From Candidatus Heimdallarchaeota archaeon (lineage in GTDB: Archaea; Asgardarchaeota; Heimdallarchaeia; JABLTI01): 32,000 nt of DNA. A program made the translations under genes and the position numbers. Shown here piece after piece: positions 1 through 32,000 of this stretch (position 1 is its first letter; every line of letters starts with the position of its first letter). The notes beneath the pieces were generated by a model. The model was given only the letters and a program-made list of their open reading frames with translations. It did not search any database and was not told the origin of the DNA. The stretch is taken from assembly GCA_030614005.1 (NCBI GenBank), contig JAUWKS010000018.1, forward strand, positions 1-32,000, in the 5' to 3' direction.

Positions 1-30
1 CACGGGGCTGGAGCCTCGAAGGCTGTTGAC
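1..30. mobile_element. Possible terminal hairpin/end of an IS200/IS605-family element that lies mostly outside the window
   Basis: GC-rich CACGGGGCTGGAGCCTCGAAGGCTGTTGAC in AT-rich context. CGGGG(3-7) pairs with CCTCG(14-18), with one G.T pair, around CTGGAG, and the segment ends in GTTGAC. This resembles the stem-CTTTAG-stem...GTTGAC ends I associate with IS605/TnpB/IscB elements. Only 30 nt are visible and no transposase is in the window. Confidence 0.3.
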
Positions 31-173
31 TTTTTGGCAGTCAGTAAAGAACTATGCTTCTTCCTTGTTTAAAGTCCTTTTCTCTGGAGATTGCTGAAAG
101 TATTCCTCGTGCTAACACAAAATTACTTGATTTTCAATCGTTTATTCTTCTCCATGTCCTATTTGTCCATATT

Positions 174-548
174 TCATGACAGCAGTTGAAGCCCTTCGAA
201 AATTTCATCTCTAATTTCTACACTATGCCATTCAGCTATTCTTGCAGAAAGATTATCCATTGCGTTATACGATTCAAAAATGTCTATTGCCGTTTCGACA
301 AAATCATTTCTCTTAGCAAAATAAGCATAACTGTGTAATGCTAACAAGAATGTTAACACATCATCCTTTTCTTGTTTAACTAAATATTCTGTATAATCCA
401 CGACTTTATTGACTTCAATGGTATCAATAGTCTGTTGTTGCTTCTCAAGATAATTTTGATATTCACTTAAACTCTCTATGTAGTTTACAATTTTCTTTTC
501 ATCTGCTTTTTTGTTTACTAAATATTCTCTGAATTTTTTCTCATCCAT
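174..548 (-). CDS. Hypothetical helical protein, 124 aa, possibly C-terminally truncated
   Basis: ATG-started ORF with protein-like composition, divergent from pepT. No family recognised. Confidence 0.65.
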   Translation of the reverse strand: MDEKKFREYLVNKKADEKKIVNYIESLSEYQNYLEKQQQTIDTIEVNKVVDYTEYLVKQEKDDVLTFLLALHSYAYFAKRNDFVETAIDIFESYNAMDNLSARIAEWHSVEIRDEIFEGLQLLS

Positions 549-754
549 TGCTATTCACACCAAATGTCTTATTATTTTGTTAAAACAATGCTTATCTGAA
601 TTTAAACTTTCACAAAAACTTTAGAATTCATTCTTAGCTTAATGAGAAACACTTCGACCTACTTGTTTATTATTTATAATATGAGTTTCTACTTCAAGAA
701 ATCTAACGCAACCCTCAAAAACCAATTAAAGTAAGTATTTTTTGAAAAAAATAA

Positions 755-2026
755 TTGGAGATTACTATTTTGAAAATTAATACAGAGATACAGGCATTCT
801 TACAAGAAGACGCGAAGAAAAGATTTCTCGAATATGTAAAAATAGATACTACATCTGATGAAAATACCGGCACTTTTCCATCGACAGAAAAGCAATTTAA
901 TTTAGCAAAAATACTAGCAAAAGAACTGAAAGATTTGGGATTCCAAAATGTAACTATGGATGAATTTTGTTTTGTTTACGGAGATCTTCCTGCATCCAAA
1001 GGATTAGAAAAAGTACAAGCATTTGGGTTAGTTGCTCATATGGATACTTCTCCTGCAGAAAGTGGCGCAAACGTTGAACCAATAATTCACAAAAACTATA
1101 ACGGAAAAACAATCAAATATCCAAAAAATCCTGATATTCAATTAACAGTAGAAGATTCACCTGAATTGAAAAAGTTTATTGGAATGGATATTATTACGTC
1201 TTCCGGTGATACTCTTCTTGGAGCAGATGATAAATCCGGTATTGCTGGAATTATGGCTGCAGCAGCGGCTTGGCAAAAATATCCTGAATTAGCACATGGT
1301 CCTATCACAGTTTGTTTTACTCCTGATGAAGAAATCGGTCACGGTACAACGAAAATTAATATGGATCGATTGCCTAAGTTTTGTTATACTTTTGATGGTG
1401 GAGAAATCGGCGAATTGGAGATTGAGTGTTTTGATGCATGGAAAGCGACAATTATTTTTAAAGGTGTAAGTGTTCATCCAGGTTACTCCAAAAATCTCAT
1501 GGTTAATGCTATCGAAATTGCCAGTAGATTTGTCTCTCAAATCCCAGAAGCAGAAACGCCTCAAAATACTGAAAAGAGAGAAGGTTTTTACCATCTCTAC
1601 ACAATGGATGGCAACTGTGTAAAAGCTAAAACAGTTTTCATTTTGAGAGATTTTGAAAAAGCGAATAATGAGAAAAGAATGACTTATCTAACTAAATTGA
1701 AAGAAACATTCGAAGAGAGATATCCTGGATTAGCAATTGAATTAGAGTTCGTACATAGCTATGAAAATATGATTATCTATCTAAAAGAACATCCAGAAAT
1801 AATCTCCAAGGCTGCAGAAGCAATAAAACAAGCAGGTTTAGAATTACATGAGACTTTTATTCGTGGTGGAACAGATGGTGCCCGATTGAGTGCTAGAGGT
1901 ATCCCAACTCCAAATATCTTTGCTGGAGGTATCATGTTCCATTCATTGAAAGAATATATTCCAGTTCCAGCGTTGCAAAAATCTGCAGAAGTTGTTCTTT
2001 ATCTGGCAAAAAATTGGGCTGCCTAA
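755..2026 (+). CDS. pepT: Peptidase T (tripeptide aminopeptidase, M20B)
   Basis: Motifs RFLEYVKIDT, AHMDT, LGADDKSG, FTPDEEIG, VHPGYSK, IRGGTDG and FH. The true start may be the TTG at 770, downstream of GGAG at 757-760. Confidence 0.95.
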   Translation: MEITILKINTEIQAFLQEDAKKRFLEYVKIDTTSDENTGTFPSTEKQFNLAKILAKELKDLGFQNVTMDEFCFVYGDLPASKGLEKVQAFGLVAHMDTSPAESGANVEPIIHKNYNGKTIKYPKNPDIQLTVEDSPELKKFIGMDIITSSGDTLLGADDKSGIAGIMAAAAAWQKYPELAHGPITVCFTPDEEIGHGTTKINMDRLPKFCYTFDGGEIGELEIECFDAWKATIIFKGVSVHPGYSKNLMVNAIEIASRFVSQIPEAETPQNTEKREGFYHLYTMDGNCVKAKTVFILRDFEKANNEKRMTYLTKLKETFEERYPGLAIELEFVHSYENMIIYLKEHPEIISKAAEAIKQAGLELHETFIRGGTDGARLSARGIPTPNIFAGGIMFHSLKEYIPVPALQKSAEVVLYLAKNWAA

Positions 2027-2052
2027 ACAACATGGTATCATAGTTAAATGAC

Positions 2053-2100
2053 TCTGTAAAAATTAGGATTCAATTTTCAAGAGGTCCTAATATTTACAGA
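2053..2100. repeat. 16-bp inverted repeat (1 mismatch, 16-nt spacer) downstream of pepT
   Basis: TCTGTAAAAATTAGGA (2053-2068) versus TCCTAATATTTACAGA (2085-2100). Confidence 0.8.
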
Positions 2101-2206
2101 CTATCCCAATAACCAACTAATCAAAAAGTCATCAAATAAAAATGGTTTTTTTGTTCAACTTAAATAAAATGCCAAATTTTAGTACAAAATAGGCAGTATT
2201 TTTTTA

Positions 2207-2230
2207 TCTAGTAAAACTACAGATACTAGA
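2207..2230. promoter_or_regulatory. Candidate operator palindrome upstream of the AbrB-ACT regulator
   Basis: TCTAGTA-N10-TACTAGA ending 10 nt before the ATG at 2241. Confidence 0.35.
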
Positions 2231-2240
2231 GGAAAAAGTA

Positions 2241-2648
2241 ATGAGAGTTGTTGAAATCGTACGAGTAGATGCTCGCGGAAGAATAACAATGCCAACATCA
2301 CTTCGAGAAACGATTGGTATTGCTGAAGGAATGCATGTAATGTTGATTGGTGATTTAGAAAAACTTGAGGTTCGACTTTTACCTTTTGCTGATCCAGAAG
2401 CAGATCTATACGAATTGCATATTACACTTACAGATAAACCAGGTTCACTTGCTGAGATGGCTGCTTTTTTAGCAGAAAATAAAATAGATCTACTTTCAAG
2501 TCAATCTCGAACTTTGAGACGAGGTAAATCCGCTGAATGGTTTCTAATAGTTGATATGTCTAAAAGCATAAATGAATTGAAAAATATCTGTGACACAATT
2601 TCTGCTTCAGATGCTGCCGAAACAGCTGTCTTTAAGAAATTCCAATAA
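2241..2648 (+). CDS. AbrB/MazE/SpoVT-family DNA-binding protein fused to an ACT domain (archaeal amino-acid-responsive regulator)
   Basis: N-terminal VDARGRITMPTSLRETIGIAEG (AbrB signature). C-terminal LTDKPGSLAEMAAFLAENKIDL (ACT signature). Confidence 0.85.
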   Translation: MRVVEIVRVDARGRITMPTSLRETIGIAEGMHVMLIGDLEKLEVRLLPFADPEADLYELHITLTDKPGSLAEMAAFLAENKIDLLSSQSRTLRRGKSAEWFLIVDMSKSINELKNICDTISASDAAETAVFKKFQ

Positions 2649-2823
2649 AATGAGAAATTAGTGGAATATTTGACTATTTTTCAATCAATTTCCCCTTTTC
2701 ATCCACTCTATTTAAGTCTCCATTCAAAACTTTTAATTATAAAATAATGTACTTCTTTCAAAGGGATACATTCAAGACTATTTATCTAACTAATATGACT
2801 TGCTTGGAGCGTGTAAGTAAGAA

Positions 2824-3594
2824 ATGAGTAATGAAAAAAAATCATCTAAAAAAGCTAAAACAAAAAAGGCATCTACTAGTATAGCAAAGAAGAAAACATC
2901 CTCTTCAACTAAAAAGAAAACAAGTAAGCAACCGAAGACAAAACCAAAACAACCAAAGAAAGAGGATTTTGAAGCAGATGGCGTTGATGATTCTCTCCTC
3001 CTAGATGGAATAAACTATATTGAGGATAACAAACTAGATACTGCTTTAGAAGCATTTGAAGCATTCTCAACTCAATACCCCAAAAACCACTTTGGTTGGT
3101 ACTATATTGGGTACACAAAGATGCTTCAAGATAAGAAGAAAGTCGCTGTTAGGAATTTCAAAAAAGCCTCTAAATTGAATAAAGACTTTTTACCTAGTCG
3201 ATATTACGAAGGATTAGTAGAGTTTGAAAAAAATGACTTTATATCTGCGCTCAAAATTTTCGATGGTATAATGGATAAATTCAATACTGATGTAATCAAA
3301 GAAAGCAATTTTAATATTCCTTATTTCATTGGTATTTGCCACCATTATTTGGGAAATCTATTACGAGCAGAAGAATATTTCTTATTTGCTTATAATATGT
3401 CTCCTGATGATCCTGTTGTTCTTTATTACAAGGGATTCAATGAATTGGCTATGAAACATTACGATTTTGCTATGGAAACTTTCAAGAATTTACTGATGGT
3501 AGATATGAATTACCAAACCTTCTGGGATTTAGTCAAAGGTTATAGCTATTACTATCATCAAGCAGAAGATAAGAAAAAATCTGAGGAAGAATAA
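2824..3594 (+). CDS. TPR-repeat protein with a Lys/Ser/Thr-rich N-terminal tail
   Basis: Repeating TPR-like helices (WYYIGYTKML..A..NFKKA, YFIGICHHYLG, LYYKGFNELAM). 19 of the first 46 residues are Lys. Confidence 0.85.
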   Translation: MSNEKKSSKKAKTKKASTSIAKKKTSSSTKKKTSKQPKTKPKQPKKEDFEADGVDDSLLLDGINYIEDNKLDTALEAFEAFSTQYPKNHFGWYYIGYTKMLQDKKKVAVRNFKKASKLNKDFLPSRYYEGLVEFEKNDFISALKIFDGIMDKFNTDVIKESNFNIPYFIGICHHYLGNLLRAEEYFLFAYNMSPDDPVVLYYKGFNELAMKHYDFAMETFKNLLMVDMNYQTFWDLVKGYSYYYHQAEDKKKSEEE

Positions 3595-3640
3595 GAAATT
3601 CTTCTCTTTCTTTTACTTTCTCTTTTACAATTTCGGTTTT
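3595..3640 (+). terminator. T-rich archaeal-type terminator
   Basis: Pyrimidine/T-rich tract (ttcttctctttcttttactttctctttt) immediately after the stop codon. Confidence 0.45.
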
Positions 3641-3724
3641 TTAGAGAAGAAATTTATTAAATGCATTTGTAATTAGAAACTCTGCAAGAAATAATACCAA
3701 GAAAAATAACTGGAAGAAGAAACT

Positions 3725-5791
3725 TTGACTGTTAAAAGACTACACTCGCTCCTTTCTAATGAAGAGCAGGAATTAATCAAATTAATTGGTACTATCTCAA
3801 AACGCTATTCTTGGGAAACAAAAAACCATCTCATACAAAGAGCTCAGTTAAAAAAGAAAAAGGATGCTAAAAGAACCAAATTTTTCCAAAAAATAGACTC
3901 AAAACGAAAAAAACACAAATTTGAAGAGCGAATGAAAATACCACTTCTTCCATTACTTCTAAGTCAAGCTCTTACGCAGGGTATTCCTTTAAGGGAACCT
4001 AATCGTAAGAAAGGTAGTAGAGAGGAACCACAACAATTGCTTGTAGATGTTCAAGAGAAATTCATTTCATCACAAGAATTCAAGCAATTTATTAAAGAGA
4101 ATGAACTTTTCGCGGAAAACGATCTTGTTGAAGAACTACCATTAAATGACTTGCAATTTATCCCAGATAAAATGTATTTACAAAGAATAGATGCTGATAA
4201 TACCAAAATTTTAGTAAAAATGTTTGTTGATTGGGGGTACCTTTCAGAAGACAAAACACCATTATTTGTTGATGATAAAGGGAATGAACTTGCTTATTGC
4301 TTAATTCATGTTTCTGATGTAGAAAATAAATCTGTAAGTGTGTATCCTCTATTACATAGGTCTCATTATTTTAGTGACGCTGAGCAAACTGCAGATTCAT
4401 TATTTATTGGTATGATTTCTGGATTGAAACCTGATACAAAATATAAGTATAGAATTGAATGCTATAAGAAAGATTGTTCTACCCTATTTGCTGGAACAAA
4501 ATTCTTTGAGTTCAGAACATCCTTTAACTTGGATGAAAAAAATAAACCATTCTTCTTCTCAGTGAGTTCCGATTTGCATGGAGGTAGAGGTGGTGGATTT
4601 TTGCGTGGGAAAGTCGAAGCCGCTATACCAAAAGGGAACACCGATTTAGGGAGAGTATTTCGATGTTTGGCCGCAACAGAACAGAAAGTCACCTTCGGTG
4701 AAGGGTATTCTTTAACAGTAGCAACTGGTGATTTAACTGAAAATGCGTTTTATAGTGAATATTGGTCTGATTTATTTACAAGATGCAGTCCTTTGTGGAA
4801 CCATGTTCCTCTTTTAACCGCTATTGGAAATCACGATTATTATACTGGAGGCACAGGTCGGGGACATGTATTGGGTGGTTCAGAAGAAGATTGCAGATAT
4901 TGGCACAAGTATATTACAAATCCAGTAACAGGTCCTGGAGTGTTACCAGGTCATTGGTATTCTATTGACCAAGGTAACGTCCATATGATTTTCCTAGATA
5001 CAAATGGAACAGGATGGGGAAAATACGAGATTGATTGCAAATCAGCTCAATGGCATTGGCTTGAAAATGATCTAAAAACGTGGCGAGAAAAATTAGATCG
5101 AGGAGAAAAAGCACCTGAAATCTGTCTTGTATTCTTTCATTCAGCAATAATTAGTTGTGGATTTTGGGGGCAAGGATTTGATTGGGGAAATGATGAAAAA
5201 GTACAATCCTATCTAACACCCTTATTTAGAAAATATGGTGTAAGGATGGTAATCTTTGGACACGACCATATTTATCAGCGAACAAAATGGATGGACACGC
5301 ATTATCTTGTAAATGGACGTCATGGTGGAACTATGAGACCCGACTTCTTTTTCTTGAGAAATCGTGCATTATTTGATATTAATAGATCCAGTAACAATAG
5401 AACTACAAGAGTCTATACTACTCTTTTCGTTCCTCCAAATAGTAAACACTATGCCGATGAAGAGCAAAATGAATTTAAACTATTCAAGCAAAAAATCCGT
5501 GCCCAATTATTGAATGAACCTACGAGCAGTTTCTTTTTCTTCGGCCTTAGGAGAAATAATGTCCAAATTGGACGCATTTTCGATAAACATAAGGTAAAAA
5601 AAGAGAAACTTATAGATGATTTTGTTCTATCTAAGTTGAACACTCATTTATGGTTGAGGTCATTTGCTGTAGAACTTCACTCAAAACCTGAAGAAAGGGA
5701 AATATTCGATATGGCATTTATTAGAATGTCTCCAGTTGATACACAAGATAAACATTATATTTTTTCATGTCCAGAAAAAGTGGTAAATTAA
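3725..5791 (+). CDS. Calcineurin-like metallophosphoesterase (FN3-like plus PAP-type catalytic domain) with a basic N-terminal extension
   Basis: Metal-binding motifs SSDLHG, TGDL, GNHD, FFH and GHDH. The preceding GLKPDTKYKYRI is typical of the FN3 module before PAP domains. TTG start uncertain. Confidence 0.85.
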   Translation: MTVKRLHSLLSNEEQELIKLIGTISKRYSWETKNHLIQRAQLKKKKDAKRTKFFQKIDSKRKKHKFEERMKIPLLPLLLSQALTQGIPLREPNRKKGSREEPQQLLVDVQEKFISSQEFKQFIKENELFAENDLVEELPLNDLQFIPDKMYLQRIDADNTKILVKMFVDWGYLSEDKTPLFVDDKGNELAYCLIHVSDVENKSVSVYPLLHRSHYFSDAEQTADSLFIGMISGLKPDTKYKYRIECYKKDCSTLFAGTKFFEFRTSFNLDEKNKPFFFSVSSDLHGGRGGGFLRGKVEAAIPKGNTDLGRVFRCLAATEQKVTFGEGYSLTVATGDLTENAFYSEYWSDLFTRCSPLWNHVPLLTAIGNHDYYTGGTGRGHVLGGSEEDCRYWHKYITNPVTGPGVLPGHWYSIDQGNVHMIFLDTNGTGWGKYEIDCKSAQWHWLENDLKTWREKLDRGEKAPEICLVFFHSAIISCGFWGQGFDWGNDEKVQSYLTPLFRKYGVRMVIFGHDHIYQRTKWMDTHYLVNGRHGGTMRPDFFFLRNRALFDINRSSNNRTTRVYTTLFVPPNSKHYADEEQNEFKLFKQKIRAQLLNEPTSSFFFFGLRRNNVQIGRIFDKHKVKKEKLIDDFVLSKLNTHLWLRSFAVELHSKPEEREIFDMAFIRMSPVDTQDKHYIFSCPEKVVN

Positions 5792-5933
5792 AGGTAGAAT
5801 ATTTGTTCAAATGGGTTTATGAAATGACACATGAAAAATTGATTATTTAAACACTATTCACATATGAGAGGAAACTTTATATCAAGAACGAATCACTTTG
5901 ATTCCAATAAATGAGTTTTTTAGGTGAAAAACC

Positions 5934-7214
5934 TTGGCTGATCTTAAAAAGAAATTACTAATATCAGATGATAAGCTAAAAACTATCAATGACTTCTTTC
6001 TCAAAGAAGATAATCCATTGATTAATGATTTATTAGCCGTCGTTGAAAAATACGGTGGAGTAGATGAAATAAATAAAAAAGCTAACGAAGCACGCCAAAT
6101 GGATACTTTGCTAGCTAAATTGGAAAAAGTTAAACCAGAATATATCAAAGACTTGAACTGGTTAACGGAACAACGCGATAATGATGCATTCATTAGCCTT
6201 GCAGATTATCGTAAGAAGATTCTCGGTGATAAAGCTGCTACAATGACTTTTAATGAGTCAACAGCAGTTACGCTCGAAATAAGCGCCTGCCAATACTTTC
6301 CATTCTTAATTGCTGAAGCAAAAAAAGCAATTGAGAACCAAGACTTAATGCCCGCAAGATATATTCGCGTTAGGAAAATGAAAGAGCAAGAAGAAGACGG
6401 TGATTTACTTGCAATGGCTGTAGCAATGCAAATTGTTGGTGCATCTTACGTAGAAACATTGGACACAAAAGGAACTGCTCCAGGACCAGATGGTCTGCCA
6501 GTAAATATTCACCTTGGTGGTCCAGCAACTATTACCGGCTATTTTGGTGGAGTTGGTCAACCAAATGATTTTGGGATTAAATGGGTTGACGAATTCTTGT
6601 ATTATTACACAAAATATGGTATTAAGCAAGTTTTGAACATCAATCCTGGTACCGTATTGCTTGGCTATATGTTACACAAATTAGGTGTTGATATGGAATT
6701 CAAAATCTCAGTTTATATGGGAAATGATAATCCATATGGGTGTTTCTGGACATTGATGACTGCTAAACTCTTTAGCAGAGAAGACGGAACAAGTCCATTG
6801 ATTGGTTTTAATCTATCAAATTCTGCTAACAATGAAACTATAGAAGCTACTGCAGACTTTAGAAAAGATTTTGGTTTTGAAGACATAGTTCGGTTTGAGC
6901 ATCATATAACTGAAACCTACAAGAGCATTGTGAGACAACCATACGATCGAACCGATGAACTTATTGAGTTAGCAAAGACAGTGAAGAATGTAAGTGCCAA
7001 ACACGAAGGTGGAAAAATGGCAATAGAAGAAAAACGTGAATATCAATCAGATATCTTGGACTACTTTAGAGATAAATCCGAAATAATTGAATCTGGTGAT
7101 ATGGATAATATGCAGATCAATTATCTAGACAAACATCATTCATTGAATTTCACTGCAGAAGCTTTGACCAAGAATGGTTTGTGCTTTATAGCTGCAAAGA
7201 ATTTACACAAATGA
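5934..7214 (+). CDS. Uncharacterised protein, 426 aa, probably an enzyme (alpha/beta barrel-like)
   Basis: Long ORF. AGGTGA RBS precedes the TTG start. Gly-rich and His/Glu/Asp-rich segments (LDTKG, GGVGQPN, FEHH, SAKHEGG). Ends 25 nt before the aldolase-Fae gene. Confidence 0.8.
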   Translation: MADLKKKLLISDDKLKTINDFFLKEDNPLINDLLAVVEKYGGVDEINKKANEARQMDTLLAKLEKVKPEYIKDLNWLTEQRDNDAFISLADYRKKILGDKAATMTFNESTAVTLEISACQYFPFLIAEAKKAIENQDLMPARYIRVRKMKEQEEDGDLLAMAVAMQIVGASYVETLDTKGTAPGPDGLPVNIHLGGPATITGYFGGVGQPNDFGIKWVDEFLYYYTKYGIKQVLNINPGTVLLGYMLHKLGVDMEFKISVYMGNDNPYGCFWTLMTAKLFSREDGTSPLIGFNLSNSANNETIEATADFRKDFGFEDIVRFEHHITETYKSIVRQPYDRTDELIELAKTVKNVSAKHEGGKMAIEEKREYQSDILDYFRDKSEIIESGDMDNMQINYLDKHHSLNFTAEALTKNGLCFIAAKNLHK

Positions 7215-7239
7215 ATAATGTTTATAGGAGCTAAAAATA

Positions 7240-8754
7240 TTGGCTAAATTCTTACCTGGAGGAGTAAGCCCAGCGTTGGTAACTCCTTTTACAAAAAAAG
7301 ATGAACTTGATGAAGAAGCCTATCGAAAACTGATTAGATTTGTTATCGATGACTTAGGTGTCACGGGGATTGTTCCCGCGGGTTCGACCGGTGAATTCTC
7401 CTCTCTCTTTTGGGATGAACAAAAGAGAGTGATAGAAATTGCTGTCGATGAAGCAAATGGAAAAGTAGATGTAATGGCTGGTACTGGAACCAGTGGAACT
7501 AAACGAACTATCGCAATGACCAAACATGCAAAAGATGTTGGTGCAGATGCTGCATTAGTTATTACTCCTTATTATATGAAACCGACTCAAAGAGGAATGT
7601 ACAAACACTATTCAACACTTGCAGACAAAGTAGATATGCCAATAATGTTGTATCAATTGCCAGCTTTAACAGATGTGGTTTTACCACGAATGGTTGTTGA
7701 AGATTTAGCAGTTGAACATGAGAATATTGTTGGTATGAAGTGTTCTTGGGGGAACATGGCTTATCTTATGGAAATACTCGAGAGAGTAAAACCTGTTGCT
7801 CCAGATTTCAAAATTTTATGTGGTTGGGATGAAATTGTATTCCCAGCGCTCGCTGCAGGTGTGGATGGTTGTATCCTTGCTTCAGCTAATTTCATTGGAG
7901 ACCATTGGGTTATAATTAAGAAATTGGTTGATGCTGGAAAAATGGAAGAAGCACGCAAAGCTGAAATGGTAATTCACAAATTAACCCGTATTGCCGTGAA
8001 AACAGGTGGTGCAGGAGCTAAAGAAGCCCTTAATATGATGGGCGTGAAAGTTCGAAAACCAAGATTACCATTAGAAATCGGTGGAAGTATCAGTCACGAG
8101 CTTCGTTCTGAATTGCGTCTCGAACTTGAGAGAATTGGTAAGATCAAGAAAGAAGTTAAAATTGCTTTACCAGAAACCAAAGAGAAAATCGAAGAACGAT
8201 TTGGAGCGGTGGAAATTTCACTCGAAACAATACTCCAAAACAAACTCTTGGTTGGTGAAGGCTTCTTTGGTGGCGATCGACCAGAAATGGCCCACATAGA
8301 TCTTCTAATCGGTCCTCGCGATGGACCAGTCGGAGTAGCTTTTGCAAAAGGCATTGCTTTAGTGAAAGACGATCCTTCTACAGTCGAAGGACACGAACCA
8401 TTGCTAGCACTTCTTGAAACCAATGAGTCAGTGAAACCTGAGACATTGTTAGTTCCTAAAGTATTCATTCGAAATCTACGACAGGCTGCGATGGTCTTTG
8501 GACCAGTACAATCAGGTGTTGCTAAAGCAGTTATAGAATGTGTGAAAGATGGTTTTATTCCTGAAAAGTATGTTAAAGATCTAGTTATTATTGCTAGTGT
8601 CTTTGTACATCCTACAGCTGTCTCGAGAAATCGAGTATATGTGAATAACAAAAAAGCAACTGTTATGGCTATTAGAAACGCCATAGAAGGAAAACCAGAT
8701 TTAGACTACTTATTTGATGCACCCGGAAGGCATCCACTAAAGAATGAACCTTAG
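7240..8754 (+). CDS. fae: DHDPS-family class I aldolase fused to a C-terminal formaldehyde-activating enzyme (Fae) domain
   Basis: N-domain: ALVTPF, GSTGE, TPYY, MLYQLP and Schiff-base Lys in VGMKCS. C-domain from about 8245: LVGEG..AHIDLLIGPRDG..KPETLLVPKV..RQAAMVFGPVQSGVAKAV..VFVHP, matching the Fae family. AGGAG RBS before the TTG. Confidence 0.9.
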   Translation: MAKFLPGGVSPALVTPFTKKDELDEEAYRKLIRFVIDDLGVTGIVPAGSTGEFSSLFWDEQKRVIEIAVDEANGKVDVMAGTGTSGTKRTIAMTKHAKDVGADAALVITPYYMKPTQRGMYKHYSTLADKVDMPIMLYQLPALTDVVLPRMVVEDLAVEHENIVGMKCSWGNMAYLMEILERVKPVAPDFKILCGWDEIVFPALAAGVDGCILASANFIGDHWVIIKKLVDAGKMEEARKAEMVIHKLTRIAVKTGGAGAKEALNMMGVKVRKPRLPLEIGGSISHELRSELRLELERIGKIKKEVKIALPETKEKIEERFGAVEISLETILQNKLLVGEGFFGGDRPEMAHIDLLIGPRDGPVGVAFAKGIALVKDDPSTVEGHEPLLALLETNESVKPETLLVPKVFIRNLRQAAMVFGPVQSGVAKAVIECVKDGFIPEKYVKDLVIIASVFVHPTAVSRNRVYVNNKKATVMAIRNAIEGKPDLDYLFDAPGRHPLKNEP

Positions 8755-8781
8755 ATTTCATTCTTTTCTTTCTCTTTTTTG
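8755..8781 (+). terminator. T-rich archaeal-type terminator
   Basis: atttcattcttttctttctctttttt right after the stop codon. Confidence 0.5.
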
Positions 8782-8867
8782 AGTAAACAATTTTTTTAAT
8801 CTACTCAGTTCTTGGAAAAATTACTAATTCTTTTATAGTTGATTATCTAAAGATAGGTTGTAGAATA

Positions 8868-8886
8868 TTCCCAAACTATCTGGGAA
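8868..8886. promoter_or_regulatory. Candidate operator palindrome upstream of the GT2 gene
   Basis: TTCCCA-N7-TGGGAA about 130 nt upstream of the ATG at 9014. Confidence 0.25.
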
Positions 8887-9013
8887 CATTTCCATCTATA
8901 TGTCGAAAGACAGTTAATTACTAACAATGAGAATCGATATTAGCTAGCTATTCGAAAATGAACGCTCTATTTCTCGTTAATTGTAATTAATTACCAATCG
9001 GAGATAAACTATA

Positions 9014-10298
9014 ATGAATGTGAGTTTACTAACTATATTAGCAATAGTCTATTTGGTAATAGCAATTATTTCAATAATCTATTTCATTTTAATAACATTT
9101 GAAAGACCAGATATATTATTCCAAGAAGAATTCGGAAAATTATCAGAAGAACCTTTTGTCAGTATCATTGTCCCAACATACAATGAAGAAAATAACATTT
9201 TGACTTGTCTACACTCCCTTAAAATGCTAGACTATTCAAATTATGAAATAATCCTTTCTGACGGCGGTTCAAATGATAGAACAGTAGAACTAGCAAAACC
9301 CTATGTTGACAAAGTTCTTGTTGAGGAAACTTTGCCTGAAGGTTGGATTGGAAAAAATTATGGTTGCCACATTGCAAGTGAAATTGCAAAAGGAGAAATA
9401 TTACTCTTTACAGATGCAGACACCTTTCATCGGCGTGATTCCCTTAAGAAAACAGTTAGTGTTCTTCTGCAAAAGAATGCTGGGCTACTGTCGATGATGC
9501 CTTACCAGCGAGTAGAAAAATGGTGGGAAAGTATTGTACCAATTTATTTCTTTCTTTCTCTCTCATTTAGCCTCAGAAGGTAAGAAAAATATAAATGATC
9601 CAAATAAGCCAACTAACTTTCTAGCTATTGGACAATATCTACTGTTTACTCGAGAAGCTTATGAGAAAATCGGTGGACATGTACGTCTGAAAGGGTCTAT
9701 AATTGAAGATTTTGCGTTTGCTCGAGTGGTAAAAACGCAATTGAATTCACTCTATTTTATGGATAGTCACAAGTTGGTTGCAGTTCGAATGTATCCAGAT
9801 TCTCCAAGACATATGTGGACCGGATTCAAAAAATGTCTCTACGCTGGAACAAAATTCACTCCAAATAAAAGAATAATCTATATTATTTTTTCAGCAATCT
9901 GGGCGATTACTTCACCAATAACAATCGTTTTAGCAATATTATACAGTAATTGGGTTTGGATATTGGTATTCAGTTTGATAATGCTAGTCTATCCTGTTCA
10001 AATGATGATCTATTGGCATGGAAAAGGAAAGCATTTTTATTTATCTTATCTCTTCTTTCCCGTGCTATTGATGGCATTCCTCTTTACGCTGGGAGTGTCA
10101 ACACTTGAGATTCTTATAACAAAGAAAACTACTTGGAAGGGAAGGACTTACTCTCCTGATCTTAAAGCCGGTTTAAATGATAATGGAAAATATGGACTTG
10201 AAGTTGGGGAGATAGTCTTTGAAGACCCTCCTCTAGACCCTGACTTTAATTTTACTCCACAATCAAAAATGGCTAGCGAATTATTTCAAGATTCTTAA
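9014..10298 (+). pseudogene. Glycosyltransferase family 2 (CrtQ/HpnB-like, membrane-bound), frameshifted into two ORFs (9014..9583 and 9534..10298)
   Basis: ORF1 has SIIVPTYNEE, DGGSND, GWIGKNYGC and FTDAD. ORF2 has AIGQYLLFTREAYEKIGG, IEDFAFAR and C-terminal TM helices. The frame changes within (TTTC)3 at 9547-9558, and removing one unit gives one 426-aa ORF. Confidence 0.85.
9547..9564 (+). repeat. Short simple-sequence tract (TTTC)3 followed by (TC)3 at the frameshift site
   Basis: Sequence tttctttctttctctctc read directly at 9547-9564. Confidence 0.85.
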
Positions 10299-10358
10299 AA
10301 CAATACACCATCAACGAAGTTAATGATAGAAATGATTGGATATTTATTCTGATCATTT

Positions 10359-11138
10359 CTATTGGTTACCCTTTCTGAAAGTCACTAATTCTGGTTGAAC
10401 AAAATTCAGTGCTTTATCAAATTTAGTCTTGTTCCTTTTCATTCCTAGAAATTTAGATATTTGCTCAATCGTTTTCTCAGATTTATTAATCAAATCATCA
10501 AAAGTAATCACTAAACATTTCTTATTTTCAGAGAATTTTTCCATTTTTAAATAAGCCTTGCTAATTATTTGTTCAAGAAAATTCTCGTTCTCTAATAATC
10601 TTCCTGTTGCAAAATATTTTGAGAGTAGCCTTATGACTAAATGTACCCGATAAATATAATTATCAAAGAGACTTAGCTCATGATGGAAAGATGAGTAGAA
10701 ATTTGTTTGAACACTGATTTTCATTATTGAATTTGCAATTTGAGTTACATCTCTTTTTAGAATAATGTAGTGTGGATCTTCAAGCAAACTATCAATATAA
10801 TGTATTATATGAAATGAAGATGGGTCCTTCCAACCCCAATAAGGTTCTTTGCTATTTCTAGCAATTGTCTCCTGAGCGCGTGTCCAGTTTTTCTCAACTG
10901 CTTGCTTTAGTTTTAATTCTGATGGGTAATCAAAATAAATTCCGGATGAACCTGCATCATACAAAATTCTATGACTTAATTTCAAGAAATCCTGATTTTC
11001 AAAACAACCGTATTTGTTGACATGTTGCCCTTTTATCAAATCACTTTTCTTTCCCATGTAAACTCCTAAATAATGTAAAACACCGGAGAGTACGGTAGAA
11101 CCTGATCGCAATACACACAATGGCACAACTGTTTTCAT
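10359..11138 (-). CDS. Sulfotransferase-family protein
   Basis: 5'-PSB-like LRSGSTVLSGVLHYLGVYMG, G.FENQDF, WGWKDP, 3'-PB-like LKRD...ANS, and ITFDDLI. Confidence 0.8.
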   Translation of the reverse strand: MKTVVPLCVLRSGSTVLSGVLHYLGVYMGKKSDLIKGQHVNKYGCFENQDFLKLSHRILYDAGSSGIYFDYPSELKLKQAVEKNWTRAQETIARNSKEPYWGWKDPSSFHIIHYIDSLLEDPHYIILKRDVTQIANSIMKISVQTNFYSSFHHELSLFDNYIYRVHLVIRLLSKYFATGRLLENENFLEQIISKAYLKMEKFSENKKCLVITFDDLINKSEKTIEQISKFLGMKRNKTKFDKALNFVQPELVTFRKGNQ

Positions 11139-11142
11139 ATAG

Positions 11143-12912
11143 TTAGAGCATCCCTTTTACTTTTACAAAATCCTTTTCTGAGTAGTTCTTTATTTTACTA
11201 AATTCGTTCTTTTTCCAAATACTTACAATTTCATCGAATGTTAGTTCTTTGAGGATTTCACTTATTGTTATTCTCATTAGAACTTCTTTTGTGTAAGGTC
11301 TCTTAGAGTCTTGAAATGCTATTGCTTCTAATAAATCTTTAGAAATTCGAGAATTAAGAGCAGTGCACCCGAAAAGAGCTTCTTCGTATGTTTCAAACCC
11401 TAGGTAATAACATGTGTCATCCAGCATTACTGGAAGATTATTAATGGGTTCAATTAAAGCGAATCTTGGTTCTTTGTACATGCCACCAATAGCAATTTTG
11501 AAAGGACGAAATGCATATTTACCAATACCGAAAATTGAAAACGGTGCTTTGTTTTTATAGATAGAAGATTTTCTTTTAGTGAAGTAGTCAATTTTTGCGT
11601 TAAGATATTTCCAAGTCTTTGGATAAGAAAATTCTATGTATGTAGTATCTTCATTCAATTTTTTGTGTGGAATGATTATTCTTCTTTTCGTTTCTTGTAT
11701 TTCAAACGTTCTCAAGTTGGAACCCTTTGCCAATGGATAAAGTAAATTCTGCTCAATATCTATTAAGTCTCCTAATTTATTTGTTAATTCATCCTTTTTG
11801 TTAAAAGACAATTCCAATATTCTAGAACAATCGTGTTTAACCCCTTGTCTCCATACATATTTCGAATTGCCATCATAAGTGCTGACTTTTCTATACTTAT
11901 CAATATCCGAAACAAATTTGTTCTCTGTCCATCCAAATTTCTTAATCAAAATTTCCGGTTTATTCAAATCATAAACTTTGCAATAATTGATATTTTTTGA
12001 ACCATGTAAATCAAAAACAAACAATGAAGCATTGCATGATTTGCCAAATTCTTTCATAGCATCAATTTGATATTGCTGTAAATTGGCTATTTTTCGTTCA
12101 GATGTCAGCAGTCCTTTTGTGAAATTTCTAATAACAGTATTTTTACAGAGTAAAGCTACTTTGCCTTCACAACTGGAGAAATTATCAATCATTTTTTGGA
12201 TAATTGATTCAGCTATATCGAAATTGCTCTTACCTGTTAAGGCTTCAATTCCTACTAAATTCATTTGATTGCTTTTATTTGGAAGGTTACTTGAATTCAA
12301 TGAACCCAATTCGGCATTAGTGATCCATGGAGGATTTCCAATTATCAGAATAGGTGTATGCTCTAGAGAACTAACTAGTTCCGTAAAGTCATGAGTAAAG
12401 ATATTGTCCGTGTGAACAAATATATCTAGTTCTGGTATAGGTTTTTCTGCATATCTTAGTAAAAGTGAATTGATGCCAAAATTCCATTTGCGTTCTTTTT
12501 GAATTTCAACACCATAAATCACTCCTGCATTAGGAAAATACTCTGATGCTTGAAGAATAAAATTACCATCACCAAATGTTGGCTCAATGATAACTCCTGG
12601 TTGAATGCCTGTTAAAATAATTAAATTAAATACTTTTTTCACTAAATTTTGTGGTGTTTGGATATCTGCCCATTCACTGCTTTTATGAATTATTTTTGAA
12701 AATTTTTCTTGAGATTCCATTAAAATTAAATAATTCTTAAATTTAAGCAATTCTTCTTGAGAGCTGAAAAAATCAATTATTTGCGTTAACTCTTTGAAGA
12801 TTTTATTTGCTAACTCATAATTTGTTGATTTGTCAAAGAGTGATATTACTTTCGAAAAATACTTTCTTTTATCATCCTCGCTCAAACTTACAAATTCTCC
12901 TGCATAATTCAA
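11143..12912 (-). CDS. Amino (N6-A/N4-C) DNA methyltransferase, gamma class (TaqI/Eco57I-like), no cognate nuclease seen
   Basis: Motif I EPTFGDGNF precedes motif IV IGNPPW, followed by a long C-terminal TRD-like region. TTG start. Confidence 0.8.
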   Translation of the reverse strand: MNYAGEFVSLSEDDKRKYFSKVISLFDKSTNYELANKIFKELTQIIDFFSSQEELLKFKNYLILMESQEKFSKIIHKSSEWADIQTPQNLVKKVFNLIILTGIQPGVIIEPTFGDGNFILQASEYFPNAGVIYGVEIQKERKWNFGINSLLLRYAEKPIPELDIFVHTDNIFTHDFTELVSSLEHTPILIIGNPPWITNAELGSLNSSNLPNKSNQMNLVGIEALTGKSNFDIAESIIQKMIDNFSSCEGKVALLCKNTVIRNFTKGLLTSERKIANLQQYQIDAMKEFGKSCNASLFVFDLHGSKNINYCKVYDLNKPEILIKKFGWTENKFVSDIDKYRKVSTYDGNSKYVWRQGVKHDCSRILELSFNKKDELTNKLGDLIDIEQNLLYPLAKGSNLRTFEIQETKRRIIIPHKKLNEDTTYIEFSYPKTWKYLNAKIDYFTKRKSSIYKNKAPFSIFGIGKYAFRPFKIAIGGMYKEPRFALIEPINNLPVMLDDTCYYLGFETYEEALFGCTALNSRISKDLLEAIAFQDSKRPYTKEVLMRITISEILKELTFDEIVSIWKKNEFSKIKNYSEKDFVKVKGML

Positions 12913-13109
12913 CTACTGATTGTTACTACAACATATACTTTATTATCAACATTTTCCCATTCACTAAAAACTTTTTTTCGTCGAAAAGATAATATACAGA
13001 TAATACATTCAAAGTACCGTGAACTAACTGCTCTTATCGAGCAAATTTCCTGAGAGTCTACAGGGTGAATGGACTTTCAGATAACAGGTCTCTTGAGTTG
13101 ACTTTATAG

Positions 13110-13709
13110 ATGAATGATAGTGATACATTTGACAAATTATTTGCCGAATTAGGTAACCAAGATATAAAAGAACGGTCAAAAGCTGTTGATGTTTTAGCTT
13201 CAATAGATAATAAAAAAATACTTAGCCATTTGATCTCTTTTCTTATATCAGATTCTTCTCGAATTGTACGAGAAGGTGCATGTAAGACTCTTGGCAAAAT
13301 TGGTGATAAACAAGCAACAGATACTCTCATTTTAGCTCTTAATGATTCTGAAGAAAGTGTCCGTTATCAAGCAACGATAGCTTTAGGACATATAGGTGAT
13401 ACAAAGGCTGTCAACCCACTATTGTCAATTTTGAAACGAAAAGATGATCCCCTTGTAAGATCTGAAGCAGCAAAAGCACTTGGTTTAATTGGCGATCCTA
13501 GCGCTCTAAAAATACTTCTTAATATTCTCAAGAAAGAAGAAGATCGATTTATCAAATACCATGTTGTGACTTCATTAGGAAGTATCGGCGAACCAAAAGC
13601 AAAGAAAGCTCTTGAAAAAATAATCAAAGATGAATCTGATGATAGATTGATTTTACGTTCAAGAGAAGCCCTTGAAAAAATAGATAAAAATAATATTGTT
13701 GCTGGATAA
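13110..13709 (+). CDS. HEAT-repeat (PBS lyase HEAT-like) protein
   Basis: About 31-aa repeats such as VREGACKTLGKIGD, VRYQATIALGHIGD, VRSEAAKALGLIGD. Confidence 0.9.
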   Translation: MNDSDTFDKLFAELGNQDIKERSKAVDVLASIDNKKILSHLISFLISDSSRIVREGACKTLGKIGDKQATDTLILALNDSEESVRYQATIALGHIGDTKAVNPLLSILKRKDDPLVRSEAAKALGLIGDPSALKILLNILKKEEDRFIKYHVVTSLGSIGEPKAKKALEKIIKDESDDRLILRSREALEKIDKNNIVAG

Positions 13710-13731
13710 AAAAAGAGTAGCAATATTCCTT

Positions 13732-14547
13732 TTACCATTTTGGTCGTAGAAAAGGAATATCTGCAAATCGTTTTTCTTTTTTAATTGAATCAATTAATTT
13801 AATATCTTCTGAATCTAGTTTGAGCTTTGTTGAGTCCAAATTGCTTTGTAGATGATCAACGTTGGCGCTCTTAGGTATTGGTATAGCTTTTTTGTACATA
13901 ATCCAGGCTAATGATACTTGTGCTGCACTTGTTTTATGTTTTTGAGCAATTGATACCAATTCTGGTACTTGATTAAATCTACCGTGCATTAGTGGAAAAT
14001 ACGCTACTAATGAGATTTTACTTTTATTGAGGTAATCTAGTAATTCCTTTTGTTTCAACCAAGGATGCATTTCTACTTGATTTGCAATAATGTGATTTTC
14101 AGTCATAGAAAGTGCTTCATCTAGTAGTTTTTGTGTGAAATTTGAGACAGCAATATGCTTTATTTTTCCCTCTTCGATTAATTCATCCATAGCTTTTAGT
14201 GTGCTTTTCAATTTGCTTGTTTTTTTAATTGGCCAATGAATGTAGAGAATATCAATATAATTCATTTGCAATCGTTTCAAACTTCGTTCTGTACTTTTTT
14301 TCACTTTGGCATAACTGAAATTGGATATCCAGAGTTTGGTTGCTAAAATAATCTTTTCTCTTGGAACATCTGACTCTAAAATTGCTTTTCCTACCGTTTT
14401 TTCATTGAAATAAATCTGAGCCGTATCTATAAATCGAAAACCGTAATTTATACCAGATTTCATTGCTTCTTTAGCTTCATCAGAATTTGATTGCATTGTA
14501 CCTAATCCAATTTTAGGTAATTTTAGATGTGTCATTTCTTTCACCAA
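13732..14547 (-). CDS. Aldo/keto reductase
   Basis: IGLGT, catalytic tetrad in IDTAQIY / ATKLW / YIHWP, plus IAVSNF, NQVEMHP and IPIPKS. Confidence 0.95.
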   Translation of the reverse strand: MVKEMTHLKLPKIGLGTMQSNSDEAKEAMKSGINYGFRFIDTAQIYFNEKTVGKAILESDVPREKIILATKLWISNFSYAKVKKSTERSLKRLQMNYIDILYIHWPIKKTSKLKSTLKAMDELIEEGKIKHIAVSNFTQKLLDEALSMTENHIIANQVEMHPWLKQKELLDYLNKSKISLVAYFPLMHGRFNQVPELVSIAQKHKTSAAQVSLAWIMYKKAIPIPKSANVDHLQSNLDSTKLKLDSEDIKLIDSIKKEKRFADIPFLRPKW

Positions 14548-14702
14548 ATTAAGTAGATAATTGATTCTATATCACTCTCTCCATTTAGAAACTATTAATT
14601 AAAACAAGTAAAGATTAATATTTTTTTCTTATATCAAATATTGAAGAATAACTTTGCTTTTAGAATAAAAAAAGATGGTTTTGAGCATTAATTTAGCTCA
14701 AA

Positions 14703-15785
14703 TTATTGAACGGATATGTTCCAACCATAAGGATCTTCTATGCGTCCATATTGAATTCCGGTTAAGAGTTCATAGAGCTTTGTAGAAATATCCCCTACTT
14801 TAAAATCGTTAATAATGAATTTTTCATTTTTATAGAACAATTCTCCAACAGGTGCTATTGAAGCAGCAGTTCCAGCACCAAAAGTTTCTGTCAGGCTACC
14901 ATTCTTAATTGTTTCAGTTACCTTTTCGATTGTTAATTTTTCTTCCTTAACTTTGTAACCGTTATCTTTTGCCAATGTAATAACACTGTTTCTAGTGACT
15001 CCTTTGAGAATCGTTCCATCAAGTGGAGCAGTATAGATTATATCATCAATGACAAAGAATTGATTCATTGTTCCTACTTCTTCGACATATTTATGCTCTT
15101 TAGCATCTAACCACAGAACCTGATTATATCCTAATTCTTTTGCTTTTCTAAAAGCAAGTAAACTGGCAGAATAGTTCCCTCCGGTTTTTGCTTCCCCAAC
15201 TCCACCTTCTACAGCACGAATATGCTTCTCTTCAACAAATATTTTGATGGGATTGAATCCTTCTGAAAAATAAGGACCAACTGGTGTTAGTATAATATAG
15301 AAAAGATATTCCTTTGAACTCTTTAAACCAAGCATCCCTTCTGTTCCTATCAATGTTGGGCGAATATATAATGAAGTTCCTTGAGATTTTGGAGTCCATT
15401 GCTTATCGATAGAAACTAAATTTTGTAGAGCACTTAGAAAATCTTCTTCAGGGAAAGGTGTCATATCCATTCTTTTAGCAGATGCAACCATGCGCTTAGC
15501 ATTCATTTCTGGTCGGAAAAAAGAAACACCATCCTTTTTCTCTTGCCTGAAAGCTTTCATTCCTTCAAAGATTTCTTGAGAATAATGTAAAACATTTGCA
15601 GCGGGATGTAGGGATAACATTCCAAAGGGTTTGATTTGTGCATTTTGCCACTTTTCATCTTTGAATTCAGCAGTAAACATATGATCAGTAAAGATTTTGC
15701 TGAAGCCCAAGTTTGATTCATCGTCTGGCACTGAACCTCTTTTAGATTCGGGTTTTAAGTTCAAAGTCGCTTTCATTTCATTCAC
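14703..15785 (-). CDS. ilvE: Branched-chain amino acid aminotransferase
   Basis: FTDHMF, LHYSQEIFEGMKA, LYIRP, PLP Lys in AKTGGNY, EEVGTMN, ILKGVTR, GAGTAA. Probable start is the ATG at 15776 after TTAGGTGA. Confidence 0.95.
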   Translation of the reverse strand: MNEMKATLNLKPESKRGSVPDDESNLGFSKIFTDHMFTAEFKDEKWQNAQIKPFGMLSLHPAANVLHYSQEIFEGMKAFRQEKKDGVSFFRPEMNAKRMVASAKRMDMTPFPEEDFLSALQNLVSIDKQWTPKSQGTSLYIRPTLIGTEGMLGLKSSKEYLFYIILTPVGPYFSEGFNPIKIFVEEKHIRAVEGGVGEAKTGGNYSASLLAFRKAKELGYNQVLWLDAKEHKYVEEVGTMNQFFVIDDIIYTAPLDGTILKGVTRNSVITLAKDNGYKVKEEKLTIEKVTETIKNGSLTETFGAGTAASIAPVGELFYKNEKFIINDFKVGDISTKLYELLTGIQYGRIEDPYGWNISVQ

Positions 15786-15822
15786 CTAATCTAGATACAA
15801 ATAATGTTAGAAAAAGCTTTGG

Positions 15823-15842
15823 ATAAAAAAAAGAGAAAAAGG
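15823..15842 (-). terminator. T-rich terminator-like tract in the ilvE upstream region
   Basis: Minus strand CCTTTTTCTCTTTTTTTTAT, similar to post-gene tracts elsewhere in the window, but no long minus-strand gene ends here. Confidence 0.3.
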
Positions 15843-15925
15843 TTAAGTAAAATTGTGTCTTCTCGTGTCAATTTAAAAGTTAATCTATTATGGTTTTTCT
15901 TATAGCGTAAAAAGTCAGAACTATA

Positions 15926-15937
15926 TTAAACAACCAT
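15926..15937 (-). promoter_or_regulatory. Candidate minimal leader uORF Met-Val-Val-stop with a strong RBS upstream of ilvE
   Basis: Minus strand TTAGGTGAAT-TATT-ATG GTT GTT TAA. The same 10-mer TTAGGTGAAT precedes ilvE. Confidence 0.3.
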
Positions 15938-16042
15938 AATAATTCACCTAAATGAAAACTGACCGACAGATTGTGGCGAAAAACTTCAGCAAATAAAATC
16001 GTTATAGTCTCATAACTTCGGATAGATTGGATAAAGGATTCA

Positions 16043-16744
16043 TTGGAGCGATTTATTGTGCATTCAAATGTAGTATTAAGTTTACAAGCAAAAACACAGC
16101 ATGCTATGTTAGAACAAATCATATTAGCAGAATTTGCTAAAATAACTATTTTAGAAATACGAGCAGATTTTTTGATGAAAAGTGAACTTAATTTTGAAAC
16201 CATAAAAATGATTCGAAAAGCTACCAATAAACAAATTATTTTTACACTCAGAAAAGAAAGCGAAGGTGGTTTTTGTACCCTTACTGAAGATGAACGATTT
16301 GAATTCTTTAAAGAAGCAATTCATCTTGGATATGATTTTATAGATGTGGAATACACTTCGAAAGAACTAGTACAAAAATTATTCCAGATCAAACATTCAA
16401 CAAAGATCATTTTATCATATCAAAATCATAGAGATACAGACCCTATAATTATAGCTAATAATTATCTCAATATGAGCTATCAAAAACCTGATGTAATAAA
16501 AATTGCAACAATGGCCAATAAAGAAGATGACAATGAAATTCTTCAAAAGTTGCTTGAAAGTCATAAAGTAGATTCAACATCTTTGACGTGTTTTTGTTTT
16601 GGGGATTTAGGCAAGAAGAGTAGAATTTTCGGATTGAAAAATAATAATGCATTTACTTATGTAGCAACAGAGAAACGAAAAAAAACTTTTCCTGGACAAC
16701 TTACTTATGAAGAATTATTAAAGTTAAAAAATGAACCATATTAG
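16043..16744 (+). CDS. aroD: Type I 3-dehydroquinate dehydratase (start uncertain)
   Basis: LEIRADFL, IFTLRKESEGG, DFIDVE, Schiff-base Lys in DVIKIAT, GKKSRI, PGQL. The usual S-Y-H reads S-Y-Q. Confidence 0.85.
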   Translation: MERFIVHSNVVLSLQAKTQHAMLEQIILAEFAKITILEIRADFLMKSELNFETIKMIRKATNKQIIFTLRKESEGGFCTLTEDERFEFFKEAIHLGYDFIDVEYTSKELVQKLFQIKHSTKIILSYQNHRDTDPIIIANNYLNMSYQKPDVIKIATMANKEDDNEILQKLLESHKVDSTSLTCFCFGDLGKKSRIFGLKNNNAFTYVATEKRKKTFPGQLTYEELLKLKNEPY

Positions 16745-16849
16745 CTCTTTCTAATCTGTAAGAGTAGAATAAGAAAGACTTTGAAGGAAGTATATCTTCA
16801 TTTTGAATTTGTTTCTTCATTTTGTTTGGGTGAGTTTATATAATACTTC

Positions 16850-16910
16850 ATACTTTCTAAGTATAGTAGAATGCTATAATATAGTAATTTACTCTATCAG
16901 ACATAGAGTA
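16850..16910. promoter_or_regulatory. Two palindromes in the promoter region of the AbrB-receptor cluster
   Basis: ATACTT-tct-AAGTAT (16850-16864) and TACTCTAT-cagac-ATAGAGTA (16890-16910), downstream of a TTTATATA box near 16835. Confidence 0.35.
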
Positions 16911-16943
16911 TTATTGTAGAATAAAATTTTCTGGGTGCTTTGA

Positions 16944-17309
16944 GTGAAAGAACAATATAGCTCTAGTTCAATTCTAACACTAAATGTTACAGAGAATCAT
17001 AAACTACTTTATTTCAATTTGCCAAAGGAGATTATCCTAAAGCTGAATTTGACCGAAAATGATTTACTTGAATTTGATATAAGAGGAAATCAGTTCTATT
17101 GCCGGAAAAAAGGTTCAAAAGCAACGCTACGAAATACGGATAATATTATCTTTGCTGGTTTAAAAGTTGAACGAACAATTACACGGAATAATACTATTCT
17201 ACGAACAAATCTTCCGAAAGAAGTAGCTCAACCCTTGACTATTGTAAAAGGAGATAAAGTTGAGATCGCTCTTGAGAAGAAGGTTATAGTTGGAAAAAAA
17301 ATTCACTAA
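16944..17309 (+). CDS. Tandem AbrB/SpoVT-like domain protein
   Basis: Two repeats of the swapped-hairpin signature: YFNLPKEIILKLNLTENDLLEF and RTNLPKEVAQPLTIVKGDKVEI. GTG start. Confidence 0.7.
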   Translation: MKEQYSSSSILTLNVTENHKLLYFNLPKEIILKLNLTENDLLEFDIRGNQFYCRKKGSKATLRNTDNIIFAGLKVERTITRNNTILRTNLPKEVAQPLTIVKGDKVEIALEKKVIVGKKIH

Positions 17310-17336
17310 AAATGAATATTCACAGGAGAAAAAAGA

Positions 17337-26846: not shown

Positions 26847-27686
26847 TTGAAAAGTATGATGGAAGATAATCCTGTATGCCTAGGTCTTGAAAATATTACT
26901 TCAATAACTCCTACAATTTGTTCACTAATGGATGTACGTCTACCTGATATTTCCACAGAAGATGTTATTGATGATATTTTATCTATTAGTAAGAAGAAAT
27001 TGGAAACTGTTGTTACAAAATGTTTAGTGTACGCTCCAGACGGAATTGGTTATTTCTTAACGATACGGTATAAAGAGCAATTCAAAAAAATGGATGATAT
27101 AGCTCCCTATAGTATTCGATTATGTTCCGTTTATCCTCCAAAAACACCCATTTGTTTTGCTTCAATGTTTACTGGAGCGTTACCCCAAATTCATGGTAGG
27201 GATAGACCTGATAGAACCGTTCTAAAATGTGAAACTATTTTTGATACTTTTATTGAAGCAGGAAAAAAAGTAGCTATTGTTGCCGTGAAAAATTCCAGCA
27301 TAGATTTGATTTTTAGAGAAAGATCATTAGATTATTTCACAGAAATAGATGATGAAAGCGTAACAAGAAAAACAATAGAATTGCTAGAAAAAGATCAGCA
27401 TGATCTACTCGTTGTTTACCATCAAGAATACGATGATGCATTACATCAAACAACCCCTATTAGTGAAGATGCTTTAATAGCAATGAATAATCATATTGAA
27501 AGTTTCATAAAATTGGGTGAAGCATTCAATACTCATTGGAGTAAATACAATCGATTGTTGCTTTTCACGCCTGATCATGGAGCACATATCAATAGAGAAG
27601 ATGGTCGAGGTACTCACGGAAGTAACATTCCAGAAGATATGATAATTAGGCACTATTATAATATAGAAAAAGGGAAAAATGATTAG
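26847..27686 (+). CDS. Alkaline phosphatase superfamily protein (NPP/PglZ-like)
   Basis: APDG (metal Asp), PPKTPICFASMFTG (Thr nucleophile), EYDDALH, TPDHG, GTHG. Confidence 0.85.
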   Translation: MKSMMEDNPVCLGLENITSITPTICSLMDVRLPDISTEDVIDDILSISKKKLETVVTKCLVYAPDGIGYFLTIRYKEQFKKMDDIAPYSIRLCSVYPPKTPICFASMFTGALPQIHGRDRPDRTVLKCETIFDTFIEAGKKVAIVAVKNSSIDLIFRERSLDYFTEIDDESVTRKTIELLEKDQHDLLVVYHQEYDDALHQTTPISEDALIAMNNHIESFIKLGEAFNTHWSKYNRLLLFTPDHGAHINREDGRGTHGSNIPEDMIIRHYYNIEKGKND

Positions 27687-27892
27687 TATATAAAATCCGT
27701 TAAAAAATAATGAAAAAAATTGCTTTTTTCTTAATAAATAAGGGATAAATATTTTAATTTACAGCTCTATCTAAGGTTTAGGATTAGCGTGAGTGCATTA
27801 TACCAATATTTTAAGAAAAAATTATTGACAGAACTTCAATATGACTTTCAACCCTTTTAGCGAGAAAGATGACGGATGGGTTTAAATGACTA

Positions 27893-27913
27893 GAGAAGGA
27901 CAGTGTCCTTCTC
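27893..27913. terminator. Perfect 9-bp hairpin at the 3' end of the convergent epimerase gene
   Basis: GAGAAGGAC-agt-GTCCTTCTC, overlapping the minus-strand stop codon at 27912-27914. Confidence 0.45.
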
Positions 27914-29009
27914 AATTCCTTGTTTTGCGTGGTTCTGATTGTATTTGTTTTGTGGTTGTTTTGGTTGATATTTTGGTTGGTTTTGAACGCTTTGTTTTTG
28001 TGATTCTTCGTTTAGGCTTAAGATAGGCCTTAATAGCTTTCATGTGACTTTTGTAATGAGGTGATTTCTTTAACAACCAGCTGCGAACTGCTGGTCTACA
28101 AATTATGGCTAGAATTCTTGCAAAAGCTAAACGCTTCTTAATGTATTGTAAATAGTCATCAAATGTATGTTTTTGATATTGCAATATTCTTTGACTTTCT
28201 GTTGTATCCATATATCCACAATGGAATGGTTCATTTCCAAAAGCATAATTTGGTAATCGACCTATTCCCATTGCTTCAAGCAATCGTCCGACAAATTCTT
28301 CATATGTTAATCGGCATTTTTCTCCGCCTGCAATATGGAGCGTTTTCCCCCATACTTCATCATTTGTTGTTGCTCGAGCCATTGCTAAACCGGTATCTCG
28401 AGTATCTGTATGCTCAAAAGGTGTGTCTATAGGGACGTCAAACATAATTGGGTCCAAACTTAGATCGATAGGCATAATTCCGCTGAATCTAAAAATTGTC
28501 CAAATTAAACCAGAGTTTCGCACCATTTCTTCACATTTAATTTTATGACGAGCATAGTGATCGTGCGAACTTGGATTTAATTCATCAGTTACTTTGATGA
28601 CATAATCCACCCCTTTTTGTCTAACATCGCCGTAGATTGCAACAGATGAACTGAAGATTAATTTGGGTGGTGTCTGCTGTTTTTTCATAGCCGTGATTAA
28701 GTTTCTCGTGCCCCCAATATTAATTGGTTCTGCGAATTCAGGTTTGATGTTTGCTAATGGTGGGATAATTGCTGCTAAATGAATAACAACATCCATACCT
28801 TCTACTGCTTGTTCTAAATCTGATAAGTTGCGGAGATCACCCCAACAAATCTCAACTTTATCAAAGTGTTTTTTGTACCTTTTTGCTTTTCTCTTATTAG
28901 CTTTCGTGGGTATATCAAAACATCTGATATAATGTTCCATTTTAATTAATTCATTTAATGTACTTGTTCCAACATTTCCAAATGCACCTGTGAGTAAGAT
29001 TTTAACCAT
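27912..29009 (-). CDS. NAD-dependent epimerase/dehydratase (extended SDR) with a basic C-terminal tail
   Basis: TGAFGNVG, WGDL, HLAAIIPP, SSSVAIYG, YARHK (YxxxK). GGAGG RBS. Confidence 0.9.
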   Translation of the reverse strand: MVKILLTGAFGNVGTSTLNELIKMEHYIRCFDIPTKANKRKAKRYKKHFDKVEICWGDLRNLSDLEQAVEGMDVVIHLAAIIPPLANIKPEFAEPINIGGTRNLITAMKKQQTPPKLIFSSSVAIYGDVRQKGVDYVIKVTDELNPSSHDHYARHKIKCEEMVRNSGLIWTIFRFSGIMPIDLSLDPIMFDVPIDTPFEHTDTRDTGLAMARATTNDEVWGKTLHIAGGEKCRLTYEEFVGRLLEAMGIGRLPNYAFGNEPFHCGYMDTTESQRILQYQKHTFDDYLQYIKKRLAFARILAIICRPAVRSWLLKKSPHYKSHMKAIKAYLKPKRRITKTKRSKPTKISTKTTTKQIQSEPRKTRN

Positions 29010-29407
29010 ACATAGGCCTCCTAGATTTTTTGATGCATTTTGAATTTACATACTATCTCTGTGCCATTTCTGTTTAATTAATAGTGCAATTCGATGTGTA
29101 TGTAACCGCAATGTTAGATTCACTAACAGGGACCTACACCACCTTTGCTGCTAGGTATAATAGAAACGATTGATTACTTATTCTGCTACTAATTTAGCGA
29201 TAAGAGCTAGCAAATATTGATCGGTGGTAATATGTGAAAATTGGAGGAAACTCGGGGAGGGTAAGTCCTACCAAGTTAGACCTCTGACTAAATATAGACT
29301 CTTTAGTATTTAAACCTTAGTAAAAAGGCGGAAATCTATTAAATAGCATTTTTAGGAATATTTCATCCGAAGACTAAGTGTTTTAAGAGAGAAAAACATA
29401 GTATTCC

Positions 29408-30310
29408 TTGGTGATCACTATGGAAATTACGCACATTGGAAACAGAGGAATGGTATTTACTTTTGACGATCTTTCTTCACCAGATTATGCTTGCCCAACA
29501 AATGTTTATGTAATTCACACCGGTAAGAGTTTCTTTATCTGTGATACTTTTCTCGGTCCTGCTTCAATGAAAGAAGTGAAGGAATATTTGGAAAAGGAAT
29601 ACGGAGAAAAAGAATACATTATATTCAATAGTCATTCTCATTGGGATCATCATTGGGGTAATAGTGCCTTTCCAAAATCCAAGATCATTGCTCATGAGTT
29701 GTGTATGGAAGATATGCGAGAAAATGCTGAGAGCATACTTGAAAAAAATGCCAAATTCAAACGTGGAAAAGTAACCATAACCTATCCTAACCTTCTCTTT
29801 AAAAACAATCTAAACTTTGATGAAGAGCAGATTTTAATTTTCCACAGTCCAGGTCATACACTAGATTCAAGTTCCTGCTATGATTCCGCAGATAAAGTTC
29901 TTTTTGTAGGTGATAATCTTGAAGAACCAATTCCATATATCAATTCTAATTTAGAAGGTCTCAAAGTATATATTGAGTCTTTGAAATATTACACTTCTCT
30001 GAACATTGATGCAATTGTTCCGGGTCATGGTCAGGTATCAGACAAGTCTCTACTTGAAGCCAATTTGCACTATCTTGAAAATTTCCCAAATTTAGCTGAA
30101 CTTATTGATATTGAGAAACAGGGTAAATCTTTCTATATTGTTCATCTTGCAAATCTAAATAGATTAGCAACAATTTATGCTGACGAGAAGAATAATCTAG
30201 AGGCTCTTAAATATTTCAAATTGCTACTTGAGATTAATGAACAAGTAAACCTCTATGAAGAAGAATCACTTAAAACCATTAACCAAAGAATTAAGGATTT
30301 GGATAAATAA
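29408..30310 (+). CDS. Metallo-beta-lactamase-fold hydrolase with a C-terminal helical/TPR-like extension
   Basis: SHSHWDHHWGN (HxHxDH), PGHT, GDN, PGHG. Confidence 0.9.
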   Translation: MVITMEITHIGNRGMVFTFDDLSSPDYACPTNVYVIHTGKSFFICDTFLGPASMKEVKEYLEKEYGEKEYIIFNSHSHWDHHWGNSAFPKSKIIAHELCMEDMRENAESILEKNAKFKRGKVTITYPNLLFKNNLNFDEEQILIFHSPGHTLDSSSCYDSADKVLFVGDNLEEPIPYINSNLEGLKVYIESLKYYTSLNIDAIVPGHGQVSDKSLLEANLHYLENFPNLAELIDIEKQGKSFYIVHLANLNRLATIYADEKNNLEALKYFKLLLEINEQVNLYEEESLKTINQRIKDLDK

Positions 30311-30428
30311 TCTACTTAGTATCTTCTATTTCACTTTTTATCTTCTTTTTTGTTTAAAATGCTAACAAAGTTCAAGTTTTTAACTAATTCGTATAATTAC
30401 TTTTATTATTCTAACCAACCAATATTTA

Positions 30429-31748
30429 TTGGGAGATAGTATTGAGAGGAGAATTAAGTTGAAGAAGCAATTATCTAGATACAGTAAAAAATTATCTATT
30501 TTATTAATTATTTTAGCTTTAGTTTTACCAAGTTCTTTTCTAAATATACTTGGGAAAAATTCCAACAACAACTATTCGGGTTCAATAAATAATATGGGAG
30601 CTCCATCATTCCACTATATGGAAATGGAAGTAAAAGATGATTTAGTAATACTATCAACATTTGGTGATTACTGGGAAATATGGAACACATCCGATCCCAA
30701 AAAACCTTTTCTAGTAAAGACCATTCATTTTGTCTCTGATGGTCTTGAATTTATTTCCGATATGGAACTGATCAATAATTATCTTTTTATCAAATTTCTT
30801 AATCAAATAACTATTTATGATTTAGCAGATCCAACTAATCCAAATAACATCACAACCTTTTCTAGTCCATTTTCTAATATCGTAGAAATTCATATTGACA
30901 ACGATTTTCTTTATTTACTTCAATATGTGGAACACTTGGATTATGTCACTTCTACACTTGCAATATTAAATATAAGTGAATTAAATTCAATTCAACTCTT
31001 AGGTGTTTATAATTCAAGTATACATCACACTTCTCCTAATTGGCATCGGAATTATGATAGATTATTAATCAAAGATAATTTTGTATATCTAGTGTGCCCT
31101 GGAAATTATTATCCTGTTGAAGTGGATCCCGTTCTGGAAATAATCGATATAAGTAATAAATCGAATCCACAAAAAATGGGAGAATTTGTTTTGCCTTCCA
31201 GACCTTATTCTATTAGATTACGGGATGATTTTGTATTTATTCCAACACGTTATGATAATCTTCAAATTGTTGATTGTTCAAATCCAAGTTCTCCCATTAA
31301 CGTCTCAAAATTCGATAATTATGAATTAATATCTGATATCGAAATATACGATAATGTTGGTTATCTTGTAACATCAAATAAATTGATTATTTTAGATATA
31401 ACAGACGTTGAAAATATACTTACTCTTGGAGAGTACACAATAAGAAATCAAGGTAACACTTATTTCAGTTATCTCAAAGTGCAAGATGACATCGTTTATT
31501 CAATTGGTCCTTCCGAACATGATGATCGCTATTTTTTCATTTTTGATTGCACAGATTTAACAAATCCTACAAAATTCTATCCAAGGGGGATACGAATATC
31601 TTCTGAGACATTATTTACATTAACAATAATTTCTACATATGCTGGGATAATTCTGGGACCGATTTTAATTATTGTTGGTCTCTTTTTCTTGGTTAGGAAA
31701 TTAAAACAAAGAAAAATAAAGGCTTACCAAAATGAAGAAAAAAGTTGA
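30429..31748 (+). CDS. LVIVD-repeat beta-propeller surface protein with N-terminal signal/TM and C-terminal TM anchor
   Basis: Repeats IYDLADPTNP, LEIIDISNKSNP, LQIVDCSNPSSP, FIFDCTDLTNP. C-terminal TM helix followed by a basic tail. Probable start is the TTG at 30459 after GAGGAG. Confidence 0.85.
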   Translation: MGDSIERRIKLKKQLSRYSKKLSILLIILALVLPSSFLNILGKNSNNNYSGSINNMGAPSFHYMEMEVKDDLVILSTFGDYWEIWNTSDPKKPFLVKTIHFVSDGLEFISDMELINNYLFIKFLNQITIYDLADPTNPNNITTFSSPFSNIVEIHIDNDFLYLLQYVEHLDYVTSTLAILNISELNSIQLLGVYNSSIHHTSPNWHRNYDRLLIKDNFVYLVCPGNYYPVEVDPVLEIIDISNKSNPQKMGEFVLPSRPYSIRLRDDFVFIPTRYDNLQIVDCSNPSSPINVSKFDNYELISDIEIYDNVGYLVTSNKLIILDITDVENILTLGEYTIRNQGNTYFSYLKVQDDIVYSIGPSEHDDRYFFIFDCTDLTNPTKFYPRGIRISSETLFTLTIISTYAGIILGPILIIVGLFFLVRKLKQRKIKAYQNEEKS

Positions 31749-32000
31749 TCTTGGAATAGTGTTTGGTTTTGTAACCATTGCACTATTTTTTACTTCCCAA
31801 TTATTAATTATAAATGAACTTGGTTTTAAAACCGGTTTATCTTTTGAAGATGAAGATATTATCATAACAATAACAGGTGACAACGCTTTTCTCTTAGCTC
31901 GTTATGGTTTGAAGAATTTTGGTGAATTAGATTTTTATATAATTTCACTACCATTTGCTAGTCGTCCTTGGGATATCAATTTAACTTTTAATGGGTTACC
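31732..32000 (+). CDS. Partial CDS running off the window, N-terminal TM/signal (MKKKVDLGIVFGFVTIALFFTSQLL...)
   Basis: Not in the ORF track. The ATG at 31732 overlaps the end of the LVIVD gene, and I read the frame as open to 32000. Confidence 0.7.
   Translation, partial: MKKKVDLGIVFGFVTIALFFTSQLLIINELGFKTGLSFEDEDIIITITGDNAFLLARYGLKNFGELDFYIISLPFASRPWDINLTFNGL

What the first reader, a model, noticed from the sequence alone, without database searches (positions are those of the whole stretch)
7240..8754. DHDPS-like aldolase fused to Fae: candidate formaldehyde-pyruvate aldolase channelling C1 to or from H4MPT
Seen: one chain joins a class I aldolase barrel (GSTGE, Tyr in YQLP, Lys in GMKCS) to a complete Fae domain that keeps its catalytic His (AHIDL, about 8293). 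After the catalytic Tyr the sequence is YQLPALTD, whereas DapA has YNVPSRTG, so the Arg138 that binds the aspartate-semialdehyde carboxylate is Leu here. Established: Fae interconverts formaldehyde + H4MPT and methylene-H4MPT, and the known Fae-Hps fusion couples it to a formaldehyde aldolase. Inference: this is an analogous fusion using pyruvate (pyruvate + HCHO <-> 4-hydroxy-2-oxobutanoate, the keto acid of homoserine). That would be a natural C1 assimilation or homoserine catabolism route, chemistry I know mainly from synthetic pathway designs.
Basis: partly seen in the sequence, partly recalled or inferred. Interest (0 to 1): 0.88.

Follow-up and report, generated by a model that had tools for sequence, protein, structure and literature searches.

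The report
Aldolase-Fae fusion enzyme, mislabelled DapA
This Asgard archaeal gene fuses a pyruvate-type aldolase to a formaldehyde-activating (Fae) domain; it belongs to a widespread, unstudied family that databases mislabel as the lysine enzyme DapA and that probably moves a one-carbon unit between a pterin carrier and a 2-oxo acid.

Summary
Window 7240-8754 (+) is one 504-aa chain: a DHDPS-family class I aldolase (aa 7-293) joined to a complete Fae domain (aa 338-493). It is not DapA. The Arg138 position is Leu here and is never Arg in 63 relatives. No dapB, asd, aspartate kinase or homoserine dehydrogenase was found in the 90%-complete host genome.

The fusion is a large family in Asgard archaea, Bathyarchaeia and Chloroflexota. 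In 250 Asgard genomes it occurs only in families that carry Mch, an H4MPT marker. It has a conserved upstream partner: either a 315-aa TIM barrel ("c11") or, as here, a 426-aa protein with a similar U32-like barrel (5934-7214). In bacteria with no Fae domain, c11 instead sits beside a second PanB copy, separate from the panB-panE pair.

Best reading: a PanB-like hydroxymethyl transfer (methylene-pterin + 2-oxo acid <-> 4-hydroxy-2-oxo acid), run through an Fae site and a Schiff-base aldolase site. Pyruvate giving 4-hydroxy-2-oxobutanoate is the likeliest pair. Substrate and direction are inferred, not shown.

No paper on this fusion was found. This scan has noted the family at least 23 times on other DNA. 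This window holds the single-chain form with a complete Fae site.

The parts
5934..7214 (+). Upstream partner gene 'c6' (426 aa). It has an N-terminal helical bundle (aa 1-105) and a U32-like / class-II-aldolase-like TIM barrel (aa 107-420). It has no Pfam or NCBIfam family.
   Evidence: No family match. It lies directly upstream on the same strand as the fusion in families f1 (3/3), f13 (8/9) and f26 (1/1). The model has pLDDT 89.6. Its barrel aligns with TM 0.74 (rmsd 2.9 over 267 residues) to an Atlas 'Peptidase U32 family' cluster. Its best PDB hits are class II FBP aldolases, the same set that c11 hits.
7226..7230 (+). AGGAG ribosome-binding site, 9 nt before the TTG start. The gap between the c6 stop codon and the fusion start is only 25 nt.
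   Evidence: Read directly from the sequence.
7240..8754 (+). The DHDPS-Fae fusion ORF (504 aa).
7258..8118 (+). Class I (Schiff-base) aldolase domain of the DHDPS/NAL family. Key residues: GSTGE (aa 48-52), Tyr138 (nt 7651-7653), Leu143 at the DapA Arg138 position (nt 7666-7668), Lys167 (nt 7738-7740) and GWDEI (aa 195-199).
   Evidence: PF00701 at 3e-73. Motif columns compared with E. coli DapA, NanA, YagE and YjhH.
8119..8250 (+). Linker of about 44 aa between the two domains. It contains a conserved ELRxELE(K/R)xGKI helix.
   Evidence: Alignment A4.
8251..8721 (+). Fae (formaldehyde-activating enzyme) domain. It keeps AHIDL (His352, nt 8293-8295), LLETNESVKP, FGPVQ and the C-terminal RHP motif.
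   Evidence: PF08714 at 1.5e-48 and TIGR03126 at 167 bits. It is 43% identical to the Fae domain of the host's Fae-Hps.
8760..8800 (+). T-rich stretch (runs of T6 and T7) after the stop codon. It is a likely archaeal terminator for the two-gene unit.
   Evidence: Read directly from the sequence. Function is inferred.

Best explanation
The gene encodes a bifunctional enzyme that works like PanB but is built from different parts. The Fae domain interconverts 5,10-methylene-H4MPT with H4MPT and bound or free formaldehyde. The fused class I aldolase domain holds a 2-oxo acid as a Lys167 Schiff base or enamine and adds the formaldehyde to its C3, or releases it by retro-aldol cleavage. The net reaction is methylene-pterin + 2-oxo acid + H2O <-> pterin + 4-hydroxy-2-oxo acid. 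Pyruvate giving 4-hydroxy-2-oxobutanoate is the most likely pair, because DHDPS-family enzymes use pyruvate.

The enzyme forms a two-gene unit with a U32-like TIM-barrel protein (c6 here, c11 in other lineages). That protein probably makes or consumes the 4-hydroxy-2-oxo acid.

Shown: the architecture, intact catalytic motifs in both domains, loss of the DapA-specific Arg, absence of the DapA pathway context, co-occurrence with H4MPT genes, and the alternation of the fusion with a second PanB copy next to c11.

Inferred: the chemistry, the identity of the oxo acid, channelling between the two sites, the direction of the reaction, and the partner's role.
For: 1. Domains and motifs are intact: Lys167, Tyr138 and GSTGE in the aldolase domain; AHIDL, GPxQ and RHP in the Fae domain.

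2. It is not DapA. The Arg138 position is Leu here and C, V or L in all 63 relatives examined. dapB, asd, aspartate kinase and homoserine dehydrogenase were not found in the 90%-complete genome. In the tree, the fusion N-domains form one clade (98/94 support) apart from E. coli DapA.

3. The host has H4MPT genes: Mch in two copies, beta-RFAP synthase and Fae-Hps. By family, the fusion occurs only where Mch does: f1 4/4, f10 56/59, f13 53/54, f16 18/19, f17 3/3. It is missing from the Mch-negative families f2, f3, f4, f6, f20 and f23.

4. Both sites look selected. Lineages with two tandem copies split the Fae motifs in a complementary way. Copy A loses the His and the RHPF tail. Copy B loses GPAQ and part of ILEPNL. 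Both copies keep the aldolase Lys and Tyr. The A and B copies form old, separate clades.

5. The partner gene is conserved. Either c6 or c11 lies directly upstream in 9 families, in Bathyarchaeia and in Chloroflexota.

6. The PanB analogy rests on gene context. In 15 of the 80 c11 loci examined (Bipolaricaulota, Fraserbacteria and others) c11 is followed by PanB, sometimes with FTHFS or MTHFR nearby. Five such c11-carrying bacterial genomes have no Fae domain anywhere. Four of them carry two PanB copies, one next to panE and the other next to c11. The c11-adjacent copies form their own clade, 50-55% identical to the panE-adjacent copy.
Against: - There is no biochemical evidence for any member of the family.
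- The specificity motifs PAL and GWDEI match E. coli NanA (PAL, GYDEI) and YagE (PAL, GYDDH), which bind larger hydroxylated aldehydes. The acceptor may therefore not be formaldehyde.
- A Chloroflexota carrier (G250) showed neither Mch nor beta-RFAP synthase, and a Thorarchaeota-type genome (G128) showed no beta-RFAP synthase although it has Mch.
- The partner barrel has no assigned function, and sequence similarity between c6 and c11 is not significant (hhalign E 0.013, probability 3%).
- The family-level counts come from related, incomplete MAGs and are not independent.
Confidence: 0.55

Rival explanations
1. It is a retro-aldol lyase for a larger 4-hydroxy-2-oxo or 2-keto-3-deoxy acid, of the NAL or KDG-aldolase type. 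On this reading the Fae domain does not share a substrate with the aldolase. It would scavenge formaldehyde made elsewhere, or mainly serve as an oligomerisation module.
For: The motifs PAL (after Tyr138) and GWDEI match E. coli NanA (PAL, GYDEI) and YagE (PAL, GYDDH) rather than DapA. In E. coli, yagE and yjhH each sit next to a dehydratase, so the barrel partner could supply a keto-deoxy acid.
Against: The fusion is kept across two domains of life, and its Fae motifs are selected even when split between two paralogues. c11 alternates between this fusion and a PanB copy, and PanB is a C1-transfer enzyme. The host already has Fae-Hps for scavenging. The NanA and KDG-aldolase HMM scores are far below their cut-offs.
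Confidence: 0.15
2. It is a non-homologous replacement for PanB proper. The acceptor would be 2-oxoisovalerate and the product ketopantoate, feeding coenzyme A synthesis in H4MPT-using organisms.
For: c11 pairs with PanB in bacteria. PanB was not found in the fusion-bearing families f17 (0/3), f19 (0/5) and f12 (0/1), nor in Chloroflexota G250.
Against: The host has its own panB-panE cluster on contig C81. PanB co-occurs with the fusion in f1 4/4, f10 51/59, f13 38/54 and f16 18/19. The c11-adjacent PanB is an extra copy in genomes that already have a panB-panE pair, so the c11 module is probably not pantoate synthesis. No DHDPS-family enzyme is known to use a branched donor (from my own knowledge).
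Confidence: 0.1
3. It feeds homoserine and threonine synthesis: pyruvate + C1 gives 4-hydroxy-2-oxobutanoate, which gives homoserine. This would replace the aspartate route that the host lacks.
For: The host has a good ThrC (NF006050, 552 bits) but no aspartate kinase, asd, homoserine dehydrogenase or canonical ThrB was found. Homoserine dehydrogenase is rare in the fusion families f1, f10, f16, f17 and f24, yet ThrC is present there.
Against: The same 'ThrC without Hom' pattern occurs in f18, f20 and f23, which have no fusion. In f13, 12 genomes have both the fusion and Hom. No aminotransferase or kinase is linked to the locus. The pattern is confounded with phylogeny and with H4MPT use.
Confidence: 0.12
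4. It is a genuine DapA (4-hydroxy-tetrahydrodipicolinate synthase) that happens to be fused to Fae.
For: TIGR00674 scores 214.6 bits, just above its 206.15 cut-off. The best solved relatives are Aquifex and M. jannaschii DapA. Public records name it DapA.
Against: Arg138 is missing family-wide. dapB, asd and aspartate kinase were not found in the host. The fusion clade is separate from E. coli DapA.
Confidence: 0.03

Closest known systems
Archaeal bifunctional Fae-Hps (5,6,7,8-tetrahydromethanopterin hydro-lyase / 3-hexulose-6-phosphate synthase, NF009833)
   Same: An Fae domain is fused in one chain to an aldolase that makes or releases formaldehyde. The host itself carries one (412 aa, 513 bits).
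   Different: Here the Fae domain is C-terminal, not N-terminal. The partner is a Schiff-base DHDPS-family barrel rather than an OMP-decarboxylase-family Hps. The carbon partner would therefore be a 2-oxo acid, not ribulose 5-phosphate.
PanB, ketopantoate hydroxymethyltransferase (PF02548)
   Same: The proposed net chemistry matches: hydroxymethyl transfer from a methylene-pterin to C3 of a 2-oxo acid. The conserved neighbour c11 also matches.
   Different: There is no homology. PanB is one metal-dependent domain that uses methylene-THF directly. This protein would split the reaction between an Fae site and a Lys-enamine site. The host also has its own PanB.
DapA (4-hydroxy-tetrahydrodipicolinate synthase, TIGR00674)
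   Same: It has the same fold, Lys, Tyr and GxTGE motif. It is about 40% identical to thermophile DapAs, and its HMM score is just above the cut-off.
   Different: It has no Arg138, no pathway context, a separate clade and an added Fae domain.
N-acetylneuraminate lyase NanA and the 2-keto-3-deoxy-acid aldolases YagE/YjhH
   Same: The PAL motif after the catalytic Tyr and a G-aromatic-D-E/D motif are shared.
   Different: The HMM scores are far below the family cut-offs. There is no sialic-acid or sugar-acid gene context in the window.

Membership tests
DapA (TIGR00674, 4-hydroxy-tetrahydrodipicolinate synthase) | HMM score above the curated cut-off | tested here: met
   214.6 bits against 206.15, which is marginal.
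DapA (TIGR00674, 4-hydroxy-tetrahydrodipicolinate synthase) | Schiff-base Lys161 and catalytic Tyr133 (E. coli numbering) | tested here: met
   Lys167 and Tyr138 align with the E. coli DapA residues.
DapA (TIGR00674, 4-hydroxy-tetrahydrodipicolinate synthase) | Arg138, which binds the carboxylate of aspartate semialdehyde | tested here: not met
   It is Leu143 here and C, V or L in all 63 fusion relatives. E. coli DapA has Arg in the same column.
DapA (TIGR00674, 4-hydroxy-tetrahydrodipicolinate synthase) | Pathway context: asd supplies the substrate and dapB consumes the product | tested here: not met
   TIGR00036 and PF02774 found nothing in the 90.4%-complete genome, and no aspartate kinase was found.
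Fae (PF08714 / TIGR03126) | HMM scores above the curated cut-offs over the whole domain | tested here: met
   165.3 bits against 27, and 167.4 against 118, covering profile positions 1-149 of 159.
Fae (PF08714 / TIGR03126) | Conserved His in AHIDL, plus the GPxQ and RHP motifs | tested here: met
   All are present. The domain is 43% identical to the host's Fae-Hps Fae domain. That these are the catalytic or binding residues is from my own memory of the Fae structure paper.
Fae (PF08714 / TIGR03126) | The host makes and uses H4MPT | tested here: met
   Mch in two copies and beta-RFAP synthase are present. The fusion is nested within Mch-positive Asgard families.
Fae (PF08714 / TIGR03126) | Formaldehyde + H4MPT condensation activity | not testable with these tools
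   This needs an enzyme assay.
Fae-Hps bifunctional enzyme (NF009833) | An Hps (OMP-decarboxylase family) domain fused to Fae | tested here: not met
   Only the Fae part matches (127.6 bits against a cut-off of 274). The other domain is DHDPS.
N-acetylneuraminate lyase / KDG aldolases | Family HMM score above the cut-off | tested here: not met
   NF003164 scores 176 against 281, TIGR00683 152 against 382, and NF040954 106 against 390.

The most novel reading that the evidence does not exclude
The fusion, together with its U32-like barrel partner, is a natural formaldehyde-pyruvate (4-hydroxy-2-oxobutanoate) aldolase module wired to H4MPT. That would be a so-far undescribed entry or exit between the C1 pool and C3/C4 central metabolism in Asgard archaea and Bathyarchaeia. 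Bacteria would run an equivalent module with a second PanB copy and THF. This chemistry is otherwise known mainly from engineered pathways.
Probability: 0.35. Interest if true: 0.85.

Novelty: new variant of a known kind. Interest (0 to 1): 0.68.

Why it matters
Hundreds of species of abundant sediment archaea (Asgard, Bathyarchaeia) and some bacteria carry this enzyme, and automatic annotation calls it DapA. That label distorts reconstructions of lysine biosynthesis and hides a probable link between the Wood-Ljungdahl/H4MPT C1 pool and 2-oxo acids.

If the pyruvate + formaldehyde reading is right, it would be a natural version of the aldolase step used in synthetic formaldehyde-assimilation designs.

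This window's protein is a good first target for biochemistry. One chain carries the complete Fae site, whereas many relatives split it between two subunits.

Tried and rejected
1. Conserved neighbourhood from two single look-ups (Borrarchaeum, Bathyarchaeia) showed nothing obvious. It became clear only after 42 loci were compared.

2. The homoserine-gap argument was tested and found not specific. ThrC without Hom also occurs in fusion-free families, and Asd is common in f13 alongside the fusion.

3. The idea that the fusion replaces PanB was rejected for this host and for most families.

4. The idea that c11 is the missing ketopantoate reductase was rejected. ApbA/PanE is present in all genomes tested.

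5. Sequence homology between c6 and c11 gave only a weak collinear hhalign match (E 0.013, probability 3%). The link rests on predicted fold.

6. The large unknown genes upstream in Thorarchaeota-type loci (c2, c3) and the MBL-fold c5 show no relation to c6 or c11.

7. Neither the c6 nor the c11 profile matches any solved structure by sequence. The Atlas feature search for c6 gave nothing usable.

8. Five literature searches found no paper on a DHDPS-Fae fusion.

9. In the sequencing-run search, DNA holders are cold-seep and marine-sediment metagenomes. No RNA holder was listed.

10. In the N-domain tree, E. coli NanA attached inside the fusion clade on a branch of length 4.5. I treat this as a long-branch artefact.

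11. No complex prediction was run, because I do not claim that c6 binds the fusion.

Full report
**What is there.** Window 7240-8754 (+) is a 504-aa ORF with a TTG start. An AGGAG site lies 9 nt before the start, and the gap from the stop of the upstream gene (5934-7214) is only 25 nt. T-rich runs follow the fusion's stop codon, so the two genes look like one unit.

Pfam finds DHDPS (aa 7-293, 3e-73) and Fae (aa 338-493, 1.5e-48). NCBIfam gives dapA TIGR00674 214.6 bits, barely above its 206.15 cut-off, and one_C_fae 167 bits against 118.

**Not DapA.** I aligned the protein with the real E. coli proteins fetched from K-12.

| Protein | Motif after the catalytic Tyr | Second motif |
|---|---|---|
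| E. coli DapA | YNVPSR-TG | SGDDAS |
| E. coli NanA | YNIPAL-SG | GYDEI |
| E. coli YagE | YNFPAL-TG | GYDDH |
| This window | YQLPAL-TD | GWDEI |
| Wider fusion family | YNIPQ[CV]-TG | GHDE |

The Arg138 position is never Arg in 63 fusion proteins, while the Lys, the Tyr and GxTGE are kept. The host genome (3.6 Mb, 90.4% complete) gave no hit for dapB, asd (PF02774), homoserine dehydrogenase or aspartate kinase. Its two other DHDPS paralogues lack the Tyr or the Lys.

The best solved relatives are true DapAs of Aquifex and M. jannaschii, so the domain probably descends from a DapA-like ancestor. In a maximum-likelihood tree, however, all fusion N-domains form one clade (98/94 support) apart from E. 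coli DapA, YagE/YjhH and the host paralogues. NanA joins on a very long branch, and I discount that placement.

**The Fae half.** It is 43% identical to the Fae domain of the host's own Fae-Hps and keeps AHIDL, GPxQ and RHP. The host has Mch in two copies and beta-RFAP synthase.

In a sample of 250 genomes of the phylum, the fusion appears in families f1, f10, f12, f13, f16, f17, f19, f21, f24 and f26. All of these are Mch-positive. The Mch-negative families f2, f3, f4, f6, f20 and f23 have neither the fusion nor any DHDPS hit. Some Mch-positive families (f7, f11, f18, f22) lack the fusion, so the relation is nested rather than one-to-one. These genomes are related, incomplete MAGs, and the counts are not independent.

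**Family and paralogues.** The same architecture fills the top hits from Heimdall-, Hod-, Borr- and Promethe-archaeota and from Bathyarchaeia. It also occurs in Chloroflexota.

Families f10, f12 and f24 and the Chloroflexota carry two tandem copies.
- Copy A (about 465-477 aa) has lost the Fae His and the RHPF tail, but keeps ILEPNL and YGPxQ.
- Copy B (about 490-497 aa) keeps AHIDL and RHPF, but has lost GPAQ and part of ILEPNL.
- Both copies keep the aldolase Lys and Tyr.

The A and B copies form separate old clades that each span archaea and Chloroflexota. This complementary loss is what one expects if the Fae site lies at a subunit interface (that point is from my memory of the Fae structure). 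It argues that the Fae site is functional and under selection. The protein in this window is the undivided form with every motif.

**Partner gene.** I compared 42 loci. Two proteins take turns directly upstream.
- c6 is the 426-aa gene at 5934-7214. It is found in f1, f13 and f26.
- c11 is about 315 aa. It is found in Bathyarchaeia, f12, f16, f17, f21, f24 and Chloroflexota.

Their distributions in the phylum sample do not overlap: c11 was found 0/4 in f1, 0/54 in f13 and 0/59 in f10, against 17/19 in f16. Neither has a Pfam or NCBIfam family.

c11 is 65-70% identical between Asgard archaea and bacteria. Its model is a TIM barrel (pLDDT 86). The nearest folds are class II aldolases and U32 'peptidases', at modest TM scores.

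c6 models as a helical bundle followed by a TIM barrel (pLDDT 89.6). It hits the same class II aldolases and a 312-aa U32-family Atlas cluster at TM 0.74. Sequence similarity between c6 and c11 is not significant. I therefore call them fold-level equivalents, possibly distant homologues.

**The PanB clue.** c11 has at least 575 loci across GTDB genomes. Among the best 80, 32 have the fusion beside c11. In 15 others (Bipolaricaulota, Fraserbacteria, a Thermotogae MAG and some Chloroflexota) c11 is followed on the same strand by PanB. FTHFS or MTHFR is sometimes nearby.

Five c11-carrying bacterial genomes of this kind have no Fae domain at all. Four of them have two PanB copies, one next to panE and the other next to c11. 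The c11-adjacent copies form their own clade, 50-55% identical to the panE-adjacent copy of the same genome.

So c11 works with either an extra PanB or a DHDPS-Fae fusion. PanB transfers a hydroxymethyl group from methylene-THF to a 2-oxo acid. The simplest reading is that the fusion does the equivalent reaction: Fae handles the pterin-bound C1 unit and the aldolase handles the oxo acid.

**What it is probably not.** It is not a stand-in for PanB in coenzyme A synthesis. The host has a panB-panE cluster, and PanB co-occurs with the fusion in most families. A few fusion-bearing lineages lack PanB, which keeps that rival alive at a low level.

The attractive homoserine idea is not specifically supported. 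It rests on the host having ThrC but no aspartate kinase, asd or hom. The same gap exists in fusion-free families, and many f13 genomes have the fusion together with Asd or Hom.

**Open points.**
- The oxo acid is unknown. Pyruvate is inferred from family precedent.
- The direction of the reaction is unknown.
- The role of c6/c11 is unknown.
- The carrier used in Chloroflexota is unknown. Neither Mch nor beta-RFAP synthase was found in one such genome.
- The NanA-like specificity motifs leave room for a larger aldehyde.

**Novelty.** Five full-text searches found no paper on this fusion. Within this scan the family has been noted at least 23 times in 21 or more genomes, with follow-ups reaching similar readings. 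I derived the split-site and PanB points independently before reading those notes, and they agree.

What this window adds is the single-chain form with a complete Fae site, the c6 variant of the partner gene, and the test showing that the c11-adjacent PanB is a separate paralogue. DNA of this locus is held by cold-seep and marine-sediment metagenomes.

Noticed in passing
window 5934-7214 (+): This 426-aa gene has no family. It models as a helical bundle plus a U32-like TIM barrel, and it is conserved directly upstream of the fusion in three Asgard families. The family is narrow: 579 hits, mostly fragments.
   Followed up: yes
window 9014-9583 and 9534-10298 (+): Two overlapping ORFs in different frames carry the N-terminal and C-terminal halves of a family-2 glycosyltransferase (PF00535, then PF13632). 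This looks like a frameshifted or split gene, or an assembly error.
   Followed up: no
G000 contigs C54 (L002:1501-2403:+) and C4 (L003:1402-2376:-): The host's two stand-alone DHDPS paralogues are both atypical. One has Cys in place of the catalytic Tyr. The other has Ile in place of the Schiff-base Lys.
   Followed up: partly
G000 whole genome; ThrC at L009:1495-2700:-: Threonine synthase is present (NF006050, 552 bits, with an N-terminal zinc ribbon). Aspartate kinase, asd, homoserine dehydrogenase and canonical ThrB were not found. The same 'ThrC without Hom' pattern is common in several Asgard families.
   Followed up: partly
Asgard families f2 and f4 (same class as the host): Homoserine dehydrogenase was found in 18/25 and 14/17 genomes. 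The Asd C-terminal domain PF02774 was found in only 1/25 and 1/17. Either their Asd is divergent or their Hom has another role.
   Followed up: no
L082, L085, L092, L099 (Bipolaricaulota, Fraserbacteria, Thermotogae MAGs): A conserved bacterial module was seen: two thiolase-like genes and two DUF35/ChsH2 OB-fold genes, then c11, a small unknown gene and a second PanB copy. A malic enzyme-PTA fusion and Fer4/CCG proteins lie beside it.
   Followed up: partly
L044-L060 (family f10), upstream of the tandem fusions: Two large proteins without any family (about 815 and 880 aa) and an MBL-fold protein are conserved upstream of the A+B fusion pair. In these lineages neither c6 nor c11 lies beside the pair, and c11 was not found in any of the 59 f10 genomes sampled (c6 was not searched genome-wide).
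   Followed up: partly
L061 and L062 (Chloroflexota), between the two fusion genes: A 64-aa DUF6485 gene sits between copy A and copy B of the fusion. A transaldolase/FSA gene precedes c11.
   Followed up: no
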